Source: Candidatus Saccharimonadales bacterium
Lineage (GTDB): Bacteria > Patescibacteriota > Saccharimonadia > Saccharimonadales > UBA4665
Direction of reading: 5' to 3'
DNA: 64,000 bases
NCBI GenBank assembly: GCA_035545275.1
Contig: DASZYT010000001.1
Location: 6,143 to 70,142 of the forward strand
In this document: positions 1-64,000 of the stretch, one piece after another
How the letters are laid out: each line of letters opens with the position of its first letter
Position numbering within the stretch: the stretch's first letter is position 1
Program-made: the position numbers and the translations under genes
The notes under the pieces: generated by a model
Told to the model about the DNA's origin: nothing
Seen by the model: the letters and a program-made list of their open reading frames with translations, nothing else
Database searches by the model: none

Positions 1-404
1 CGTTCTGCCTCACTTTTTTTGCTGGACGCTTCGGACTGCGCCTGTTGTGCCTCTATGGATTTTTCGCGGGCTTCTTCCTTGAGTTTTTCCCGTTCCTCTT
101 CATTGTCTTCGGCTTCTTTTCTCTTTTCCTCGGCTTCGTGCTCTGCCTCTTCCGCCTCGCTCTCAGCCTCGTCAGCTTCTTCGGCTTTCTTTTCCCCCTC
201 TTTTTTCTTTTCTTCCTTTTCCTCCGCTTCTTTCTCCATCTCCTGGGCCTCTTTTTCTGCTTCCTCTGCCTTTTTCTTTTTCTCTTCGCTCTCCGATTTT
301 TTACTTTCTGCTTCCTGCTTCAGGCTCTCTGCTTCCGATTTGAGCTTTTCGGCCTCTTCCTTTTTTGACTCGGCTTCGCGCTTGAGATCATCTGGACCGG
401 GCAT
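1..404 (-). CDS. Glu/Lys/Ala-rich low-complexity (coiled-coil-like) protein, N-terminal ~134 codons; gene continues past the left edge
   Basis: The minus-strand frame is open from ATG at comp(402-404) (AAGGAA upstream) down to nt 1. It translates MPGPDDLKREAESKKEEAEKLKSEAESLKQEAESKK..., almost only E/K/A/S. The + strand S/F/L-rich ORFs 19-459 and 45-368 are its antisense mirror. Confidence 0.55.
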   Translation of the reverse strand, partial: MPGPDDLKREAESKKEEAEKLKSEAESLKQEAESKKSESEEKKKKAEEAEKEAQEMEKEAEEKEEKKKEGEKKAEEADEAESEAEEAEHEAEEKRKEAEDNEEEREKLKEEAREKSIEAQQAQSEASSKKSEAE

Positions 405-521
405 AGGGGTTCCTTTCTTTAGGATGCAGTGTATCGAAGCGGGGAACAGAGCGCAGTAACATATCCGACTGCCTTGTTGGCTAGGCGCTGATATGCTGAA
501 TGGGTTAAATGGAGTATACGT

Positions 522-836
522 ATGCCGCCAGACGAACCGACCGACGAGGAGCGTTTAGAGCAAGAGGCACAAGACTATGACACCCCGTTCCATCCGGCCG
601 ATCCCAACCCGCCCGACACAGCAGGAGATGAAAGCCGCACCGAGCGAGCCGCCGAGCCGGGCAGCACCTATCCGCAAGGCGACTCAAACGTACAAAAGGA
701 GGAATTGTATGATGCAGGCGAGGGAGCTGCCATGGGTGTACCAGAGGTGCCAAACGTCGGTAATGCAGTGACAGACTACACCCCGAACCAGAGCGATTCA
801 CCGGATGATTCAGACAATTCTAAGCAAGCTGCGTAA
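522..836 (+). CDS. acidic Pro/Asp/Glu-rich hypothetical protein, probably disordered
   Basis: ATG 522 is preceded by GGAG. The 104-aa product MPPDEPTDEERLEQEAQDYDTPFHP... has no hydrophobic core and no motif I recognise. Confidence 0.5.
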   Translation: MPPDEPTDEERLEQEAQDYDTPFHPADPNPPDTAGDESRTERAAEPGSTYPQGDSNVQKEELYDAGEGAAMGVPEVPNVGNAVTDYTPNQSDSPDDSDNSKQAA

Positions 837-903
837 AAATTCTCATAGAGCTCATGGCTGGCTGCGCCTACTATGGAGCTACTAACGTAACAGAAAGGAG
901 GGC

Positions 904-1074
904 ATGATGACAAAAGCCTCGCGTAATCCTGGCAACTTCGCAAATGACCGTAAACGTGCAAGCATGGCTGGTCGTCGTGGCGGTTCGATAAGTCCTGGCA
1001 ACTTCAAGTTCAATCCCAAACGTGCAAGTGAGGCTGGTAAGCTAGGTGGTTCCCGTCGCAAGACCCCCGCATAG
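904..1074 (+). CDS. small KGG-repeat general-stress-type protein (YciG/GsiB-like), 56 aa
   Basis: Below the 60-aa cutoff of the ORF track. ATG 904 follows AAAGGAGGG. Product MMTKASRNPGNFANDRKRASMAGRRGGSISPGNFKFNPKRASEAGKLGGSRRKTPA has two PGNF..(K/R)RAS.AG..GG repeats. A terminator follows. Confidence 0.6.
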   Translation: MMTKASRNPGNFANDRKRASMAGRRGGSISPGNFKFNPKRASEAGKLGGSRRKTPA

Positions 1075-1103
1075 CATCAGTAAGCCTATCCCCGGCTCGC
1101 CCT

Positions 1104-1139
1104 AAGAGACTGCTTACGCCCGGCAGTCTCTTTTCTTTT
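1104..1139 (+). terminator. rho-independent terminator after the KGG-repeat gene
   Basis: 10-bp stem AAGAGACTGC (1104-1113) / GCAGTCTCTT (1123-1132), 9-nt loop, then TTTTCTTTT. Confidence 0.6.
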
Positions 1140-1143
1140 GAAT

Positions 1144-1881
1144 CTAGTTTTCCTGGCGGCGCAACGTTACGGCGCCAAAGGTCAAGGCGGCAATGCAAAA
1201 GAGGGCCACGATGACCAGATCGCGCACGAACGTCCCGCTCCACGATACGTGCGTGGTTGCCTGACGCATCGCCTCTACCACGTAGGTGAGGGGGCAGACG
1301 TCAGAAATCCACTGCAGCACCACCGCCATGTGTTCGCGCGGCACAAAGAATCCGCCGATGAGTAGTTGCGGCATGATGAATGTGGGCATAAATTGTACGG
1401 CTTGATACTCAGTGGTCGCGAATGCACTCAAAAACAAACCAATCGTCATGCCCAACAAACCGGCCAGTACAGCGGAGGTAAACACCGCTCCCGTGCCACC
1501 TAATACATGCACACCCAGGAATCCCAGCGTGACGCCCACATCGATACAGCATTGCAGTATTGCCAGCGAAACGAAGGCCAGCCCATAGCCAAGCATGAGC
1601 TCGAGCTTCGTCATGGGCAGGGTCATGATGCGCTCCATAGTGCCGCCGGTGCGCTCACGCAACATGGCAATGGACGTTACCAAAAACATAGCGATGAGCG
1701 GAAAGACACCCAAAATCATCGGTGCAATACGATCAAATTGAGCCGGTTCGTCGTTGTAGACATACTTTAAGATAACAATGAGCACGCAAGGGACGAATAA
1801 TACCAAAGCCAGTGTGCGCGGGTCGTGCTTGAGCTGGCGAAGAACACGGGCGGTGGTAGCGAGGGTACGCTTGCGGTTCAT
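1144..1881 (-). CDS. ABC-2 type transporter permease
   Basis: 245 aa from ATG comp(1879-1881): MNRKRTLATTARVLRQLKHDPRTLALVLFVP..., with multiple TM helices. ATGA start/stop overlap with the ATPase gene. The longer track ORF (to 2088) overlaps the ATPase gene and is rejected. Confidence 0.8.
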   Translation of the reverse strand: MNRKRTLATTARVLRQLKHDPRTLALVLFVPCVLIVILKYVYNDEPAQFDRIAPMILGVFPLIAMFLVTSIAMLRERTGGTMERIMTLPMTKLELMLGYGLAFVSLAILQCCIDVGVTLGFLGVHVLGGTGAVFTSAVLAGLLGMTIGLFLSAFATTEYQAVQFMPTFIMPQLLIGGFFVPREHMAVVLQWISDVCPLTYVVEAMRQATTHVSWSGTFVRDLVIVALFCIAALTFGAVTLRRQEN

Positions 1882-2603
1882 GCCGGTGCTCCTTCGATAA
1901 GTTTTATAAATGCATCTTCGAGCGTGGCGGTGTGGGTGTGCGTGCGCAGCTGCGCCTCGGTGCCCGTGGCCAATATCTCTCCATCGTGTATCAGCAGCAG
2001 GTGGTCGCAATGGCTGGCCTCGTCCATGACGTGGCTGGAAATGAGCAAGGTGGTGCCGGTGGCGGCCAGCTGTTTGAAGTGCCGCCACAACTCATGGCGC
2101 AATATAGGATCGATGCCGACAGTGGGCTCGTCGAGTACCAGTAGGGGCGGACTACTGAGCAAGGCTATGGCCAGCGACAAACGGGACTTTTGGCCGCCAG
2201 AGAGGGTAGCTCCTACCTGGTGCGCTTGGGGCGTCAGACTCAATTGTTCAAGTAATTCATGAATGCGTGCTTTTGGGACACCCACCAAGGACGCAAAATA
2301 GCGCAAGTTCTCATACACCGTCAGGTCGCTATACATGGAGGGCAACTGGGTCATATATCCTACCTGTTTGCGCAGGGCATGCGAACCTGCGCGCTTGCCC
2401 AGCACCGTAACATGTCCGTGGGTCGGTTTTTGGCGGCCTACGATAGTACGGAACAGGGTAGTTTTGCCAGCGCCCGACGGGCCCAGTACGCCCACAATAG
2501 AACCGGACGGTATCGTAAGGTTTATGTCGTGCAGTATGACGGCATTGCCCTTTTTTACGCTCAACTTTTTTATCTCAACAGCGGGCTGCATTACACCTAT
2601 CAT
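1878..2603 (-). CDS. ABC transporter ATP-binding protein
   Basis: Walker A GPSGAGKTT, signature LSGGQ, Walker B LLVLDEPT, H-loop SSHV. Confidence 0.9.
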   Translation of the reverse strand: MIGVMQPAVEIKKLSVKKGNAVILHDINLTIPSGSIVGVLGPSGAGKTTLFRTIVGRQKPTHGHVTVLGKRAGSHALRKQVGYMTQLPSMYSDLTVYENLRYFASLVGVPKARIHELLEQLSLTPQAHQVGATLSGGQKSRLSLAIALLSSPPLLVLDEPTVGIDPILRHELWRHFKQLAATGTTLLISSHVMDEASHCDHLLLIHDGEILATGTEAQLRTHTHTATLEDAFIKLIEGAPA

Positions 2604-2620
2604 ACTGCTTATGGCTACAA

Positions 2621-2651
2621 CAACAAAACACCCCGGTTTCCCGGGGTGTTT
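2621..2651 (-). terminator. rho-independent terminator of the GlsB-like gene
   Basis: Hairpin ACACCCCGG-TTTC-CCGGGGTGT. On the minus strand it is followed by TTTTGTTG, about 20 nt after the stop at 2672. Confidence 0.55.
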
Positions 2652-2671
2652 AGAACATCAAACCCAAACTG

Positions 2672-2941
2672 CTAATACGTGTGCGTATGACGCGGACGCT
2701 GTAAGGCATTGAGGATTGCTACAAGCACGATTGCTCCGATAAACGACCAGAACAGCCCGCTCCAGCTAAAGGCCAGGTAAGCGCGGTCAGCACCGGTAGT
2801 CCAGTATGACAAAATACTTCCTAAGAAGGCACCAACAATTCCAATGATCATACTGCCCAATACGCCTTCACGACGTCCCATAACGGCTGCCGCCAACCAG
2901 CCTACAATTGCTCCCAGAATCAAAAATGCGATAATTCCCAT
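2672..2941 (-). CDS. GlsB/YeaQ/YmgE-family (transglycosylase-associated) stress membrane protein
   Basis: 89 aa with three Gly-rich TM helices: MGIIAFLILGAIVGWLAAAVMGRREGVLGSMIIGIVGAFLGS... Confidence 0.8.
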   Translation of the reverse strand: MGIIAFLILGAIVGWLAAAVMGRREGVLGSMIIGIVGAFLGSILSYWTTGADRAYLAFSWSGLFWSFIGAIVLVAILNALQRPRHTHTY

Positions 2942-3178
2942 ACACCTTCCTTTCGTTAGGTTCTATTGCTTACCCAGTGTCTACTTATACGTGGGTCGTT
3001 GAGGGCATGCCAAAACCGTACTCAAAGCTGTGTGAGAACTTCGGCAAGTCGTGGCACTGCGTACGTATATCTCTCTCCATCGCCTGGTCTCCGTTTACCT
3101 TACTCTTACAGCCTACGGGAATAAAAGAAGGGGGACTATAAGTTTTCTTACAACCTACTTTTACGCTGCTGACAAGTA

Positions 3179-3973
3179 TTATGTCTCTTCTCCAAGCCGA
3201 TTTTGGCTCGGGTCGAGCATGCGCGTGATGGCTGCCTGGATCTGGTCGTCGGGTGTGGCCTGGGGCGAAGGCTTTTCGCGGCGGGGCATGGGCAACCCCT
3301 TGGCTTTGCGCTCAACGAGCTGTTGGACATATTCGGCATGCTCATCGTGATAGTCATTGACATAGAAGGGGGCGCTGAACCGGTCGATAAGTCGTTGCAG
3401 AGCCTCGACTTCAGAGGGGTTCGACTTGGGCAACGGGCGCGTTTTGATGTCGCTGCGCGGCACGATCTCATCGGCAAAGCGTAGTTGGTGCAACACCAGC
3501 AGGTCGCCCGCGACGCCTAGCGCGCCGATGTGCTCTTTGCTCATGATAACGAACTGGGTGATGGCAAGCTTGTCGCTACGCACCAAGGCTTCACGCAGTA
3601 GCGCATAGGCCCGTTCGCCACCGGCGCCCGGCGTAATGTAATACGGCTTTTCGTAGTAGATAGGGTTGATGTCGCCTGGCTCGCAAAATTGCTTTACGTC
3701 GATGGTCTTGAGGTGGGGTGTGCCGGTTTGTTCCAGCTCCTGGTCGGTGAGGGTCACGAACTTGCCTGGCTCCACCTCGACGGCCCGTACGACCTCATCA
3801 GCTCTGACTTCTTCGTGCGTAACACTGCTGCGCAATACGCGGTGCACCGGTTTGCCGTCTTTCTCGGACAATTGCACAAAACGGGGCCGGGCAGAACGGC
3901 TGGCGCTATACAGGCGCACTGGCACACCTAGTTGTCCGATGGTGATGAATCCTTGCCAGCTTGCACGTGCCAT
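3179..3973 (-). CDS. ku: Ku protein (non-homologous end joining DNA-end-binding protein)
   Basis: 264 aa from ATG comp(3971-3973) with a GGGGGAG RBS. MARASWQGFITIGQLGVPVRLYSA...INPIYYEKPYYITPG...LLVLHQLRFADE is a typical bacterial Ku core, followed by a basic/Pro-rich tail. The upstream extension to 4057 is not needed. Confidence 0.85.
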   Translation of the reverse strand: MARASWQGFITIGQLGVPVRLYSASRSARPRFVQLSEKDGKPVHRVLRSSVTHEEVRADEVVRAVEVEPGKFVTLTDQELEQTGTPHLKTIDVKQFCEPGDINPIYYEKPYYITPGAGGERAYALLREALVRSDKLAITQFVIMSKEHIGALGVAGDLLVLHQLRFADEIVPRSDIKTRPLPKSNPSEVEALQRLIDRFSAPFYVNDYHDEHAEYVQQLVERKAKGLPMPRREKPSPQATPDDQIQAAITRMLDPSQNRLGEET

Positions 3974-4219
3974 TGCTCCCCCTTTACTCCAGCGTAAGGC
4001 AACGTACTTTGGTGGGCAGTGAGCAATTTCACCAATAAAGTGCTGGTGTATTGCCATAAATGTGATATAGTACGGCTACTAGAAGTAAGCTGCTAGTTGT
4101 TCCAACCTAAACGGAATCGTTCTAGACAATTTAAGTAAATGTAAGTGTTCGCGTGAGGAGCAGCTAACTGGATCAGACGAATAGGAAGGCCAGATTACCT
4201 CGGAACATGAGAGGAAAAA

Positions 4220-4507
4220 ATGGCTACAAAGCTATTTGTCGGGTCACTCCCGTATTCAACAACTGACGACGAGCTCCAAGAGCTCTTCGCTAACGTCGGC
4301 ACCGTGGTGTCTGCCAAGGTCATTTTCGACCGCGAAACCAACCGCTCTAAGGGCTTTGGTTTTGTCGAAATGAGCTCTGACGATGAAGCCAAGGCTGCTA
4401 TCGACAAGCTGAACGGCACCGACTTCGGCGGCCGCAGCCTGATCGTCAACGAAGCTCGTCCGCAGGAAAAGCGCGAGCCTCGTTCGTTCGGCGGCAACCG
4501 CTACTAA
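4220..4507 (+). CDS. RNA-binding protein with one RRM domain
   Basis: RNP-2 LFVGSL, RNP-1 KGFGFVEM, Arg/Gly-rich C-tail; 95 aa. Confidence 0.85.
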   Translation: MATKLFVGSLPYSTTDDELQELFANVGTVVSAKVIFDRETNRSKGFGFVEMSSDDEAKAAIDKLNGTDFGGRSLIVNEARPQEKREPRSFGGNRY

Positions 4508-4526
4508 TTCTATCCAAGAATTAGCT

Positions 4527-4554
4527 AAAACCGGCCCTTGTGGCCGGTTTTTTG
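4527..4554 (+). terminator. rho-independent terminator
   Basis: AAAACCGGCC-CTTGT-GGCCGGTTTTTT immediately after the RRM gene. Confidence 0.7.
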
Positions 4555-4686
4555 CTGATAAGGGTACTTTAAAAGTGACCCAGAGCCACGGTCTACAATC
4601 TTGTTTGGCTTTTAGTAAGCGTGACTAATGGTACAGAAATAACGTGCCCATTCTCACATACTAAAAACGTAAGTGTGGAGGTAGCT

Positions 4687-4866
4687 ATGGCAGACAAGAT
4701 AACATACAAAAACACCGGCGGCTTCGCTTATTTTTTGGCATTTCTGGGTGCGGCAGTGTACTACATCCAGCAGTCTAACGGAGCAGGCGAGGCGTTTGTG
4801 GCGTTCCTAAAAGCCTGTGTCTGGCCCGCCTTTTTGGTGTACGACCTGCTGCAGCATATCGCCTGA
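4687..4866 (+). CDS. small two-TM membrane protein (59 aa)
   Basis: ATG 4687 is preceded by GGAGG. Product MADKITYKNTGGFAYFLAFLGAAVYYIQQSNGAGEAFVAFLKACVWPAFLVYDLLQHIA. The track ORF starts earlier (4621) without an RBS. Confidence 0.4.
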   Translation: MADKITYKNTGGFAYFLAFLGAAVYYIQQSNGAGEAFVAFLKACVWPAFLVYDLLQHIA

Positions 4867-4905
4867 GGTGTGCCCTTTGCCTGGCTCAAGGTAGCTTATC
4901 GGGGG

Positions 4906-5625
4906 CTAACTCTCTAGGCTGGCGAATACAACGGTGCGGTTTTTAAACACGCTTTTGCCGCCCACGACGTCCCAAGTGCAGGTCATCAGGTTCAAGCCGG
5001 GTTTTCCAGGGTTGATCGGCGACAATACGGCATTCATGTCAACGTTGTCTGCCGGATAGGTTTTTTGTGAAACAACGGCGTAGACGTAAGCCTTACTGTC
5101 GCCGCGGATGATAGTAATTTTGTCACCTGGCCGTAATGTGTGCAGACTATAGAATATACCGCCGGTACCCCAGCCGGCGACATGCCCGTCTATAAACATC
5201 GCTCCTGGCTGCCCTGGCTTGGCGCTTTTGTCGTACCATCCGGTGTCGTAGCTTGACCCCGGCGTAGCTATATGGCCGTCACTTAGTACACCAAGCGCCA
5301 GAACACGTACCTTTTCGATGCCCAACTTGGGGATACTGATATATCTCGGCAACGTCGGGGCGACACGATAGCTCTCGACTTGCTGCCTAGACGGTTTTGC
5401 GATAGGGGCGGGTGCCTGCACTTCGCCTGGGCTCAGCACCTGCACGATTGGAGGCGGTGTTGCGTTGGACTCATGGCGCCATAATGCAATCGCCTCAGCG
5501 CCCATGACTAGCCCGGCAAGTATGAGCATACATGCGATCACTCTAGCGCTAGATGCGTGGCTTTTCCTGCTCACATACAACCGCGGCATAGGGCTTACTG
5601 ATGCTTGTGTTTGCGGTTTTGCCAA
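4906..5625 (-). CDS. sortase-family transpeptidase (class E/F-like), membrane anchored
   Basis: N-terminal TM helix, His in FIDGHVAG, and a catalytic Cys in LNLMTCT (TLxTC-type). The start is ambiguous: 5625 overlaps the upstream gene by 31 nt, and ATG at comp(5587-5589) is the alternative. Confidence 0.7.
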   Translation of the reverse strand: MAKPQTQASVSPMPRLYVSRKSHASSARVIACMLILAGLVMGAEAIALWRHESNATPPPIVQVLSPGEVQAPAPIAKPSRQQVESYRVAPTLPRYISIPKLGIEKVRVLALGVLSDGHIATPGSSYDTGWYDKSAKPGQPGAMFIDGHVAGWGTGGIFYSLHTLRPGDKITIIRGDSKAYVYAVVSQKTYPADNVDMNAVLSPINPGKPGLNLMTCTWDVVGGKSVFKNRTVVFASLES

Positions 5626-7292
5626 AGCACAGTCAGGCCGGCTCCAATCGCTCCAAGGGCCCCTATACCTAGAGCCTCGACGATTGGGTTAGGAAAGTTG
5701 CGTGCTACATAGCTGGTATCGGGGGCGGCCGGAGCCGACACAACCGTTAGGACAACGTCATTGCCAGTACTTCCCTTGTAGGAGATCTTAAACGTGTCGG
5801 CGCCGACTTTGAAGGTCGCGCCTTCTGCCAGACCGGTGAACGTACCAGTTACGGCGTCAGAGCCGTCGTTTTGGATAATCGTGTAGCTTTCTCCGGTCTT
5901 GGGAGCGTAATTGTTGTAGAGGCTGACGTTTAGGGCGCCTGAAATGCTCACGGTACCGGTAACATTTATCTGGTCATAGCCGCTACAGGCTGTCGTACCG
6001 CCAATCTGGAATGCGTATGATCCATTGAGTGTCAGGTTGCCAGAGGCCAAGCATCCCGGGCTGTGTCCGGGCGCTACGGTACCACCGCTGTTAACGGTCA
6101 GGGCGCCGACTGAACCGGAACCTTCTAGGGTACCCCCGCTGGCAACCGTTGTGTCTCCCTGTACGCCGTCAACCGAAACTGCATATGCGCTACCGATGTA
6201 TAGGTTTACGTCGGGATGGTTACCGGTCAATGTCTTGCTGACCACTGCCGGATTGTACGTGCCGTTGCTCATGCTTGATGTATTGTTACTGCTATCGACG
6301 ACCAGTTTGCCGCCATATGTGACTCCGGGCAGCGTGAATTTGTGCCCGCCGCTAAACGGTCCGGTCAGCGTGGTTGTCGTAGCTTTGCCGCCAAACGTAA
6401 CGTCGGTTGACAGTGTTATGTGCCCAGTCAGTGTAAAGGCTTGGTCGGAAGTAGCCGCACTATATATGACCCCATTGAACATGCCGCCGAAGCACACCGA
6501 TCCGACCCCAAGCTTCGCGGTTGGTTCGAGGCCAGAAGGGTAAGAGCTGGCTCCGCTCAGAGTAATGTCGTTCGAGAACGTCGCAGCTCCTAGTGCACAT
6601 CCGCCCACGCCAAGGCTCGCACCGTCGCCGACAGTCAATGACGCCGTACCGACTGAGCTGGAAGTAGCTGCGCTCAACACTCCCGAGGTCGCGTCGATCG
6701 TGCCGCTAAAGGTACTGCCCGTCCCCGAGAAACTGACACTTCCCCCGTAGAGGGTGTCGTCACCGGTGGTTGTGATGTTACCACTGCCGGCGATAGCTCC
6801 CGTAAACATCAGGCCGCCATGTCCCGCCGCCAGTGTGGGGTTGCCTGCAAACGTCAGGCTGTTATCAAATCGCAGTGGGTTGGTTAGCGTGGAGTCTGTG
6901 CTGGTGGTGGTGTTAGAAATATTCCCCGTAATGGTCAGTGCATCCCCGCCAATATTCAGCCCGAAAAAGTCGCCGGTACTGCCACCATTTGGCCACGTGT
7001 TTGCGCCGCTAAATGTAATATTGTTGACGCTCAGGCCGCTCAGGTCGTTATTCAGGGTCGCGTAATCCGTTCCTAGGGCAGATATCGGGAAGACCAGACT
7101 GTCTCCGTTTTGCGGTACGGTGCTGCCGCAACTACTCCAGTTGGCAGAGTCACTAAAGGTCGCCCCGTCCCCACCCCCGGTCCAGGTACAGTTATTCCCG
7201 GCGGCGAAAGCCGTCCCGAGGTTGACAAACATCAGCGAATACACGCCCACGACCAGCGAGGTGCTGATGTGGAGCAATCTCCGAATTTTCAT
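5595..7292 (-). CDS. large secreted Gly/Thr/Ser-rich beta-helix surface protein with PATR-like (autotransporter-associated beta-strand) repeats and a C-terminal anchor
   Basis: Signal peptide MKIRRLLHISTSLVVGVYSLMFVNLGTAFA. The C-terminal module ..GGTLEGSGSVGALTVNSGGTVAPGHSPG..YDQINVTGTVSISGALNVSL..G.FTG.. is PATR-like. It ends in a hydrophobic helix plus QNRKHKHQ. Confidence 0.7.
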   Translation of the reverse strand: MKIRRLLHISTSLVVGVYSLMFVNLGTAFAAGNNCTWTGGGDGATFSDSANWSSCGSTVPQNGDSLVFPISALGTDYATLNNDLSGLSVNNITFSGANTWPNGGSTGDFFGLNIGGDALTITGNISNTTTSTDSTLTNPLRFDNSLTFAGNPTLAAGHGGLMFTGAIAGSGNITTTGDDTLYGGSVSFSGTGSTFSGTIDATSGVLSAATSSSVGTASLTVGDGASLGVGGCALGAATFSNDITLSGASSYPSGLEPTAKLGVGSVCFGGMFNGVIYSAATSDQAFTLTGHITLSTDVTFGGKATTTTLTGPFSGGHKFTLPGVTYGGKLVVDSSNNTSSMSNGTYNPAVVSKTLTGNHPDVNLYIGSAYAVSVDGVQGDTTVASGGTLEGSGSVGALTVNSGGTVAPGHSPGCLASGNLTLNGSYAFQIGGTTACSGYDQINVTGTVSISGALNVSLYNNYAPKTGESYTIIQNDGSDAVTGTFTGLAEGATFKVGADTFKISYKGSTGNDVVLTVVSAPAAPDTSYVARNFPNPIVEALGIGALGAIGAGLTVLWQNRKHKHQ

Positions 7293-7338
7293 TATTTTTT
7301 ACCTTTTCTTTTAGTACTTAGATAACGCTTATGCTATG

Positions 7339-7367
7339 ACTATAGTCATGCCTCTTAAGATAGTCAA
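7339..7367 (-). promoter_or_regulatory. sigma70-like promoter of the surface-protein/sortase operon
   Basis: On the minus strand: TTGACT (7367-7362), 17-nt spacer, TATAGT (7344-7339), about 45 nt upstream of ATG 7292. Confidence 0.45.
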
Positions 7368-7446
7368 ATGCATTCCTATGCCGCTCCGCTTACCAGGTTT
7401 AGCCTTGATATCAAAAAGCCCATCACTACGGACGGGATCCTTTGTT

Positions 7447-7530
7447 TGGAGGGCCAGGAGGACAATCGCACGGCTGCAGCCGTACTCGGAACAAATTCCT
7501 GCGCGTGGCTTTGCCGACCGAACCCTCGAC
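7447..7530 (-). pseudogene. partial copy of the 3' third of tRNA-Lys with a 56-nt insert in the T-loop
   Basis: On the minus strand: GTCGAGGGTTCG (7530-7519, identical to the tRNA), then a 56-nt insert (7518-7463), then TCCTCCTGGCCCTCCA (7462-7447). The last segment is the tRNA 3' end including CCA, 15/15 identical, with one T-stem nt missing. There is no 5' acceptor strand. Confidence 0.4.
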
Positions 7531-7586
7531 CACGAGCTTTTGCATGCGCAAAACCTCTGTCTCGGGTTCAAGCCCAGCCAACCACG

Positions 7587-7613
7587 AAAAAAGCCGAGTC
7601 ATAAAGACTCGAC
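7587..7613 (-). terminator. rho-independent terminator directly after tRNA-Lys
   Basis: On the minus strand: GTCGAGTC-TTTAT-GACTCGGC followed by TTTTTT, starting 9 nt after the tRNA CCA. Confidence 0.6.
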
Positions 7614-7621
7614 TTCTTTCG

Positions 7622-7698
7622 TGGAGGGCCAGGAGGGACTCGAACCCTCGACATTCTGCTTAAGAGGCAGACGCTCTAACCAGCTGAGCTACTGGCCC
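7622..7698 (-). tRNA. tRNA-Lys (anticodon CTT), CCA encoded
   Basis: Hand-folded 77-nt cloverleaf: GGGCCAG TA GCTC AGCTGGTTA GAGC G TCTGC CTCTTAA GCAGA ATGTC GAGGG TTCGAGT CCCTC CTGGCCC T CCA. Confidence 0.95.
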
Positions 7699-7707
7699 TC
7701 GTCGGTA

Positions 7708-7785
7708 ATGAGACAAACCTGGCGGTTTTTCTCATCGCGCCGGACGGCGAAATGAATTCGCCGACTCGGGCTGCTCTTTTCCCTC
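7708..7785. repeat. copy 1 of a ~78-nt two-hairpin intergenic repeat family (lies in the tRNA-Lys 5' leader)
   Basis: ATGAGACAAACCTGGCGGTTTTTCTCAT CGCGCCGGAC GGCGAAATGAATTCGCC GACTCGGGCTGCTCTTTTCCCTC. Near-identical modules occur at 30909-30982 (inverted), 56909-56984, and partially at 54633-54673. Confidence 0.6.
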
Positions 7786-7812
7786 GGCCGAGAAAAGCGC
7801 ACAACGGGGAAT

Positions 7813-7841
7813 ACTTTAGCAAAATACCCCTGTTTTTGCAA
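7813..7841 (-). promoter_or_regulatory. candidate promoter for the tRNA-Lys transcript
   Basis: On the minus strand: TTGCAA (7841-7836), 17-nt spacer, TAAAGT (7818-7813). This implies a ~110-nt leader that contains repeat copy 1. Confidence 0.4.
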
Positions 7842-8088
7842 GGGGTTGAGGCCAAACTTGGCTCTAGCTAACTTTTTTAAAGAACCGGCGTTTGCGCTTA
7901 ATGAATACCCCATTTAGCATATCGCTGCTAAAGCCGGGTGGTACCTTGTGGGTTGCGGCGTAATAGTAGAGGAGCCGTCCTATCCATCGGCCAGTTCATC
8001 TTCGACGCCCTCTGTCCCCACCGACAAGTCGCCCACAGACTAACCGTCACTATCTGCTCGTTGATCCACTGTTTGGTACAATGTTGAG

Positions 8089-8901
8089 GTGAAATTACTG
8101 AACGGCAAAGAGCTTGCTGGTTATATCAAAGAACGCCAGGCGCACGAAGTGCGTGCCTTGCGCCAGGCGCAGCACGTCTTTCCGAAGCTAGCCATCGTGC
8201 AGGCCAAAGACGACCCGGTCATCAATACGTACGTGCGCCTCAAGAAGCAGTATGGCGCCGATATCCTGATAGATGTCGATATCCACCGGGTAGAACAAGC
8301 TGACATACCGGCACTGCTAGAAAAACTTAACGCCGATGACTCGGTGCATGGCATCATTGTGCAGCTGCCATTGACAGACCCTGCGCAAACCGACGAGATT
8401 GTGAATCTCGTTACGCCTGATAAAGATGTGGACGCGCTTGGTAAGGAAGCTCAGTTCGACCCCGCCACGCCGATGGCTATCATGTGGTTGCTGTCCGGAT
8501 ACAACGTAGACTTGCAGGGTAAACACGTGCTACTGATTGGACGGGGCAAGCTGGTGGGCGCACCGCTTGAGAAAATCTTCCAAAGTTCTGGCATTGATGT
8601 GCACGTAGCCGACCGCAAGACAGCTGACCTTAAAGAAGAGACGTTAGCTGCCGACATCATTATCACCGCCACAGGCAGGCCTGCTATCTTATACTCCGAC
8701 ATGGTCAAACAACGCGCCGTGGTGGTGGATGCCGGTGTGGCCAGCGAAGACGGCAAGACCGTCGGCGACTTAGCGCCAGAAGTATATGAGCGCGACGACC
8801 TCACCATCACGCCACAAAAGGGCGGGGTAGGGCCGCTGACCGTCTGTGCCCTGTTTGAGAACGTCATCCGCGCAGCGCGGCGTACGACCGGCCATGAGTA
8901 A
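8089..8901 (+). CDS. folD: bifunctional methylenetetrahydrofolate dehydrogenase / methenyl-THF cyclohydrolase
   Basis: GTG start. MKLLNGKELAGYIKERQ..., VHGIIVQLPL, LLIGRGKLVGAPL, GGVGPLTV; typical FolD length (270 aa). Confidence 0.9.
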   Translation: MKLLNGKELAGYIKERQAHEVRALRQAQHVFPKLAIVQAKDDPVINTYVRLKKQYGADILIDVDIHRVEQADIPALLEKLNADDSVHGIIVQLPLTDPAQTDEIVNLVTPDKDVDALGKEAQFDPATPMAIMWLLSGYNVDLQGKHVLLIGRGKLVGAPLEKIFQSSGIDVHVADRKTADLKEETLAADIIITATGRPAILYSDMVKQRAVVVDAGVASEDGKTVGDLAPEVYERDDLTITPQKGGVGPLTVCALFENVIRAARRTTGHE

Positions 8902-9466
8902 TCCCGATAGATATCGTGAGGCTATCAACCGGACTTCCGTGTGGGAGCATGACCACACCATATTGAATAGCGGGCTGCACAGCTACGACAAAGCACACAT
9001 GGAGCGGCTGGCTGGGTATTTTAACGAATACGCACTGGTCATGAGCGGCGTCAAAGATGTCTTGCGCGAACGTCGAGCCCGTGTAGTAGTAGGTATGCCG
9101 AACGGCATGCCCGACCTTTTACGCCCCATGGTTTACCGGCCGGACTTCCTAACCGTCCAGGCTACAAAGGTCGCGTCACGCAAGTTCGACGTCATGTATA
9201 CCGATGTGCCGGTGGTGCGCAGCGCAGAAACGATATGCGTGATTGAAGATGTAGTTACCACCGGCGGTACGCCGGCCGCCATGGCAGATACGCTGCTCGC
9301 AATCAATCCTGATATAGAACTACACTTGCTGACAATATTGCAGCGGGGCGAGCTTGATCCTGCACATCTTGCACGGTTTGCGTCCTTTACTGCCCTTGCT
9401 GTTGACTTGCGCCCTGCCTGGGACAAGCAAGATTGTCCGAATGAGGAGTGCAGGGAGGCAGCATGA
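8894..9466 (+). CDS. type I phosphoribosyltransferase (PyrE-like)
   Basis: PRPP-binding motif ICVIEDVVTTGGT. The ATG at 8894 overlaps the folD stop (ATGAGTAA). Substrate is not determinable from sequence alone. Confidence 0.65.
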   Translation: MSNPDRYREAINRTSVWEHDHTILNSGLHSYDKAHMERLAGYFNEYALVMSGVKDVLRERRARVVVGMPNGMPDLLRPMVYRPDFLTVQATKVASRKFDVMYTDVPVVRSAETICVIEDVVTTGGTPAAMADTLLAINPDIELHLLTILQRGELDPAHLARFASFTALAVDLRPAWDKQDCPNEECREAA

Positions 9467-10110
9467 AAATAGGCGTCTTTGATTCGGGTATCGGCGGCCT
9501 CAGTGTGGCCCGGGCCATCGAAAAAGCCCTCCCAGAGCATGAAATGATATTCGTAAACGACGCCGAGCACGTGCCCTATGGCTCCAAAAAACCGGACGAG
9601 ATCCTCGGCTACGTGGTGCCTATTTTACAGAAGTTAGTAGACGGTGGTTGCCAGGTAATCGTGATTGCCTGCAACACGGTTACGACCACACTTATCACGG
9701 AACTACGCGCACACATATCGGTGCCGCTCGTGGCCGTCGAGCCCATGGTAAAGCCCGCCGCCGAACAGACTAGGACCGGGGTGATTGCTGTTTGCGCCAC
9801 GCCCGCCACGCTCGCCAGCCAGCGCTACGGCCAGCTCAAAGCAGAGTATGCGAAAGACATCACAGTCGTTGAGCCGGACTGCGGTGATTGGGCATTCATG
9901 ATTGAGCACCAACAAGTTGACGAACGAGCAATACAAGCGCGCATCCAGGAAGTGCTCGACAAACGTGCCGACGTCATTGTGCTGGCTTGCACCCACTACC
10001 ACTGGATTGAAGAACTTATCAAGCGCCTTGCGAAAGATAGGGCTGATATCATTCAGCCAGAGCAAGCCCTCATCCGCCAACTCAAGCGAGTTTTGACACA
10101 GCTAGCTTGA
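9463..10110 (+). CDS. murI: glutamate racemase
   Basis: MKIGVFDSGIGGLSV, IACNT (Cys1), LACTHY (Cys2). ATGA overlap with the upstream stop. Confidence 0.9.
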   Translation: MKIGVFDSGIGGLSVARAIEKALPEHEMIFVNDAEHVPYGSKKPDEILGYVVPILQKLVDGGCQVIVIACNTVTTTLITELRAHISVPLVAVEPMVKPAAEQTRTGVIAVCATPATLASQRYGQLKAEYAKDITVVEPDCGDWAFMIEHQQVDERAIQARIQEVLDKRADVIVLACTHYHWIEELIKRLAKDRADIIQPEQALIRQLKRVLTQLA

Positions 10111-11383
10111 ACTGGTTGCCGCGGTCCTTGTAGTTTTTGAACATGTCAAAGCTGGCGCACGCAGTCGATAGCAGAACGACATCACCGGGCTGGGCAGCCT
10201 CTTTGGCTTGGTTGACGATTCCCGCCATGGTTTTGGCGCCCTCGACGATATTTGTAAAATGAGCACTGCGAAGTGTATCGGCGATGACCGGCCCACGCTC
10301 ACCGATGGTGATAACGGCGCGCACGTTACTCTGGGCTATGGTTTGAGCAAGCTCATCAAACGAGGCGCCCTTGTCGGAGCCGCCCAAAATCACTACCTTC
10401 GGTTCCTCGAACGCCTGGATGGCAACCATGGCCGTTTCGGGCGTGGTGCCGAAGCTGTCGTCATAATATTTCACCCCGCCAACTTCCCGCACGAACTCCA
10501 GCCGGTGCTCCAGCCCACTGAAGCTTGTGAGCACCGAGCGGATGGCCGGAACATCTTGGGTTACCTGCCAAACTGCGGTGACGGCAGCACACACATTCTG
10601 CCAGTTGTGTTGCCCCAACAGTTTGAGCTCACCGGTGGCGCAGATTATCTGCCCATCCATTACGATATCGGCGCCTTCCATGTGCGCGCCAGGCGCTTCA
10701 TAGTAGGGGATTTTGCGCCCCTGGCCGGCGCTGGCAATCTGTGTGGAGTATTCATTTCGGCTGAAATACACCGCGATCTCATCGGCGGATTGCCAGTGAA
10801 ACAGCTGCTCCTTGGCAGTAAAATATTCGGCCACACTGCCGTGCCAGTCCAGATGTTCTGGCGCTATCATCAGGCACACGCCAATATGCGGGGAGGTTTT
10901 GAGGTCGATAAGCTGGACATTGGCGAGCTCCAGCACGACCCAATCCTCAGACTTGATGCCGTTTTTTAGTAGCTCTAACGCTGGGATGCCGATATTGCCG
11001 CCCAAGTGCACGCGCTTGCCGGCTGCTTCCAGCATCTTTGCTACCAGCGTGCTAGTGGTGCCTTTGCCCTTGGTGCCGGTGACGCCGATGATGTTTTTGG
11101 TGGGGCAGACGCGGAAGAATTCGTTGGTGCCCGAGGTAACCTTGGCCAGGATATCCGGCGAGTTTGCTTTGACAATCTTCAGCGGATGCAGGCCAGGGGT
11201 GCGTACCAGCACATCGAACCGGTCCAGATTGTCCAGATAGTGCTCACCCAGCTGAGAGGCTACGCCCTCCGGTACGGCCAGATCGGCCTTTTGGTCGCAG
11301 ATGGTCAGCTCATCGCCGCGGGCCTTGAAATACTCGAACGAAGCCCGGCCCTCTACGTCAAAACCAAGCAGCGCGACCTTCAT
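10082..11383 (-). CDS. murD: UDP-N-acetylmuramoyl-L-alanine--D-glutamate ligase
   Basis: IGVTGTKGKGTTSTL P-loop and Mur ligase middle/C-terminal domains; 433 aa. Its 3' end overlaps the murI 3' end by 29 nt (convergent). Confidence 0.9.
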   Translation of the reverse strand: MKVALLGFDVEGRASFEYFKARGDELTICDQKADLAVPEGVASQLGEHYLDNLDRFDVLVRTPGLHPLKIVKANSPDILAKVTSGTNEFFRVCPTKNIIGVTGTKGKGTTSTLVAKMLEAAGKRVHLGGNIGIPALELLKNGIKSEDWVVLELANVQLIDLKTSPHIGVCLMIAPEHLDWHGSVAEYFTAKEQLFHWQSADEIAVYFSRNEYSTQIASAGQGRKIPYYEAPGAHMEGADIVMDGQIICATGELKLLGQHNWQNVCAAVTAVWQVTQDVPAIRSVLTSFSGLEHRLEFVREVGGVKYYDDSFGTTPETAMVAIQAFEEPKVVILGGSDKGASFDELAQTIAQSNVRAVITIGERGPVIADTLRSAHFTNIVEGAKTMAGIVNQAKEAAQPGDVVLLSTACASFDMFKNYKDRGNQFKLAVSKLA

Positions 11384-11388
11384 GATGG

Positions 11389-11772
11389 CTAATCTTTCAG
11401 TTTCTTTTGTACCAGTTCGGCCACCTGCCGCGGGGTCATGTCGGCTTTCAAAATGACAGCACTCACACCCAGCGTCTTTACCTGGGGCGGGATTTCCTGC
11501 TCGCCCTTGTTGGTCAATATCACTACCTTGATATCTTTGCCCCAGGTGGTCTTGCGCAGCTCAGCCAGCATTTCATCGCCGTTCATCTCGGGCATCATCA
11601 GGTCCAATAGAATGATGTCGGGCTTCATATTTTTGCACAGTTCCAGCCCAAGCTTGCCATTTTCGGCGGTCTCAACAGTAAAACCTTCCGCCTCAAACTT
11701 GAAGCGGTACATTTGGCTAATAGCCGGATCATCCTCAATAATCGCAATCTTGTACGCAGCCATATTACTCAC
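11389..11772 (-). CDS. stand-alone response-regulator receiver (CheY-like)
   Basis: IIEDDP acidic pair, phospho-acceptor context ILLDLMMP, LTN(K) and conserved K. 127 aa, no output domain. Confidence 0.85.
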   Translation of the reverse strand: MSNMAAYKIAIIEDDPAISQMYRFKFEAEGFTVETAENGKLGLELCKNMKPDIILLDLMMPEMNGDEMLAELRKTTWGKDIKVVILTNKGEQEIPPQVKTLGVSAVILKADMTPRQVAELVQKKLKD

Positions 11773-11787
11773 ATTCTAGCACAGGCG

Positions 11788-12909
11788 TTATAAGAGATCC
11801 TTGGCCAAAGTCTCCAGTATAGCCAAGCCGCGTTCTAACGTATGTGGGTCCGTGCCATACGACAGGCGAATATAGCCATGCAGCTGTGAGAATGCCCGGC
11901 CGGCTACCACGATCAGCCCATGTTCAGTCGCGCGATCTACAAACTCCGTATCTGTTAGGTCGTGGGGAGCTTTGACGAAAGCATAATACGCGCCTTGGGC
12001 GCCCTGAACCGAATAGCCAGCCTTGCTAAGCCGCTCCACCACCATGTCGCGTTTGCGCCGGTATTTGTCGATGATGTGCACGGGGCGGGAGCGCAGTGCT
12101 GCGATTGCGGCGTGTTGAGCAATAGATGAGCTGGACATTACCACGTATTGCTGCAATTCGTTGATGGCATCGATAATCTCTTGCGGGCCGGCAATGTAGC
12201 CCAGCCTCCAGCCGGTCATGGCGTGTTCTTTGGAAAACCCATTCATCGTGATGGTGTTTGGATACACGCTGCCGATGCTGAAATGTTTGCCGTCGTACAC
12301 AAAGTGCTCATAGATTTCATCTGAGATCACCAACAAATTGTGCTTCTCGGCAATTGCGGCAATGGCCTGCAGGGTAGACTCTGGGTAAACGGCGCCGCTG
12401 GGATTGTTGGGAGAGTTGATAACCACCAGCTTGGTTTTATCAGTGATGGCCGCCTCCATAGCAGCCAAGTCAGGCTGGAAGGTGGGCAGTGTAGAAACGT
12501 ACACCACACGAGCACCAGTCATGCTTGCCAGGTGAGGGTAGGGCGGGTAGTAGGGATCAAACACAATTACTTCATCGCCAGGGTCCAGTACGGCCAAATA
12601 GACCAGCAACTGGCCCGTAGTAAGCCCAGGCACGACAGTTATAGCTTCCGGCGCACATAGAATGTGGTTTTCATCCCGCAGCTTGGTAGCCAGCAGCTCC
12701 CTCAAGCGCGGTAGCCCATTGGAGGGGGTGTAGGTGGTTTTATTCTCTAAAATGGCGCGAATACCGGCCGCTTTGACGTGTTCGGCGGTAAATTCCTCAG
12801 GTACCCCGATACTAAGGTCTACCGGGTCTACCAGGCTGGCCTGCTTTTTGATGGCTTCGCGGAAGTCGCTGCTATCGAAGTAACCGACTCTTTGGGCTAT
12901 AAATGACAT
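11788..12909 (-). CDS. class I/II pyridoxal-phosphate aminotransferase (aspartate/aromatic type)
   Basis: NSPNNPSGAVY and the PLP-lysine motif FSKEHAMTGWRLGY; 373 aa. Confidence 0.85.
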   Translation of the reverse strand: MSFIAQRVGYFDSSDFREAIKKQASLVDPVDLSIGVPEEFTAEHVKAAGIRAILENKTTYTPSNGLPRLRELLATKLRDENHILCAPEAITVVPGLTTGQLLVYLAVLDPGDEVIVFDPYYPPYPHLASMTGARVVYVSTLPTFQPDLAAMEAAITDKTKLVVINSPNNPSGAVYPESTLQAIAAIAEKHNLLVISDEIYEHFVYDGKHFSIGSVYPNTITMNGFSKEHAMTGWRLGYIAGPQEIIDAINELQQYVVMSSSSIAQHAAIAALRSRPVHIIDKYRRKRDMVVERLSKAGYSVQGAQGAYYAFVKAPHDLTDTEFVDRATEHGLIVVAGRAFSQLHGYIRLSYGTDPHTLERGLAILETLAKDLL

Positions 12910-13025
12910 ATTTTATTTTTACTTTGCCACCCTAGTATACTGTTTGATAGGCATAAGCACAATGCAGGATAGGGCAGCAGCATGCTACAATCTATATAAC
13001 AGGTAAGACCAAAAGAAACATACGT

Positions 13026-14546
13026 ATGAGCTATTTGTTGCTTCCTAAGGGCTATCGTAATGCCGAGCTACTCCACCGGCGGCTTCAGCAAGACAGTGAA
13101 GAGAAGTGGCTGCGCAAAGGGGCCGGTCGCGCTTTGCAGCAATTCCACGCCATGGCTTCCCGTGTGCCAGCGTATAAAGATTTCTTAAAATCCCAGAATT
13201 TTTCGCCGGCTTTTGTGCATGACATCGATGATTTCCGTTTGATCCCCACCATCGACAAAGACAACTATTTACGTAAATACCCAAAAGAAATGCTGTGTTG
13301 GGATGGTGAATTCTCGCATGGGCAATGGGTGATATCTACCACTTCCGGCTCTACCGGCCAGCCGTATTATTTCCCGAGGGAACACTCTCAAGATTGGCAA
13401 TATGCCATCATTGCCGAGCTTTACTTGAGGGCAAATTTTAAAATCCACCAAAAAAGCACGCTGTACATCGTGGCATTTCCCATGGGGGCATGGATTGGCG
13501 GCTTATTTACATACGAAGCCCTCAAGATCGTGGCAGAGCATGGCGGCTACGACCTCAGCATTATTACGCCCGGCATCCACAAACAGGAGGTCATCAATGC
13601 CTTCAAGCAGCTGGCAGGCAACTTTGACCAAGTTATCATCGGTGCGTATGCGCCGTTTTTGAAAGATATTCTCGATGACGGTATCCGTGAGGGAGTGGAG
13701 TGGGACAAGCATGAGGTAGGGTTTGTCTTCTCGGCCGAGGGGTTCACCGAAAAATTCCGCGATTACGTCTTGCGTACCGTAGGTGCCAGCAATCCCTTCA
13801 CTCCCACGCTTAATCATTTCGGTACCGTAGACCTCGGTACGATGGCCCACGAAACCCCCGAGTCTATCCTGATAAGGCGAATGCTTGTGGCCGAAGATAA
13901 AATGGAAGCGCTCTTCCCAGAGGTTCATCGTCAGCCCACTTTCGCGCAATATAACCCCGAACTCTTCTATTTTCAGGCCGAAGATGGCAACTTGCTTTGT
14001 ACGGCCTACAGCGGGTTACCGTTGGTACGCTATAACCTCAAAGACTATGGTGGCATAATGACCCGTTCCGAGGTGCACAGGCGCCTCAAAGAACAGGGGA
14101 TGGATGTATCTGGAGCGATCCGCAAAGCCGGCCTAGAAGATACCCAGTGGCAGCTGCCATTCGTGTACGTATATGAGCGCAATGACTTCAGTGTCAGCTA
14201 CTATGCGTTTCTCCTTTACCCCGACACGATCCGTCGCGCCCTCCAGCACGACAACCTGACCCACAGGATTACCGGTAAGTTCAGTATGTCCGTGGATTAT
14301 ACCGACGCCGGGCGTCAGCAGCTTAATATTCACGTTGAGCTTAAGCATGGTGTAGAGCCCAGCGATAAGCTGGCAGATGACATCCTAGAGTACGTCCAAG
14401 AATCGCTGGTACGCGAAAGTTCTGAGTACCGCGAGACCTACAAAACAGTCGGCCCTGAGGCCATGCCCCATATATATCTGTGGAACTACGAAGACCCGAC
14501 CTATTTTCGCGCCGGCACCAAACAAAAATGGGCAATATCTGCCTAG
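13026..14546 (+). CDS. PaaK/coenzyme-F390-synthetase-like adenylate-forming enzyme
   Basis: N-terminal ..VPAYKDFL..DIDDFRLIPTIDKDNYLRKYP.. followed by the AMP-binding loop TTSGSTGQPYYFP; 506 aa. Confidence 0.75.
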   Translation: MSYLLLPKGYRNAELLHRRLQQDSEEKWLRKGAGRALQQFHAMASRVPAYKDFLKSQNFSPAFVHDIDDFRLIPTIDKDNYLRKYPKEMLCWDGEFSHGQWVISTTSGSTGQPYYFPREHSQDWQYAIIAELYLRANFKIHQKSTLYIVAFPMGAWIGGLFTYEALKIVAEHGGYDLSIITPGIHKQEVINAFKQLAGNFDQVIIGAYAPFLKDILDDGIREGVEWDKHEVGFVFSAEGFTEKFRDYVLRTVGASNPFTPTLNHFGTVDLGTMAHETPESILIRRMLVAEDKMEALFPEVHRQPTFAQYNPELFYFQAEDGNLLCTAYSGLPLVRYNLKDYGGIMTRSEVHRRLKEQGMDVSGAIRKAGLEDTQWQLPFVYVYERNDFSVSYYAFLLYPDTIRRALQHDNLTHRITGKFSMSVDYTDAGRQQLNIHVELKHGVEPSDKLADDILEYVQESLVRESSEYRETYKTVGPEAMPHIYLWNYEDPTYFRAGTKQKWAISA

Positions 14547-14557
14547 AAAGGACATAC

Positions 14558-15718
14558 GTGGAAAAACCGATTATCTTGACAGAGGGCAATTATGGCAGCG
14601 ATGAAGTGCGTAAGCTCAAAGCCCAAAAAGTATGGCGCTTTCAGGATATATTTCAGTCGCAACTGACCGAACTGTTTGAAATACTGCACGCTGACCTCAT
14701 AGGCACCCCGGACTTTGAAGCAAAACTGAAAGATTTTATTAGTGACCGGTCTGGTGCAAACGCCGAGCTGCGTGGCAACTACGTTTATTACCCCTGGTCA
14801 GGCTTGCTGCTGCATACTATTTCCGAAGCCGATCAAAACCGGCTAAGGACTAACAGAACCAATGATCTTATAACAGCAGAAGAGCAGCTAAAACTTGGAC
14901 AGTTTTCTGCCGGAGTAGCCGGCCTATCATTCGGCAACGGCATTGCGCTTTCCCTTGTCTACAGTGGAGCGGCCAACCATATCAAGATTGCCGACCGCGA
15001 TATCTTTGAGACGACTAACTTAAACCGTGTCCGCGTGGGCTTGCCGAGTGCCAACCAGCCGAAAACCTCTGTAACGGCGCAGGAAATATATGAGATCAAC
15101 CCCTATGCCGACGTGCAGATTTTCGATCAAGGACTCACCGAGGAAAACGTAGAAGACTTCATTAACGGCAACCCGAAGCTAAATGTGGTTTTTGATGTCG
15201 TGGACAACTTTGCAATGAAAGTACGTATCCGCTTGGCTGCCAAGAAGGCGGGTGTTCCCGTGGTAATGCTGACTAGCCTAGAAGATAGCATATTAGTGGA
15301 TGTGGAGCGTTTCGATCTGGATCCGTCGGCAGAAATTTTCCATGGCCTGTTGGGCGAAGTTACCAACGACTTGCTGACCAAAGACATGACCGAGCAGGAC
15401 AAAGCACGTTATGCCATGGCAATCGTGGGGCCGGAACATGTTTCCTACCGCAATCTGCTGTCTCTCTCCGAAGTGGGCAAAAGCCTGGTCTCGCGGCCAC
15501 ATTTGTACGGCACGGTCAGCATTGTCTGCGGGCTGGCGGCGTACATCGTAAAAAGGATTGCTCTTGGAGAAGACATGCCCAGCATGCGCAAACATGTCGT
15601 TTTTAATGAGGTGCTGGGCATACTACCGAATCGCGATGATACGCCCGAGGCGCGTCAACGGATTATGTCGATTTTAATGAACGGCGGGCCCGGCAAGCCA
15701 TCTGGCGAAGGAACGTAA
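14558..15718 (+). CDS. ThiF/MoeB/E1-like adenylyltransferase-fold protein with a ~130-aa N-terminal extension
   Basis: Rossmann motif GVAGLSFGNGIALSL, IADRDIFETTNLNRV (E1 signature D.D....NLNR), DVVDNF. GTG 14558 follows AAAGGA; ATG 14528 is an alternative start. Confidence 0.7.
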   Translation: MEKPIILTEGNYGSDEVRKLKAQKVWRFQDIFQSQLTELFEILHADLIGTPDFEAKLKDFISDRSGANAELRGNYVYYPWSGLLLHTISEADQNRLRTNRTNDLITAEEQLKLGQFSAGVAGLSFGNGIALSLVYSGAANHIKIADRDIFETTNLNRVRVGLPSANQPKTSVTAQEIYEINPYADVQIFDQGLTEENVEDFINGNPKLNVVFDVVDNFAMKVRIRLAAKKAGVPVVMLTSLEDSILVDVERFDLDPSAEIFHGLLGEVTNDLLTKDMTEQDKARYAMAIVGPEHVSYRNLLSLSEVGKSLVSRPHLYGTVSIVCGLAAYIVKRIALGEDMPSMRKHVVFNEVLGILPNRDDTPEARQRIMSILMNGGPGKPSGEGT

Positions 15719-17874
15719 TGTTTGAAGCGATCACCCTCCTTATCGGTACGCTAACGACATCTTTGATAGCCCTGCTTGTCTACCTAAAAAATCGCAGCAG
15801 CGTTACACATAAACTTTTCATTGCCCTAGCGTTCTGTATGATTGGGTGGTCGGCGACAACCTATCTGTCGCTCCATGCTTCCAGTGATGCCCAAACCCTG
15901 TTCTGGATCCGGTGGATAATGTTCTTCGTGGTGGCGCAAAACACATTCTTTTTCTTGTTGGTACACATTTTTCCGGATAGCCACACCGACATTTTTAAGC
16001 AAAAACGGTATATTGCCGCCATCATTTACTCTTGCATTACGGCCATTGTCGCCGTGTCACCCTTCCTGTTCGCACGTTTTCAGAACGGCGCCCCCCAACC
16101 TGGCCCTGGCATGGCACTATTTATGCCGCATGCCCTGATTTTTGCACTGGGAGGCATTGTCACGCTGGTTATCAGGCATCACCGCGAGCAAGGGCTCAAA
16201 AAAGCCCACCTGCTGTATTTCCTGCTGGGTACGTTTCTGATGGTAACTATCGAGCCACTCGGGAATTTTGTGCTGCCGCTCGCCTTTCACACTAACATGC
16301 TAGTGCGCTATAGCTCCCTTTATGCGATCGTGTTCTCTGGGCTGATCGCGTACGGCATCGTTACCAAGAAACTTTTCGATATCCACGCTTTCGTCGTGCG
16401 GGCAACCGCCTATATTTCCAGCGTCATTCTCCTTAGCCTGGTCTATATCGTGCCGGCGATATTACTCGTAGCCTACACCATGGGAATCCGCTTTACGTGG
16501 ACCCGATTTGGTATTGGCACGGTTGTAGCGGTGTTTTTTGCTTTGTTTTATGGATCGGTGCGCGATGGCTTCAACCGTCTGACTAACCGTATTTTTTATC
16601 GGGGCTACTATGAGCCACAAGATGTGCTTAATCAGCTTAGTGACTTACTGGTGCGCACCATTGATGTCGATTACCTCAAACGGCAAAGCAACAAAATTTT
16701 AAGAAGTGCCATCCGGACCAAGGATTTCGACTATTGGCTTGCTGCCGACCCAGGAGCACAGGAATATACCCAGTTACTGGCTCATCTATACAAAAAGGGC
16801 AATGCCGACAACATACTCGTTGTTAATGAATATGATGTGGGTTCGCCGGCGCTGGAGCGACTCATCCAAAATAATATTGCTATTGTAGTGCGGCTGCGCA
16901 CCACCAAGGAAGACCTGGGCTTTATTACACTAGGTTTTAAGGAGTCTGGTGAGCAATATACCGAAAAAGACAAACGGCTTTTGAGCATTGCGGCGGACGA
17001 GATTGCCATCAGCCTGCAAAATGCGCTGCACTTTGAGGAAATTCAAGACTTCAACCGCACCTTGCAGGCCAAAGTGGCCGAGGCCACCAAAGAGCTCCGG
17101 CGCAACAACGACAAGCTCAAAGAGCTCGACGAGACCAAAGACGACTTTATCAGCATGGCGTCGCACCAGTTGCGTACGCCGCTCACCAGCGTGAAGGGCT
17201 ACCTCAGCATGGTGCTCGAGGGCGATGCCGGTAAAATCAGCCCCATGCAGCGTAAAATGCTCGGCCAGGCCTATATCAGCTCGCAGCGCATGGTGTACAT
17301 GATTGCCGACCTCTTAAACGTCTCGCGGCTGAAGACGGGCAAATTTGTCATCGAAACGTCGCCGGTCAATCTCTCGACGATGATAGAGGAAGAAATAGCC
17401 CAGCTGAAAGAGACGGCCGAATCGCGCGATCTGATGCTCGCCTACGATAAGCCAGCCGGCTTCCCGCAGCTTATGCTCGATGAAACCAAGACCCGCCAGG
17501 TGGTGATGAACTTTATCGACAACGCCATCTACTACACGCCGCCGGGCGGCCACATTACTGTCGAGCTTCGCGACAAGCTTCATGCGGTAGAACTGCGCGT
17601 GGTGGACGACGGCATCGGGGTGCCCAAGAGTGAGCAGCCCCATTTGTTTACCAAGTTTTACCGGGCCGGCAATGCGCGCAAAGCCCGCCCCGACGGCACT
17701 GGTCTCGGCTTGTTTATGGCCAAGAAAGTAGTGGTAGCCCAAGGTGGCGCCATTATCTTTGACAGCTCTGAAGGCAAGGGTAGCACCTTTGGCTTCACCT
17801 TCCCTAAAGACAAAGCCCATATAGCCCCCAGGACAGAGGTAGCTCCCGAGAAGCCCGTAGCGCTTGCAAAATAG
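15718..17874 (+). CDS. multi-TM sensor histidine kinase
   Basis: About 8 N-terminal TM helices, coiled coil, H-box FISMASHQLRTPL, then N, D(DDGIGV) and G(GTGLGL) boxes. TAATG start/stop overlap with the E1-like gene. Confidence 0.85.
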   Translation: MFEAITLLIGTLTTSLIALLVYLKNRSSVTHKLFIALAFCMIGWSATTYLSLHASSDAQTLFWIRWIMFFVVAQNTFFFLLVHIFPDSHTDIFKQKRYIAAIIYSCITAIVAVSPFLFARFQNGAPQPGPGMALFMPHALIFALGGIVTLVIRHHREQGLKKAHLLYFLLGTFLMVTIEPLGNFVLPLAFHTNMLVRYSSLYAIVFSGLIAYGIVTKKLFDIHAFVVRATAYISSVILLSLVYIVPAILLVAYTMGIRFTWTRFGIGTVVAVFFALFYGSVRDGFNRLTNRIFYRGYYEPQDVLNQLSDLLVRTIDVDYLKRQSNKILRSAIRTKDFDYWLAADPGAQEYTQLLAHLYKKGNADNILVVNEYDVGSPALERLIQNNIAIVVRLRTTKEDLGFITLGFKESGEQYTEKDKRLLSIAADEIAISLQNALHFEEIQDFNRTLQAKVAEATKELRRNNDKLKELDETKDDFISMASHQLRTPLTSVKGYLSMVLEGDAGKISPMQRKMLGQAYISSQRMVYMIADLLNVSRLKTGKFVIETSPVNLSTMIEEEIAQLKETAESRDLMLAYDKPAGFPQLMLDETKTRQVVMNFIDNAIYYTPPGGHITVELRDKLHAVELRVVDDGIGVPKSEQPHLFTKFYRAGNARKARPDGTGLGLFMAKKVVVAQGGAIIFDSSEGKGSTFGFTFPKDKAHIAPRTEVAPEKPVALAK

Positions 17875-17894
17875 ATAAAAAGCTTGTGTTAACA

Positions 17895-17923
17895 TTGACA
17901 TTTTGAGCACTTTATGGTAAATT
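17895..17923 (+). promoter_or_regulatory. strong sigma70-like promoter with extended -10
   Basis: TTGACA (17895-17900), 17-nt spacer, TGGTAAATT (TG-extended -10, 17915-17923). Confidence 0.5.
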
Positions 17924-17990
17924 TAGAGCATCCTTGTTTACGGGTGTGAGGAGTAACCTCGTGACAGGCGTACGTTAAGGGTGGAGAAGT

Positions 17991-18031
17991 CAGCAGCAAG
18001 AGGTATTTTGTACCGCTTGGTGCTGTTTTTC
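17991..18031 (+). terminator. terminator/attenuator hairpin about 100 nt downstream of the 17895 promoter
   Basis: CAGCAGCAAG-A-GGTA-TTTTG-TACC-G-CTTGGTGCTG (one G.G mismatch) followed by TTTTTCAC. Confidence 0.5.
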
Positions 18032-18118
18032 ACGTCTTACATACGCTTGGAGTCCGACCAAGCAAGGAGAAACTTAATAAGTCAGATCGTTACAGTTCAT
18101 TTTCCACGCTTTTATGCC

Positions 18119-18161
18119 GTAGCAGCCTGTTTTCGAGCACAGCTCGAAACTCCGCTGCTAC
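18119..18161 (+). other. nested double hairpin in an ORF-poor region
   Basis: GTAGCAGC-CTG-TTTTCGAGC-ACA-GCTCGAAA-CTCC-GCTGCTAC: two perfect 8-bp helices stacked. Confidence 0.6.
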
Positions 18162-18298
18162 TCTTGGCGAATTACTGCGTTGCTTTAGCTGCGGTACACC
18201 TTCACCGTACTATATGTACGGCTCGGTGAATCCTCGCTAAACGCCTTGTACTTCGCTCAAGCATAAAAACCGTGGATTACGTTAATCTGTGTGGATCA

Positions 18299-18406
18299 GT
18301 GCAGACAATAGGGGACGAGAACAGAGGTAGCTTGTATTAGATGGCTAGCGCCAAGCGCTAGCTGGTACAGGGGTGGCCGCTGAGCGTCGTCCTTCGTTGT
18401 CTGCAC
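18299..18406 (+). other. 108-nt long-range hairpin / multi-helix element
   Basis: GTGCAGACAA (18299-18308) pairs with TTGTCTGCAC (18397-18406), GGACGA pairs with TCGTCC, and the apical perfect palindrome is GCTAGCGC-CAA-GCGCTAGC (18344-18362). Confidence 0.6.
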
Positions 18407-18508
18407 TGGTTGCAGCCTTGTTGATCGTTGGCATAACGCCGGTAGATCCGAGACTCCCATGCAGACTGTGACTACACAACCTTTAAGCAAAGAATTTAGA
18501 TTTTCCCA

Positions 18509-18581
18509 CCTTTGGGGTTAAAGACGGGCAACCTTGTCGGGTACGGTGTTACTCGACAGCGTTGCCTGCCTTTCCCAAAGG
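18509..18581 (+). other. 73-nt enclosed hairpin module
   Basis: CCTTTGGG (18509-18516) pairs with CCCAAAGG (18574-18581), enclosing GGCAAC..GTCG..CGAC..GTTGCC. Confidence 0.55.
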
Positions 18582-18700
18582 CTATCCTGACTGTGCTGTT
18601 ATCGGCCGGGGAGAAAAGCTGCAATCCTTGCACAATTCTGTGCGGGACCAAGTCTAACCAACCGCTCATTGTAATGGGGCAGGAAGGAAACGGGAGCGTC

Positions 18701-19306
18701 ATGAGTTCAAGTTTCGATTTTGGCAAATTGTCAGACGCCGCCAAAGAGGAGCAGACGGCCCATGAATCAACGGTCTACAAGCGCGCTGCGCGACTGACCA
18801 ACCGGTTCGGTGGTCGCCTCATGCTCGACGAGAACGACAAGATCTGCGAGGCCGCGGAATTGCTGCTTGGCTGCAAGCCAGGTGGTATCCCCGAGGCGCT
18901 CAAGGCGCTCGGTCTCACTACCGAACCCACCGGTCCGCGCGAGCTGACCGATGGCAAGGAGAACGACGAAGAGAAGGACAAGACCAGGCCCCTTCCCGTA
19001 TTCAACGACGACGGCACCAACGCGGGCGTCGCGTTGCGGGAAAAAGAAGCTGTCCAAGCGGGCTACGGCTTCAAGATGGACGGTAGTACGCACGTCGGGT
19101 GGCAGAAGCCTCCGACGGGGCCCAACGCACCGGCGGCGCCCAACCAGGCGGCCGACCAGGTCCCCGTCCACGACAAATCCGACAAGGACACGGGCCGCAA
19201 GATCTCCATCGCTGAGGGCGTCGCCAACAAGAAGCTCGAGGCCATTCCCGGCCCCGACGGCAAGGTGATGTACTTCCGCGAGAAGTCCATCCTGATTCGC
19301 CGCTAA
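18701..19306 (+). CDS. hypothetical protein, GC-rich island gene 1 (201 aa)
   Basis: ATG 18701 follows AGGAAGGAAAC. Product MSSSFDFGKLSDAAKEEQTAHESTVYKRAARLTNRFGG... with strongly G/C-ending codons. No motif recognised. Confidence 0.6.
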   Translation: MSSSFDFGKLSDAAKEEQTAHESTVYKRAARLTNRFGGRLMLDENDKICEAAELLLGCKPGGIPEALKALGLTTEPTGPRELTDGKENDEEKDKTRPLPVFNDDGTNAGVALREKEAVQAGYGFKMDGSTHVGWQKPPTGPNAPAAPNQAADQVPVHDKSDKDTGRKISIAEGVANKKLEAIPGPDGKVMYFREKSILIRR

Positions 19307-19324
19307 CGCAGGGAGGTAACTGCC

Positions 19325-19636
19325 ATGGTGCTGGACATCGTCCTGCTCGGGGCAGCCGCTCTGCTGTGCGTGTTGGCCTTCATGTACCGGGGAATACGTA
19401 ATCCGATTACGTACAACCAGGTATACGGGTTAGGGATGGTGTGTGCCGGCCTTGCAGTTGGCTTGGTGGTCTTCGTGATCACCCGCACTTTCCTACCCCG
19501 AGCACTGAAGCACGCGGGCGGCAACCATAAGTGGGCACACTACGGATACGTCCAAGTGTTGCTCGCTCTGCTTATCGCGGCAGCGATCGGCAGCTGGGTT
19601 TGGGTCTGGGACCGCAATCGCTACAAGAAGTGTTGA
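19325..19636 (+). CDS. small three-TM membrane protein, GC-rich island gene 2
   Basis: MVLDIVLLGAAALLCVLAFMY..., 103 aa, three hydrophobic helices, G/C-ending codons. Confidence 0.6.
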   Translation: MVLDIVLLGAAALLCVLAFMYRGIRNPITYNQVYGLGMVCAGLAVGLVVFVITRTFLPRALKHAGGNHKWAHYGYVQVLLALLIAAAIGSWVWVWDRNRYKKC

Positions 19637-19765
19637 TAGCGGTATCAGCCCAGGGCGTGCAGCATGTGCTGCTACGCTTCACGCGTATGAGGGATCGTCC
19701 CTCTACGCCCACTACGAAAATATAGGGGTTAGCTTCCCCCACGTCCATCACTGGGAGGTGATGAA

Positions 19766-21007
19766 ATGAAGCCGAAAGGACGGCGCATTGCCACGGTGAG
19801 CGGTCTCACAGTAGCTACAGTAGCTGCTGTCGCAGTCACCATGACGGTGGGGGGGATTTCTACCCCACACAAGGCAGATGCCCAAACAGCACCATCAGCT
19901 TCATCCTCGGCGTCGGCTTCGGCCACGGCGAGTGCAATCAGTCAGGCCGTCATTGACGCCCTGACGGTCAAGTCGACTTCAGTTGACTGCCCGTCGATCG
20001 TCAACAGCCACGGCGGGAGCACTATCGCTTCAAACGACTCGACGGTCGTGAAGTGGAACATCGGTGCGCTGAAGGGCACGCCCCCACGCAAGTGGAGCGA
20101 CGCCATCAGCGTGCCGTTGCCGGGCAGCACCCCCGCAGATCAGCTTGCGAACCTGCAAGCCGACATCTGCGAGGACCCGCTGCTGGGCAGCACGTGGGCC
20201 AACATGCTAGCCAACCTCACGGTTGACGGCGTGTCGGTCGGGTCGTTGAACTCGTGGTTGACCCCGTTCTCGGGCGATGCCAAGAACATCAACGCCCAGG
20301 CAGCGTCCTTCGTGACGTTGCTGGACACGAGCAACCCCACTGACGTGGAAGCAGCAACAGCTGCCAAGCAGAACGTGGCCTGGCAACAACAGGTTGCGGA
20401 AAAGCTTGACACGCTGCTTGGCCGGTTCCAGGTCGTCGGTGTTCAGACACTTTCGAGCGTCCAGAACTGGCACCTGGTGGCGGGTGGTCTGCAAGTCGGC
20501 GGGCTTCCTCAGGTGGGACTCAACTCTCACCAGGAGAAGCTCCCGGCGTTGGTGTTACAGGTGACGGCGAAGGGCGCATGCGCACCCCTCAAGGTCATCG
20601 GCGCCAATGTGGGCGACCAGCGGCCGGAGGTCTTCGTGACCCCGACCTGCCAGCCGCCGGCTGCGCCCTCGACGTCGAAGACGCCTCCACCGGCGCCCAA
20701 GACAACCCCGGGCAAGCCGAAGCCGTCCAAGACCCCGACCCCGACGCCAACCCCGTCGAAGTCGAAGTGCCCCTGCGTGCCGCTCCCAAAGGCCAGTCAG
20801 CCTGTACCTACGCCGGCTCCCCAGCCGTCATCGGTGCATGTCTCGACCGCGCCCAGTGCGCAGCCAACGCAGCCGGTTGACACCAGTAGCCCGCCTCCAC
20901 CCACCCCGGGTGGATACAACGGCGGCTCATCGAGTCAGCCAGGTACGACGGCTCCGCCGACACCTGTCTCTTCGGCTACGCAGAGCGGTGACCCCGGCGG
21001 GTTCTAA
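19766..21007 (+). CDS. secreted protein with a Pro/Thr/Ser-rich C-terminal region, GC-rich island gene 3
   Basis: N-terminus MKPKGRRIATVSGLTVATVAAVAVTMTVGG..ADAQ is a signal peptide containing an RR pair. The C-terminal ~130 aa are PT/PS-linker-like (..KTPPPAPKTTPGKPKPSKTPTPTPTPSKSK..). Confidence 0.65.
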   Translation: MKPKGRRIATVSGLTVATVAAVAVTMTVGGISTPHKADAQTAPSASSSASASATASAISQAVIDALTVKSTSVDCPSIVNSHGGSTIASNDSTVVKWNIGALKGTPPRKWSDAISVPLPGSTPADQLANLQADICEDPLLGSTWANMLANLTVDGVSVGSLNSWLTPFSGDAKNINAQAASFVTLLDTSNPTDVEAATAAKQNVAWQQQVAEKLDTLLGRFQVVGVQTLSSVQNWHLVAGGLQVGGLPQVGLNSHQEKLPALVLQVTAKGACAPLKVIGANVGDQRPEVFVTPTCQPPAAPSTSKTPPPAPKTTPGKPKPSKTPTPTPTPSKSKCPCVPLPKASQPVPTPAPQPSSVHVSTAPSAQPTQPVDTSSPPPPTPGGYNGGSSSQPGTTAPPTPVSSATQSGDPGGF

Positions 21008-21110
21008 GTTCTAGATCGTGTTCTAGGTAGTATTGCCGTGAGGCGAAATTACCCAGGATGTGACGTTAGGCGTCATAACGGTCCTGCTTAAGGAAAGGGT
21101 GTAGTCACAC

Positions 21111-21177
21111 GCGGGTTGGTCGAGAGACTAGTAGAGGCAGCCATCAGGCTTCCAACACTAGTTTCTCACCAACCCGC
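21111..21177. other. 67-nt near-perfect inverted repeat at the right edge of the GC-rich island
   Basis: GCGGGTTGGT-c-GAGA-g-ACTAGT ...24 nt... ACTAGT-t-TCTC-ACCAACCCGC. No T-run follows on either strand. Confidence 0.6.
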
Positions 21178-21266
21178 AACACCCATGAAATGCATTGTAA
21201 TGATCTGACTTATAAGCTCCTTAAAAGCACGGGCAAACGTAAGCAAAATGAAGCCTTAGCATAATA

Positions 21267-21295
21267 TTGACATAAATATATGCATGTGATAAAAT
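21267..21295 (+). promoter_or_regulatory. sigma70-like promoter with extended -10 for the LPXTG protein gene
   Basis: TTGACA (21267-21272), 17-nt spacer, TGATAAAAT (21287-21295). Implies a ~165-nt 5' UTR. Confidence 0.55.
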
Positions 21296-21462
21296 ATGCC
21301 CAAACTGTGAGGAGCGGGAGTTTACGGGGTAGCCCTGTGTGCTCTTACTACCCAGTTACATCTGGGACCTTAACAATTCGGGCAAACGCAAAGTATTTAT
21401 TACCAGACAACAAGGTGAGGTTGTTGCCCTGGCCATTAAGCATAATTTCAAGGAGGTGTGAG

Positions 21463-22887
21463 ATGAAATTATTTTCACGCATGTTCAACAGCCTTCCTAA
21501 GCGTTTAGCTGCGGCTGGACTGATTGCCCTCGCTGTTTTTATCCCGTCTATGACCCTTGCGGCCAGCACGGTAAAAATTGAGGCCAACACTACTGTTTCC
21601 AACGCTTCGGAAAATGCGGGCACCATGAACTGGGGCTCGTCTGCAAGTGCCACCTACAACCAAGTTGTAGCTGTGCAGGTTGCATATGACAATACTGAAA
21701 CTGCAAATTCTGGCAAAAATGCCACCAACTTGCACGTTAAGATCAACATTCCCAGCGCTGCTGGTCAAACTCAGACTATTACTACCAAAGTAAGCTCTGA
21801 CAACAGTAACACGGTAAACGGTAGCGCTACGGTCAAGCTTGACCGTGCCGACGCTTACCTGCAGTACATTCCTGGTACAGCTACCTGGAAGCACGCAACC
21901 AGCCCCAACGGCCCAATGACTACTACTCAGAAAATTTCTGACGACGTAGTTTTGAGCGCGAACGGCATTAACCTTGGCAACGGTGTTCCTTGCCAAGCCG
22001 GTTCAATTGTTGTTCAGGCTCGTGAAATGATTCCTGGCCTGACCGTAGACAAGTTCGTTCGTGAAGCTGGCACCACTAGCTGGTCTCGCAGCATTACTGC
22101 GAAGCCTGGTGACACCCTTCAGTACGAAATTGCTTACCACAATACAGGCAACACCAACCAACAGGACGTGGAATTCCGCGACCAGTTGCCTAAGGGTGTA
22201 ACCTATGTTGCCGGTTCTACGTTCCTTAAGGACAGTCAGTACCCTAACGGTACTAACCTAAAAACAGATGCAGTTGTAAGCAACGGTATCACTACCGGTA
22301 CTTATCTACCTGGGGCTGCTGGGTATGTGATGTTCAGCGTTAAGGTCAACAGTGCCGACACATTACAGTGTGGCACTAACTTGATTCGTAACCTGGCCTT
22401 TGTACAACCGAAGGACATGAACTATTACTACAACACTGCTGACGTAACCGTTAACAAGACCTGTACGCCTCCTAAAACGCCTACGTACGCATGTAGTGCG
22501 TTCCATGTCACCAAGGGTGACAACCGTACAGTAAGCATTGACAAGTTCGTCTTCACAGCTAGCAACAAAGCTAGCCTGAGCAGCGTAGACGTAAACTGGG
22601 GTGACAACACTGCCTTGACTACAAACAAGGTAATTGGCCAGACTCACCAATATGGTAAGGACGGCACGTACACCATCAGCCTGTCTAACTTCAAAGTGAA
22701 TGGCAAAACTGTTGACGTTGCAGGTGACTGCAGCCAAGCCGTAACCTTCACAAGCAAACCCACAATCCCTGGTGGTAACCTGCCAAACACTGGTGCCGGT
22801 AACGTTATCGGTCTGTTTGCAGCCATCACGGTTGCGGGTGCGTTTGCCCACCGTTTGTTCCTGAGCCGCAAGCTTGCTCGCGACTAA
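21463..22887 (+). CDS. LPXTG-anchored surface protein with DUF11-like repeat and PKD-like domain
   Basis: ATG 21463 follows AAGGAGG. Signal peptide MKLFSRMFNSLPKRLAAAGLIALAVFIPSMTLA. DUF11-like ..TGNTNQQDVEFRDQLPKGVTYVAGST.. and PKD-like ..VDVNWGDNT..HQYGKDGTYTISL... C-terminal LPNTG plus hydrophobic helix plus RKLARD. Confidence 0.8.
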   Translation: MKLFSRMFNSLPKRLAAAGLIALAVFIPSMTLAASTVKIEANTTVSNASENAGTMNWGSSASATYNQVVAVQVAYDNTETANSGKNATNLHVKINIPSAAGQTQTITTKVSSDNSNTVNGSATVKLDRADAYLQYIPGTATWKHATSPNGPMTTTQKISDDVVLSANGINLGNGVPCQAGSIVVQAREMIPGLTVDKFVREAGTTSWSRSITAKPGDTLQYEIAYHNTGNTNQQDVEFRDQLPKGVTYVAGSTFLKDSQYPNGTNLKTDAVVSNGITTGTYLPGAAGYVMFSVKVNSADTLQCGTNLIRNLAFVQPKDMNYYYNTADVTVNKTCTPPKTPTYACSAFHVTKGDNRTVSIDKFVFTASNKASLSSVDVNWGDNTALTTNKVIGQTHQYGKDGTYTISLSNFKVNGKTVDVAGDCSQAVTFTSKPTIPGGNLPNTGAGNVIGLFAAITVAGAFAHRLFLSRKLARD

Positions 22888-23167
22888 TCCAACAAAACGG
22901 GTTGCATCTTTGTACTTGAGCCTCAGGCTAGGCGCTTTCGAGAAACAGACCAAGCTGTACACATAGTACAGTGCGGGAGTATCGTAGAAAGCAACAACGC
23001 CTGAGGCCAAAAGTGCCGGCAGAGTGACTGGCTCTGCCAGACAGCAGGCCGGCACGGCACAATGATGAAACTGTGGATAAGCGGTAGCTTTTAGCACATT
23101 TTTGTGCTATGCTCCAAATAGTTTTAGAGCAATGACTGACCGCTCGATAGAACAAACTCCTTGAAGG

Positions 23168-23196
23168 TCCCCCGTCCATTTGGTCGGGGGATTTTC
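23168..23196 (+). terminator. orphan rho-independent terminator 280 nt after the nearest + strand stop
   Basis: TCCCCCG (23168-23174), 10-nt loop, CGGGGGA (23185-23191), then TTTTCAT. Confidence 0.55.
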
Positions 23197-23324
23197 ATGC
23201 CCGGCCTCTTATGATAAGATAGGCCAAGCCAAAAGCGGTCCCACGATACCCTGTCGGGTATCGCCGGTCCAAATCCTCGGCAAAAGATTTTATGTAAAGC
23301 ACAAAATCGTTTTGCCTGCGGTTT

Positions 23325-23399
23325 GGCCCCGTCGTCCAGCGGTCAAGACACCGGGTTTTCATCCCGGCAACCGGAGTTCGACTCTCCGCGGGGTCACCA
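23325..23399 (+). tRNA. tRNA-Glu (anticodon TTC), CCA encoded
   Basis: Hand-folded 75 nt: GGCCCCG TC GTCC AGCGGTCA AGAC A CCGGG TTTTCAT CCCGG CAAC CGGAG TTCGACT CTCCG CGGGGTC A CCA. Confidence 0.95.
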
Positions 23400-23400
23400 A

Positions 23401-23435
23401 AGAAAGAGTCCGAGCAAAGCTCGGGCTTTTTCTTT
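23401..23435 (+). terminator. rho-independent terminator directly after tRNA-Glu
   Basis: GTCCGAGC-AAA-GCTCGGGC followed by TTTTTCTTT, with an A-rich 5' flank. Confidence 0.65.
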
Positions 23436-23487
23436 GGTCATCCGGAATGCTTGGCTTCGGATGCCGGTGGCGGCAAAGCCGACACGA

Positions 23488-23576
23488 GGCAACCGAGTTC
23501 GATAACTAGGAACGCGCGCAGGAATTTATTCCGAGCACGTGACGACGGTATACAACGTACTCTCGCGGGGTCACCA
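23488..23576 (+). pseudogene. partial copy of the 3' third of tRNA-Glu with a 56-nt insert in the T-loop
   Basis: GGCAACCGAGTTCGA (23488-23502; tRNA has GGCAACCGGAGTTCGA), 56-nt insert (23503-23558), then ACTCTCGCGGGGTCACCA (23559-23576; tRNA has ACTCTCCGCGGGGTCACCA). Each T-stem strand has lost one nt, so 4 bp still pair. Confidence 0.4.
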
Positions 23577-23578
23577 GT

Positions 23579-23610
23579 AAAAAAGGATCACCATCGGTGG
23601 TCCTTTTTTA
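23579..23610 (+). terminator. terminator after the tRNA-Glu partial copy (A-run before, T-run after)
   Basis: AAAAAAGGATCACC-ATC-GGTGGTCCTTTTTT. Confidence 0.6.
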
Positions 23611-23752
23611 CTGCTCGCAGAGAACTGAACTCCGGAGGAGTTCGTTCACAAAGGCCACGCGCAGCTGCTTGCAGCCAGCCGGCTTATCTGGCTACCCTCA
23701 GCGGGGATACAGAGAGTAGAAAATTGATTTTTAGACGCTTTATATTACTATT

Positions 23753-24115
23753 ATGGTACGTCCAATCAATCGATTGGCTTGCGTCGTTCTTGGAGGTATT
23801 GTGACATCAGGCAGAGCGTTTTTACTTGCGCTGGCCTATGCCGGCAAATGGTTCATGGGCATGTTTATCGGGCTTTCCATGGTGTTTATGATCATCACGG
23901 CGCCACGAGACAGTCCAGACAATCCGCCCCGCACCGTATTCATTCTGCTAGCCATTTCGGCCAGCATTGCTGCTGCCCTAGCGCTCTGGGTGTTCTTCTC
24001 TTCCCTGTACGGCATCCTGGAGGAGCAGATACCAGGCCAGAAAGCACAGCAGACAGAAGGCACTGAACCCGAGGACAACTCAGCAGAGACGCAACATGGG
24101 CTCGAGACCGAATAG
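23753..24115 (+). CDS. hypothetical membrane protein with an acidic C-tail
   Basis: 120 aa, 3 TM helices, tail ..QKAQQTEGTEPEDNSAETQHGLETE. Confidence 0.5.
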   Translation: MVRPINRLACVVLGGIVTSGRAFLLALAYAGKWFMGMFIGLSMVFMIITAPRDSPDNPPRTVFILLAISASIAAALALWVFFSSLYGILEEQIPGQKAQQTEGTEPEDNSAETQHGLETE

Positions 24116-24339
24116 TCTTGCGTCCGACGAGGGAGAGGTTGTAGTGAGCAGCAAAGGTAGTCACGACCGTGGCATCTTTCTGCTCCTGCACCCCCTCGCT
24201 ACATCCGTTTGTTCTGATATGCCCTGTCCACCAGGGCTTTTAATACGTAAAGAGGGACTTTCCTAGACGCGGTCGGCTTTTTATTTTAAGCAATAACGGT
24301 ATATACTGGGAGGGAAGTCTAATCTGGTGGGAACCCAAT

Positions 24340-25776
24340 ATGCAAATTACTACAGCTGTGCCTAACGTGCCGCTCAGGCAGTTCAAGCGGACAAAAATTA
24401 TTGCAACGGTCGGGCCGGCCACGCATAGCTATGAGGCCGTATTGGCGCTCATTAAGGGTGGGGCAAATGGGTTACGTCTCAATTTTAGCCACGGCACACA
24501 CGAAGAGCACGCCCAGCGCATCAAGTGGATCCGCCAAGCGAGCAAAGAATATGGCAAGCCGGTAGCTGTCATCCAAGACCTGCAGGGCCCCAAAATTCGC
24601 TTAGGTGATTTTGACGGCATCGTCAACATTCAAAAGGGCCAGGCGGTAAGCTTTGCCTACCAGGCTGACTACGAGAAAACCGGGCACCTGCCCACACAAT
24701 ACGACTTGAGTGAAAAGGTCAAACGAGGTGAACGGATATTTTTGTATGACGGCAAAGTGCGTACCACGGTTACGGCTGTGCGTGACGGCATTGTGTATGC
24801 GTCGGCCGAGAATGACGGCATCCTCATCAAGCGTAAAGGCATGAACCTGCCCGACACCGATTTTGGTGGCGACATTATCACTGCAAAGGATCGCAAAGAC
24901 CTGGTATTTGGTTCTACGCAGGACGTTGACTATGTTGCGCAAAGTTTCGTACAGACCGCTGAAGATATTGCCAACATGCGCACACTACTGCACAACGCCG
25001 GAAGCAGCGATGTAAAGATTATTGCTAAAATTGAGACCAACGCTGCCGTTGAAAATATCGAGACTATCGCCCGCGAAGCCGACGCTTTGATGGTAGCCCG
25101 GGGAGATCTGGCGGTAGAAACGCTGGCCGAGAGCGTGCCAATTGTGCAGCGCCAAATCGTAGGCTTGGGTCTAAAATACGCCAAGCCGACTATTATCGCT
25201 ACGCAAATGCTAGCCAGTATGACCGATATGCCTGAGCCGACACGCGCTGAAGTCTCCGATATAGCCACGGCAGTCCTCATAGGGGCAGATTGTGTGATGC
25301 TCTCTGACGAAACGGCAAACGGCCATTATCCTATAGAGGCAATTAAGATGATGAAAAAGGTTACGCGTTATACCGAACAGCATTCTCCCTTGAGTGTAAC
25401 GTTTCACGAGCTTGAGGACCACAATCGTGAAAAGGCCATTTCTAAGGCTGTCATTAGCCTGGCGGAAAGCATCGATGCCAAGGCCATCGTAGCCGAGACC
25501 AAATCAGGGGCCACGGCTGTACAAATTGCTGCGCGCCGAAGCACCATTCCACTCATAGCCGTTACGAGCGATGTACGTACCGCGCAGCAGCTGGCTATTG
25601 TGTATGAAGTAAAAAGCTATGTGCGACCCGCCGATCATGAAGCGGCCATCAAACTTACCAACTGGTTGCAGGAAAATAAAGTATTAAGCAAAGGTGATGT
25701 GGTGGTAACGGCGAGCGGGCGCTACCCGGGTGTGGTAGGCACCACTGACACGATAAAAGTCCGTGTGCTAGAATAA
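24340..25776 (+). CDS. pyk: pyruvate kinase
   Basis: KIIATVGPA, GANGLRLNFSHG, IAKIE, MVARGDL, ATQML and DVATAV-type motifs; 478 aa. Confidence 0.9.
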   Translation: MQITTAVPNVPLRQFKRTKIIATVGPATHSYEAVLALIKGGANGLRLNFSHGTHEEHAQRIKWIRQASKEYGKPVAVIQDLQGPKIRLGDFDGIVNIQKGQAVSFAYQADYEKTGHLPTQYDLSEKVKRGERIFLYDGKVRTTVTAVRDGIVYASAENDGILIKRKGMNLPDTDFGGDIITAKDRKDLVFGSTQDVDYVAQSFVQTAEDIANMRTLLHNAGSSDVKIIAKIETNAAVENIETIAREADALMVARGDLAVETLAESVPIVQRQIVGLGLKYAKPTIIATQMLASMTDMPEPTRAEVSDIATAVLIGADCVMLSDETANGHYPIEAIKMMKKVTRYTEQHSPLSVTFHELEDHNREKAISKAVISLAESIDAKAIVAETKSGATAVQIAARRSTIPLIAVTSDVRTAQQLAIVYEVKSYVRPADHEAAIKLTNWLQENKVLSKGDVVVTASGRYPGVVGTTDTIKVRVLE

Positions 25777-25804
25777 AATCAAAGCATAAGCAGGGTGGGA
25801 AAAC

Positions 25805-27085
25805 TTGTTCACGAAGAAAACAATCCGTGATATCGACCTGGAAGGAAAACGAGTTCTGTTGCGGGCCGACTACAATGTGCCGGTCGAAAACGGTAAAATC
25901 ACCGACGATTACCGCATCCAAAAATCGCTTCCGACGGTAAAGTATTTGCTGGAGCACAAGGCCAAACTTATTATCTGCTCTCATCTGGGCCGGCCGGAAG
26001 GTCCCAACGATGCCGACAGTCTGTTTCCGGTGGCCAAGAAATTGCAGGAGCTAGTGGGCCAAGATGTAGAGTTTGTACCTGATTGCGTCGGTGAACGGGC
26101 CGAAAAAGCAGCCAAAAGCCTTCAGGCTGGTCACGTTATGCTGCTCGAAAACCTGCGCTTTCACCCCGAAGAAGAAAAGAACGACGAGAGCTTTGCCAAG
26201 CAACTCGCCAGCCTGGCAGACGTGTTCGTACAGGACGGTTTCGGCGTCGTACATCGCGCCCACGCCAGCACAGAGGGGGTCACACACTTCTTGCCCAGTG
26301 TGGCTGGCTTTTTGCTCGAGAAAGAAGTTGACACTATTACCGAAGTCATGGAAAACCCGAAGCGGCCGCTCATGGCTGTCATTGGCGGTGCCAAGATTGC
26401 CGACAAAATAGACATTTTGCACAAGTTTATCGACATCGCCGACTTCGTAGCCATCGGTGGCGCCATGGCCAACACGTTTTTGCTCGCGCAGGGCAACAAG
26501 ATCGGGACCAGTTTGGCCGACAAAGACGAAGTGGCCGTCGCGCGCGACGTACTGTCTAAGGCCCACCACAAGGCCACACAGCGCGACTTTATCTTCTATA
26601 CACCACAGGATGTGGTGGTGGCACACAAAATGGACAAAACTGCTCCAACCCGCATCGTGGACCTCAGTGCGCACGTGGTAGCAGAAATTGAAAATTACCC
26701 CAAACGGCCACCACACACGGCCAGCGTGGTGGGTGAGCACGAGATGATACTCGACATCGGCCCCTTCAGCGCCTCGTTCATTGCCGGCCTTATGCAAGCG
26801 GCCAGCACGGTGGTATGGAACGGTGCAGTGGGCGTGACGGAAGTCCCGAGCCTGCAAGGGCCCATCGGCCCATTCGCACACGGCACCGACATTGTTATGG
26901 AATCTATCCTGGGCCAATTTGGTCACAAACCGTTTAGCCTGGTGGGTGGTGGCGACACCGTGGGGTACATTGAAAACCGCAAGATGGTAGACCATTTTGA
27001 CCATGTCTCCACAGGGGGCGGCGCGTCACTAGAATTGATGGCCGGGCGCACATTGCCAGGCGTCGAAGCGTTACAAGATAAATGA
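25805..27085 (+). CDS. pgk: phosphoglycerate kinase
   Basis: TTG start. LEGKRVLLRADYNVP, SHLGRP, GGAKIADKI, STGGGASLE; 426 aa. Confidence 0.9.
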   Translation: MFTKKTIRDIDLEGKRVLLRADYNVPVENGKITDDYRIQKSLPTVKYLLEHKAKLIICSHLGRPEGPNDADSLFPVAKKLQELVGQDVEFVPDCVGERAEKAAKSLQAGHVMLLENLRFHPEEEKNDESFAKQLASLADVFVQDGFGVVHRAHASTEGVTHFLPSVAGFLLEKEVDTITEVMENPKRPLMAVIGGAKIADKIDILHKFIDIADFVAIGGAMANTFLLAQGNKIGTSLADKDEVAVARDVLSKAHHKATQRDFIFYTPQDVVVAHKMDKTAPTRIVDLSAHVVAEIENYPKRPPHTASVVGEHEMILDIGPFSASFIAGLMQAASTVVWNGAVGVTEVPSLQGPIGPFAHGTDIVMESILGQFGHKPFSLVGGGDTVGYIENRKMVDHFDHVSTGGGASLELMAGRTLPGVEALQDK

Positions 27086-27107
27086 TGTACAATAAACCAT
27101 AAGAAAT

Positions 27108-27893
27108 ATGCGCAAAATAATGATAGCCGGTAACTGGAAAATGAACCTCACCACGCACGAGGCAAGTTTGCTGGTACATCGGCTAAACCAACACATCCCG
27201 GCGCATCGTAATATCGAGGTGGTGCTGGCTCCGACCGTGTTGACCTTGCAGCCGCTCAGCCACGAGGTGGACCGGCATAAGTTTCGCTTGAGCGCGCAAA
27301 ATGCCTACCACAAAGACGAGGGGGCATTTACGGGCGAGGTGTCGTTTGCGATGCTGCGCGACCTGGTGCATTACTGCATCATCGGGCACAGCGAGCGGCG
27401 TATCTACTTCGGTGAAGACCTTGAGACCGTCCGTGACAAAGTCGCTGCCGCCGTACGCAATGGCATTACACCCATTTTGTGCATCGGCGAAACCAAAGAA
27501 GAGCGTAGTGCCGGCGAAACCAAGCAGGTTTTGCACGATCAGCTCACGACGGCGCTTGCCAACGTTACCTCTGAAGATATCTCCGACATGGTCGTAGCCT
27601 ACGAACCGGTGTGGGCTATCAGCACATTTGGCGGAGAGTACGCCAAGCCTGATGACATGCAGCACGTCATCGATTTTATCCGCCTGCAGATCCATGAACT
27701 CTACGGGCAGCGCGCCGCAGAAGAGGTGCGGGTACTGTATGGCGGCAGCGTCAACAAAGACACGGTGGGCGGCTATTTGGAAGTAAAAGGATGTGACGGT
27801 GCACTTGTTGGTGCAGCGAGCCTCAATTATGAGCAGTTTGCCGGTATCGTAGAAGTAGCCGACCACGTCCAGCACGCCCGGAAGGAAGACTGA
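27108..27893 (+). CDS. tpiA: triosephosphate isomerase
   Basis: IAGNWKMN, IIGHSERR, AYEPVWAI, YGGSV. Confidence 0.9.
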   Translation: MRKIMIAGNWKMNLTTHEASLLVHRLNQHIPAHRNIEVVLAPTVLTLQPLSHEVDRHKFRLSAQNAYHKDEGAFTGEVSFAMLRDLVHYCIIGHSERRIYFGEDLETVRDKVAAAVRNGITPILCIGETKEERSAGETKQVLHDQLTTALANVTSEDISDMVVAYEPVWAISTFGGEYAKPDDMQHVIDFIRLQIHELYGQRAAEEVRVLYGGSVNKDTVGGYLEVKGCDGALVGAASLNYEQFAGIVEVADHVQHARKED

Positions 27894-28675
27894 TGGCCAA
27901 ATCAACCTCAGACTCTGTCGCAAAACCAGACACCACCAAAAAGGTGTTTGATATTTCCCACCCCGGCAAGACCACGCCCAGCGCCACTTCGCGTCCGGTC
28001 ATCGTTACAAACCGGCCCATCATGAAGGATCCTATGATGTCGGAGGGGAGCGCACCCACTGACTCCTCTGAAGCCCCCAAAGAAGAGCAGGCACTCTCGC
28101 ACACTGCCAGCAAGATAAAGATTACTCCGCTTAGTGTAGCCGACAGTAATGATAAGCCCACCGAAGAGCCACCAAAGGAGCCTGCGGACACTGCGGCGAC
28201 ATCTAAAGACGAGCCCGCACCAGTCGATGAGACACCTACGTCTGAAGAGGTGGGTGCTACGCCCGATGAGCCTGAGGCGGCAGAGACTACCGACGATGCT
28301 GACTCAGTGAAACAAGCAGATGAAGCACCGGCCGAAGCACCCGAAGCTGCTTCTACCGAAGCGGCCACACAGCCAGCCCCAGACGACACTCCAGCCAAAG
28401 GTGAAGATCCCGCCAAACAAGCGCTCGATACCGAGGCAGCTGAAGCCGAGGCCAAGAAGCAGGCCGACCGCCAAGCTGAACTGGAAAAAGTCATCGACAG
28501 CCAAAAATATGCCTTGCCAATCAACACCGTCAAAAAACGTCGCATAACCCGCACCTTGCTGGTGAGTATCCTTGTGATTGTGGTGCTAGGTGTGGCCTCG
28601 GCCGATCTGGCCATGGATGCCGGTGTGTTGCACGTCAACGGCGTAAAGCCAGTTACCCACTTCTTTAAGAAATAA
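27893..28675 (+). CDS. acidic, disordered protein with a single C-terminal TM helix
   Basis: The ATG overlaps the tpiA stop (TGATG). About 200 aa rich in E/D/P/A/T/S, then RRITRTLLVSILVIVVLGVASADLA TM; 260 aa. Confidence 0.55.
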   Translation: MAKSTSDSVAKPDTTKKVFDISHPGKTTPSATSRPVIVTNRPIMKDPMMSEGSAPTDSSEAPKEEQALSHTASKIKITPLSVADSNDKPTEEPPKEPADTAATSKDEPAPVDETPTSEEVGATPDEPEAAETTDDADSVKQADEAPAEAPEAASTEAATQPAPDDTPAKGEDPAKQALDTEAAEAEAKKQADRQAELEKVIDSQKYALPINTVKKRRITRTLLVSILVIVVLGVASADLAMDAGVLHVNGVKPVTHFFKK

Positions 28676-28719
28676 AATTTACACCACCTAACTCACCCTG
28701 CCTTTGTTAAAATAGATAG

Positions 28720-30900
<2,181 letters not shown>

Positions 30901-30908
30901 TATAATAC

Positions 30909-30982
30909 GAAAAGAGCAGCCGGAGCAGCCGAATTTATTTCGGCTCACCGCGCGATGAGAAAAACCGCTAGGTTTGTCTCAT
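30909..30982. repeat. copy 2 (inverted) of the two-hairpin repeat family, between the 48-nt direct repeats
   Basis: Reverse complement: ATGAGACAAACCTAGCGGTTTTTCTCAT CGCGCGGTG AGCCGAAATAAATTCGGCT GCTCCGGCTGCTCTTTTC. Hairpin 1 differs from copy 1 by one nt. Hairpin 2 has a different but still complementary stem. Confidence 0.6.
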
Positions 30983-30992
30983 GGTGTTCTAT

Positions 30993-31040
30993 GGTAAGGG
31001 CACCCGTAAGCTCAACGTCTCCTTCGCTCCCCTCGAGAAA
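30993..31040 (+). repeat. direct repeat copy B (displaced pcrA 3' end followed by CGG TAA)
   Basis: 48/48 identical to 30844-30891. In frame it would end ..APLEKR*, whereas the expressed gene ends ..APLEKLS*. Confidence 0.9.
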
Positions 31041-31126
31041 CGGTAATCAGGCGTAGCCGGCATAGTTTGGTACAATAGTATGAGGCGCCAAAGAAGTGGG
31101 GTAACATCCTGCTTGGCGAATGACAT

Positions 31127-32392
31127 ATGAAATTTCGGGTGAAGAAGCGATATCAGGCGGCCCAGCGCAAGCACATCCGGCGGTTCAAAATGTGGAGCCG
31201 TCATCCGTTTGCGGTCCCTTTCGTTCTTTTTCTTGCTCTTATTGTGCTGGGCGCAATCACGTTCAAGATATTGGCCGTCAGCGAGCCGCCGCAGCGTGAC
31301 GCCAAAGTAGTTATCATCTCGCACGACCACGTGCAGCAGACGGTGCCCAGCATCGAGCCTACCGTAGGGGCGCTGCTTAGCAAACTTAAAATTACTCTCA
31401 ACGAAGGCGATGTGGTGGAGCCAGCGCTTGATACGCCCATTGTCCAGGATGATTTCCGTATCAACATCTACCGTGCGGTGCCGGTAGAAATTACCGACGG
31501 TGTTCATCGGACGTACACCTTTAGCGCCGACACCACGGGGCGCAGCATCGCCGCTCAGGCAAATGTCACGGTAAACCCCGAAGACAACGTAGCAATCGTA
31601 CCGGCCCAAAACTTTGTTACCGACATGGCTATTGGCCAGCGTGTAGTTATTGACCACGCGTTGCCAGTTACCCTCAATCTGTATGGTGATCGCATAGCCA
31701 CCCGCACCCATGCCAAAACCGTGGGGCAGCTTTTGAGCGATAAAAATGTACAGCTAAAGTCGGGCGACAATGTAGTGCCCTCGGCCGATACGACAGTGAC
31801 GGCTGGCATGCAGGTCTATGTTATCCGCAAGGGGGTCAAAGTGGTGACCCAGACCGTGGCCATCCCTATGCCGGTAGACACCATTCAAGATTCAAGTCTG
31901 GCCTATGGCACCTCTGCCGTTCGGCAGCACGGCTCAAACGGTAAAAAAGTGGTAACGTACCAAATCCATACCGAAAACGGTCATGAGGTCAGCCGCACTG
32001 AACTTCAGTCGGTTATCACGGTACAGCCGGTTACCCAAATCGTGGTGGTTGGTACCAACCTCAGCGGTATCAAGGGCGACATGGCGCTGGCAGGCATTCA
32101 GCCGTCAGACTATCAATACGCCGATTACATCATTAGCCACGAGTCCGGCTGGTGTCCCACCAAGTGGCAGGGCGAATATGGCAGCTGCCCGGCTTATCAC
32201 GGCGCACCGACCGCTTCGTACATTGGCTACGGTCTTTGCCAGGCTACACCAGGCTACAAAATGGAAAGTGCTGGTTCAGACTGGGCTACCAACCCCATTA
32301 CGCAACTTCGGTGGTGCAGTGGCTACGCTACGGCTCGGTACGGCACGTGGTATTATGCATACCTGCACTGGCTTAATTACCACAACTGGTAG
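31127..32392 (+). CDS. RpfB-like cell-wall protein: TM anchor, DUF348 repeats, G5 domain, C-terminal transglycosylase-like domain
   Basis: N-terminal TM, repeated ..TVG.LL....I.L...D.V.P..DT.. (DUF348-like), G5-like ..YGTSAVRQHGSNGKKVVTYQI.., and C-terminal ..YIISHESGWCPTKW..GYGLCQA... Start uncertain (31127 or ATG about 31190). Confidence 0.75.
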   Translation: MKFRVKKRYQAAQRKHIRRFKMWSRHPFAVPFVLFLALIVLGAITFKILAVSEPPQRDAKVVIISHDHVQQTVPSIEPTVGALLSKLKITLNEGDVVEPALDTPIVQDDFRINIYRAVPVEITDGVHRTYTFSADTTGRSIAAQANVTVNPEDNVAIVPAQNFVTDMAIGQRVVIDHALPVTLNLYGDRIATRTHAKTVGQLLSDKNVQLKSGDNVVPSADTTVTAGMQVYVIRKGVKVVTQTVAIPMPVDTIQDSSLAYGTSAVRQHGSNGKKVVTYQIHTENGHEVSRTELQSVITVQPVTQIVVVGTNLSGIKGDMALAGIQPSDYQYADYIISHESGWCPTKWQGEYGSCPAYHGAPTASYIGYGLCQATPGYKMESAGSDWATNPITQLRWCSGYATARYGTWYYAYLHWLNYHNW

Positions 32393-32396
32393 CCGA

Positions 32397-33185
32397 ATGG
32401 AACAAAAATTGCCATATGCAAAAAAATCGCTCGGGCAGCACTGGCTGCACGACGAGTTGAGCCTGGAGGCCATGTGCTTAGCGGCCGACGTAGGGCTAAC
32501 AGATACGGTACTCGAGGTTGGGCCGGGCCTCGGTACGCTCACCGAGCTGCTGGTGCAGCGAGCCCAGCAGGTCGTAGCAGTAGAATTCGACGAAGCGTTG
32601 GCCCGTGAGTTGCCAGCGCGGGTGCGGGCGGCCAATCTCCACATCGAATCGTCCGATATCCTGTCGTTTGACCTCACCAACATGCCGCCCGGCTACAAAG
32701 TGGTGGCCAACATCCCGTATTATCTCACCAGCAATCTTATCCGCGTGTTGTCCGAAACGCCCAATCCTCCTAGTATTGCGGTGCTCTTGGTGCAAAAAGA
32801 AGTAGCCCAGCGCGTGGCAGCCAAAGCGGGTGATATGTCAACGCTCAGTGTCACCGCGCAGTACTATTGGCAGGTTAGCCTGGCCGACGAAGTGCCGGCC
32901 GAGCTGTTTACGCCGCCGCCAAAGGTTGATTCGCAGATATTGGTGCTCAAGCGTCACCCGCAACCGCTGTTTCCGAACGTCGATACTAAAGTATTTTTCA
33001 AGCTGGTAAAGGCGGGGTTTGGCGAGCGCCGCAAAAAGCTGCGCAGCTCTTTGAGTGGCGGGTTGCACATAGCAAAAGGGCAAGCTGAGCAACTGCTGGC
33101 CGCCGCCAGCATCGACCCAAACTTGCGTGCCCAGGCACTCTCGCTCGAGCAGTGGCACCAGCTCTATGTGGCGTATAGCGCATAA
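32397..33185 (+). CDS. rsmA: 16S rRNA (adenine1518/1519-N6)-dimethyltransferase
   Basis: From ATG 32397: MEQKLPYAKKSLGQHWL, SAM motif VLEVGPGLGTLT, NIPYY. The long upstream extension in the track ORF overlaps the previous gene. Confidence 0.9.
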   Translation: MEQKLPYAKKSLGQHWLHDELSLEAMCLAADVGLTDTVLEVGPGLGTLTELLVQRAQQVVAVEFDEALARELPARVRAANLHIESSDILSFDLTNMPPGYKVVANIPYYLTSNLIRVLSETPNPPSIAVLLVQKEVAQRVAAKAGDMSTLSVTAQYYWQVSLADEVPAELFTPPPKVDSQILVLKRHPQPLFPNVDTKVFFKLVKAGFGERRKKLRSSLSGGLHIAKGQAEQLLAAASIDPNLRAQALSLEQWHQLYVAYSA

Positions 33186-33205
33186 AGGAGATGCAGGTCA
33201 ATGTT

Positions 33206-33249
33206 AAATCCGAGTTAACTCGGATTTAAAGCGGAGTTAACTCCGCTTT
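33206..33249. terminator. two abutting perfect 22-nt palindromes (probable bidirectional terminator pair)
   Basis: AAATCCGAGTTAACTCGGATTT (33206-33227) is immediately followed by AAAGCGGAGTTAACTCCGCTTT (33228-33249). Both share the core GAGTTAACTC and have A/T runs on both sides. Confidence 0.5.
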
Positions 33250-33332
33250 CCGCATCGGCTGCGTGTAGTAAAACCCAGACGCCAGGCGGCAAATCATACC
33301 CCACTTCTCTGCCGGTTTGCAACAATCAGTGC

Positions 33333-33421
33333 CACGTGGCGTGGAAGTTTCGTGGGCGCTAAGCGACGCCACGTGAATTATCGCACACATACTTGACTTG
33401 TTAAGCGTTAGCGCCATACTG
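33333..33421 (+). promoter_or_regulatory. marR upstream region: 9-bp inverted repeat plus candidate promoter
   Basis: CACGTGGCG (33333-33341) and CGCCACGTG (33367-33375) are separated by 25 nt. TTGACT (33393-33398), 16-17 nt spacer, CATACT, about 20 nt before ATG 33441. Confidence 0.35.
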
Positions 33422-33440
33422 GGAAGCAGGTAAGCAAGCC

Positions 33441-33851
33441 ATGACTAGCGCTGATTCTATTAGTACTACCATCCACCATCTCTCTGCCCGTCTGAGCCGC
33501 GAAGCCGACCAGATTCTGCAGGAGCAACTTGGTCTCACCTTTTCCCAGTACAAAATCATGCAAACTATCCAGGACAGCCCGCGCGTGCAGCAGCGGGCAT
33601 TGGCGCTTTCGCTTGGCCAAACCGAGGCCAGCATTAGCCGCCAGGTAAAGCTATTGCTCGACAAGCAGCTCATCGTCATGCGTGTCAACCCGCACAACCG
33701 CCGCCAGCACCTTACCCAGCTGACGGTGCGCGGTGAGCGCATCCTGGGCGCTGCCCACACGGCCGTGTCCCGTTACTATGCCCACGTGCTGGGTCAGCTT
33801 AGCGATAAACAACAGTCACAACTTAGTCTGCTCCTCGGTACTATACAGTAA
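33441..33851 (+). CDS. MarR-family transcriptional regulator
   Basis: 136 aa with winged-HTH pattern ..LTFSQYKIMQTIQDSPRVQQRALALSLGQTEASISRQVKLLLDKQLI..R..NPHNRRQ..L.LT..G. Confidence 0.8.
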   Translation: MTSADSISTTIHHLSARLSREADQILQEQLGLTFSQYKIMQTIQDSPRVQQRALALSLGQTEASISRQVKLLLDKQLIVMRVNPHNRRQHLTQLTVRGERILGAAHTAVSRYYAHVLGQLSDKQQSQLSLLLGTIQ

Positions 33852-33877
33852 AATTGTGGCCAAAACGCTCATACTTA

Positions 33878-33886
33878 TGGTATAAT
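33878..33886 (+). promoter_or_regulatory. extended -10 element upstream of tmRNA
   Basis: TGGTATAAT, 29 nt upstream of the mature tmRNA 5' end. No good -35. Confidence 0.5.
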
Positions 33887-33914
33887 ATACAAAGCATCAG
33901 AGAGATGCAGACGA

Positions 33915-34314
33915 GGGGCTGAATTTTAAGCTCGACGTTGTACATTATCGGTTAGATCAGCAGGTCGCTTACTCAGCGTCATAGGGTAAACTCAATAACT
34001 GCAAAAGTTACTGATCGTGCAGCCACAGTTGCCTCGCTCGTTAAGAGCTGGGGCGCCAACTGGGCTCCACAAACTGTTCTGGCTTAAATAACCAGATCAA
34101 CGCTCAGAGTGACACCTGATAGTTCGAAAGCGTTTCATATCATCAGGTTGCCCAAGTACCGCTATCCGTAGTGCTTGTTAAGACCAGGATTGCTGCATAG
34201 GAATGTTTGTCCGCTTCGATACCCTGTGCCTAAGATTTTAAAACGGACTATACCTGTAGACGACTAACCAAGATAATACGACGGACGTGGGGGCAGTACC
34301 CACCAGCTCCACCA
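33915..34314 (+). ncRNA. ssrA: tmRNA (transfer-messenger RNA)
   Basis: The 5' GGGGCTGAATTTTAAGCTCGACG and 3' GGACGTGGGGGCAGTACCCACCAGCTCCACCA form the tRNA-Ala-like acceptor stem with G3:U70 and a T-arm. 400 nt in an ORF-free gap. An internal frame ends ..TVLA-TAA. Confidence 0.85.
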
Positions 34315-34321
34315 AAATAAG

Positions 34322-34350
34322 AACTTCATCTCACGATGGAGTTTTTATTT
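34322..34350 (+). terminator. terminator after tmRNA
   Basis: AACTTCATC-TCAC-GATGGAGTT (one G.T pair) followed by TTTATTT. Confidence 0.55.
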
Positions 34351-34441
34351 GGTTTGAGTTTTCAGTGATGACGGTCACATTACCATAAGCAGTTTAGTGA
34401 TAAATTATACAGTAGTAACCGTAAACACCGTAACTCTCTTC

Positions 34442-35818
34442 ATGAGCACACAATTACCCCTCATAAAAGCACTACGCCAAACCATGATCCAGGATGTACC
34501 GGCGTATGCCAACAAGTTGTTTTACTCGCTCGGTTTCCTGTCGATGACCTCGTTTATGGTGCTAATAGCCACCGGTGTCGTTATGGCCATATATGGTCCC
34601 GATTGGTGGCTAACGAGCACAGTCGGACACTACTTTAGGAGCATCCACTTGTGGGCTACGCAGGCGTTTGTACTTTTTGTTATTTTGCACTTACTTATTG
34701 TGTTCTTTAGCTCCGGGTTTAAAAAGCCGCGCCGCTTGACCTGGGTGCTGGGGGCATTGATGTTTCTGTTTGTCATGGCCGAGGCGGAGTTTGGCTATGT
34801 ACTAAGGGATGATTTTTCTAGCCAGTGGCGAAGCCTGCAAGGGGCCGATTTATACAACGGTACAGGCCTGGGGTGGTGGCTGCACAATATAAACTATCGG
34901 CAAATCTATGGCATACACATCGTGGTCGTGCCGGCTGTCCTGCTGGGCTTGCTGTTTATGCACTACTTGTTAGTGCGGGTGCTGGGGATTGCTAAGCCGT
35001 ACCGTAAGGAAGTGCATGTACCTACGGTAAAAGCCAATCATACGGTGTTATTTGCGCGTGGTGGTGTGTTGGTAGGGCTCATTTTGTTGTTGGCTGTCGT
35101 GTTCCCGTCGCCATTTTTGCGCCCCGACACTATCCAGGAAGTGGCCCAGCAAGATCCCGCCTTGATGGGGCAGACGCTCATGCAAGAATATACCCGCTCA
35201 TCCGACACGTCGACGTATGTGGATAATATTGCACCGTATACATTTAATACTCGCCAAGTGTATGTGGCCCAGCCGTATGCCCAACTGGTGGCTGCTGAGC
35301 ATACGCCTAACTTATTGCAGCAATACGGCGCCGAACCAGCTGCTCAACAATCAAATCAGCTGAAGGAGGCTCAGACTTATTTTGACAAGACTTACCCGGG
35401 CGACCTTAATGGTAGCAACCCGCTGGAGCAGGTGGTGTCGTCCCTGGTGGATATGGCCTCTGCGGGGTTATATCAGCCGACGCTTAACAGCGCCGATCCG
35501 TCTGGCGACCAGACATCATATGCGTTGCGATTCTTGGCGGATACCGGTGTGCTGGATACCCGCGCCCAAAGTCTGAATATTACAACCGACCAATATGGCA
35601 TGCTGCACGAAGAAAGCGGTCATGCGCCGGGTGCGTGGTGGCTCGCGCCGATCGGTCTGCTAGACCACACGTTGCTGGCGAACGATAGTAATGGCGACCG
35701 CGACGGAGCCATTATCGTGGGGGGTTTCTTCTTGCTACTAATTGCCTTGCCGTACATTCCGGGGCTCAACCGCTTGCCAGAAGTCTTTCGTCTCAACAAG
35801 TTTATCTGGCGAGTATAA
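34442..35818 (+). CDS. cytochrome b/b6 N-terminal-domain-like membrane protein with a long C-terminal extension
   Basis: From ATG 34442. Helix B is R-SIH-LWATQAFVLFVIL-H (His i/i+14) and helix D is YGIH-IVVVPAVLLGLLFM-H (His i/i+15, b6/Firmicute spacing). GYVL motif. About 230-aa soluble region, then a final TM. Confidence 0.65.
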   Translation: MSTQLPLIKALRQTMIQDVPAYANKLFYSLGFLSMTSFMVLIATGVVMAIYGPDWWLTSTVGHYFRSIHLWATQAFVLFVILHLLIVFFSSGFKKPRRLTWVLGALMFLFVMAEAEFGYVLRDDFSSQWRSLQGADLYNGTGLGWWLHNINYRQIYGIHIVVVPAVLLGLLFMHYLLVRVLGIAKPYRKEVHVPTVKANHTVLFARGGVLVGLILLLAVVFPSPFLRPDTIQEVAQQDPALMGQTLMQEYTRSSDTSTYVDNIAPYTFNTRQVYVAQPYAQLVAAEHTPNLLQQYGAEPAAQQSNQLKEAQTYFDKTYPGDLNGSNPLEQVVSSLVDMASAGLYQPTLNSADPSGDQTSYALRFLADTGVLDTRAQSLNITTDQYGMLHEESGHAPGAWWLAPIGLLDHTLLANDSNGDRDGAIIVGGFFLLLIALPYIPGLNRLPEVFRLNKFIWRV

Positions 35819-35831
35819 AAGGCGCCAGGAA

Positions 35832-36464
35832 TTATCCTCGCTGGATGCAGCGGAGGGTTTGGTGTGGATTGTGCAAAATGCGGACGGGATTGCCGATCAC
35901 GCAATGCACGCTGTCGTGGAAGAACACGAGGCCCAGGATGCCGACTCCGACAATGGCCAGCGCGGCAGCCGGCCAGTAGCGACGTACGTCGGCCAGCATG
36001 CGCCAGGTGCCTTGCTTGGTTTCGCGGCGGTGGGCGTTCATCCAGCGGAGCAGGGCTGCCAAGTTGAACAGTGCGGCCAAGCTGGGCAATACGACCAGCC
36101 AGGCAAACAGCACGTTGGTGTGCCACAAAATGGTGTCGTGCAGGCGCTGGCCCACGAGGCTGTTAAGAATGATAAACACGAAAAACGGTGCTACCAGCCA
36201 CGTGCCCAAGAGGGCATTGCGCTTGATGTAATCGGGCATTTGGGTTGCCATGGTATCTCCTGTGTAGATAAGTTGTTGCTTTAAAACACTTAAGGGGAAG
36301 TCAAGAGCGGTACGGGCCCAGATGGCCGATGTGTGACTCGGCTGGGCATCCAGCATGTCTGCCAAGGTTTGCAGCATCTGCTCGCCGTACTCTTTGCGGT
36401 AACCTACCGGGTAGAGGTGCAGCAGCTTGTTGTAGAGAGGGAAGCGCTCCCTGAGCTTGTTCAT
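35832..36464 (-). CDS. membrane protein co-transcribed with PadR (PadR-associated)
   Basis: 210 aa with an N-terminal soluble segment and 3-4 TM helices. ATGA overlap with the padR stop. Confidence 0.55.
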   Translation of the reverse strand: MNKLRERFPLYNKLLHLYPVGYRKEYGEQMLQTLADMLDAQPSHTSAIWARTALDFPLSVLKQQLIYTGDTMATQMPDYIKRNALLGTWLVAPFFVFIILNSLVGQRLHDTILWHTNVLFAWLVVLPSLAALFNLAALLRWMNAHRRETKQGTWRMLADVRRYWPAAALAIVGVGILGLVFFHDSVHCVIGNPVRILHNPHQTLRCIQRG

Positions 36465-36820
36465 ATGCGCACTCCCATGGTGTCGCCCAGCAGTTTGCGC
36501 TCACGTGCCAGCGTAGCGATATTGCGGTAGTAATCCATCTCGGCGCCCAAGGTGTCCCAGCCTTTTTTAGTCAGGCGGTAGTAGCGCCGGCGGCTGTCGC
36601 CCTCAAAGGGCACTTCTTCTATCAAGTTATCTTCGCGCAGCTGCTTGATAGCGCCGTACAGGGCACCGGGGCCCAGCTTGATGCGTCCTGTACTATCGTG
36701 CTCTATCTGCTGCATCAGCTCATAGCCATGACGCGGCTTAAGGCTGAGTGCGAATAAAATACTAAAACTTACTTGAGGTAATAGATTGGTTACGCGCTTA
36801 CTCATACACGACCTCCGCAC
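36461..36820 (-). CDS. PadR-family transcriptional regulator
   Basis: ..LSLKPRHGYELMQQIEHDSTGRIKLGPGALYGAIKQLREDNLIE......RRYYRLTKKG... The start may be the ATG at comp(36803-36805). Confidence 0.8.
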   Translation of the reverse strand: MRRSCMSKRVTNLLPQVSFSILFALSLKPRHGYELMQQIEHDSTGRIKLGPGALYGAIKQLREDNLIEEVPFEGDSRRRYYRLTKKGWDTLGAEMDYYRNIATLARERKLLGDTMGVRI

Positions 36821-37036
36821 CAGCTGGCCTGCTCGAAGCGGAGCCTTCGACCTGCCAGCTTCTTTGCCTCAGGCGCATTTTTCCGCTGCGGTTGCTCCCT
36901 CGTCGTATTACGTATACGCCTCGGTCCGCTGCTCGCGGAGAAAATGTACCTGAGGCTAAAGTGCGAAAATCGTGTCATATTATTGCAGTATATATCAATA
37001 AACGATATATCGTCAATAGCTATAATTTTACTGGAT

Positions 37037-38113
37037 ATGACGTCTCGATTGGAGTATGCTTCCATAAGAGAGAAACATATGCCAAACCCCACACTAACCG
37101 AACACCTGCCGGCAATTGAGGAAACATCGGACGGCTACCCGCACTATCACTTTGTTCTGTGCAAGCATACTATCGATAATATTCCGAAAATTGCTCGTGC
37201 CCTTGAGGGCTGCGACACAGTTTTGGTGGAAACCGTCGGAGTTGAGCCGGAGTATGCAGCAGATCTATTTGGTATGTTCAATGCATTTACTGATAGTACG
37301 ATACCCCATGAAGAGGTGTCGGATATAGTGCAGAGAAATCTCCAGAGGAGTGAGGACGCAAGTGACCATTTTGTGCTCGTTTTAGCCTCTGAGCTATATG
37401 GCAGCAATAAAATTCTAGCTCCTGTTGATGTCTTGAAGACTCATCCAGTGTTCGAGCAGCTTGTCCGTGGCATGCAGCAAATAAAACAAGTTACTCGCTA
37501 TACGGCGAGAGGGGGTATAGCTACCGACCAAATAGTGCAGGAGTTAAGAGAAGCTCTTACATTGCAGGCAGAAACCGATCGGAAAAGAGAAGGCGTGGTA
37601 GCTTCCCAACTTTTGGAGTACCCTGAATATTTACCCCACGGCTACGGTAAGCATATAGGAGTGGTGCAGGGTGCGGCACATACTGGTACATATCAGATTC
37701 TATCTCGACTTGGGCTGCCGGTGAGTCGAGAATTTATAGATACGCTGCCTTATGCGTCGGGTGTGCATATGACATTCCCCTGGGCAGTTATGGCGACGCG
37801 TCAAAAGCGCTTCAAGCCCGATAGCTTGTTGCCAGATGCGCTTTTGAGATATGTGCTTCTCGAGTCCATTCTTGTGCAGCACGTTGCTCTGCCGCCATCT
37901 GACGGTACGCATGAAGTAGAGTTTGACGAGACACTCAATATTCTTCGGGCTGAAGTTATTGAAGCCATGCCCGAGATTGCCCAAAGGAATTTCTTGAATT
38001 CTTGGGAAAAAATAATGCTTGGTAGCGCAAAAGGACGTAGACGAAAGACCCGTATGCTCGTGCAGCGCCTCCTTGAAACGTACATTAAAGACAGCTTAGA
38101 TCCGGACGAATAA
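37037..38113 (+). CDS. hypothetical protein (about 345-358 aa), AT-richer than its neighbours
   Basis: Long open frame; candidate starts are ATG 37037 and ATG 37079 (MPNPTLTEHLP...). TATAAT at 37020-37025. No motif recognised. One sampled 60-nt line (37381-37440) is 24/60 G+C. Confidence 0.5.
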   Translation: MTSRLEYASIREKHMPNPTLTEHLPAIEETSDGYPHYHFVLCKHTIDNIPKIARALEGCDTVLVETVGVEPEYAADLFGMFNAFTDSTIPHEEVSDIVQRNLQRSEDASDHFVLVLASELYGSNKILAPVDVLKTHPVFEQLVRGMQQIKQVTRYTARGGIATDQIVQELREALTLQAETDRKREGVVASQLLEYPEYLPHGYGKHIGVVQGAAHTGTYQILSRLGLPVSREFIDTLPYASGVHMTFPWAVMATRQKRFKPDSLLPDALLRYVLLESILVQHVALPPSDGTHEVEFDETLNILRAEVIEAMPEIAQRNFLNSWEKIMLGSAKGRRRKTRMLVQRLLETYIKDSLDPDE

Positions 38114-38136
38114 GGTAGCCCTCCGCGTAGAGCCAA

Positions 38137-38167
38137 TCGAAAAGCCGCCCTTCCGTCAGGGCGGCTT
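38137..38167 (-). terminator. hairpin whose T-run lies on the minus strand
   Basis: AAGCCGCCC-TTCCGTCA-GGGCGGCTT. The minus strand reads stem + TTTTCG; the + strand has no T-run. Confidence 0.45.
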
Positions 38168-38213
38168 AAGGCATTCGGCCTACGTAGACAACGAATGGAT
38201 CCGAGAACGAAGG

Positions 38214-38312
38214 TTAGCTGGCGCGTACCTCCCGCGCGTTGCTATTCATTGGTTGCCCGTTAGATCTAGGACTTTTCAATGGATTACCTCCCTTCTCTTT
38301 TAAGTTGCTCAT
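38214..38312 (-). CDS. possible 32-aa small ORF ending before the minus-strand terminator
   Basis: MSNLKEKGGNPLKSPRSNGQPMNSNAREVRAS. An internal AAGGGAGG plus TTG could instead start a 21-aa peptide. Very weak evidence. Confidence 0.2.
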   Translation of the reverse strand: MSNLKEKGGNPLKSPRSNGQPMNSNAREVRAS

Positions 38313-38419
38313 GCCTACATTGTAACCCCCAATTAGTTGGGCACTGCAAGCCTGCCGTGATTTATCGCACAACGCTTCCCACCTCTGTTTTATATAGTGA
38401 AGAAAACGAAAGGGTGCAT

Positions 38420-39550
38420 ATGAATACACTTATTAGCGGTGCCAGTGCCGCAGCCTACAGGCGGGCGGTGAAACCACTGCTGTTCAAGCAAAAGCCGGAC
38501 GCGGTACACAACCATCTGCTGCATGTCGGTCGACGGCTGCAGCATATTGCGCCAGCGCGCGGGTTGCTTAAGGCTAGCTGGGCCTATCAAAACCCCGGCT
38601 TGCTGGGTCAAACGGTGCAGGGGATCTATTTTAAAAACCCGGTGGGACTTTCAGCGGGGTTTGATAAAAATTTTGAGCTACCGCTCTTGCTCAAATCGAT
38701 TGGCTTTGGGTTTATGGAAGGTGGCTCGTTGACGTACCGCGAATGTGCCGGCAACCCCAGGCCGTGGTTCTATCGCTTGCCCAAAACCAAATCAATCGTG
38801 GTGTATGCCGGCCTCGCCAACCAAGGTGCACCTACTATCGTGCGCCGTATCAAACACTATTCCAAGAACACGTTCAAAGACTTCCCGCTCAACATTTCGG
38901 TGGCAAAAACCAACTCCCCCGAAGCTTGCACCGACACCCAGGCCGTAGCCGACTATCTAGGCAGCCTCGGTATGATTAAGGCTGCAGGAGTGGGCGACGT
39001 GGTGACACTGAATATTTCATGCCCCAACACGTATGGTGGCGAGCCGTTCACCACGCCAGAGCGGCTAGAGCGGCTGCTGCGGGCAGTAGACAGATTGTTG
39101 CTGCCGTGCCCTGTGTTTGTAAAGATGCCGTGTGATTTGCCGTGGCCCCAGTTCAGATCACTGCTAGACGTCATAGTCGAGCACCGTGTGGCGGGGGTAA
39201 CGATTAGCAACCTTGCCAAGGACCGGGGGCGGCTAAAATTGATGGATCCATTGCCAGATAGCGTAAAAGGCAATTTGAGCGGCAAGCCTACGTGGGAACT
39301 CAGCAATGAGCTCATCCGCCGTACGTACAAAGTGTACGGCAAACGCCTGACCATCATCGGAGTGGGCGGTATTTTTTCGGCCGAGGATGCCTACACCAAG
39401 ATTTGCCTGGGCGCGAGCTTGGTGGAGCTTATAACGGGTATGATCTTTGAAGGTCCGCAGCTGATAGGCCACATAAACCGTGGTCTTGCAGAACTGCTTA
39501 AGCACGACGGCTATGCTAACGTGTCGCAAGCTGTCGGTAGCCACGTCTAA
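38420..39550 (+). CDS. pyrD: dihydroorotate dehydrogenase, class-2-like architecture
   Basis: From ATG 38420. N-terminal amphipathic extension, NPVGLSAGFDKN, NISCPNT, ISNLAKDR, GNLSGKP, IIGVGGI, EGPQLI; colinear with the E. coli PyrD pattern. Confidence 0.85.
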   Translation: MNTLISGASAAAYRRAVKPLLFKQKPDAVHNHLLHVGRRLQHIAPARGLLKASWAYQNPGLLGQTVQGIYFKNPVGLSAGFDKNFELPLLLKSIGFGFMEGGSLTYRECAGNPRPWFYRLPKTKSIVVYAGLANQGAPTIVRRIKHYSKNTFKDFPLNISVAKTNSPEACTDTQAVADYLGSLGMIKAAGVGDVVTLNISCPNTYGGEPFTTPERLERLLRAVDRLLLPCPVFVKMPCDLPWPQFRSLLDVIVEHRVAGVTISNLAKDRGRLKLMDPLPDSVKGNLSGKPTWELSNELIRRTYKVYGKRLTIIGVGGIFSAEDAYTKICLGASLVELITGMIFEGPQLIGHINRGLAELLKHDGYANVSQAVGSHV

Positions 39551-39569
39551 ACTGGGCTACAATAGGATA

Positions 39570-39731
39570 ATGACAGACGCTCCGGCAGAATTGCCGTGCC
39601 AGGACAAGCTGGCGTTTGATACCGAAAAACAGGCGCGTGCTGCGGCCACGACAGCCGAGTACCAGCACGGCACAAAGCTAAAAGTGTACCACTGTCGCCA
39701 CTGTGGCTTGTGGCATCTCAGCAGTGCCTAG
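39570..39731 (+). CDS. small Cys-containing protein (53 aa), possible zinc-ribbon
   Basis: MTDAPAELPCQDKLAFDTEKQARAAATTAEYQHGTKLKVYHCRHCGLWHLSSA; C..(n)..CxxC. Confidence 0.45.
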   Translation: MTDAPAELPCQDKLAFDTEKQARAAATTAEYQHGTKLKVYHCRHCGLWHLSSA

Positions 39732-40594
39732 GGTAGGATAGCGCCCTGCGTGGCGCCGTGGTTGGTGCTGGCGTCGTAATGTTGGTTAGCGGCATTGAGG
39801 GCAGCAACTTCTTGGCTGGTGCGGTTGTCAACGGCTTGCACGAGGGCAGTACACGAAGGTGCTGACATCCTTTGGATGTCGTGCAGCGTGGTTTGGGCGT
39901 ATTGTTCGCCGAGCGATACATGACCTTGCTCGTGTGTCTTCAGATTGGCTATGAATGTTTGCCATTGAGTAGCTAGGCCCGGCTGCGCTGAAATGGTCGG
40001 TTGCCACTCGGGATATGCCTGGGTTACATGAAGACCTACGGCTACGTCAGTAACCTGGCAAGCTGTAGCTGTTTGGGCATACCTGTAGCTCCAGCCCATC
40101 CAAAAGTCGGTCTGGCCACTGTATGCTTCACCGGCACCGATAAACTGCGTAGGAGCGCACCAAACGATTTGTTGGCGTATCTGGGCACTCGTATCGCCGT
40201 ACACCCGGTAAAAGTGCGGGGTGTCGATGAGAGTATGCAGACCCGGGCTTGTGGCCGATAGCACGAAAGCAGCCGCCGGTTTGTAGGTGTGATCGGGTGC
40301 GCATTGTGGTGGGGCTGAGACGGTAATGGTGGGAGGTGGGCTAATCCGTGACGCCACAGACACGTGTGGCGTGCTAATGGTGGGGGCAACCGTGGTGGCG
40401 ACTTGCTTGGCTACCGAACTTACAGAGATAGGTACGACGGGCTGATACCAACCAGCATAGAGCCAAAGGCCGCCCCACACTAAGGCACACAGCGACAGCG
40501 CGTCGATAGCTAGGCGCAAGCTGCGTGCCGACGTGCGCAATTTTGAATCATCATTAATAAAACCGGGACCACCGGGCCCCGTTACAACATCCAT
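39728..40594 (-). CDS. membrane-anchored predicted Zn-peptidase (DUF922-like, HExxH)
   Basis: N-terminal TM, then the C-terminal domain ..NLKTHEQGH.. (HExxH); 288 aa. Confidence 0.6.
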   Translation of the reverse strand: MDVVTGPGGPGFINDDSKLRTSARSLRLAIDALSLCALVWGGLWLYAGWYQPVVPISVSSVAKQVATTVAPTISTPHVSVASRISPPPTITVSAPPQCAPDHTYKPAAAFVLSATSPGLHTLIDTPHFYRVYGDTSAQIRQQIVWCAPTQFIGAGEAYSGQTDFWMGWSYRYAQTATACQVTDVAVGLHVTQAYPEWQPTISAQPGLATQWQTFIANLKTHEQGHVSLGEQYAQTTLHDIQRMSAPSCTALVQAVDNRTSQEVAALNAANQHYDASTNHGATQGAILP

Positions 40595-40712
40595 AACCCC
40601 AAACCTCCGCTAAATCTGAAGCGTTTGTTTGGGCTAATTATAAAATCTTACGCCATACAAATCAATAGGCAGGCAAATAAAATAGCCTCAATGTCAACTT
40701 TATCTCCACCAA

Positions 40713-42365
40713 CTAGGCCGGGGGCGGGGTAGTGTCTATTGTGCGTTCTTCTTTGTGCGTCATGCGCCCGTCATCGTCCACGTCATAGATGAGGATGTTG
40801 CCGAAGGGCATTTCGACGTTCGAAATGTCGCCGTCACTAATGTTTTCGAGATATTTGATGAGGGCGCGGATAGCGTTGCCGTGGCTGGTAATGAGCACCG
40901 TCTGGCCTTGCTTGAGTCGTGGCAGGATGGTGTTTTGGTAGTACGGGATGACGCGGGCGTAGACGTCTTTGAGTGTCTCGCCGTTGGGCACTGCGTAGTC
41001 CCAGTCGCGGCGCAGGTGGTTAAACGCTTCCTCGCCGATTTTGTCGCGTACTTCCCACTTGTTCATGCCAGTGTAGTCGCCGTAGTCTCGCTCGTTGAGG
41101 GCATGGTCGCGCTCGAACGGCACATCGAATTCCTGACTGGCATCCAAAATGCCCTCGAGCGTCTCAAGTGCACGGATTTGTTGGGAGGTAAAGGCGTAAT
41201 CTACCGCGATATCTTTGAGTGCCTGACCTAGTTGCGCTGCCTCGTGGAAGCCTTTTTCTGTTAAGTGCACATCGGTGGTACCGGTCCATTTGCCTAGCGC
41301 ATTCCACTCGGATTCCCCGTGGCGGGTTACCACCAGTTTGCCCATGCTGCGCTTGGGCGCGGTGACTTTGTTGGGGGCATTGCCATACCAAAAGTCAATG
41401 ATATTTTGCGCCGCTGTTTGGTTGATGCGGCCGATAGCTTCGGTGGTGTTGAAGGCATTGTGCGGTGTGATGACCACGTTGGACATTTTTTTCAGCACGT
41501 TCACTTCCAAGCTTTCTTCCAGCTGGGCTGATGCGCCCGGTCGGCCAAGTAGCAGCATTTCTTCGTCGGCGTCCAGCAACTTCTCGCCCTCTAGCACGTC
41601 CAGCGCTACGCCGGCCAGCTTGCCACTGCGCAGTGCCTCAATGAGTGTCCCGGTGTCCACTAGCTCACCCCGTGAGGTGTTAATGAGCAGGGCGGGGGGC
41701 TTGGTCTTTTCAAAGAACGCGCCGTTAACGATGTGGTGGTTATCGCCCGTTAGCGGGGCGTGCAGGCTGATAACGTCGCTCTCGGCCGCCAAGCGGTCAA
41801 GGTCGACGTATTCAAAGTTAAACTCTTTGGCCTTCTCGTCGTTCGGGAAGGGGTCGAAGGCCAGCACTTTCATGCCAAAGCCGCCGGCAATTTTGGCCGT
41901 CTGTTGGCCAATGCGCCCGGCGCCGATCAGCCCAAGTGTCTTGCCCTTAAGATCAAAGCCAGTCAAATGAGTAAGGTCGATGTCGGCCCGCTCGGTGGCG
42001 TTCATGGCCTCGCGTAGCTTTCGCGACAGGGTCAGGATGAGCCCAAAAGTGTACTCGGCCACGGTGTGTTCGCCGTAGCTTGGCACGTTGGTGACGGTAA
42101 CACCGTGCTCCTCGGCGGCTGCCAGGTCGATGTTGTTAAAACCGGTGGAACGACACGAAATTAGCTTGAGCTTAGGCAGCTGTTCTATCATTTCCCGTGT
42201 GACGGCGCTGCTCACAAATACCGAAATTACTTCCGACTCCGGCTTGAGGTTGTCGAGCGAGATAGGCTCACCCACATATTCCCAGTGATGGTCGGTGGAC
42301 TGAAGATGCTCACTCAGCTGTTGTTTGTCGGTGTCGGTGGCGTCGTAGAATGTGATATATGCCAT
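40713..42365 (-). CDS. fusion protein: D-isomer-specific 2-hydroxyacid dehydrogenase (LdhA/SerA-like) + 2,3-BPG-dependent phosphoglycerate mutase
   Basis: N-terminal half: [41 protein letters not shown]-terminal half: [32 protein letters not shown]. One uninterrupted 550-codon frame. Confidence 0.8.
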
Positions 42366-42399
42366 AGCGTTTTCCGCGAGGTATTATAAGATAAGCGGT

Positions 42400-43674
42400 A
42401 TGAAAATTAAATCTGTTTTAGCCCGACAAATCTTTGATTCACGGGGGTATCCCACCGTGGAGTGTGATATTTTCCTCGAAAATGGCGCGTTCGGGCGGGC
42501 GGCTGTGCCGTCGGGCGCGTCCACTGGCAGCCAAGAGGCGCTGGAGCTGCGCGATGGCGGTGAGGCTTTCGGTGGTAAAGGCGTCAGTAAAGCTGTCGCC
42601 AATGTAAACGAACGCATTGCACCGGCGCTAGTCGGGTACGAAGCGTGGGATCAATTTGCCATCGACACACTACTCAATGAGCTTGATGGCACCGACAACA
42701 AGAGCAATTTAGGTGCTAATGCTATGTTGGCCGTATCACTAGCCGCCGCCAAAGCGCAGGCGGCCAGTGACGGTATGCCGCTTTACCGCCATATCGGCAA
42801 CATCGCCAAAAATGATACCTTCAGCCTGCCCGTGCCCATGCTCAACATATTGAACGGCGGCAAACACGCCGCGGGTTCTACCGATATCCAAGAGTTTATG
42901 ATTATCCCCACCGGCGCGGCAGATATCAGCGAAGCCCTGCGCATGAGCGGCGAAATTTTTCATGCGCTTGCCAAAGTGCTATCAGAGCACGGCTATGCCA
43001 CGAGTGTGGGTGACGAGGGCGGCTATGCCCCGGCCGTTCATGGCGGCACGCAGGAAGCCCTTGACCTTATCGAAGCCGCAGTCAGCAAGGCCGGCTATAC
43101 ACTTGGTGAGCAAGTAGGCTTGGCGCTTGATGTGGCCGCAAGCGAGCTCGTAAAGGGCGACGGGTACGATTTTGTCCGCGCGCAGCAGGAGTACTCGACC
43201 GGCGAGCTTATCAGCTGGTACGAAAAGCTCTGCAAGCAATATCCGCTGTTGTCACTCGAAGACGGTTTGGGTGAGCAAGACTGGGCCGGCTGGCGCCAGC
43301 TGACCGACCTACTTGGTGACAAAATCCAACTGGTAGCCGACGACCTACTGGTGACAAACACCAAACTGTTGCAACGTGCTATCGACGAAAAATCTGCCAA
43401 CGCCATCCTTATTAAGCTCAACCAAATCGGTACACTCAGCGAAACCATTCAGGCCGTGCAGATGGCTCAGGCAGCCGGCTGGCGCACGGTCATTTCGCAC
43501 CGGTCCGGCGAGACCGAGGACACTACCATTGCCCATCTCGCCGTGGGACTCAATGCCGGGCAGATAAAAACCGGCTCATTTAGCCGCAGCGAGCGTATTG
43601 CCAAGTACAACGAACTGCTGCGTATCAGCGAAACGCTCCCCGGTGCGCAGCTCAGCCGGCCCTTTGAAAGGTAA
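42400..43674 (+). CDS. eno: enolase
   Basis: From ATG 42400: [74 protein letters not shown]. Confidence 0.95.
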
Positions 43675-43719
43675 AATTACTTCTTGACCGAGTGTGTATG
43701 GGGGAATAGGCTTTAAGTA

Positions 43720-45003
43720 ATGCTCAAACTGAATCGTGCCAAGAAAATAACAGACAAAGCAAAATCCTTGCTGTCGTTTCGCCCCGACAAAGACCTAAGC
43801 CCCGAAGACATCCGAGCGGCGCGTGCCTACGTGAAAGATTTTTGGAAAAACCTGGAGCGATTTCACCCGAAGGACGATGAGAGTTTGCTGGGATTACCCA
43901 AGCCGTACTTGGTGCCGAGCTACGACGAAAGTGCCAGTTTTGATTACAACGAGCTGTACTACTGGGACAGCTACTTCATGGTGCAGGGTACGCTCGATCA
44001 AGAGCATCGCGAGCTGGCTATGGGTATCCTCGAAGATTTACTGAGCCTGCTCAAGCGTTTCAAGATTATTCCCAACGGTTCGCGTACATTCCTGATGGGC
44101 CGTTCGCAGCCTCCTTTCCTAACTTCGTTCATTTTCGACATCTACCAGGCCTACGATCCCGGCAAAGAATGGCTAAAAGAGGCCATCGCGCTGGCCCAGC
44201 AGGAATACCACACGGTATGGATGGGCACCAAAAAGCCCAACGAGCGGCAGGTGCACAAAGGCCTCAGCCGTTACTACGACATCAACTATCTGCACGATTT
44301 GGCCGAGGCCGAAAGCGGCTGGGACATGACCCCGCGTTTCAACCGCCATGCGCTCAACTATCTACCGGTTGACCTCAACGCGTTGCTGTATAAATACGAG
44401 ACCGATTTTGCCCGGGCGGCACGCATCCTGGGCGATAAGCGCGAGGCGGCCAAGTGGGATGACGCCGCCGAACAGCGCAAAAAAGTCATGACAGAGTTCA
44501 TGTGGGACCGCATCCGTGGGCTGTTTTACGACTATAACTATGTGCGTGAAAAGCGCGGCACGGTCAGTTCACTAGCATCGTACTACACCATGTGGGCAGG
44601 ATTAGCCACGGAAGCACAAGCCGAAGCCATGGTGCGAGCCCTGCGCCGGTTTGAGCACAAGGGTGGTTTGAGCACCACCGACGCGGTGCCTATCGGGCAG
44701 ATGGTTATGGGCGGCATGCCCACGCAATGGGCCTACCCCAACGGCTGGGCACCGCTGCATTTCATCGTTATCAAGGGGCTGGAGCGCTACGGCTACCACA
44801 ACGATGCGCGCCGCATCGCCATGAAATGGCTCAAAACCAATGTCTCATGGTTTGACGAACACGGAGTGTTCCTGGAAAAATACAACGTGGTCGACCCATC
44901 CAAGCCGCCACTCAAGGGTGTGTACCCCTCTCAGACCGGTTTCGGCTGGACTAACGCGGTGTTTGAACGCCTCTGCGAAGAATACGTCGACCGTGCGGCA
45001 TAG
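43720..45003 (+). CDS. GH37-family trehalase (cytoplasmic type, no signal peptide)
   Basis: ELYYWDSYF, AESGWDMTPRF, and TQWAYPNGWAPL (variant of the QWDxPxGWxP signature). Confidence 0.8.
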   Translation: MLKLNRAKKITDKAKSLLSFRPDKDLSPEDIRAARAYVKDFWKNLERFHPKDDESLLGLPKPYLVPSYDESASFDYNELYYWDSYFMVQGTLDQEHRELAMGILEDLLSLLKRFKIIPNGSRTFLMGRSQPPFLTSFIFDIYQAYDPGKEWLKEAIALAQQEYHTVWMGTKKPNERQVHKGLSRYYDINYLHDLAEAESGWDMTPRFNRHALNYLPVDLNALLYKYETDFARAARILGDKREAAKWDDAAEQRKKVMTEFMWDRIRGLFYDYNYVREKRGTVSSLASYYTMWAGLATEAQAEAMVRALRRFEHKGGLSTTDAVPIGQMVMGGMPTQWAYPNGWAPLHFIVIKGLERYGYHNDARRIAMKWLKTNVSWFDEHGVFLEKYNVVDPSKPPLKGVYPSQTGFGWTNAVFERLCEEYVDRAA

Positions 45004-45004
45004 A

Positions 45005-45013
45005 TGCTATAAT
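45005..45013 (+). promoter_or_regulatory. extended -10 element driving the tRNA-Val transcript
   Basis: TGCTATAAT, 2 nt after the trehalase stop and 12 nt before the partial tRNA copy. Confidence 0.45.
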
Positions 45014-45025
45014 ACACGGCGACGA

Positions 45026-45097
45026 GGGCAATTAGCTCAGTTGGCGCAGCTTGCTGCAAAATCTAATAATCGCGCAAGCGCTCTAGCCAGCTCAGAG
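45026..45097 (+). pseudogene. rearranged partial copy of tRNA-Val in the leader of the real tRNA-Val
   Basis: GGGCAATTAGCTCAGTTGG (nt 1-19 of the tRNA, plus the same 4-nt 5' flank CGAG), then CGCAGC/TTGCTG (anticodon stem with the 7-nt loop and CTAGAG deleted). GCGCTCTAGCCA (45078-45089) is the reverse complement of D-arm TGGCTAGAGCGC. Confidence 0.45.
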
Positions 45098-45133
45098 AAA
45101 ACTACCCTGGATGTGTTGTTAAAAGATTTACGA

Positions 45134-45210
45134 GGGCAATTAGCTCAGTTGGCTAGAGCGCAGCATTCACATTGCTGAGGTCACAGGTTCAAGCCCTGTA
45201 TTGCCCACCA
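45134..45210 (+). tRNA. tRNA-Val (anticodon CAC), CCA encoded
   Basis: Hand-folded 77 nt: GGGCAAT TA GCTC AGTTGGCTA GAGC G CAGCA TTCACAT TGCTG AGGTC ACAGG TTCAAGC CCTGT ATTGCCC A CCA. Confidence 0.95.
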
Positions 45211-45214
45211 AACA

Positions 45215-45247
45215 AAAAGCCTCACAAAAGAGTGAGGCTTTTTGTTT
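45215..45247 (+). terminator. rho-independent terminator after tRNA-Val
   Basis: AAAAAGCCTCAC-AAAAGA-GTGAGGCTTTTTGTTT. Confidence 0.7.
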
Positions 45248-45261
45248 GCTATAGTAATTGC

Positions 45262-45681
45262 ATGGCTCATGAAGACAATTGTCCGTTTTGTAGCGCTGGC
45301 GAGCGGGTCGTGAAGGAAAATGGCACCGCGCAGGCTATTTTGAGCAACCCGCGCAAGGTAGCGGGGCACGTGCTGGTGATGCCCAAGCGCCACGTGGAGC
45401 AGCCGTGGGAGCTGACACGCGAAGAGTTGCAGGACGTGTTCGAGCTGATTTTTGACATCGAGCAGAAGCTAGTGGGCAAGTTGGGCGATGGCTGCGACAT
45501 CCGGCAGAATTACCGGCCTTTCAAACGGCAGAGCGACACCAAGGTAAATCACATAACATTTCACGTCATCCCGCGCTCCGCGGATGATTACATCTATACC
45601 GTATCCGAAAAGTACGAGACCGACCTGTTTGCCGACCTGGACGATCTGGAGCGCGACGAAGTCACGAAGCTGCTGAAATAG
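45262..45681 (+). CDS. HIT-family (histidine triad-like) protein with a variant triad
   Basis: From ATG 45262: MAHEDNCPFCS.. (CxxC), ..GHVLVMPKRH.., and the triad region reads NHITFHVIP (H-x-T-x-H). Confidence 0.7.
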   Translation: MAHEDNCPFCSAGERVVKENGTAQAILSNPRKVAGHVLVMPKRHVEQPWELTREELQDVFELIFDIEQKLVGKLGDGCDIRQNYRPFKRQSDTKVNHITFHVIPRSADDYIYTVSEKYETDLFADLDDLERDEVTKLLK

Positions 45682-45682
45682 T

Positions 45683-46177
45683 ATGGTGCACGCCGCCGGA
45701 CTGCTGATATTTAGGAGAAACAACGACCGGGTCGAAGTGCTGCTGACGCATCCGGGTGGACCGTTCTGGGCTAAAAAGGACGTCTGGTCCATACCCAAAG
45801 GTGAAGTCGACGAAGGGGAGAGCCTTGAGCAGGCCCTGGTGCGCGAATTTAAAGAAGAAACTGGCTTTGATATCCCGCCCGGCGAGCGGATTGATTTGGG
45901 CACTTTTGCCCAAGGCACACGCAAGACCAACCATATCTGGGCGGTGGAGGGGGATGTAGACGTTTCAAAATTTGTCTGCGAGAGTACCTTTACCACGGAA
46001 TGGCCGCCAAAATCCGGGCAAAAGCAGGCATTTCCCGAAAACGACCGCGCGGCTTGGTTTGAGCTCAATGTCGCCAAACAGAAGGTATTTGACGCACAAA
46101 GGGTGTTCGTGGACCGTCTGGCCGCACACCTGGGTTTGAATTTGGTCGAATCCCCACAACAGCAGTCTCTGTTGTAA
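45683..46177 (+). CDS. NUDIX hydrolase
   Basis: Nudix box GEVDEGESLEQALVREFKEETG. Confidence 0.85.
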   Translation: MVHAAGLLIFRRNNDRVEVLLTHPGGPFWAKKDVWSIPKGEVDEGESLEQALVREFKEETGFDIPPGERIDLGTFAQGTRKTNHIWAVEGDVDVSKFVCESTFTTEWPPKSGQKQAFPENDRAAWFELNVAKQKVFDAQRVFVDRLAAHLGLNLVESPQQQSLL

Positions 46178-46236
46178 AGTAATTTTGTCAAACTCTAAAT
46201 ATTCTGGTAAAATATAGAAAACGCCAGGAGAATCCC

Positions 46237-46770
46237 ATGGAATTTACCGATTCATACGGCTATCGGCCGGATTTACTATGGCCCTACCGTCGTCTTAACA
46301 ACGAAGATCTAGGTAGGCTTCTATTGCGGCGCGTCCAACAGGAACGTGATTCGCTCGTTTTACTTAGCGAAAGCCTGGATGTGTTACGTAAGCGGGGCGA
46401 CAAGGACCCATTCAGTTTCATCGATATCAAAAATAGTGGGGAAGTGCAAAAGGGCTGGATTATTTCCAGACAGCGTAGCCCGGCTCCTGGCGCCGGTCCG
46501 CGTGACATCGTCACCGTGGCTATGAGTGAAGAAGGTGAAATATGGCAAGGGCGGTTTGACGTCAGTAGCCATACACTCGAAGTCGACTGCGCCTATCCTC
46601 CGCAGAGCGTGCCGTACCTGGAGTGGCTTTATCGTGCCAACGAAGGACAGATTGTCACACCACTGGTGAGTGAACAGGAAAACGAAGTAGTTGCCGGGCT
46701 CTTGCAACGCCCCGATAGCGGGCTGGCGATAAGTATGGAATACCTGATTCACCCACGTAGCGGTTTCTGA
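46237..46770 (+). CDS. hypothetical protein (177 aa)
   Basis: ATG follows AGGAGAA. No motif recognised. Confidence 0.5.
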   Translation: MEFTDSYGYRPDLLWPYRRLNNEDLGRLLLRRVQQERDSLVLLSESLDVLRKRGDKDPFSFIDIKNSGEVQKGWIISRQRSPAPGAGPRDIVTVAMSEEGEIWQGRFDVSSHTLEVDCAYPPQSVPYLEWLYRANEGQIVTPLVSEQENEVVAGLLQRPDSGLAISMEYLIHPRSGF

Positions 46771-46827
46771 TCCGGTACAGAAGTGTGCTAAGCCAAGCCC
46801 TTCTCTAATCGTTATCCAACGGGTACA

Positions 46828-48282
46828 ATGAATCAGATGAAATACTACGTTGCCACCTCTATTCCCTATGTCAACGGTGAGCCGCACCTCGGGCACGCCA
46901 TGGAGTTTGTGATGGCCGACGTCTTGGCCCGCAACGCGCGGGCGCAGGGCAAAGAGGTGCTGTTTAGTACTGGCACCGACGAGCACGGCGGCAAGATTGC
47001 CGAAAAAGCCGTCGAAAAAAAGGTTGAGCCCAAAGCGCTGGCCGACGAGATGAGCGCCCGCTTTGCCAGCCTGGCCCAAAGCCTTAACATTAGCAATGAC
47101 CGGTTTATCCGCACCACCGACAAGTCGCACGAACAGCGCGCCCAACTCATCTGGAAAGCGCTCGAGAAAGATATCTATAAGAGCACCTACGTAGGGTGGT
47201 ACTGCACGGGCGACGAGGAATTCTTTACCGAAACCGTCGTCAAGGCCAACAACGGCATCTGCCCTGACCACAATCGTCCGTACGAAAAGCTTGAGGAAGA
47301 GAACTACTTCTTTAAGCTCAGCAAATACGCCGACAAAATCAAAGAGGCAATTACTTCTGAGACGTTTGTCATTCTACCCGATACGCGTCGCAACGAGATC
47401 TTGGCCGTTATTGACGAAGGGCTCGAAGACATCAGCATTTCGCGTCCGGCCGACAAGATTGGCTGGGGCATCCCCGTACCTGGCGACAAAAAACAGGTAA
47501 TGTACGTGTGGTTTGAGGCGCTCATGAACTATATAACCGTGCTGGGCTACCCTGAGCACGAAGACTTCAAGAAGTTCTGGCCGGCCGACGTGCAGGTGAT
47601 AGGTAAGGGCATTTTGCGCTTCCACGCCGCCGTCTGGCCTGGCATGCTGCTGGGTCTTGGGTTGCCCTTGCCAAAGGTGTTATACGTGCACGGCTACGTC
47701 ACGGTGGGCAACCAAAAGATGAGCAAGAGCCTGGGCAACGCCGTGTCACCCGATGAAGTGGTTGAAAAGTACGGCGCTGATGCGTTCCGCTACTATTTCT
47801 TGCGTCACATTCCCAGCTACGGCGATGGTGACTTCACCTGGGAGACGTTTGATGCGGCGTACAATAATGAGCTGGCAAACGAGCTAGGCAACGCTGTACA
47901 GCGCACTGCTGCCATGATTCAGAAATACCAGGACGGTGTCATTGGGGACATTCCGCCGGCCGAGCACGACGTGGCTCAGTATAACGAAGCGCTAGACGCC
48001 TGCCGGTTCGATCGCGCCCTCGACGAAGTGTGGGAACAAGTGCGCGGCCTCAACCAGTACATTGACGAGGAAAAGCCGTGGGAAGTGGCCAAATCAGGCG
48101 ACGCTGACCACTTGCGTGAGGTGCTGGCGTACCAGGCCAGTGCACTACTAGAAATTGCCGACCTGCTCAAACCTTTTTTGCCTGACACGGCCGCCAAAAT
48201 CCGTAACGTATTTGAAAGCGGTGTCGTGAAACCCATTGCTGGCACCCTGTTCCCCAAGCAGGAAACTTCTACCCAGGAATAA
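46828..48282 (+). CDS. metG: methionine--tRNA ligase (short form, no C-terminal tRNA-binding domain)
   Basis: PYVNGEPHLGHAM (HIGH) and KMSKSLGN (KMSKS); 484 aa. Confidence 0.9.
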   Translation: MNQMKYYVATSIPYVNGEPHLGHAMEFVMADVLARNARAQGKEVLFSTGTDEHGGKIAEKAVEKKVEPKALADEMSARFASLAQSLNISNDRFIRTTDKSHEQRAQLIWKALEKDIYKSTYVGWYCTGDEEFFTETVVKANNGICPDHNRPYEKLEEENYFFKLSKYADKIKEAITSETFVILPDTRRNEILAVIDEGLEDISISRPADKIGWGIPVPGDKKQVMYVWFEALMNYITVLGYPEHEDFKKFWPADVQVIGKGILRFHAAVWPGMLLGLGLPLPKVLYVHGYVTVGNQKMSKSLGNAVSPDEVVEKYGADAFRYYFLRHIPSYGDGDFTWETFDAAYNNELANELGNAVQRTAAMIQKYQDGVIGDIPPAEHDVAQYNEALDACRFDRALDEVWEQVRGLNQYIDEEKPWEVAKSGDADHLREVLAYQASALLEIADLLKPFLPDTAAKIRNVFESGVVKPIAGTLFPKQETSTQE

Positions 48283-48287
48283 CCCCA

Positions 48288-49091
48288 ATGCTGCTTGTTG
48301 ATACGCATTGCCACATTCATGAGGCTGTCCGCAAAACGACGCCGGTGTACGACAAGTGGCACGAAAAAGGCGATATCGACCCCGACACACTCATACTGAC
48401 AGCCAAAGACGCCGGTGTAACCAAGCTGGTATGCGTAGGTACGACGCTGGACGACAGCGAGCTGGCTATTGAATTCGTGCAAGATAGGCCAGAATGTTGG
48501 GCATCTATTGGCATCCATCCGCACGAGGCGGCCGAGGCGATGTCACGCGGTCGTACGCTGCCCAAGTTTGCCCAATTGGCCATCCAGCCCAAGGTTGTGG
48601 CGGTTGGGGAGTGTGGCCTGGATTACTTTTATAACCACTCTCCACGCGATGTGCAGCTCAAAGTCTTACAGTTTCAGCTGGAGCTTGCCAGCGCAGCGGG
48701 TCTGCCTGTAATTTTCCACGTCCGTGAGGCATTTGACGACTTTTGGCCCCTGTACGAGCAGTATAAAGTGCCGGGTGTGCTTCACAGTTTCACCGACTCT
48801 AGGGAAAATATGGAACGGGCGGTTGAACAGGGGCTGTACATAGGGGCAAATGGCATTGCGACCTTCACAAAAAATCCCAAACAACTACAGATGTACCGGA
48901 CTATTCCGTTGCAAAATTTACTTTTAGAAACAGATGCGCCCTTCTTGACGCCTACCCCTTATCGTGGTACAATAAACGAGCCAAAACACGTCAGAACAAC
49001 GGCGGAATTTCTTGCGAGTCTTAGAGGTGAAAGCGTGGAGGGCCTAGCCACCACGACGTCTCAAAGCGCGCAAAAATTATTTGGCATCTAA
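48288..49091 (+). CDS. tatD: TatD-family metal-dependent hydrolase/DNase
   Basis: VDTHCHIHE, GECGLDY, IFHVREA, GVLHSF, ETDAPFL. Confidence 0.85.
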   Translation: MLLVDTHCHIHEAVRKTTPVYDKWHEKGDIDPDTLILTAKDAGVTKLVCVGTTLDDSELAIEFVQDRPECWASIGIHPHEAAEAMSRGRTLPKFAQLAIQPKVVAVGECGLDYFYNHSPRDVQLKVLQFQLELASAAGLPVIFHVREAFDDFWPLYEQYKVPGVLHSFTDSRENMERAVEQGLYIGANGIATFTKNPKQLQMYRTIPLQNLLLETDAPFLTPTPYRGTINEPKHVRTTAEFLASLRGESVEGLATTTSQSAQKLFGI

Positions 49092-49096
49092 AAGCT

Positions 49097-49504
49097 ATGA
49101 AACCATCGCTATTCAACCGCGACCACAACAATTTTGAGCTGCCACCTCACTTGGCTAGCGAGATTGTTGGTGGGCGCATTGCTGAAGTGAGTGCTGCCGT
49201 GCAGTCGGTTGGTGGCTATACGCCACAGCCCGCCAAAGCAGAAGCCGTGGGCTTTACATCGCTTAAAAACGTGTCTATTCCTGCGCAACGCGCCCCGATG
49301 GGCGCCGAAAACCCATTGTTTACCCAGCAAGCCGTTTTGCCGGTCGAGCAGCCGGAGGCAGCGGTGACACAACAAATGCCCAGTGAGTCTGCGCCACCTA
49401 CCGATATCCCTGTAACAGCAATGTCACCCGATCAATTGAGGGAGTATATCGCGGAACAGAGCAAGCCGGCAAAGGAGATCCAAGATGGCCAAATTCCCAC
49501 TTAA
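49097..49504 (+). CDS. hypothetical protein (135 aa), Pro/Ala/Gln-rich
   Basis: Open frame immediately after tatD. No motif recognised. Confidence 0.45.
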   Translation: MKPSLFNRDHNNFELPPHLASEIVGGRIAEVSAAVQSVGGYTPQPAKAEAVGFTSLKNVSIPAQRAPMGAENPLFTQQAVLPVEQPEAAVTQQMPSESAPPTDIPVTAMSPDQLREYIAEQSKPAKEIQDGQIPT

Positions 49505-49865
49505 TTTCGTTACCGACCAAGCCAAGAAGCAAGAAGAACGCCGCGCAAAACTATTGCGCGCGCTTATCCATTATGAATCAAAAATTGGCGGCCAATTGTT
49601 TGGGCCTATCCCCGAGGGCCACCGCCGTGAATTCTTTTGCCTAGACCGTCACACCTGGGTCTGGCACGAGGAATGGGACGATGTCCAGGGCCATCACGCG
49701 GTCACCACTCGCTATGACGTCCGCCCGGACGGTATTTTGAAATCACAGGGCGGGCAAAGCTACCAGCGGCTGAGCCCCCAAGAGGCCAGCAATTTCTCTA
49801 ACGCCGTGCAGCTATATGGCCAGCGCGTCTTACCCGAGCTCAATCGTTTCCTACAAGTTGCCTAA
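49485..49865 (+). CDS. hypothetical protein (126 aa)
   Basis: The ATG overlaps the previous gene by 20 nt. Product MAKFPLNFVTDQAKKQEERRAKLLRALIHYESKIGGQLFGP..; no motif recognised. Confidence 0.5.
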   Translation: MAKFPLNFVTDQAKKQEERRAKLLRALIHYESKIGGQLFGPIPEGHRREFFCLDRHTWVWHEEWDDVQGHHAVTTRYDVRPDGILKSQGGQSYQRLSPQEASNFSNAVQLYGQRVLPELNRFLQVA

Positions 49866-49876
49866 GCATTGCTACA

Positions 49877-51016
49877 ATGAGTAACGTGAACTGGCCCATC
49901 TATCTTGATTATGCCGCCGCCACGCCGGTGGGCGAAACAGTACTGGCAGCTATGCAGCCGTATTTTTCGTCACAATTCTATAATCCCTCAGCTCTCTATC
50001 TGGTCGCTAAAGACGTGTCGGCCAAGCTGGAAGACGCTAGGGCAGGCGTAGCCCACTGGCTGGGCGCTCGTCCGGCCGAAATTGTTTTTACGGCCGGTGC
50101 CACGGAAGCGAACAATCTGGCTATCCATGGGGTGATGCGACAGTATCCAGAGGGAAATATGGTAGTGAACAGCGTGGAGCACGAAGCTGTGCTGGCCCCG
50201 GCCCACGAATATGACTGCCGGGAAGTGGCCGTAACGCCGGACGGCAGCATTGATCTGAAAGCGCTTGAGCGTACCATCGATGGCCACACGGTGCTGGTGA
50301 GTGTCATGTATGCCAACAATGAGGTGGGCACCATCCAGCCTCTGCGCGAAGTAGCGCAGATTATTCAAAAAAAACGTGCTGAGCGTACCAACAATTTGCC
50401 ACTACTGTTTCATACCGATGCTGCTCAGGCCGGCAACTATCTTGACCTGCACGCCGCTCGACTGGGTGTCGACCTTATGTCTATCAATGGAGGAAAGATA
50501 TACGGTCCCAAACAGAGCGGGGCGCTGTTTGTAAAAGCTGGTGTCACGCTAAAGCCGCTCATAATGGGCGGTGGCCAAGAAAGCGGTCTGCGGTCGGGTA
50601 CCGAAAACGTGGCGGGCGCGGTGGGGCTTGCGGCCGCACTCGAGCTGGTGCAAGTTAGCCGTCGTGAGGAAACGGAGCGTCTGCAAAAACTACAGAAGCT
50701 TTTTATTGAATTGCTAGAAAAACAGATAGTCGGTGCTGTGCTAAACGGCTCACGCACGCACCGCTTGCCCAACAATGTGCACATCACTGTCCCTGGCCAG
50801 GATAACGAGCGCCTCTTGATGCAGCTGGACGAAGCGGGCATTTTGGCGGCGGCCGGCTCAGCCTGCTCGGCCTCCGACGAAGAGCCCTCGCACGTACTTC
50901 GTGCCATGGGCTTAAGCGACCAGGACGCGCAGGCCTCTTTGCGCTTCACCATGGGCCGGAGTACTACCGAGAATGACATCCGTCACACGGTAGACGTGCT
51001 TGCCACGTTGCTCTAG
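49877..51016 (+). CDS. cysteine desulfurase (NifS/IscS-type class V aminotransferase)
   Basis: FTAGATEANN, the PLP-lysine region SINGGKIYGPKQSGALF, and the catalytic loop AAGSACSAS. Confidence 0.85.
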   Translation: MSNVNWPIYLDYAAATPVGETVLAAMQPYFSSQFYNPSALYLVAKDVSAKLEDARAGVAHWLGARPAEIVFTAGATEANNLAIHGVMRQYPEGNMVVNSVEHEAVLAPAHEYDCREVAVTPDGSIDLKALERTIDGHTVLVSVMYANNEVGTIQPLREVAQIIQKKRAERTNNLPLLFHTDAAQAGNYLDLHAARLGVDLMSINGGKIYGPKQSGALFVKAGVTLKPLIMGGGQESGLRSGTENVAGAVGLAAALELVQVSRREETERLQKLQKLFIELLEKQIVGAVLNGSRTHRLPNNVHITVPGQDNERLLMQLDEAGILAAAGSACSASDEEPSHVLRAMGLSDQDAQASLRFTMGRSTTENDIRHTVDVLATLL

Positions 51017-51103
51017 ATGCATGACCTTCGCGCCCGCTAACGTGTTCCGGTGCGGATGTCGTGGTGGTGTTGCTTGCACAAACCGGTTATACTTTTCTGT
51101 GTA

Positions 51104-51985
51104 ATGTCAAAATTAAAACGCTTTATCTGTATTGCTCTTAGCTCAGCTCTGATATTGGTTTTCGGAGCTCCCTTGTCGGCCGTCGCGGCTAGCAGTAATA
51201 CAAACGGTTCTGGAAACGTTTCAAACGGCTCGGTGAGCGCCGTTACCGTAGGATACGGCAGTGATTCGCCTTTGCAGTACGGCTTAATTGTCGGGCTGAA
51301 ACCAGGGGATGCCAGCAAGGTGGTCGCCCTGAGCGCCGACCGCATCAAAGACATGCATGGTGTAGTGGTACCCTCTACCGATGCCACCGTGACACTGAGT
51401 GATGGTTCCGCCAAAAGTGGCCAGGTGTATGTTGCGACAGTAGGCCGGTACAACGTACTGGTAAGCACCCAAAACGGTCCCATTCACACCGGTGATTACA
51501 TCACCATCTCCTCACTTAGCGGCATAGGCATGAAAGCCGACCAGTCGGAGCCGGTCGTCCTGGGCAAAGCAGCGGCCAATTTTGACGGCACGGGCAATGT
51601 ACAGGGCTCGGCTACTCTCAAAGATGTCAATGGCAATAACGTGGCAATATCGTTGGGGCGTATCCCCGTTGATTTGGGTATCGATCACAACCCCTTGGCG
51701 GGCGCTACCAGCGGGGTGCCCGGGTTTTTGCAGAATGCCGCCCACATCTTTACCGATCAGCCGGTGTCTACCTGGCGGCTCTACCTGGCCCTGACACTTT
51801 TCATTGTGGCAGCCATTATTGCCGGCAGCCTGTTATACGGTGGTGTGCGTAGCAGTATGGTTGCCATTGGGCGTAACCCCTTAGCCAAAAATCGCATCAT
51901 GGTAAATCTTTTCCGGGTAACACTCTTGAGCCTTACGATTTTCATAATTGGGGTAGGTGCGGTATATTTAGTACTAAAGGTCTAA
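51104..51985 (+). CDS. secreted/membrane protein with a C-terminal two-helix hairpin
   Basis: From ATG 51104: signal peptide MSKLKRFICIALSSALILVFGAPLSAVAA, a beta-rich ectodomain, and C-terminal ..FIVAAIIAGSLLYGGVRSSMVAIGRNPLAKNRIMVNLFRVTLLSLTIFIIGVGAVYLVLKV. Confidence 0.55.
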   Translation: MSKLKRFICIALSSALILVFGAPLSAVAASSNTNGSGNVSNGSVSAVTVGYGSDSPLQYGLIVGLKPGDASKVVALSADRIKDMHGVVVPSTDATVTLSDGSAKSGQVYVATVGRYNVLVSTQNGPIHTGDYITISSLSGIGMKADQSEPVVLGKAAANFDGTGNVQGSATLKDVNGNNVAISLGRIPVDLGIDHNPLAGATSGVPGFLQNAAHIFTDQPVSTWRLYLALTLFIVAAIIAGSLLYGGVRSSMVAIGRNPLAKNRIMVNLFRVTLLSLTIFIIGVGAVYLVLKV

Positions 51986-51994
51986 GAATAAGCA

Positions 51995-52039
51995 CTTTCA
52001 CAGATTACACTTTCGGATAACCGATGTAATCCGTGAAAG
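51995..52039 (+). other. 45-nt extended hairpin between the membrane-protein gene and the atp operon
   Basis: CTTTCAC-a-GATTACA-c-TTTCGG-ATAA-CCGA-TGTAATC-c-GTGAAAG. No T-run. Confidence 0.55.
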
Positions 52040-52070
52040 CCAAAGCAGTTATGAAACGGTGGGATAACAC

Positions 52071-52697
52071 ATGACAATCTGGTGGCTCGCACTCATCATA
52101 GGGTTCTTAGTAGCGGCAGCCTGGGCATTTATGTGGCTGGCGTTGCGCATCAGTCGCCTTAGCGGCGGCAAAAAGGGTAAAAGCGCCCTGGAATCGTTGC
52201 AGGATGCGGCCAAAGAGGATGTCGAGCATATTTTTAATGATGAATTCCGCGAGGAACTCAGAAACCGCGGCCGCTTGCACTTCGAAAAGATCATCGGCGA
52301 GAACGCTATGTTCTTGCAGCAAGATTTGCGCCTGACAACCTCTCAGCTCAATGAGTACATGAAGGCGGAAATCACCCGCAAGCTCCAGGAGGAATTTGCC
52401 AAGTACGAGCAGTCCATTATGGACGCCAAGCAACTGGCCATCGACTCCATCCAGAAGACCAACGATGCCATTGACGAACAGCGGCAGCTGCTAAGCCAGC
52501 AGGTGCAGTCAGAAATGGCAGCCGAGAAGGCCCAGATAGTCAAACGCTTCGAAGATCACATGGCTGACATCATCAACCACTACGTGCAAGCCGCCATTGG
52601 TGACCAAATTGACCTGTCTGACCAGCTTGAGTACATCTTGGGTTCGTTAGAGGCTAACAAGCAAGCACTGCTAGAGGATGTGAAGAATGGCTCATGA
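52071..52697 (+). CDS. atpF: ATP synthase peripheral-stalk b-like subunit
   Basis: One N-terminal TM (MTIWWLALIIGFLVAAAWAFMWLAL) followed by a ~170-aa charged coiled coil. First gene of the atp cluster. Confidence 0.55.
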   Translation: MTIWWLALIIGFLVAAAWAFMWLALRISRLSGGKKGKSALESLQDAAKEDVEHIFNDEFREELRNRGRLHFEKIIGENAMFLQQDLRLTTSQLNEYMKAEITRKLQEEFAKYEQSIMDAKQLAIDSIQKTNDAIDEQRQLLSQQVQSEMAAEKAQIVKRFEDHMADIINHYVQAAIGDQIDLSDQLEYILGSLEANKQALLEDVKNGS

Positions 52698-53172
52698 GCT
52701 GTCTCTGCCTACACTGGTGGTGGGGCCGGCAGACCTGGTACATATCCGCCGTGAAGTAGAAGCGCTTGATGAGTATGTGCGGGCCGCCAGCTTGCGTGAG
52801 GGTGGCAAACCCACCGCTGCGCTACCGCGGCTAAGCCGATCGCTTGAGGCGTTAGCTCAGCAAAACAAACTCAACCTGCTGCAGGAAACCGACCGGGAAA
52901 CGCTTAAGTCGTTTTTGGGCGATATGCTCAAGCATGCGCCTGTAGTGCACGTCAGCTTCGCAGTTGATCCCTCGGCGGCTTTTACCACCAAAATAGTCAT
53001 GTGGTTTCGGGAAAATATTGACCCCGGTGTACTCATTCAAATAGGATTGCAGCCAACTATTGCGGCCGGCTGCGTCGTACGTACGCCCAACCATTACTAC
53101 GACTTCAGCCTGCGTCAATATTTCGCGAAGCACAAACACCTGTTGATTGAAAAACTGGAGAGCACGACGTGA
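52687..53172 (+). CDS. atpH: ATP synthase delta (OSCP)-like subunit
   Basis: 161 aa. C-terminal pattern ..[10 protein letters not shown]...[30 protein letters not shown].. resembles the OSCP C-terminus. Assignment also rests on its position between the b-like gene and alpha. Confidence 0.55.
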
Positions 53173-54596
53173 CGGATAACCGGCATTTTGACCGGCTTGT
53201 AGAAAGCGGCCAGCCCATCGGCGAAGTGGTGGCCATTGACCGCTTTTTGGTGCGAGTGCGAGGGCTGCATCCGGTAAACGTGCATGCGTTAGTGATGTTT
53301 CAGGATGGCAGCAAAGGCTTCGTACATCACGTGCTTGAAGACGAGGTGGTGATACTGCATCTTGGCATCACCAGCTTGACTGCCGGCATGACGGTGGTGG
53401 TGCAGCACCACGGTCTGGTATCTAAAGTGGGCAAAGATTTCGTCGGCCGGGTTGTGTCAGTGACGGGTGAACCGCTTGACGGCAAAGGGCCCATTGCTGC
53501 CGACGATGTATGGCCGGTGTTTAATGACGCACCGATGCTCTATGAGCGCGAAATGTTGGACACACAGCTGGAGACAGGCCTGACGGTTATCGACGAGCTG
53601 TTTCCTCTGGTGCGTGGACAACGTATGGCGCTGCTGGGCGACAGCAAATCCGGTAAGTCTACCCTAGCTACGCAGCTGGCACTAAATCAGAAAAACACCG
53701 ATGTTATCGTCATATATGTGCTGATAGCCAAACGCCGCAGCGATATCGACATGCTGCTCACGCGCCTGCAAGAAAATGATGCCATGAAGACGGCCATCGT
53801 GTTTGTGGCGACGGCTTTTGAATCTTTGGTGGTTAACTACTTGGCGCCGTACGTAGCGTGTGCCATGGGCGAATACCTGTGGCAAAAGTGTGATACCGAC
53901 GTCATGGTGATATATGATGACCTGACCGCGCATGCCCAGGTATATCGTGAGATTTCCTTGCTGTCCGGCACAAGTCCGGGGCGCGATAGCTACCCCGGTG
54001 ACATGTTTCATGCGCACTCGTCCTTGCTTGAGCGAGCCGGCAAACTGGCGCGTAACCACAAAACCTTCACCGCCTTGCCGCTCGTATTGGCGGCCGGTGG
54101 CGACATCACCGCCTATCTGCCCACCAACATTATGTCCATCACCGACGGCCAGTGGATTCTCGACATGAATGTATTTCGGGACACCATGCGGCCGGCCGTG
54201 AGTGTAGGACTGAGCGTTACCCGTGTGGGCAGTCGCGGACAGTCGACCCGACAAAAGCAGTTGTCTTCCTTGGCTACGCAAGCCCTCAACGCGTATCAAG
54301 AAGCGCAGCAGTTTTCGCACTTTGGCTCCGAGCTGGCACTCGCTGCACAAAAAGATTTGCAGCGGGGCAAACAACTGTTTGAGATCTTTAATCAGGCGCC
54401 CACCGAAACCTTTCCTATCATGAGCCAGGTGTTGATGCTCGATATCGTTCTAAACGCCCAGGACAACCAAGTGCTGGACCTGAAAGCCTTGAAGGCGCAG
54501 GTTACCGAGGCGGCTAGCCATATTACCAAAGACGATGAGTATGAAAAAGTACGTGACGAACTACGTACTAAAAGCACCGTGGAGCTCAAAAAATGA
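53169..54596 (+). CDS. atpA: F1 ATP synthase alpha-like subunit (short, divergent)
   Basis: GTGA start/stop overlap. Walker [10 protein letters not shown] (canonical GDRQTGKT), [23 protein letters not shown]; 475 aa. Confidence 0.85.
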
Positions 54597-54632
54597 TATT
54601 CAAGACTGATATTGCATTTTCTGATTTCGGGG

Positions 54633-54673
54633 GAGAGCAGCCCGAGCTGCGAATTTATTTCGCCCCCGGCGCG
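54633..54673. repeat. partial copy 3 of the two-hairpin repeat family (alpha-gamma spacer)
   Basis: GAGAGCAGCCCGAGCT GCGAATTTATTTCGC CCCCGGCGCG matches the hairpin-2 half of copies 1, 2 and 4 (inverted relative to copy 4). It is enclosed by CGGGGG/CCCCCG. Confidence 0.45.
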
Positions 54674-54750
54674 TTCAATCTGGGTTCCCTAAAAAGAGAG
54701 GATTCTTTTCGGGGTGAAGTAGGGGGTGGCCCCCTCTCAAGGAGGCGTCT

Positions 54751-56908
<2,158 letters not shown>

Positions 56909-56909
<1 letters not shown>

Positions 56910-56984
56910 TGGAGACAAGCCTACGGTTTTTCTCACCCAAGCCAGCAAAAAATGCGATTTTTGCTCGGGCTGCTCTTTTCCCTC
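56909..56984. repeat. copy 4 of the two-hairpin repeat family (beta-epsilon spacer)
   Basis: ATGGAGACAAGCCTACGGTTTTTCTCAC CCAAGCC AGCAAAAAATGCGATTTTTGCT CGGGCTGCTCTTTTCCCTC. It starts on the last base of the atpD stop codon. Confidence 0.6.
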
Positions 56985-57000
56985 TGTGCAGGAGTGAGGA

Positions 57001-57339
57001 ATGGTAAAACGACAGGATGCCAGCACCGGTGAAATAGTAGATGATAGCGCGGCATCCCAGACTGCTGTAGCCGGTAAGCCGTTTATGACGGTCAAAGTGT
57101 ACTCTCCCTTCAAAACGTACTTTGATGCGATTGCCGAGAGTGTCTCGGGCGAAAACAAGACAGGGCCGTTTGACATCCTGCCCCACCACCACAACTTTAT
57201 TACGCTACTTGAGCCTGGCGAATTGGTCATTCGCGGTAAGGATGTGGGGACCGTTGGCCAAAACGAACAGCGCATCCGCATATCTGGTGGCCTTATGCAC
57301 GTCAAGGCCGACAAAGTCGTCGTGTTCCTCGACGTGTAG
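57001..57339 (+). CDS. atpC: F1 ATP synthase epsilon subunit (beta-sandwich only)
   Basis: ..TVKVYSPFKTYFDAIAESVSGENKTGPFDILPHHHNFITLLEPGELVI.....IRISGGLMHVKADKVVVFLD. No C-terminal helical hairpin (112 aa). Confidence 0.7.
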   Translation: MVKRQDASTGEIVDDSAASQTAVAGKPFMTVKVYSPFKTYFDAIAESVSGENKTGPFDILPHHHNFITLLEPGELVIRGKDVGTVGQNEQRIRISGGLMHVKADKVVVFLDV

Positions 57340-57341
57340 GC

Positions 57342-58373
57342 TCAATCAGCGGCCCAGTAGTCGAAACCAAACGTACTACTGGCCGGTGCGGCCGATGTGG
57401 TACAGACGCTGAAGCTGGTCGTAGACCGGTTGATATAGTAATGCAAGCCAGCGGCTGCTGAGCCAACCGGCGTTATGATAACGTGCGGCGTGGCCGTAAA
57501 TGCTTGGGTAAATTTCACGGTTACAAAACAACCTGTGCCCGGGCCGCTGCCAGTACTAATGGTGATAGAGCCTGAGGTATCTGAGCCACTTACCGACGCA
57601 CTGCCGCCGCTGCCCAAGGCGGTGCCATAACTACGTGAAGGGTTAGGGCCGCCTGGAATGACATGATGTGTTAGCGTGAGGTCACCGTTGAGCTGCAAGG
57701 TACCCACGGTAAGTTGAGGGGCCGACACGGCACCCTTAAAGGTTCCGGTGCCGTTTACGGTCAGATTTTTCTGGGCCGTTAGGTTACCCTGCACACTTTG
57801 GTTGCCTACCACAGTTAGGTCTTTATTTATCTGCACTTGGTCAAAAACACTTGTACCCGACACGGTCAATCCCGCTAACGACAAGCTGCTGCCCACCTGG
57901 AGTTTGCCGGCCACCTGCAGGTCGCTGCGCACCAGTACCGTTCCGGCAAAAATAGCGTTGCTCTGCACATTCAGTATCTGTTTGGCATCCCCGACTGTTA
58001 CGTCGCTGTTGGCGAGCTGGTCCAGGGTGCTTTGGGAAAGGGTTTGTGTAGTGAGCGTTTTGTTATTGCGGTTGTGTAACACGGCCACAATCACTATGGC
58101 GGCCGCCGCCAACACCGATATCACGAACACAATCATATATATATTGAAACGATGTAATAGATTTTTTAAACGCGACTGGTGAGGTGGTTTGCCTGATGAC
58201 CCGGGAGTGGGCAAGCCGCTGCCCGCCTCGCCTGGTGCTGCGGCCACTGGGTCACTGCTGCCAGAAGAAGGTGTCGCTGCCGAGTTTTGCTCCACGACAG
58301 TGCTAGGCCCCTCTAGGGACTCTAGTTCGCTGCTATCCTGGTTGTCTTGCGGGTTTGAGCCAAACGCGTCCAT
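57342..58373 (-). CDS. type II membrane protein: disordered N-tail, TM, beta-helix-type repeats, possible H-type-lectin-like C-terminal domain
   Basis: TM IYMIVFVISVLAAAAIVIVAVL. Repeats ..LTVSGTSVFDQVQINKDLTVVGNQSVQGNLTAQKNLTVNGTGTFKG... End ..VTVKFTQAFTATPHVIITPVG...YYINRSTTSFSVCT... Confidence 0.6.
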   Translation of the reverse strand: MDAFGSNPQDNQDSSELESLEGPSTVVEQNSAATPSSGSSDPVAAAPGEAGSGLPTPGSSGKPPHQSRLKNLLHRFNIYMIVFVISVLAAAAIVIVAVLHNRNNKTLTTQTLSQSTLDQLANSDVTVGDAKQILNVQSNAIFAGTVLVRSDLQVAGKLQVGSSLSLAGLTVSGTSVFDQVQINKDLTVVGNQSVQGNLTAQKNLTVNGTGTFKGAVSAPQLTVGTLQLNGDLTLTHHVIPGGPNPSRSYGTALGSGGSASVSGSDTSGSITISTGSGPGTGCFVTVKFTQAFTATPHVIITPVGSAAAGLHYYINRSTTSFSVCTTSAAPASSTFGFDYWAAD

Positions 58374-58475
58374 GTATAGTCCTAATGCTTTACGTCCATA
58401 ATACTAGATTGACCTCAAAAGCGTAAACGGTTTGCCTTTTGGGGCTATTTGCAGCAAAATAATAGCCATAGGCTT

Positions 58476-59228
58476 ATGAAAAAAACACTGAGTGCAACGG
58501 TTTTAGGCATCATGTTAACAGTCGCGACTACCAGTGTGGCGTTTGCGGCCCAGTCTTCATCGTCCAGCTATCAGGTCAATGAAGTGTTTTTTGGTAGCGG
58601 TGGACAACTAAACGCTTGTTCGACAGGTTCTACGGGGTATTGCGCCAAAGAAAGTGCTGGCGAAACCACAGTAGGCAATACTAAAAGCACGAACTACCAG
58701 GCCCAAGCCGGCTTTAACACCGACCGCACGCCATATCTGCAATTTATCGTTAATAATGCAAGCGTAGACCTAGGAGTCCTTTCGGCCGGTGCGCCGCAGA
58801 CAGCTACGGCTACCTTTTCGGTCAAGGCTTACCTGAGCGATGGCTATGTAGTTACCACGGCCTCTGACCCGCCCGTAAACGGCTCATATACCATGAAAAC
58901 CATCACCTCTCCGTACACGGTAGATACGTCAAAAGAGCAGTTTGGCATTAACCTCGCCGCAAACAATAGTTGTGGCAGCGGCTTGCCGGCAAGTTTTGGC
59001 GCCAGTCCTGTGCAGGCTCCCAGCAGCACGTTTAGCTTTGGTGCGGCCCAGACGGGCTATGACACCGCGTGCCAATTCCGCTACAACAAGGGCGACACCA
59101 TTGCCTACTCCAGCAGTAGCTCCGGTGAAACAGACTATACCATGTCGTATCTGTTCAATATCACCAACCTTACCCCTGGGGGCACATACACCATGAACCA
59201 CGTGCTGGTGGCCACGGCCACGTACTAG
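58476..59228 (+). CDS. secreted beta-rich protein, family member 1 (250 aa)
   Basis: Signal peptide MKKTLSATVLGIMLTVATTSVAFA, S/T/G/A-rich mature part, ends ..LTPGGTYTMNHVLVATATY. Confidence 0.6.
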   Translation: MKKTLSATVLGIMLTVATTSVAFAAQSSSSSYQVNEVFFGSGGQLNACSTGSTGYCAKESAGETTVGNTKSTNYQAQAGFNTDRTPYLQFIVNNASVDLGVLSAGAPQTATATFSVKAYLSDGYVVTTASDPPVNGSYTMKTITSPYTVDTSKEQFGINLAANNSCGSGLPASFGASPVQAPSSTFSFGAAQTGYDTACQFRYNKGDTIAYSSSSSGETDYTMSYLFNITNLTPGGTYTMNHVLVATATY

Positions 59229-59308
59229 CGTGTGATATTTATGCCCTTGATTTAGCGTTTCGCTTAAGTTTATATAAGTTACAGGAATTTAAACAGCAGG
59301 GGGTGGCT

Positions 59309-60646
59309 ATGAGGAAATTACGTATAAAAGCATTTATGGCACTTGCAACGAGTGCATTGCTTATTGCTGGCTTAGTTTTAACCAAAAGTGTTTCCGCTAC
59401 CATACCAGGAACTAATGAGGGGGTAAGTATAAGTACTATAGGCGGTAGTCCTAATAATCTAGCGAATCAAGTGTCATTAAGCCAAAATGGTCGCTTTGCT
59501 GCATTTGCTTCGAAGGCCACAAACCTTGTAAATGAAACCGTAAGCGGCTCCTACGATGAGGTATATGTACGAGATAGGCTAAACGATACTACCACCCTAG
59601 CGAGTATCTCGTCGAGTGGTTTAGTAGCTAATGGAGATAGTGAAGACCTTATGTTGAGTGCGGACGGTAGATATGTGGTTTTTAAGTCTAATGCAAGTAA
59701 TCTTGGAAGTAATGGCTCAACTTATCATATATTTCTGCATGATATGCAAACAGGGGCCACACAAATTGTCGACACTAATAGTAATGGAGTAGCTGACGGC
59801 ACATATGGAAGCATGGAACCTTCTGTTAGCGCAGACGGTAGATATGTGGTGTTCTCTTCATTTTCAACGAATTTAGTTACTACACCCAGTCTGACTTCAC
59901 ACTCCTATTCCTATGTTTATCTAAAAGACATGCAAACGGGAACGGTTGAGCTATTAAGCATAGGCACAGGTGGATCGGCGCCTAATGGATCAAGTGGCTA
60001 CCCAAGGATTGATTGTGGCGGAGATGAGGTTGCGTTTTACTCTACAGCCTCAGACCTTGTCGCAAATGACCTAAATGGCCAAGAGGATGTCTTTCTGTAC
60101 GACCAAATCGATGGTACCACTAAAGACATTACAATTAGTTCGGATGGAAGCAGCACAATTAACTCCATCTCTTGTAATGGGGAGTATATGGGAGTGACCT
60201 CATATGCCACAAATTTAACCGCGGCTAACATATCTGGGAACATTGAGAGTGCTTATGAATATGATAGGCTTAATGACAAATTTACCCTCGCTTCTCAATC
60301 ATCGGACGGTATCTTGGGTAATGCCGACTCAAATGGTGCATTTGTAAGTAATGATGGACGTGTGGTGGCTTTTAGCTCAATGGCGACGAATCTAACTTCA
60401 AGCGACAATGATAGCAGTGGTTGGGATATATTCCTCAGAAACATTGAAACATCTACTACTGAGATGATCGATATCAATTCTAGCGGAGTACAGGCCAACG
60501 CACCTGCATATGCTCCCTCTCTTAGTGCTAATGGCAAATATGTTGGATATTCATCACCCGCTACTAACTTAATTTCGGGGTATGGATACACTAGTGGTCA
60601 AGGGGCTGCCTATGTATCGGAAACTGGAGTCGTAGACAATTATTAG
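59309..60646 (+). CDS. secreted beta-propeller repeat protein (PD40/TolB-like repeats)
   Basis: Signal peptide, then at least 6 repeats of the pattern S.S.DGRYVVF.S.A.NLV....NG..D(V/I)FL.D. Markedly AT-richer than its neighbours. Confidence 0.65.
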   Translation: MRKLRIKAFMALATSALLIAGLVLTKSVSATIPGTNEGVSISTIGGSPNNLANQVSLSQNGRFAAFASKATNLVNETVSGSYDEVYVRDRLNDTTTLASISSSGLVANGDSEDLMLSADGRYVVFKSNASNLGSNGSTYHIFLHDMQTGATQIVDTNSNGVADGTYGSMEPSVSADGRYVVFSSFSTNLVTTPSLTSHSYSYVYLKDMQTGTVELLSIGTGGSAPNGSSGYPRIDCGGDEVAFYSTASDLVANDLNGQEDVFLYDQIDGTTKDITISSDGSSTINSISCNGEYMGVTSYATNLTAANISGNIESAYEYDRLNDKFTLASQSSDGILGNADSNGAFVSNDGRVVAFSSMATNLTSSDNDSSGWDIFLRNIETSTTEMIDINSSGVQANAPAYAPSLSANGKYVGYSSPATNLISGYGYTSGQGAAYVSETGVVDNY

Positions 60647-60770
60647 GAAGTCATAAGTTGTGGATAACTTTTGAAAACGCTATTGCTTGCATACCATAAG
60701 CGTGATAGTATGCACACATACTCCATAAATAATAAAAAATTAAAAATAAATTACGGAGAAACAAACAGCA

Positions 60771-61928
60771 ATGAAAGCACTATTTTCTAAAGGCCGACGG
60801 CTGATTTACGGCGCAGTAGCAACCGCGTTGACTGCTGCAGTCGTTGTGCCTAATCTTCTAACTAGCTCAGTGTATGCCGCCCAGGTTACGAGTCGAAGCA
60901 TAGAAATAAGTTCATCTACAGCAGGGGCAACAGGTGTAAGCTACCAGGTTGGCTTCACCCCAGCGACTACTGCCACCACTATCCAAGCAATAATTGTTGA
61001 CTTCTGTAGTAATGACCCTATCATAGGGGATTCATGTACTGCGCCCACAGGATTCAGTGTGGGTACGCCAACTGTTACGGGTGTGACCGTCACGGGGCAG
61101 ACTGGTGGCACTTGGACGGCATCCTCACAGAACACGGGCCGGACACTTGAACTTGCCAATGGGTCCAGCACTGGTACGCCCAGTGGTGCCGTAACTTTTA
61201 CTCTTACTACGGCCACTAATCCTAACTTTGCCACTTGTGGTACGCCGGATACTCATCCAAACTGTAGCTTTTACGGCCGTATCCTTACATTTGCAACAAC
61301 CGCTAACGCCACTACATGGCTTGGGACCGCGAACGGCAGCGCTAACACCGGCTTTATTGACTACGGTGGTGTAGCTCTAAGTACCTCTGCAGTTATCAAT
61401 ATCACAGCCAAAGTCATGGAAACGCTGAGTTTCTGTGTCTACAACGCTACTTGTGGCGACGACCCGAGCTTTACTATCGGTCATGCCGTGGGTTCAGCGA
61501 CCGTGATCGACAGCTCTGCGGTAGATACTTCCAATGTCAAATTCGACATAGCTACCAATGCGCAGAGTGGCGCTATAATTCGCCTCAAGGGAGACACTCT
61601 TAAGAGTGGCAGCAACTCATTGTTGGCCGCTGGAGCAGCGGCTCAGACCATCGCTAATGGTGATACCAGCCATCAGTTCGGTGTACGCGTCTCTACCGCC
61701 GGTACTAACATAACAGCTACATCACCGTATAATGCGGCAGGATACGCCTTTGACACCTCTACGGGTGGCGAAAACGTTACCACTACATACGGCGATGACT
61801 TCGCCCATCTATCAGGACCTACCAACAGCTCTACCAGTACCATTACGTTTGCGGCCACTGCTGCCAACACCACGCCTGCTGGTACCTACACTGGTGCAGA
61901 ACAGCTCATTGCCACTGGTACGTTCTAA
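60771..61928 (+). CDS. secreted beta-rich protein, family member 2 (385 aa)
   Basis: Signal peptide ..LLTSSVYA. IIVDFCSNDPIIGDSC, ATNAQSGAIIRLKGDTLKSG, HQFGVRV, ends ..TPAGTYTGAEQLIATGTF. Confidence 0.6.
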   Translation: MKALFSKGRRLIYGAVATALTAAVVVPNLLTSSVYAAQVTSRSIEISSSTAGATGVSYQVGFTPATTATTIQAIIVDFCSNDPIIGDSCTAPTGFSVGTPTVTGVTVTGQTGGTWTASSQNTGRTLELANGSSTGTPSGAVTFTLTTATNPNFATCGTPDTHPNCSFYGRILTFATTANATTWLGTANGSANTGFIDYGGVALSTSAVINITAKVMETLSFCVYNATCGDDPSFTIGHAVGSATVIDSSAVDTSNVKFDIATNAQSGAIIRLKGDTLKSGSNSLLAAGAAAQTIANGDTSHQFGVRVSTAGTNITATSPYNAAGYAFDTSTGGENVTTTYGDDFAHLSGPTNSSTSTITFAATAANTTPAGTYTGAEQLIATGTF

Positions 61929-61943
61929 GCATAAGATATATGC

Positions 61944-63029
61944 ATGAGGCGTCTGTCGTTTAGATTGTCTTCTGCAAAGCTACTGTGCGTAGTAGTAGCC
62001 TCCATCCTAGTTGGTGCGGGGCTACTTTCGTTTGTGAATGCGGCTGGCAACCAGCTGCAAAACCGGTCTGTAGCCGTTACGGATACTACACCGGGGGTCA
62101 TAGCGGCCTACAAGCTGGCGTTTACCCCGCAAAATGATGCGAGTGAAATTATTGTGGACTTTTGTAGCGACAGCCCCCTGCCGGGTGATTCTTGTTCGGC
62201 CATTGGTGGTACTACCGTGCCGGATACAAGTGGTGTAACCACTACAGATGTCAGTAGCGTATCCGATGGCAGCACAGAGCACACACTGCGCATCGTGAAC
62301 CAAACACTTACCGCCGGTACGCCGTTTTCATTGGAAATAAATAACATCACCAATCCCACAAACGGCACCATATTTTTTGTGCGGATATATACCTACGCTA
62401 CCGGTGATTCAGCGGCCTACGTACCGCTTAACAGCACAACCACGTCGCCCACCGAGGGCAGCTACATAGATCACGGCGGCCTGGCGTTATCTGCCGGCAA
62501 GCTAATAAGTATTACCGCCATTGTACCGCCATACATACGGCTTTGCGCTGGTGTGACCATTACTGGCTACGATTGCTCGACCGCGACGGGTGACTACTTG
62601 CAGCTTGGCAATCTGTCCTCATCCCAGACGAGCAGTGCCAGCATCCAGCTGGTACTGGCTACTAATGCCCAAAGTGGCTATTCACTTCGGGTAACAGGCA
62701 ACACACTTACCTCTGGTAATGACGTGATACCACCACTGGCTAACAATGATATTGCGCGACCTGGGGTATCCCAGTTTGGCCTTAATTTGCGGGCCAACAC
62801 CACCCCTCCGGTTGGTGCCAACAAAACGGGCCCAGGCATTGGCACGATAAGTGCTAACTACAACCAGCCCGATTTCTTCCGCTTTGTGTCGGGCGATTTG
62901 GTAGCCTCGGCGCCAGCCCCAAGCGACAACAACAAATACACGGCAAGCTATATTGCCAACATCTCTAAAAGCCAGCCGGTCGGTGTATATGCCACGACTA
63001 TTACCTATGTGGCATTGGCAAACTTCTAA
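61944..63029 (+). CDS. secreted beta-rich protein, family member 3 (361 aa), paralogue of member 2
   Basis: Signal peptide ..LLSFVNA. IIVDFCSDSPLPGDSC, ATNAQSGYSLRVTGNTLTSG, SQFGLNLR, ends ..QPVGVYATTITYVALANF. Confidence 0.6.
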   Translation: MRRLSFRLSSAKLLCVVVASILVGAGLLSFVNAAGNQLQNRSVAVTDTTPGVIAAYKLAFTPQNDASEIIVDFCSDSPLPGDSCSAIGGTTVPDTSGVTTTDVSSVSDGSTEHTLRIVNQTLTAGTPFSLEINNITNPTNGTIFFVRIYTYATGDSAAYVPLNSTTTSPTEGSYIDHGGLALSAGKLISITAIVPPYIRLCAGVTITGYDCSTATGDYLQLGNLSSSQTSSASIQLVLATNAQSGYSLRVTGNTLTSGNDVIPPLANNDIARPGVSQFGLNLRANTTPPVGANKTGPGIGTISANYNQPDFFRFVSGDLVASAPAPSDNNKYTASYIANISKSQPVGVYATTITYVALANF

Positions 63030-63076
63030 CGCTTTGCTATAGTAATCAACAAATGAATTGGGGGAATAAAAACACC

Positions 63077-64000
63077 ATGATCCGTCAAAAGTTGGCTACT
63101 GCCATTGTGCTTGTTACTGCCATTATCGTAGGGTTACTGCCGGCAGTGCCGGTTAGCGCGGCTACTTCCAGTAGTGGCGGAGGCAACGGGCTCAAAATAT
63201 CCCCGGTACGTTCCGACCTTACCATTAGCCCCGGACAAAGTAAGACCATCAGTGTTGTCGTACAAAACGTTACCAGCTCAACGGCTAATCTGCAGGCCAT
63301 CATCAACGACTTTGTAGCGGGCACCGACGAATCTGGTGTGCCTAAAATATTGCTGAACCCGAACCAATATGCGCCTACCCACAGCCTAAAGCACTACATC
63401 GCTCCCATTGGCGATGTAAGCATTCCTGCCAACCAAAGCAAAGAAGTCAAGGTGACCATCAACATCCCCAAAGATGCCGCCGGCGGTGGCTACTTTGGCG
63501 TGGTGCGCTTTGCGCCTGCCTCTGCCGGTAAAGGTAATGTGTCGCTGGCAGCCAGTGTTGGTTCGCTTATTTTGGTGACGGTGCCCGGTGATATCAAAGA
63601 AAACATGACTATTGCAAGTTTTGATGCCCGCACCATCACTACGGACAAAAACGGCCAAGTTCATGAGCGTAGCAGCACTATCTTTACGTCGCCCAAAAAC
63701 ATCAACGCAGTGGTGCGCTTCAACAACCAGGGTAATGTCCAAGAGCAGCCGTTTGGCAAGGTAGAGCTCAAAAACCGCTCAGGGAAGGTACTGGCTACGT
63801 ATGAGATTAACAACACCACACCGCGCGGCAACGTCTTGCCCAGCAGTATCCGCAAATTTGCCGTGCCGCTCACCAAGGTCGGGTCCTTTGGCAAATATAC
63901 GCTGGTAGGCAACTTCGGTTTCGGCAGCAAAGGTCAGCTACTGACCGCCAAGACTTCCTTCTACGTCATCCCACTCGGGCTTATCATAGGCTTGATAGTA
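63077..64000 (+). CDS. cell-surface protein resembling the DUF916/DUF3324 component of Gram-positive WxL (csc) loci; 3' end outside the window
   Basis: ATG 63077; the frame is open to nt 64000 (308 codons). Signal peptide ..LLPAVPVSA. ..LKISPVRSDLTISPGQSKTISVVVQNVT.., ..VSIPANQSKEVKVTINIPKDAAGGGYFGVVRF.., and a hydrophobic YVIPLGLIIGLIV at the edge. Confidence 0.6.
   Translation, partial: MIRQKLATAIVLVTAIIVGLLPAVPVSAATSSSGGGNGLKISPVRSDLTISPGQSKTISVVVQNVTSSTANLQAIINDFVAGTDESGVPKILLNPNQYAPTHSLKHYIAPIGDVSIPANQSKEVKVTINIPKDAAGGGYFGVVRFAPASAGKGNVSLAASVGSLILVTVPGDIKENMTIASFDARTITTDKNGQVHERSSTIFTSPKNINAVVRFNNQGNVQEQPFGKVELKNRSGKVLATYEINNTTPRGNVLPSSIRKFAVPLTKVGSFGKYTLVGNFGFGSKGQLLTAKTSFYVIPLGLIIGLIV

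Follow-up and report, generated by a model that had tools for sequence, protein, structure and literature searches.

A family of hairpin-bearing modules downstream of tRNA genes in Saccharibacteria

The attC sites of integrons, with their cassette arrays, and the attP(+) hairpin of the CTX phage, which is acted upon by XerCD, are recombination sites that are used as folded single strands. An attC site is recognized by its imperfect hairpin, its R''/L''-L'/R' boxes, crossover at G|TT of the sequence GTTRRRY and the presence nearby of intI/attI. Small palindromic repeats constitute another group, which includes the MITEs, the REP/REPIN sequences with their RAYT transposases, and the Rickettsia palindromic elements, which insert into both RNA and protein genes. 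For the islands found at tRNA genes, a T-loop sublocation class is said to have been distinguished by Williams in 2002. Islander-type tDNA islands are tyrosine-integrase genomic islands at tRNA genes (PMC4383910), and in archaea tRNA introns have been described at non-canonical positions, including the T-arm (PMC3241643, PMC9602550).

We have analyzed a window of 64,000 nucleotides of Candidatus Saccharimonadales DNA, in which two tRNA genes are each followed by a second, partial copy of their own 3' third that is split within the T-loop by a hairpin-bearing insert. These modules belong to a large, non-coding and undescribed family that is specific to one clade of Saccharibacteria. As in the tDNA islands, an intact tRNA is followed here, in direct orientation, by a displaced 3' fragment extending from the T-loop to the CCA, the inserted DNA supplies a replacement 3' end, and both tandem accumulation and cargo genes are observed; the additional use of the 3' end of a protein gene (smpB) follows the same logic. 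In contrast to these islands, most of the units described here are only about 130–150 nt long and contain neither a gene nor an integrase, and the fragment abuts a conserved, covarying hairpin (referred to as H1) instead of double-stranded arm-type binding sites. Furthermore, an extra inverted and direct copy of the left half of the target is present inside the module, unlike in the islands. Nothing on the H1 element was found in the literature, whether it was searched by sequence or by topic.

The tRNA-Lys and tRNA-Glu loci

The tRNA-Lys(CTT) gene of the window is intact and has an encoded CCA (7622..7698, minus strand; ARAGORN, and 74.4 bits with the Rfam tRNA model). On the same strand, as are all features of this locus, it is followed by a terminator (T1, 7582..7621), seen in the sequence and in the minimum free energy (MFE) fold as a long hairpin with a T-run. 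The T1 stem extends so that the CCA of the tRNA (7624-7622) pairs with TGG (7584-7582) and the whole stretch is paired in the MFE fold; the terminator scan detects this hairpin on the plus strand only. Terminators of this style follow most tRNAs in the relatives. The module proper starts with a' (CTTGAACCCGAGAC, 7559..7572), an inverted copy of the variable loop, 5' T-stem strand and TTCG of the tRNA that pairs with the direct copy, a. Between the two lies the central hairpin of the a'/a arm (GGTTTTGCgcatGCAAAAGC, 7531..7558), which is of an 'ATTTTGC-loop-GCAAAAT' type found mostly in Lys and Arg modules. The direct copy a (GTCGAGGGTTCG, 7519..7530) corresponds to tRNA nt 44-57 and is identical to it at 12 of 12 positions. 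It is followed by an insert of 56 nt (7463..7518), which is of a short class and forms a single extended hairpin (stems CGGC/GCCG and AGCC/GGCT) bearing the H1 core (CGCAGGAATTTGTTCCGAG, 7485..7503: C-G, G.A, C-G, a bulged A, a 4-bp stem and a tetraloop). The module then resumes with b (TCCTCCTGGCCCTCCA, 7447..7462), a copy of the tRNA 3' end comprising the 3' T-stem strand, 3' acceptor strand, discriminator and CCA, and directly 3' of the copied CCA is a second terminator (T2, 7409..7446; stem 7436-7419 plus T-run in the terminator scan).

The original prediction for this locus had listed seven pieces, all of which are present at the positions assigned to them; the perfect match of GTCGAGGGTTCG (7530-7519) to tRNA-Lys and the extent of the insert (7518-7463) were reproduced, and the separate hairpin with T-run that it placed after the copy corresponds to T2. 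Some of its details require revision. The inverted copy of the tRNA segment had been overlooked, and what was described as a spacer of about 55 nt actually holds a' (7572-7559) and the central hairpin (7558-7531). The 'GGCAAAGCC mini-hairpin' and 'ACGGCTGCAGCCGT palindrome' of the insert are better regarded as the two strands of one long hairpin that encloses the conserved box, and its stems (CGGC/GCCG and AGCC/GGCT) covary in relatives. Additionally, no nucleotide is lost from the T-stem of the 3' copy, as had been thought: TCCTC replaces the CCCTC of the tRNA, and b is identical to the tRNA 3' end at 15 of 16 positions, with C61 changed to a T that still pairs with G53 as a G-T wobble. The nucleotides that are absent from the copy are nt 58-60 of the T-loop.

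As had been stated originally, the Lys module is not a tRNA, since it lacks a D arm, an anticodon arm and a canonical 5' acceptor strand, and neither ARAGORN nor the Rfam tRNA model calls the modules as tRNAs, both reporting the upstream tRNAs only. In place of a 5' acceptor strand there is only a weak complement to the 3' end, which starts right after T1; in the family this complement shows 4.49 mismatches of 12 versus 5.07 in controls. A hidden 5' acceptor strand was rejected, as the complement is too weak and has many mismatches in alignments. Because this complement abuts T1, a long imperfect palindrome is formed by the tRNA 3' end, T1 and the start of the module, and in many minimum-energy folds the module is closed, with its two ends paired to each other. 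T1 was also considered as part of the repeat and rejected, the terminator stems being diverse and not conserved. In having a T-arm-like element and a 3' acceptor strand with CCA, the module is similar to the tRNA-like domain of tmRNA, YrlA and mascRNA, but it differs from these RNAs in the absence of a 5' acceptor strand, in its interrupted T-loop and in the occurrence of one module per tRNA identity. The matches of the Rfam YrlA and mascRNA models (E = 10 and 2.8) were on T1 or on tRNA-Lys itself, and none was on the module.

The second locus is on the plus strand, where an intact tRNA-Glu(TTC) gene (23325..23399; ARAGORN and Rfam) is followed by its own T1 (23400..23437), to which homologous terminators are found in the same place in two relatives (loci L053 and L005). 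The 5' arm of the Glu module (23439..23502, from sequence and fold) consists of a' (about 23450-23467), a central hairpin GGTGGCGGCaaaGCCGaCAC and the direct copy a (GGCAACCGAGTTCGA, 23489-23502). The insert, also of 56 nt (23503..23558), is of a GATAAC...GTATAC subtype with its H1 core at 23517-23535, and after it come b (ACTCTCGCGGGGTCACCA, 23559..23576), a copy of the tRNA-Glu 3' end, and T2 (23577..23613). In this module one base pair of the T-stem is gone from both strands. Farther downstream (about 23614..23711) we have identified a second Glu module, which is older and degenerate. It has a GAACTCC-GGAG-GAGTTCG arm that matches the modules of L053 and L005, a variant core CGCAGCTGCTTGCAGCCAG (23660-23678) and a decayed 3'-end copy CTCAGCGGGGATACA. 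Thus, the equivalent 56-nt insert that had been noted at this locus is confirmed, but the inventory had missed the second module. The shared box of 25 nt lies in homologous inserts, as claimed, at 7481-7505 (minus strand) and 23515-23539 (plus strand); these are its only two occurrences in the window, with none expected (100 shuffles, up to 3 mismatches allowed). No module is present at tRNA-Val (45134-45210) or tmRNA (33915-34314), the other such genes in the window, and an Rfam search of the window at the gathering threshold identified the tRNAs and the tmRNA and gave no match to a module.

The module family and the conserved hairpin

To examine the distribution of these modules, an exact-word scan for CGCAGGAATTTNTTCCGAG was carried out on one genome per species, and a second scan on metagenomes. 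The first scan identified 92 loci, roughly 65–70 of which are in Saccharibacteria/Saccharimonadales metagenome-assembled genomes (MAGs), including a few that are differently labelled; the remainder lie within genes from other phyla, where a variant with TTTC or TTTT occurs by chance. The metagenome scan contributed 90 more loci. Beyond the window there are about 155 further box loci, nearly all from Saccharibacteria MAGs or metagenome contigs, and up to seven of them are from one genome (UBA5145). In 106 non-redundant modules a called tRNA adjoins the module, which is downstream of it and on the same strand in every case, and the distance from the end of the tRNA to the box has a median of 109 nt and a range of 23–126 nt. 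An H1-like hairpin motif is present within 160 nt downstream of 119 of 200 unique tRNA loci, in a sample that is biased because the loci were fetched by means of the box. The box is not confined to two sites and recurs in related genomes at more than 100 non-redundant loci and with 31 anticodon types. The view that homologous inserts splitting two different tRNA 3' ends at the same T-loop position do not represent random decay is likewise borne out by the same architecture at more than 100 loci.

The 3' fragment of the modules is frequently cognate with the adjoining tRNA. Of the 106 modules, 48 repeat the last 16 nt of the tRNA exactly downstream of the box, and 57 do so if one mismatch is allowed; when the 3' ends of non-cognate tRNAs were used as controls, there were never fewer than 3 mismatches. 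Mapping of the junctions in relatives places the insert between T-loop nt 57 and 58, with the downstream copy running for 18–19 nt from nt 58/59 to the CCA. The upstream piece (variable loop and 5' T-stem strand) is cognate in a smaller share of modules and has drifted more than b; b remains identical to the tRNA more often than a, and nearly half of the modules have lost it. The T-stem pairing of a with b is not kept once a drifts.

A strand complementary to the copied TTCG piece is present upstream of it in nearly every module, where GAACC... pairs with ...GGTTC. In local alignments of a' with a from 38 modules, 344 Watson-Crick pairs were observed along with 10 G-T, 6 A-C and 35 other appositions. 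As the direct copy drifts away from the tRNA while its pairing with a' is kept, the hairpin itself seems to be maintained. The loop ends of this arm fall into a few families (CAGCTTGCTG, GAGCGAAGCGAAC and ATTTTGCaaaGCAAAAT), which roughly track tRNA identity across species.

The H1 hairpin consists, from the outside inwards, of a variable stem (P1), a conserved mismatch, one base pair, C-G, G.A, C-G, a bulged A and a 4-bp stem closed by a tetraloop. The mismatch is C.A in 105 of 128 distinct sequence contexts, and its 3'-side A (position +2) is present in 125 of them. The nucleotides that are invariant, CGCA...GAG.A, occupy internal-loop positions, whereas the stems covary. In matches picked by the exact box only, 2.88 of the three inner flanking pairs are formed, compared with 2.03 for shuffled partners (maximum 2.16 in 500 shuffles). 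An alignment of 105 distinct sequences has 98.3% of its cells paired versus 82.4% after shuffling, seven of the nine H1 pairs have changed on both sides, and sliding of the partners lowers the pairing to 15–51%; as this alignment was pre-filtered for pairing, the value of 2.88 of 3 is the unbiased one. The apical hairpin is interchangeable (variants GGAATTTATTCC, GGAGCTTGCTCC, GATGCTTGCATC, GAAGCTTGCTTC and GCTGCTTGCAGC) while CGCA...GAG.A is kept, and it constitutes the main difference between the otherwise near-identical modules L040 and L169. Its loops are tetraloops of RNA type (UUUA and CUUG). On the tRNA-sense strand the H1 stems contain 28 G-T appositions and 13 A-C appositions, as expected for folding of this strand, possibly as RNA.

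The inserts are of three classes: a short one, to which the Lys copy of the window belongs, a long one in which a second covarying hairpin (H2) follows H1, and a third (GATAAT...ATTAT) that includes the Glu copy. Their left flank is always ...GTTCG and their right end is often ...GCT or ...AT, but no consistent target duplication was seen, terminal inverted repeats could not be defined and no transposase was found near the loci. A private variant of P1 (AAAAAG/CTTTT) is present in L059, L077 and two modules of L085, which are at different tRNAs in one lineage. That modules of different tRNAs have this variant in common points to spread or conversion within a genome.

Several known structures were considered for the insert and rejected. 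Rfam 15 gave no module match, either at the gathering threshold or, in permissive searches of the Lys region and eight loci, at E values up to 1–10; apart from tRNAs and the tmRNA, these searches returned matches at chance level only. None of the modules is matched by the group I intron model (Intron_gpI), and this test works, since the same model finds a genuine intron in the tRNA at L136 with 107.6 bits. The modules are similar to the archaeal tRNA introns in that a short structured insert is found in a T-loop or anticodon loop, with related inserts at several positions. However, unlike with the archaeal introns, the interrupted copy is a fragment and the functional tRNA is uninterrupted, so that splicing is not needed; moreover, the hosts are bacteria and no bulge-helix-bulge motif is evident. 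By inspection only, the invariant nucleotides of H1 do not fit the consensus motifs of the K-turn, loop E or small ribozymes. A guide of the TnpB/omega-RNA type, with a scaffold and the 19-nt flank as the guide, has an attractive geometry, but the conserved part (56–80 nt) is too short, the remainder of the would-be scaffold is tRNA-specific and there is no nuclease gene. IS91-like targeting of GTTC/CTTG was rejected as the junctions are not directly after GTTC.

Arrays, cargo genes and other H1 sites

Modules in tandem behind one tRNA are common; they are present at the Glu locus of the window and at L012, L024, L038, L040, L044, L073, L141/L164 and L178, and in most of these arrays the copy nearest to the tRNA has the better-preserved 3' end and the distal copies are decayed. 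Single genes are found between copies at several loci. In L086 a Fic gene lies between direct repeats of about 85 nt (the insert and part of b), in L138 an ORF of 221 aa is located between two Met modules, and in L040 a FolC-like gene (named from its sequence only, outside the Pfam scan) is situated among four copies of GTCCTCTATCCCCGACCA. Nearly identical terminators are present at both sides in L084. A Pfam scan of six cargo ORFs identified Fic, NUDIX, two hydrolases and YbjQ, with one ORF having no match.

H1 is also found at sites other than the T-loop. It is present in the anticodon loop of a 5' fragment of tRNA-Met upstream of the full gene (L070), and in that of a 3' fragment in L149, where the T-loop of the same fragment contains an unrelated insert. 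In L031 and L080 it comes directly after the stop codon of smpB; behind it the SmpB C-terminal tail is repeated in frame, and most differences between the two copies of the tail are synonymous. Orphan copies of H1 are located between two co-directional genes (L108/L145) and at an intergenic position of L123. The L136 module, downstream of the intron-containing tRNA, is non-cognate, its two halves fitting each other and not that tRNA. In L063, L178 and L040, similar duplicates have other, unrelated inserts at the same region of the T-loop. Lastly, ordinary islands with small cargo genes use the same tRNAs in L053, L005, L154, L109 and L120; their junction is in the acceptor strand (a fragment of 8–10 nt) and has no H1, and T1 and the module have been pushed downstream.

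At roughly 180 loci whose neighbors were examined, no integrase, transposase or other recombinase adjoins the module, and the distance of 23–126 nt between tRNA and box leaves no room for an integrase gene between them. A tyrosine integrase or prophage carrying the box, for which a search had been suggested, was seen at none of the examined loci. Viral contigs, in three scans with the box and its variants, gave no matches and then four, which are chance matches inside coding sequence. An origin from phages or plasmids was rejected on the basis of these scans. A polymorphism between filled and empty sites was not found either, the near-identical contig pairs being all occupied and collinear through the module. 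The window, L053 and L005 show layered differences only, in which the newer unit is placed after T1 and not inside the tRNA; this one three-way comparison counts against settled insertion boundaries. The orthologous tRNA-Lys loci were sought through the neighboring gene of 565 aa, and its closest homologs (69 and 47% identity) do not have this tRNA beside them. The same tRNA retains a module in different species, and the T1 or central hairpins are related, which looks like long residence and not recent movement. Additionally, the orphan H1 region of L108/L145 is 100% identical over about 110 nt on two contigs whose flanks are 87.6% identical, which suggests a host-level function.

Origin of the modules

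The explanation that we consider the best, although we hold it tentatively and give it slightly less than an even chance, is that the modules are junctions of a miniature insertion/recombination system at tRNA 3' ends, with H1 as a conserved cis site and an occasional single-gene cargo. Under this explanation, insertion of DNA and recombination at the 3' ends of tRNA genes would build the modules. In each of them a hairpin element of 55–80 nt (H1, often followed by H2) lies at T-loop position 57|58 of the second copy of the tRNA 3' third, directly downstream of the a'/a arm, in which the variable loop, 5' T-stem strand and TTCG are present as an inverted and a direct copy. The tRNA gene stays intact due to its complete 3' end with its own terminator upstream of the module. 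H1 would be the cis-acting site of a small mobile element, and a trans-acting enzyme would recognize it in its folded, single-stranded form. It may represent either one end of the unit by which the duplicated 3' end arrived or a later insertion into a duplicate already in place. Repeated insertions, now and then with one cargo gene, would accumulate downstream of the tRNA as older distal copies decay. The tandem arrays with decayed distal copies, together with the single cargo genes, point to repeated DNA insertion at tRNA 3' ends. What has been observed comprises the module anatomy, the family, the covarying hairpin, the arrays, the cargo genes and the other target sites; the mobility itself, the single-stranded recognition and the enzyme are what we infer beyond this. 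The original prediction had put forward a miniature element, an att-type scar and a tRNA-mimicking small RNA, and the first two of these taken together fit best with the arrays, the cargo between copies, the presence of H1 in anticodon loops and after smpB, and the non-cognate module. A simple attL/attR deletion scar is not supported, since the hairpin of the insert still covaries and its loop nucleotides are invariant, and neither a prophage nor an integrase was seen at any locus.

An insertion system of this kind would, by analogy, resemble attC and attP(+) in the conservation of structure over sequence, in its unit of 60–140 nt and in a hairpin that may re-create a double-stranded half-site of the target, and it resembles integron arrays in having both empty and single-gene cassettes (the Fic and NUDIX-like cargo). 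In contrast to attC, there is no IntI or attI and there are no R/L core boxes, GTTCGGY bears only a loose resemblance to GTTRRRY, the junction of the module is 55–80 nt 3' of GTTCG and each module is specific to one tRNA. With the MITEs, REP sequences and Rickettsia elements it has in common short non-coding hairpin repeats, several per genome, which occur downstream of genes and are tolerated in sequences resembling RNA genes. Its low copy number, its almost exclusive association with copies of tRNA 3' ends and the lack of a RAYT or TnpA gene nearby distinguish it from these repeats.

Other explanations, some of which are not fully exclusive of that just described, have to be weighed against the same observations. 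A possible but doubtful one is a structured non-coding RNA, produced either by readthrough from the tRNA or by processing of some longer transcript, with a 3' tail identical to that of the cognate tRNA and with H1 and H2 hairpins that bind a protein. Such an RNA could serve as a mimic or decoy of the acceptor/T-arm half of the tRNA, directed at an enzyme or toxin whose substrates are tRNA 3' ends, or it could influence RNA processing or stability. Much of the evidence on H1 is in accordance with such an RNA, namely the formation of the flanking pairs far above shuffled levels (2.88 versus 2.03 of 3), the 98.3 versus 82.4% of paired cells with two-sided changes in seven of nine pairs, the covariation of H2 as well, the invariant CGCA/GAG.A nucleotides in internal-loop positions, the RNA-type tetraloops UUUA and CUUG, and the excess of G-T over A-C (28 to 13) on the tRNA-sense strand. 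The modules also all end in NCCA with a terminator directly after it, like tRNA genes, b stays identical to the tRNA more often than a, and the orphan copy is perfectly conserved where its flanks have diverged by 12%. However, T1 is a strong terminator and no sigma-70-like promoter is found between it and the module in the window copies, an arrangement that does not favor an RNA gene of its own. In arrays the distal copies are decayed, nearly half of all modules no longer have b, and the T-stem pairing of a with b disappears once a drifts. The cargo genes and long direct repeats between copies, the existence of a non-cognate module (L136) and the absence of an Rfam family match even at E = 1 to 10 also speak against an RNA.

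A two-step origin, in which integrase islands left attR remnants and a palindromic repeat of MITE/REP type with a preference for loops inserted into them later, the resulting layout being without function, appears improbable to us. It is in agreement with the classical islands that use these tRNAs (L053, L005, L154, L109 and L120) and have an 8–10-nt acceptor fragment with no H1 at the junction, with the presence of H1 away from tRNAs, and with the unrelated inserts in the same T-loops, including the two different inserts in one fragment of L149. It leaves unexplained, however, why a' pairs with a in nearly every module, why the partial copy constantly starts at the variable loop, why the module begins immediately after T1 with no island DNA between, and why there are a few central-hairpin families that roughly track tRNA identity. 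We likewise regard it as rather unlikely that the module serves as the functional part of a recombination or targeting system for which its sequence provides the program or, alternatively, that the modules are a family of per-tRNA 'top-half' mimic RNAs. In a self-programmed system the tRNA target would be defined at the sequence level by the hairpin of inverted and direct copies and by the 3' tail, and the invariant H1 would recruit an enzyme, with the module acting in the form of folded single-stranded DNA or of a guide RNA; site-specific insertion systems of this kind, dedicated to tRNA T-loops, would constitute a new class. Chance resemblance, or the random decay of a duplicated tRNA, has in its favor the small size of the pieces and nothing more, and in view of the shuffles of the window, in which no box matches are expected, and of the more than 100 independent loci with covariation, we consider this possibility to be already refuted.

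The genomes of Saccharibacteria are very small, and yet many of the tRNA loci that were fetched bear a module. If the modules are what remains of a miniature insertion system, or its landing pads, they would show how these symbionts acquire single accessory genes such as Fic and NUDIX without phages or plasmids, and they would imply an enzyme by which a conserved hairpin beside the tRNA T-loop is recognized. If instead they are RNAs, they would constitute a per-tRNA family of tRNA-end mimics without precedent in bacteria. The programs that look for tRNA fragments in the mapping of genomic islands would miss or misread fragments that are split in this manner. Under either reading, H1 provides a clean conserved motif that is now open to modelling and searching.

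Modules and H1 hairpins at further loci

Directly 3' of the module that follows tRNA-Glu, the window carries a degenerate second module (23614-23711, plus strand), in which the hairpin arm ahead of the insert reads GAACTCC-GGAG-GAGTTCG, a variant core, CGCAGCTGCTTGCAGCCAG, is present at 23660-23678, and the tRNA-Glu 3' end is retained as a decayed copy. The arm of this second module is matched by that of the single module at two box-scan loci, L053 and L005. In another locus, the Saccharibacteria-like contig L136, the module is located 3' of a tRNA gene interrupted by a group I intron (342-567, minus strand; Rfam 107.6 bits), and its 3' end, GTCCTGCCCCCGCTACCA, is mismatched to that tRNA.

The conserved hairpin H1 was also observed after smpB, where its middle part, the box, is found at 415-433 in L031 and at 1110-1128 in L080, both on the minus strand. 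The H1 insert lies a few nt after the smpB stop codon in L031 and about 25 nt after it in L080; downstream of it, the SmpB C-terminal tail is repeated in frame in both loci, the second copy reading YKRQTLKAREESRTINRALKQSR* in L031. The differences between these two species in both copies of the tail are largely synonymous. The tmRNA gene of the window (33915-34314, plus strand; 400 nt, Rfam 69 bits) has its own terminator but carries no module; its T-loop, GGGGCAGTACCC, is unusual.

Genes downstream of the Lys module

The Lys module is closely followed on the minus strand by three genes, encoding a Ku-domain protein (3179-4057), a sortase (4906-5625) and a 565-aa surface-protein-like product (5595-7292). 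Homologues of the last carry the annotation autotransporter-associated beta-strand repeat protein. The two nearest share just 69% and 47% identity with it, so no close relative of the source genome has been sequenced.

Inserts, islands and terminators in tRNA 3' regions

The T-loops of similar duplicated tRNA 3' ends also hold other, unrelated inserts of 8 to about 110 nt, as seen in L063 (minus strand), L178 (540-660), L040 (1960-2100, minus strand) and L133; that in L178 is accompanied by a perfect inverted copy (21/21) of the T-arm region of the tRNA. Small islands occupy tRNA 3' regions in L053 (2440-4060), L154 (5450-5990), L109 (970-1320, minus strand) and L120 (150-790). Their cargo, one or two accessory genes each, comprises alpha/beta hydrolases, YbjQ-like and NUDIX genes and a small membrane ORF; none of the four contains an integrase. 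Insertion was at the acceptor strand wherever the junction is readable, and the islands leave an 8-10-nt fragment ending in CCA ahead of the old terminator.

One terminator stem, GCCTCAGC-loop-GCTGGGGC, is shared by different tRNAs in different genomes, where it forms the first terminator after the tRNA or tRNA fragment in L003, L037, L122, L053, L154 and L178. Such recurrence is unusual for intrinsic terminators, and pieces comprising a tRNA 3' end plus its terminator may travel together.

Follow-up and report, generated by a model that had tools for sequence, protein, structure and literature searches.

What kind of element lies directly behind the tRNA-Glu gene of this Candidatus Saccharimonadales bacterium, and how did it come to lie there? 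In the window (the whole stretch of 64,000 nucleotides that was analysed), the tRNA gene and the module behind it consist of the following parts:

23325..23399, + strand: tRNA-Glu(UUC), intact, with T-loop TTCGACT, the host gene of the unit (ARAGORN; Rfam tRNA model, 56.5 bits)
23400..23437, + strand: terminator 1, a palindrome with A-tract and T-tract, the part of the unit closest to the tRNA (sequence)
23455..23497, + strand: stem P1, CTTCGGATGCC (23455-23465) paired with GGCAACCGAG (23488-23497) (MFE and centroid folds)
23488..23502, + strand: sense copy of tRNA positions ~44-58, GGCAACCGAGTTCGA, minus one G and ending in the family-invariant GTTCG
23495..23548, + strand: class-A core, with outer stem, conserved internal loop and inner hairpin GGAA-TTTA-TTCC (covariance model R1, 59.7 bits)
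23503..23558, + strand: 56-nt insert, splitting the spare T-arm copy at T-loop nucleotides 57/58
23559..23576, + strand: tail, ACTCTCGCGGGGTCACCA, a copy of the last 19 nt of the tRNA (ACTCTC-GCGGGGTCACCA) minus one C
23577..23611, + strand: terminator 2, whose stem contains GATCACCA, resembling a tRNA-Glu 3' end (sequence)
23612..23710, + strand: older, decayed second unit (R1 33.4 bits, E = 1e-6; aligned to unit 1; tail match)

An earlier note on this DNA had described the layout and coordinates of the elements downstream of tRNA-Glu, all of which are confirmed by the sequence, ARAGORN and Rfam. The terminator scan placed a hairpin at 23410-23424 within terminator 1, in whose outer arms the ACCA of the tRNA pairs with TGGT. 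Stem P1 is capped by the GGCAAAGCC mini-hairpin (23472-23480), and its 3' strand, GGCAACCGAG, repeats the tRNA's variable loop and 5' T-stem strand in sense orientation; the internal loop of the class-A core is made up of a C.A mismatch, an N-N' position, a C-G pair, and RCA opposite GA. We read the tail at 23559-23576 as the duplicated target sequence. Terminator 2 gives the locus a dual-terminator layout and is, on comparison by hand, the same as the terminator directly after tRNA-Glu(CUC) of a genome from another family (G156) but for one inserted base; most likely it pre-dates the present insertion, belonged to the older unit behind it and formerly adjoined the tRNA. In the older unit a P1 stem is still present (gaactccgg/aggagttcg, 23627-23644), the class-A core (23638-23690) is degenerate, and the tail (ACCCTCAGCGGGGATAC, 23694-23710) has decayed. 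We found no credible ORF in the 212-nt unit, and no recombinase gene inside or beside it. The core CGCGCAGGAATTTRTTCCGAG occurs 2 times in the window (0.00 expected, 100 shuffles), one occurrence being in the unit behind tRNA-Lys, which bears out the proposal of the same note that the two inserts are homologous. No module was found behind the tmRNA of the window, and only tRNA and tmRNA pass the Rfam gathering threshold in the window.

It had also been proposed that the spare T-stem is compensated, its two strands still pairing over 4 bp around the insert. This stands for the present copy, as assembled, and falls as a rule of the family. The tRNA reads CGGAG...CTCCG and the copy CGAG...CTCG, with one base missing per strand, and both one-base deletions sit in two-base runs; in the predicted fold of this copy, the 5' T-stem strand pairs with the upstream segment (CTTCGGATGCC) rather than with the 3' T-stem strand. 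Of the 69 class-A units with an adjacent tRNA, 53 differ from the tRNA in the 5' T-stem copy, the usual remnant being only the GG beside TTCG, which leaves 3-4 possible pairs. Both strands are changed in 11 of these units, of which, judged by eye, only 2-3 have a compensated look; the likely cases besides the present copy are L092 and the tRNA-Arg(UCG) unit of G156 (AG:CT to GG:CC). The tRNA-Lys unit of the window has lost one C without compensation.

The host genome comprises 904 kb (~0.9 Mb) in 23 contigs, with 53% G+C, 45 tRNA genes and an estimated completeness of 100%. For 17 of the 45 tRNA genes, the gene's own last 14 or more bases recur downstream, in a copy that ends at 132-185 nt; this recurrence is far beyond chance. 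All 17 units share one plan, in which the tRNA is followed by a terminator-like palindrome, an insert of 40-87 nt, and then the end of the T-loop, the 3' T-stem strand, the 3' acceptor strand and NCCA. Many of the 17 have in addition a stem before the insert whose 3' strand is the sense T-stem 5' strand ending in GGTTCG, and GGTTCG is retained even where the tRNA itself reads TTCAA (Leu-GAG, His). The inserts fall into several classes: class A has 9 copies that match the model and 1 decayed copy in this genome, the class-A-like Ser-UGA and Tyr units are 2 copies with a longer inner hairpin, classes B and C have 4 and 2 copies, respectively, and a fourth class is seen in relatives. The unit is thus not special to tRNA-Glu, but is one ordinary member, with a decayed neighbour, of a large family of gene-less modules. 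Searching with the covariance model, we identified the class-A core in 95 of 151 sampled genomes of the order, spread over most families and with up to 27 copies per genome; for 89 of 106 class-A cores, the upstream stretch fetched contains a tRNA on the same strand, nearly always at a distance of 63-106 nt. The units of Saccharimonadales are about 130-185 bp long. A search of 14 unit loci against Rfam at E <= 1 gave no credible match besides tRNAs, and the family is absent from Rfam 15, with no description found in the literature searched.

The earlier note had taken the T-stem pattern as an argument for selection on RNA structure; for the insert hairpin, a joint covariation check does show such selection. 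The 14 class-A cores from which a covariance model was built align as two helices flanking a conserved internal loop, with 93.5% of the cells paired (equalled by 0 of 500 shuffles). Among 104 distinct copies, 95.2% of the cells pair and 298 cells are changed on both sides, which 0 of 500 shuffles reach; this alignment was fitted to the model, which favours structure, and the hand-independent 14-sequence alignment agrees with it. Sliding the 3' partners by one to three columns brings the pairing in the 104 copies down to 23-38%. The invariant letters are GGTTCG (near-invariant among 106 copies), the C.A mismatch, the C-G pair, RCA opposite GA, and the G-C pair. Since the core hairpin covaries this strongly, a folded strand is under selection. 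On the sense strand, G.U pairs outnumber A.C mismatches (37 vs. 21), which hints mildly that it is this strand that folds, whether as RNA or as single-stranded DNA. The fold of the whole unit is not more stable than that of shuffled sequence (z = -1.0). Three further structural candidates were rejected: a kink-turn as the internal loop, given that, by eye, no tandem G.A pairs remain in the covarying register (columns 30-34 with 51-55 of A3); a tRNA-specific P1 stem as a general feature, which was marginal over permuted controls (mean 6.2 vs. 5.99, sd 0.12); and an 'acceptor' helix between the 5' segment and the tail, likewise marginal (mean 4.44 vs. 4.25, sd 0.10; z about 1.8). Stems like P1 are seen in other units of this genome, and their order-wide support is weak.

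We compared loci directly among three genomes of one genus (G060, G156 and G120). At tRNA-Glu(CUC), G060 has the tRNA followed by a terminator, a class-A unit and a tail. G156 has an extra block adjoining the tRNA, made up of an exact 22-nt repeat of the tRNA end (TCGATTCCCCTCGAGATCACCA), a terminator that is new, and a unit whose insert is of another kind, and this block precedes the unit that is common to both genomes (134 of 146 bases identical, 92%). In the same pair, the tRNAs are 87% identical and the flanks unalignable. The outer tail of G156 (TTTCCCCGCGCGGTCAC) matches the tRNA allele of G060 and not that of G156 itself, so that tails are fossils, recording the tRNA end as it was when the unit went in, and the newest unit is the one adjoining the tRNA. 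At tRNA-Leu(UAA), a unit is present in G060 and absent in G156, and the lone terminator of G156 resembles the second terminator of G060; in the comparison of filled and empty sites, a new terminator comes along with the new unit. The tRNA-Glu loci of 19 other genera have units of differing classes in some and none in others, including the closest relative, G001, and tandem or decayed outer units were found in the window (23612-23710) and at L099 and L057. An exact look-up of a neighbouring protein returned no near-identical strains on record.

The tails themselves start at tRNA position -18 or -19. Over the 3' T-stem strand they match the tRNA with an identity of 0.93-0.97, which drops to 72% at the terminal CA on account of the tails, about a fifth, that end short. 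The host T-loop of the 80 class-A units with an adjacent tRNA reads TTCGA in 73 cases, TTCAA in 5 and TTTGA in 2, a case that is inflated by the kinship of the genomes; within the present genome, 15 of the 28 tRNAs with TTCGA carry a unit, compared to 2 of the 17 others (Fisher p = 0.0099). Judged from these comparisons, an origin by insertion at the stretch from T-loop to 3' end of the tRNA is well supported. At the tRNA-Glu locus, the unit would have entered by recombination at this stretch of the tRNA gene, after which the locus would contain the last ~18-22 bases in two copies, one in the working tRNA and the other as the tail. The terminator then adjoining the tRNA would have been displaced outward by the new unit. 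Successive units would enter beside the tRNA in the same way, while older ones shift outward and decay, as has the unit at 23612-23710.

Which enzyme might carry out such insertions? The genome contains one tyrosine recombinase, with an Xer-like domain pair, and one reverse transcriptase, whose best match is retron type VI; no serine recombinase, IS110 transposase, Y1 transposase or TnpB was found in it. Large serine recombinases are present in 101 of the 151 sampled genomes of the order, and were rejected as the mover since their presence does not follow the modules: the module-rich genomes G000, G026, G036, G060, G064 and G067 have no large serine recombinase, and G074 and G015, with 4-5 recombinases, lack the class-A core. 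In IMG/VR, the class-A pattern gave chance matches only (0 of the 80 loci listed score with the model), the class-B pattern matched, among the matches listed, only GC-rich coding sequence, and no excised or phage-borne form of the unit was among the matches listed. Cargo inside a unit was never seen.

The tRNA 3' ends of the order are busy integration sites for other elements too. For 17 of the 106 cores, no same-strand tRNA lies within the upstream stretch fetched, and in most of these, all that precedes the terminator of the unit is a decayed pseudo-tRNA or an NCCA remnant of 8-10 nt; at the loci inspected among them, other DNA separates the tRNA from the unit. In G120, the tRNA-Met genes lie 6.0 and 3.7 kb from their units, and the 6-kb island carries a large serine recombinase abutting the tRNA, together with sugar-modification genes. 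At the one locus that was inspected closely (L062 of G120), the unit severed from its tRNA by this 6-kb island keeps an 18/18 tail, and the adjacent pseudo-tRNA is decayed. These islands entered between tRNA and unit, a separate layer of traffic at the same sites. The recombinase of the one island examined was rejected as the mover of the units, as it is part of a separate insertion that displaced the old copy of the tRNA.

A second question is whether the unit is transcribed. From the terminator of each module, the earlier note had argued for independent short transcripts that end in a tRNA-like NCCA 3' tail, and this found no support. No promoter-like site was found between terminator 1 and the unit, so that any RNA must stem from read-through; the second terminator is explained by insertion between the tRNA and its then-terminator, and about a fifth of relatives have a truncated NCCA end. 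Where units lie between co-transcribed tRNAs (L044, L070, L089, and Thr-to-Gly in G000), their first hairpin has no 3' T-run, so that, as far as the sequence can tell, these units are certainly part of the transcript. Because the unit sits inside the transcription unit of the tRNA, a read-through RNA very likely exists, by analogy with RttR of E. coli.

The closest parallel is found in E. coli, whose tRNA-linked repeats (TLRs; Egan & Landy 1978 and Rudd 1999, as cited in PMC8144298) comprise 22 repeats at ten loci, are of unknown function, and each end in an identical copy of the last 18-19 nt of the tRNA or 5S RNA before them (PMC8144298). Three of them (rrA/B/F RNAs) lie between dual terminators, are products of read-through, and bind Hfq and CsrA (PMC8144298). 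Reading the tyrV locus of NC_000913, we found that the tyrT/tyrV repeat consists of 178-bp units in tandem, each of which contains CTTCGACCAAGGTTCGA (the tRNA variable arm, 5' T-stem strand and TTCGA), followed by a 67-nt hairpin-rich insert and then AATCCTTCCCCCACCACCA; the T-arm copy is thus split after GGTTCGA by 67 nt, which are followed by 19 nt of the tRNA end. Upstream in the E. coli unit lies GGGGAAGGAT, antisense to the start of the tail, and the RttR RNA, as annotated, starts 7 nt after tyrV and ends exactly at the CCA of the first tail. TLRs and Saccharimonadales units alike lie directly downstream of the tRNA on the same strand, end in a copy of the tRNA 3' end and form tandem arrays, and in both the spare T-arm is split between nucleotides 57 and 58; the tRNA-Glu unit, too, ends in a tail of the TLR kind, made up of the last 19 nt of its tRNA minus one C. 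The TLR insert shares neither sequence nor structure with class A, the class-A model scoring at most 4.5 bits on the tyrV-rttR locus, and we therefore rejected homology of the two inserts, the architecture alone being shared. The two families also differ in density (ten loci in 4.6 Mb in E. coli vs. 17 of 45 tRNA genes in 0.9 Mb here), and the Saccharibacterial family further stands apart in its insert classes, at least four of which can replace one another, in an internal loop that is highly conserved, and in units visibly gained and lost from species to species.

Elements that integrate at tRNA genes resemble the unit in that they leave a direct repeat of the tRNA 3' part starting in the T-loop, are present or absent among relatives, and place newcomers next to the tRNA with older ones outward. 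A T-loop class of integrase sites has reportedly been distinguished by Williams in 2002. Unlike such elements, the unit has no integrase and no cargo, is only ~150 bp long, and has its repeat preceded by a covarying hairpin in a spare T-arm. Tycheposons are an example of such elements, and their newcomers at tRNA sites push older elements outward (bioRxiv 10.1101/2020.12.28.424599). With small palindromic repeats of reduced genomes the unit shares shortness, the lack of genes, hairpins, multiple copies and patchiness; the Rickettsia palindromic elements, REP/BIME and Correia elements are all short, gene-less, hairpin-forming, multi-copy and patchy, and persist without an evident transposase. 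To our knowledge, however, these repeats are not specific to tRNA 3' ends and have no target duplication of 18-22 nt, and a REP-linked transposase of the Y1/RAYT type was not found in this genome.

On balance, we lean towards the unit being an inserted, structure-dependent module that is moved in trans, with any RNA as a by-product. This reading builds on the anatomy and multiplicity of the units, their congeneric gain and loss, tandem stacking, the fossil tail, the TTCGA preference and the covariation of the core, all of which are observed. We infer that the join lies between T-loop nucleotides 57 and 58, that the enzyme would act in trans and not be encoded in this genome, and that the conserved hairpin may serve, on a folded single strand, as the recognition feature for that enzyme or for a processing enzyme. 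Several results do not sit easily with it. No moving enzyme was found in the genome, which has the one Xer-like recombinase and the one retron-type reverse transcriptase; large serine recombinases do not track the modules, and no free or phage-borne copy appeared among the IMG/VR matches listed; cargo is lacking from every unit seen. A simple attP/attB model leaves unexplained the tRNA-specific sense copy before the insert and its pairing segment, which are found in many copies of this genome. Finally, the unit that is 92% identical in two species, compared to 87% for the tRNAs and unalignable flanks, hints at selection in place and thus at a function beyond mobility.

The last point would also fit a possible, though less probable, alternative, namely that the unit is a functional small-RNA gene of the RttR/TLR type, made by read-through or as part of an operon transcript, released by tRNA-processing enzymes through mimicry of T-arm, acceptor and NCCA, and acting through the class-A internal loop (e.g., by protein binding), insertion being only the way in which copies originate. 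Such a gene would be in line with the same build of the E. coli tyrT/tyrV repeat and the end of RttR at the CCA of its first tail, with the protein-binding read-through products among the TLRs (rrA/B/F; PMC8144298), with the strong covariation and invariant internal loop of the core, with the excess of G.U over A.C on the sense strand, with the first hairpins that have no 3' T-run in operon-internal units, and with the 18/18 tail that L062 of G120 kept across 6 kb while its pseudo-tRNA decayed. It is less easily reconciled with the lack of a promoter found before the unit, with tails that stop short after the T-stem strand in about 20% of the units, and with the decay of outer units; the whole-unit fold (no better than shuffled sequence), the pairing of upstream segment and tail (barely above control), the patchy distribution, and the interchangeability of four insert classes at one position likewise speak against it. 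The insertion reading and an RttR-like RNA are mutually compatible.

The remaining explanations fare worse. That the units are relics of larger gene-carrying islands or prophages, i.e., attachment-site arms left after deletion of the interior, we regard as improbable: islands at these tRNAs do leave partial tRNA repeats and large serine recombinases are frequent in the order, but the distance of 63-106 nt from tRNA to core in nearly all adjacent cases is unlike random deletion ends, the islands inspected lie upstream of the unit's own terminator and not inside the unit, covarying hairpins are unexpected in double-stranded arm sites, and 17 relics without a matching integrase in the genome are implausible. 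Still less probable is a guide RNA of the bridge RNA, seekRNA or OMEGA type, whose tail would read one strand of the tRNA gene and whose antisense segment would read the other. A structured scaffold does lie between a 3' sense tail and, in many copies, an antisense segment, and the tail equals the DNA adjoining the insert, as in OMEGA guides; yet the genome has no IS110, TnpB or Y1 gene, there is no Rfam match, tRNA-specific antisense segments are weak or absent across the order, and 17 guides beside their own targets would make no sense without a partner gene. We give least credence to a cis-regulatory switch (an attenuator or T-box-like element) for a downstream gene, which is already disfavoured in that behind the unit come a full terminator and then the decayed second unit, units precede unrelated genes, other tRNAs and contig ends, and the tail is sense, not antisense, to the tRNA; the availability of GGCAACCGAG for alternative pairings, in P1 or in the 4-bp T-stem, is what might suggest it.

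To return to insertion, a bolder version of it, which we put forward only as a speculation with rather little chance of being right, is that the Saccharibacterial modules and the E. coli TLRs are products of one widespread mechanism that would open a tRNA gene or transcript between nucleotides 57 and 58, install a structured cassette and duplicate nucleotides 58-76, the released RNAs being T-arm/acceptor mimics that engage tRNA-processing enzymes. Such a mechanism might take the route of structure-specific recombination on folded single strands by a host enzyme, or that of insertion at the RNA level followed by copying back into DNA.

Whichever reading holds, over a third of all tRNA genes in a minimal bacterium that depends on a host bear a conserved folded module, and the same construction in the TLRs of E. 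coli, unexplained since 1978, links two distant lineages. New here is the link to the internal anatomy of the E. coli repeats, and hundreds of natural variants are now on offer for working out the nature of these repeats. Should the units prove mobile, they would point to insertion by a mechanism that dispenses with an element-encoded integrase; should they prove to be RNAs, they would constitute an abundant RNA family of the Candidate Phyla Radiation (CPR) that is not yet catalogued and whose protein- or RNA-binding loop is sharply conserved. In either case, the units single out tRNA 3' ends as the places where these genomes mainly change. The units also break assemblies: among the best 150 matches, about a dozen are found no more than 300 nt from a contig end.

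The units that lie 3' of tRNA genes in these genomes (gene-less modules of about 130-185 bp) seem to have exchanged their parts, stem and insert, independently of one another within the genome that holds the window. The class-B inserts of its Lys-UUU unit (contig C9) and Met unit (C15:1408) are identical at approximately 50 of 54 bases by hand count, and yet the upstream stems of the two units are unlike. The Arg-GCG and Met units of this genome have a stem-interior motif, tagagatttt..aaaat, in common, and their insert classes differ.

Variant layouts were identified in relatives of the same order. At two tRNA-Met(CAU) loci with a TTCAA loop, L063 (genome G120) and L050 (G060, same genus), the class-A core directly follows the tRNA gene, with no first terminator; next comes a 32-nt copy of the tRNA, unsplit, that covers the entire T-arm through to CCA. 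The left half of the L063 copy matches the tRNA allele of G060 and the right half that of G120 itself, so that this copy is mosaic, the switch between the two alleles falling in the T-loop. At L109 (G036 C5:7399-8002), the tail copied from tRNA-Asn is interrupted between its T-stem strand and its acceptor strand by a hairpin of about 31 nt, GCCTGCCCGTCTTGTCAGTCAGACAGGCGGGC, which is a nested small insertion.

Terminators were compared among tRNA-Glu loci:
Window 23577-23611, terminator 3' of the unit behind tRNA-Glu(UUC), GTAAAAAAGGATCACCATC(A)GGTGGTCCTTTTTTACTG; its counterpart at locus L057 (genome G156) lies immediately 3' of tRNA-Glu(CUC)
One inserted base is the sole difference between these two sequences, which come from two different families and lie behind two different tRNA-Glu isoacceptors. 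Their stem contains GATCACCA, which resembles the 3' end of tRNA-Glu, and CTCACC...GGTGGG stems are present in several further tRNA-Glu terminators from other genera.

An insert flanked by a long target duplication, the signature seen in the tRNA units, is also found at a protein gene:
Window 30844-31040, direct duplication of 48 bp around a 101-nt insert
Window 7708-7785, just upstream of tRNA-Lys, further copy of the repeat family of this insert
The duplicated 48 bp are the 3' end of a coding gene, and the insert is a member of another small repeat family.

Larger insertions adjoin class-A units at one locus:
G120 C1:45000-58400, locus L062, islands at locus positions 1356-7464 and 8075-11900
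Here, an island separates each of two divergent tRNA-Met genes from its class-A unit, and a decayed pseudo-tRNA lies directly 5' of the terminator of each unit. One island (6 kb) carries sugar-modification genes and a 551-aa large serine recombinase, the ORF of which extends into the antisense of the tRNA-Met 3' end; the other (3.7 kb) has no recombinase. Large serine recombinases (PF07508) were detected in 101 of the 151 sampled Saccharimonadales genomes (maximum of 9 in one genome) and in 2 of the 14 control genomes. The genome that holds the window encodes a single reverse transcriptase:
Contig C6:45788-46855, outside the window, reverse transcriptase (PADLOC RT_VI, E = 7e-66), top match to the retron type VI model

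Assembly tends to be interrupted directly 5' of class-A units: among the 150 best matches to class A, which come from many genomes, roughly a dozen lie no more than 300 nt from the start of a contig.

Follow-up and report, generated by a model that had tools for sequence, protein, structure and literature searches.

The region from 57342 to 64000 of the window (the whole 64,000-nucleotide stretch of DNA that was analysed) is, with a probability of about 0.85, a core pam operon from a Candidatus Saccharimonadales MAG (CPR/Patescibacteria), encoding a chaperone-dependent, usher-independent donor-strand pilus. Pam pili are thin surface fibres of ultrasmall CPR bacteria, composed of donor-strand pilins and served by a membrane-anchored chaperone without an usher (Troman et al. 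2026, bioRxiv 10.64898/2026.03.03.709456). Filament structures of PamA and PamB from Ca. Mycosynbacter amalyticus, determined by cryo-EM at 2.8 and 3.6 A, identify the donated strand as the linker that joins the N-terminal to the C-terminal domain, and linker and groove as the most conserved region (10.64898/2026.03.03.709456). The Pam chaperones are PapD/FimC-like with a C-terminal TM helix, trans-envelope machinery is absent and the system is confined to CPR; the chaperone mechanism, subunit order and anchoring are AlphaFold-based proposals of that preprint, which is without peer review (10.64898/2026.03.03.709456). The locus adds one more case to a system already known and does not define a new one. 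A sequence-only reading had proposed an episymbiont surface-fibre cluster of donor-strand-type pilins, and this core is supported by NCBIfam Pam models and by cryo-EM of homologues; its statement that no equivalent had been described is outdated, as a description of the Pam pilus appeared in 2026 and NCBIfam models exist for PamR (NF058578), PamT (NF058579) and the pilin C-terminal domain (NF058581). Family membership, architecture, synteny, and the fold and homology of the chaperone are established in this analysis.

Organization of the locus and its left flank

The region holds six successive genes (g1-g6), all present as ORFs at the coordinates given below, and every product is exported or membrane-anchored according to the ORF list and topology, as the sequence-only reading had it. 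The source is a Saccharimonadales MAG, identified by identical NCBI proteins. Each of g2-g5 carries one N-terminal hydrophobic signal segment, and the T/S/G/A fraction is 0.42-0.53 in g1-g5, 0.33 in g6 and 0.23-0.27 in the adjoining ATP synthase subunits; the signal peptides and T/S/G/A-rich composition that had been noted for PamT, g4 and g5 are therefore real. A sequence check found no LPXTG motif in any of g1-g6, in line with the earlier view that a sortase signal is missing.

The genes for ATP synthase alpha, gamma, beta and epsilon (53169..57339, + strand) are a conserved left-hand neighbour of pam operons, and they precede the pam locus in most of 80 related loci and in the closest relative (L081), where they match Pfam ATP-synt families. 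They are followed by g1 (57342..58373, - strand), a 'tail-fibre-like' protein transcribed divergently from PamT. Its single internal TM segment (residues 81-99) makes it a type II membrane protein, in which a cytoplasmic N-terminal region and the TM segment are followed by beta-helix-like repeats and a C-terminal domain containing two Cys. It matches Pfam Bactofilin at 25.4 bits, below the threshold of 27.9, and a tail-fibre PHROG at E 0.002; both matches are weak, and the literature term is tail-fibre-like, where the sequence-only reading had 'lectin-like'. A homologue occupies the same place and orientation in nearly all related loci spanning that region. Both ATP synthase and the tail fibre-like gene co-localise with pam genes, and the tail fibre-like protein is central in the pam neighbourhood network (Troman et al., 10.64898/2026.03.03.709456).

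PamT, the two-domain pilins and the PD40 gene

PamT (58476..59228, + strand; alternative TTG start at 58449) is a single-domain tip pilin that matches the NF058579 CPR_pilus_PamT equivalog at 293.9 bits (cutoff 240). Behind its signal peptide lies just the Pam C-terminal domain, a truncated Ig-like domain, the N-terminal sandwich domain being absent, and it contains four Cys; its slot, the first + strand gene of the operon, is kept in related loci. The following gene, g3 (59303..60646, + strand), encodes an exported PD40/TolB-like beta-propeller protein (Pfam PD40, 43.1 bits). The sequence-only reading counted it as a component of the locus, yet it has no homologue in any of 81 related loci, that is, the 80 and L081; inserted between PamT and the first pilin, it is specific to this lineage and stands outside the pam core.

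Two further pilins, g4 (60771..61928, + strand) and g5 (61944..63029, + strand, directly 5' of the chaperone gene), occupy the PamA (major pilin) and PamE slots, in the order known from M. amalyticus; these slots and that of PamD (g6) are putative assignments by position and size. The NF058581 'Pam pilus system pilin subunit' domain is found in PamT, g4 and g5 at 141.8, 83.9 and 170.2 bits, respectively (cutoff 55). The proposed paralogy of g4 and g5 holds over their full length (30% identity, E 5e-28), and PamT aligns with the C-terminal 96 residues of g5 (31% identity, E 5e-9); pairwise alignment of PamT and g4 gave no significant similarity, and hhalign between the three pilin families reached 99.8, 99.4 and 98.2%. 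On these sequence comparisons the three proteins are paralogous, well past chance expectation. The Cys count is even in the mature pilins.

In g4, which contains six Cys, the signal peptide is followed by an N-terminal beta-sandwich and, after a linker, by the C-terminal Pam domain; HMMs recognize the two domains at 88 bits (N-terminal) and 123 bits (C-terminal). Pilins of this slot are present in one to four copies per related locus, with low bit scores, and by these sequence measures the slot is the fastest evolving and variable in copy number. g5 is 100% identical to the NCBI MAG protein VHD60_00370 of Ca. Saccharimonadales and has 488 relatives in GTDB species genomes, of which the 80 listed are all from CPR (Saccharimonadia/Patescibacteria) or unclassified MAGs. 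The conserved pilin of this type always lies immediately before the chaperone gene, and g5 would be the proximal subunit, the acceptor of PamR.

The most conserved pilin windows are the linker, a QFG(L/I)NL strand and the C-terminal strand, the same as reported for PamA/PamB. The g4 linker ITAKVMETLSFC (residues 211-222; 61401..61436, + strand) is the top-ranked 12-residue window in its family, and the g5 linker ITAIVPPYIRLC (residues 190-201; 62511..62546, + strand), with V194 and P196 invariant, ranks third among 79 homologues. Second in g5 is the C-terminal strand VGVYATTITYVALANF (62979..63026, + strand), whose equivalents lie at 59178-59225 in PamT and 61878-61925 in g4. The common C-terminal strand closed by an aromatic residue, pointed out in the sequence-only reading, is confirmed (29 homologues all keep residue F361 of g5, within a highly conserved window), but its interpretation as a donor-type feature is not upheld, as the donated strand in the solved PamA/PamB structures is the inter-domain linker.

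The AF2 monomer of g5 has a mean pLDDT of 61, with about 70-88 in the N-terminal beta-sandwich and below 50 in the C-terminal domain, linker and C-terminal strand, and its Foldseek matches are generic two-Ig-domain proteins. With a poor model and generic matches, the pilin C-terminal domain is here only a putative truncated-Ig fold. The pilins have no match among PDB sequences and none to Csu/SCPU in Pfam at E<=1, against the Csu/SCPU type suggested earlier.

The membrane-anchored chaperone

g6 (63077..64000, + strand; start at 63053 according to NCBI) fills the PamD slot, and its 3' end is outside the window. The full-length protein (P0121, 346 aa), represented by a 100% identical NCBI protein named 'DUF916 domain-containing protein', ends about 93 nt past base 64000 and comprises a signal peptide, two Ig-like domains, a C-terminal TM helix (residues 308-326, from about 63974) and a basic tail. 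It matches Pfam WxLIP_PGBD (DUF916) at 36.6 bits (threshold 27.3) and WxLIP by hhalign at 97.9% (E 5.9e-13, 225 columns, both domains covered). The AF2 model (pLDDT 86.3) retrieves E. faecium WxLIP (9i1y/9i25) as the best Foldseek match at E 2.6e-11, followed by CfaA, CsuC, FimC, Caf1M and DraB. The idea of a DUF916-like two-Ig protein with a TM helix was thus correct, and its reading as a chaperone in a monoderm is supported.

The g6 segment VSLAASVGSLILVTVPGDI (P0121 residues 163-181; 63539..63595, + strand) consists of a low-confidence loop and a highly conserved alternating-hydrophobic strand: pLDDT drops at 159-162, the strand follows at 169-177, and 32 homologues show no variation at S168, V169, S171, L172, V177 and G179. 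This segment is a candidate G1-like complementing strand. For WxLIP, too, the prediction is that a loop becomes ordered as a strand and in this way completes the WxL sandwich (Hassan, Chaudhuri & Williamson 2023, PMC10599100).

Synteny and the position of PamR

Synteny in relatives, a check suggested with the sequence-only reading, was assessed in 80 fetched Saccharimonadia loci plus L081, and the order atpAGDC, tail-fibre-like gene (- strand), PamT, one to four pilins, conserved pilin and chaperone is kept in nearly all 80 and in L081. No gene for PamR, PamB or the second chaperone PamC lies within the window. PamR follows the chaperone gene in 70/72 loci (in L049 it matches NF058578 at 402 bits), and therefore probably sits immediately past the window end here. 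In relatives such as L049 the next gene after PamR is mnmA, so that many Saccharimonadia have the five-gene core alone. The M. amalyticus order, PamB-PamR-PamD-PamE-PamA-PamT by consecutive GenBank ids, is mirrored in the window, and its PamE (38.6 kDa) adjoins PamD.

Alternative readings

An unlikely alternative is a WxL/Csc-type surface complex with no pilus, in which the WxLIP-like protein would hold non-polymerising surface proteins, as proposed for Firmicutes. g6 is a true WxLIP homologue by Pfam, Foldseek and hhalign, and the layouts are parallel: a short single-domain protein, a long one with the same C-terminal domain, a two-Ig-plus-TM protein and a small anchor. In addition, the g5 C-terminal strand, as the sole segment, can be aligned to the strand of the second WxL motif in Firmicutes WxL domains, with an hhalign score of 24.2 that exceeds 120/120 shuffles but a probability of only 6.5%. 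This is the highest value for the pilin C-terminal domain against the WxL domain, and two of the three families give no signal; nor is there a Pfam WxL (PF13731) match at E<=1 or an LPXTG protein, Trp is absent from both PamT and g5, and homologues of these pilin families are seen as filaments by cryo-EM. The WxL comparison made earlier stands for g6; the pilins are not of the WxL family.

Very improbable is a set of secreted or cell-wall proteins (S-layer-like or adhesins) that are unrelated, alike in composition only and without an assembly system: a T/S/G/A-rich, beta-rich composition does inflate weak similarities throughout, and the g5 model is of low confidence, but curated HMM scores far over their cutoffs, inter-family hhalign of 98-99.8% and gene order conserved in nearly all 80 species-level genomes effectively refute it, and experimental filament structures of homologues are known. 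Least probable of all is a classical chaperone-usher operon (Csu/SCPU or Pap/Fim type) acquired from a diderm: the g6 model resembles CfaA, CsuC, FimC and Caf1M (E 1e-8 to 1e-6) and the pilin C-terminal strand closes on a conserved aromatic residue, but there is no usher gene in the conserved neighbourhood of the 80 loci and no Pfam PapD, Fimbrial or SCPU match, g6 is membrane-anchored and nearer WxLIP, the family is confined to CPR genomes (according to the preprint; the 80 loci listed include some unclassified MAGs), and the pilins have two domains with an internal donor strand, going by the PamA/PamB structures.

Proposed assembly of the pilus

For the Pam pilus, we propose that all subunits are exported by Sec and that the g6 chaperone uses strand complementation to cap the C-terminal domain of each pilin, an incomplete Ig-like fold. 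PamT, which has neither N-terminal domain nor linker, would begin the fibre at its distal tip; g4 and g5 would then join successively, each placing its linker strand, as donor, in the groove that the C-terminal domain of the previous subunit offers. That filaments form and that linkers are donated is carried over by analogy from cryo-EM of homologues, and the g4 and g5 linkers are accordingly termed candidate donor strands. The pilin C-terminal strand is probably the groove-edge (F-like) strand that receives the donor, and its terminal aromatic residue and carboxylate probably serve as the chaperone anchor. The variable g4 would probably form the exposed shaft and the conserved g5 the proximal part, where the last pilin may take up the N-terminal strand of PamR and the fibre thus be held at the membrane. 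The pilus probably serves to reach a host bacterium and attach to it.

Comparison with known systems

Diderm chaperone-usher pili (Pap/Fim, CFA/I, Csu, Caf1) share with Pam pili incomplete Ig-like subunits completed by a neighbour's strand, a two-domain Ig-like chaperone and a conserved C-terminal subunit strand. In contrast, Pam lacks usher and outer membrane, its chaperone is membrane-tethered, an internal linker takes the place of the N-terminal extension as donor, an additional N-terminal sandwich domain is present in the pilins, and the fibre is extended, not coiled; the window pilins are also outside the chaperone-usher Pfam families. In the Firmicutes WxL/Csc system, WxLIP (DUF916 + DUF3324 + TM; PMC10599100; 9i1y, 9i25) is homologous to g6 over the two Ig-like domains and likewise has a C-terminal TM helix, and the locus logic is similar, with a short single-domain client, a long client that shares this domain at its C-terminus, and an anchor in membrane or wall. 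In the literature, WxL proteins are surface proteins bound to peptidoglycan and not filaments (PMC10599100), whereas the window clients are Pam pilin domains with neither a PF13731 match nor Trp-x-Leu motifs, their profile similarity to WxL being restricted to the last strands and not significant, and the window locus has no LPXTG protein.

Compared with M. amalyticus, the window has no PamB, PamC or PamR gene, its PamA-slot pilin g4, at 385 aa, falls far short of the 55 kDa of PamA, and PamT is followed by an inserted PD40 propeller gene. Both belong to the class Saccharimonadia, have neither usher nor sortase, and share the PamT equivalog, the Pam C-terminal domain (in three window paralogues), two-domain pilins, a membrane-anchored PapD-like chaperone with a C-terminal TM helix, the order PamT, pilin, pilin, chaperone (and PamR), and the ATP synthase and tail-fibre-like neighbours.

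Gene content of the cluster

The cluster at 57342-64000 is the core of a pam operon, which is predicted to encode a donor-strand pilus like the filaments solved in Ca. Mycosynbacter amalyticus. All six open reading frames listed in the sequence-only reading were recovered when the window was checked. The first, a tail fibre-like gene (g1, 57342-58373, minus strand), encodes a type II membrane protein with one internal transmembrane (TM) segment, and the other five lie on the plus strand. PamT (g2, 58476-59228), an exported PD40/TolB-like beta-propeller (g3, 59303-60646) and two Pam pilins (g4, 60771-61928, and g5, 61944-63029) each carry a single N-terminal signal segment, and the chaperone (g6, from 63077 and past the window end) has a signal segment and a C-terminal TM helix, as seen in its identical, full-length NCBI counterpart (346 aa). 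Topology and composition were derived from hydrophobicity, composition and motif checks on the six proteins: T/S/G/A residues account for a fraction of 0.42-0.53 of g1-g5 and 0.33 of g6, compared with 0.23-0.27 in adjoining ATP synthase subunits, and the mature pilins have an even number of cysteines.

GC content is 0.475-0.48 over 58000-62000 (PamT, the PD40 gene and g4), compared with 0.51-0.57 elsewhere in the window, which could reflect a T/S/G/A-rich coding bias or more recent gene acquisition. The chaperone gene has two possible starts, ATG 63053 (used by NCBI) and ATG 63077 (used in the sequence-only reading), the latter with a Shine-Dalgarno-like GGGGGA run ~10 nt upstream. Promoter and terminator scans returned sites no more numerous than in shuffled sequence.

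Assignment to the Pam pilus system

Cryo-EM of the thin filaments made by Ca. M. amalyticus, a parasitic member of the Saccharimonadia, revealed two pilins, PamA and PamB (PDB 25PZ, 25QA), whose subunits each use their linker to complete the C-terminal domain of the following subunit (10.64898/2026.03.03.709456). AlphaFold and Foldseek led to proposals for a third pilin (PamE) and a single-domain tip pilin (PamT) in the operon, for PamC and PamD as PapD/FimC-like chaperones, each with a TM helix at the C-terminus, and for an RbmA-like membrane tether (PamR); no usher or other envelope-spanning machine was reported (10.64898/2026.03.03.709456). The family was found only in CPR genomes, beside the ATP synthase and a tail fibre-like gene, and the NCBIfam Pam models trace to the same preprint (10.64898/2026.03.03.709456).

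The window matches this description in its protein families, its chaperone and its setting. PamT is matched by NF058579, the equivalog model for 'CPR-type pilus protein PamT' (NCBIfam release 20), with 293.9 bits over residues 5-250 (cutoff 240), and g2, g4 and g5 carry the C-terminal domain modelled by NF058581 ('Pam pilus system pilin subunit', cutoff 55) at 141.8, 83.9 and 170.2 bits, respectively, all of which pass the curated cutoffs. These are the only Pam-domain reading frames in the window, which also holds exactly one chaperone. Like the published PapD/FimC-like chaperones, g6 has two beta-sandwich domains, a C-terminal helix (308-345) and a TM segment, and the cluster likewise lies beside the ATP synthase and a tail fibre-like gene in a CPR host.

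That the pilins are paralogues, as had been noticed earlier, was confirmed: g4 and g5 share 30% identity along their full length (E 5e-28) as well as both N- and C-terminal domain profiles, and the last ~100 residues of PamT are common to g5 (E 5e-9). Pairwise comparison of the pilin families by hhalign gave 98.2-99.8%. On position and size, g4, g5 and g6 would correspond to the PamA, PamE and PamD slots, respectively; the published supplementary table lists PamB, PamR, PamD, PamE (38.6 kDa), PamA (55.3 kDa) and PamT (25.6 kDa) under consecutive GenBank ids (10.64898/2026.03.03.709456). Table S1 of the preprint gives pamC as QHN42421.1, a 119 kDa protein adjoining pilM (QHN42422.1), which is a poor fit to a PapD-like chaperone of roughly 37 kDa; QHN43268.1 (36.5 kDa, beside PamB, QHN43269.1) looks like the intended pamC (10.64898/2026.03.03.709456).

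The locus is one more ordinary example of a system that was published in 2026. The mechanistic guess of the sequence-only reading, donor-strand pilins with a membrane-anchored chaperone in a monoderm, was essentially right, and its statement that no equivalent had been described is out of date. Annotation can also be improved, as the exactly matched NCBI records call g5 (VHD60_00370, from a Ca. Saccharimonadales MAG on an 86.6-kb contig) a 'hypothetical protein' and g6 only a 'DUF916 domain-containing protein'.

Conservation in related genomes

Upstream of the cluster lie atpA, atpG, atpD and atpC, followed by the divergent g1. A scan of GTDB species genomes, whose representatives do not include the source MAG itself, returned 488 relatives of g5, and the 80 of these loci that were analysed all come from Saccharimonadia/Patescibacteria or unclassified MAGs. 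Their gene order is almost invariant: atpAGDC, a g1-like gene on the minus strand, PamT, one to four g4-like pilins, a g5-like pilin and a chaperone. Synteny, a check proposed earlier, is kept in essentially all of these 80 loci and in the closest fetched relative, which has the same order. A PamR homologue lies 3' of the chaperone, usually <100 nt away, in 70 of the 72 loci with enough sequence (in one, L049, PamR, with 402 bits to NF058578, is followed by mnmA); PamR is absent from the 64-kb window and is, on this count, expected just past base 64000. A five-gene core beside the ATP synthase (PamT, a variable pilin, a conserved pilin, one chaperone and PamR) is near-universal across the 80 Saccharimonadia loci.

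The pilin slot between PamT and the g5-like pilin holds 1 to 4 copies of ~360 to ~940 aa across the 80 loci (for example L002 5767-8586, L006 145-2355 and L028 4347-9915), with scores against the window protein far below those of g5, PamT, the chaperone and g1. Such a fast-evolving part with variable copy number is the pattern expected for a host-facing shaft subunit. Four loci (L015, L018, L043 and L060) have a pilin-chaperone-pilin-chaperone arrangement with two chaperone genes; the window and most relatives have one.

The PD40 propeller gene g3, which the sequence-only reading had counted as part of the locus, separates PamT from the first pilin of the operon and has no counterpart in any of the 81 related loci (the 80 Saccharimonadia loci and the closest relative); it is therefore a lineage-specific, recent insertion outside the core. 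Putative accessory genes such as this one can be inserted into the pam operon. The gene g1 is a conserved neighbour, with weak similarity to bactofilins and tail fibres.

Candidate donor strands

Among the most conserved windows of each pilin family (~80 homologues per family) are the linkers of g5 (residues 190-201, 'ITAIVPPYIRLC') and g4 (residues 211-222, 'ITAKVMETLSFC'), the QFG(L/I)NL strand and the C-terminal strand. This pattern agrees with that of PamA and PamB and supports the linker as the predicted donor strand of g4 and g5. The C-terminal strand picked out earlier is indeed conserved; the pattern also suggests that it forms the groove edge and is not the donated strand.

A monomer model of g5 (AF2, 29-sequence alignment, pLDDT 61) shows a beta-sandwich N-terminal domain, with pLDDT values under 50 in the linker and C-terminal domain. 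The weakness of the model at the linker, C-terminal domain and terminal strand would fit an incomplete fold, but a shallow alignment would explain it equally well. Foldseek matches of the model (integrin legs, MSCRAMMs and BslA, TM about 0.2) were generic and uninformative and were discarded; in a PDB set without the Pam entries 25PZ and 25QA, neither the three pilin sequences nor the g5-family profile had a meaningful match.

In PamT, residues 32-43 (58569-58604, 'YQVNEVFFGSGG') form a strongly conserved N-terminal segment, and a 'TPYLQF' motif similar to 'PPY(L/I)xF' in the linker of the two-domain pilins lies at residues 84-91 (about 58725-58748), just N-terminal of the C-terminal domain. 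A self-complementing or chaperone-binding strand is conceivable here.

The chaperone and WxLIP

The suggestion that g6 is a DUF916/DUF3324 protein, the WxLIP of Firmicutes WxL/Csc clusters, proved correct on Pfam, structural and profile evidence. It matches Pfam WxLIP_PGBD (formerly DUF916, PF06030) at 36.6 bits (threshold 27.3), and its DUF3324 half has no Pfam match. A model built from a 32-sequence alignment (pLDDT 86.3) shows a pair of beta-sandwich domains followed by a long helix at the C-terminus, and its best PDB matches are Enterococcus faecium WxLIP structures, both unbound and in complex with a long WxL protein (PDB 9i1y, 9i25; E 2.6e-11, TM 0.45-0.58), followed at family level by the chaperone-usher chaperones CfaA, CsuC, FimC, Caf1M and DraB (E 1e-8 to 1e-6). 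Searching with a fragment of EfmWxLIP1 yielded only truncated Enterococcus proteins, so the WxLIP alignment was built from ten Firmicutes plasmid loci. By hhalign, the Pam chaperone family aligns with it across both domains (225 columns; 97.9% probability, E 5.9e-13); the Pam chaperone (PamD slot) and WxLIP are demonstrably homologous.

Other surface systems considered

The reading of the locus as a WxL/Csc cluster draws on this WxLIP-type protein and on the pilins themselves, which align by eye with a 25-sequence WxL domain alignment in three segments in matching order: an 'xxFG' strand, pilin 'G-Y-x-L' opposite the first WxL motif 'G-W-x-V/L', and C-terminal 'Y..TLTY' opposite 'Y..TLTW'. In a block-shuffle test the g5 family scored above all controls (0/120 shuffles reached its score), but PamT (24/120) and g4 (13/120) did not exceed the null. 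Single-sequence hhalign of the pilin C-terminal domain against WxL gave 0.14%, and the 25-sequence WxL profile reached <=6.5% against the pilin C-terminal domains, with the last two strands alone aligning; these comparisons are no more than suggestive of a WxL domain. The six proteins include neither the two or more proteins with a C-terminal WxL domain typical of such clusters (two Trp-x-Leu motifs, PF13731) nor a small LPXTG-anchored protein. As the WxL statistics are weak, PF13731 has no match at E<=1 among the six proteins and Trp is absent from PamT and g5, the locus is not filed as a WxL cluster.

Classical chaperone-usher pili, to whose chaperones g6 is similar at the fold level only, require an outer-membrane usher, and the set conserved in the 80 loci consists of the tail fibre-like gene, PamT, pilins, chaperone and PamR, followed by housekeeping genes. 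The likening of the pilins to the Csu/SCPU type did not hold, nor did a Pap/Fim type, as the six proteins have no Fimbrial/SCPU or PapD_N/PapD_C Pfam match at E<=1. Sortase assembly, already considered improbable in the sequence-only reading, can be set aside, as none of the six proteins has an LPXTG motif and no sortase is found among the conserved neighbours.

Relation to WxL/Csc clusters

The homology between Pam chaperones and WxLIP, a more useful by-product than the locus itself, ties a new CPR pilus to a large group of Gram-positive surface clusters that is still poorly understood, and offers a testable idea of how both may work, namely strand complementation by a membrane-tethered chaperone. 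Within their searchable texts, the Pam preprint (10.64898/2026.03.03.709456) mentions neither WxL nor DUF916, the WxLIP paper (PMC10599100) mentions neither chaperones nor pili, and neither makes the link. Pam pili and Firmicutes WxL/Csc clusters could conceivably have branched from a single ancient 'chaperone without usher' system of monoderms, though we consider this rather unlikely. Under such a common origin the client domains may be homologous too, and the Pam pilin C-terminal domain may be a WxL domain with Trp replaced by Tyr, a reading that follows the in-order strands 'FG', 'G-[WY]-x-[LV]' and C-terminal 'Y..T-L-T-[WY]'; if true, WxL proteins might be assembled, even polymerised, by donor-strand complementation.

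The WxL plasmid clusters (L082 1643-6249 and L085-L093), from Enterococcus, Listeria, Bacillus, Lactococcus, Melissococcus and Vagococcus, run from one to three short WxL proteins through WxLIP to a long WxL protein, often with a small LPXTG protein as well, a layout that parallels PamT, pilins, chaperone and PamR. A loop of WxLIP is, moreover, predicted to become a strand that completes the WxL sandwich (PMC10599100), the same principle as complementation by a chaperone.
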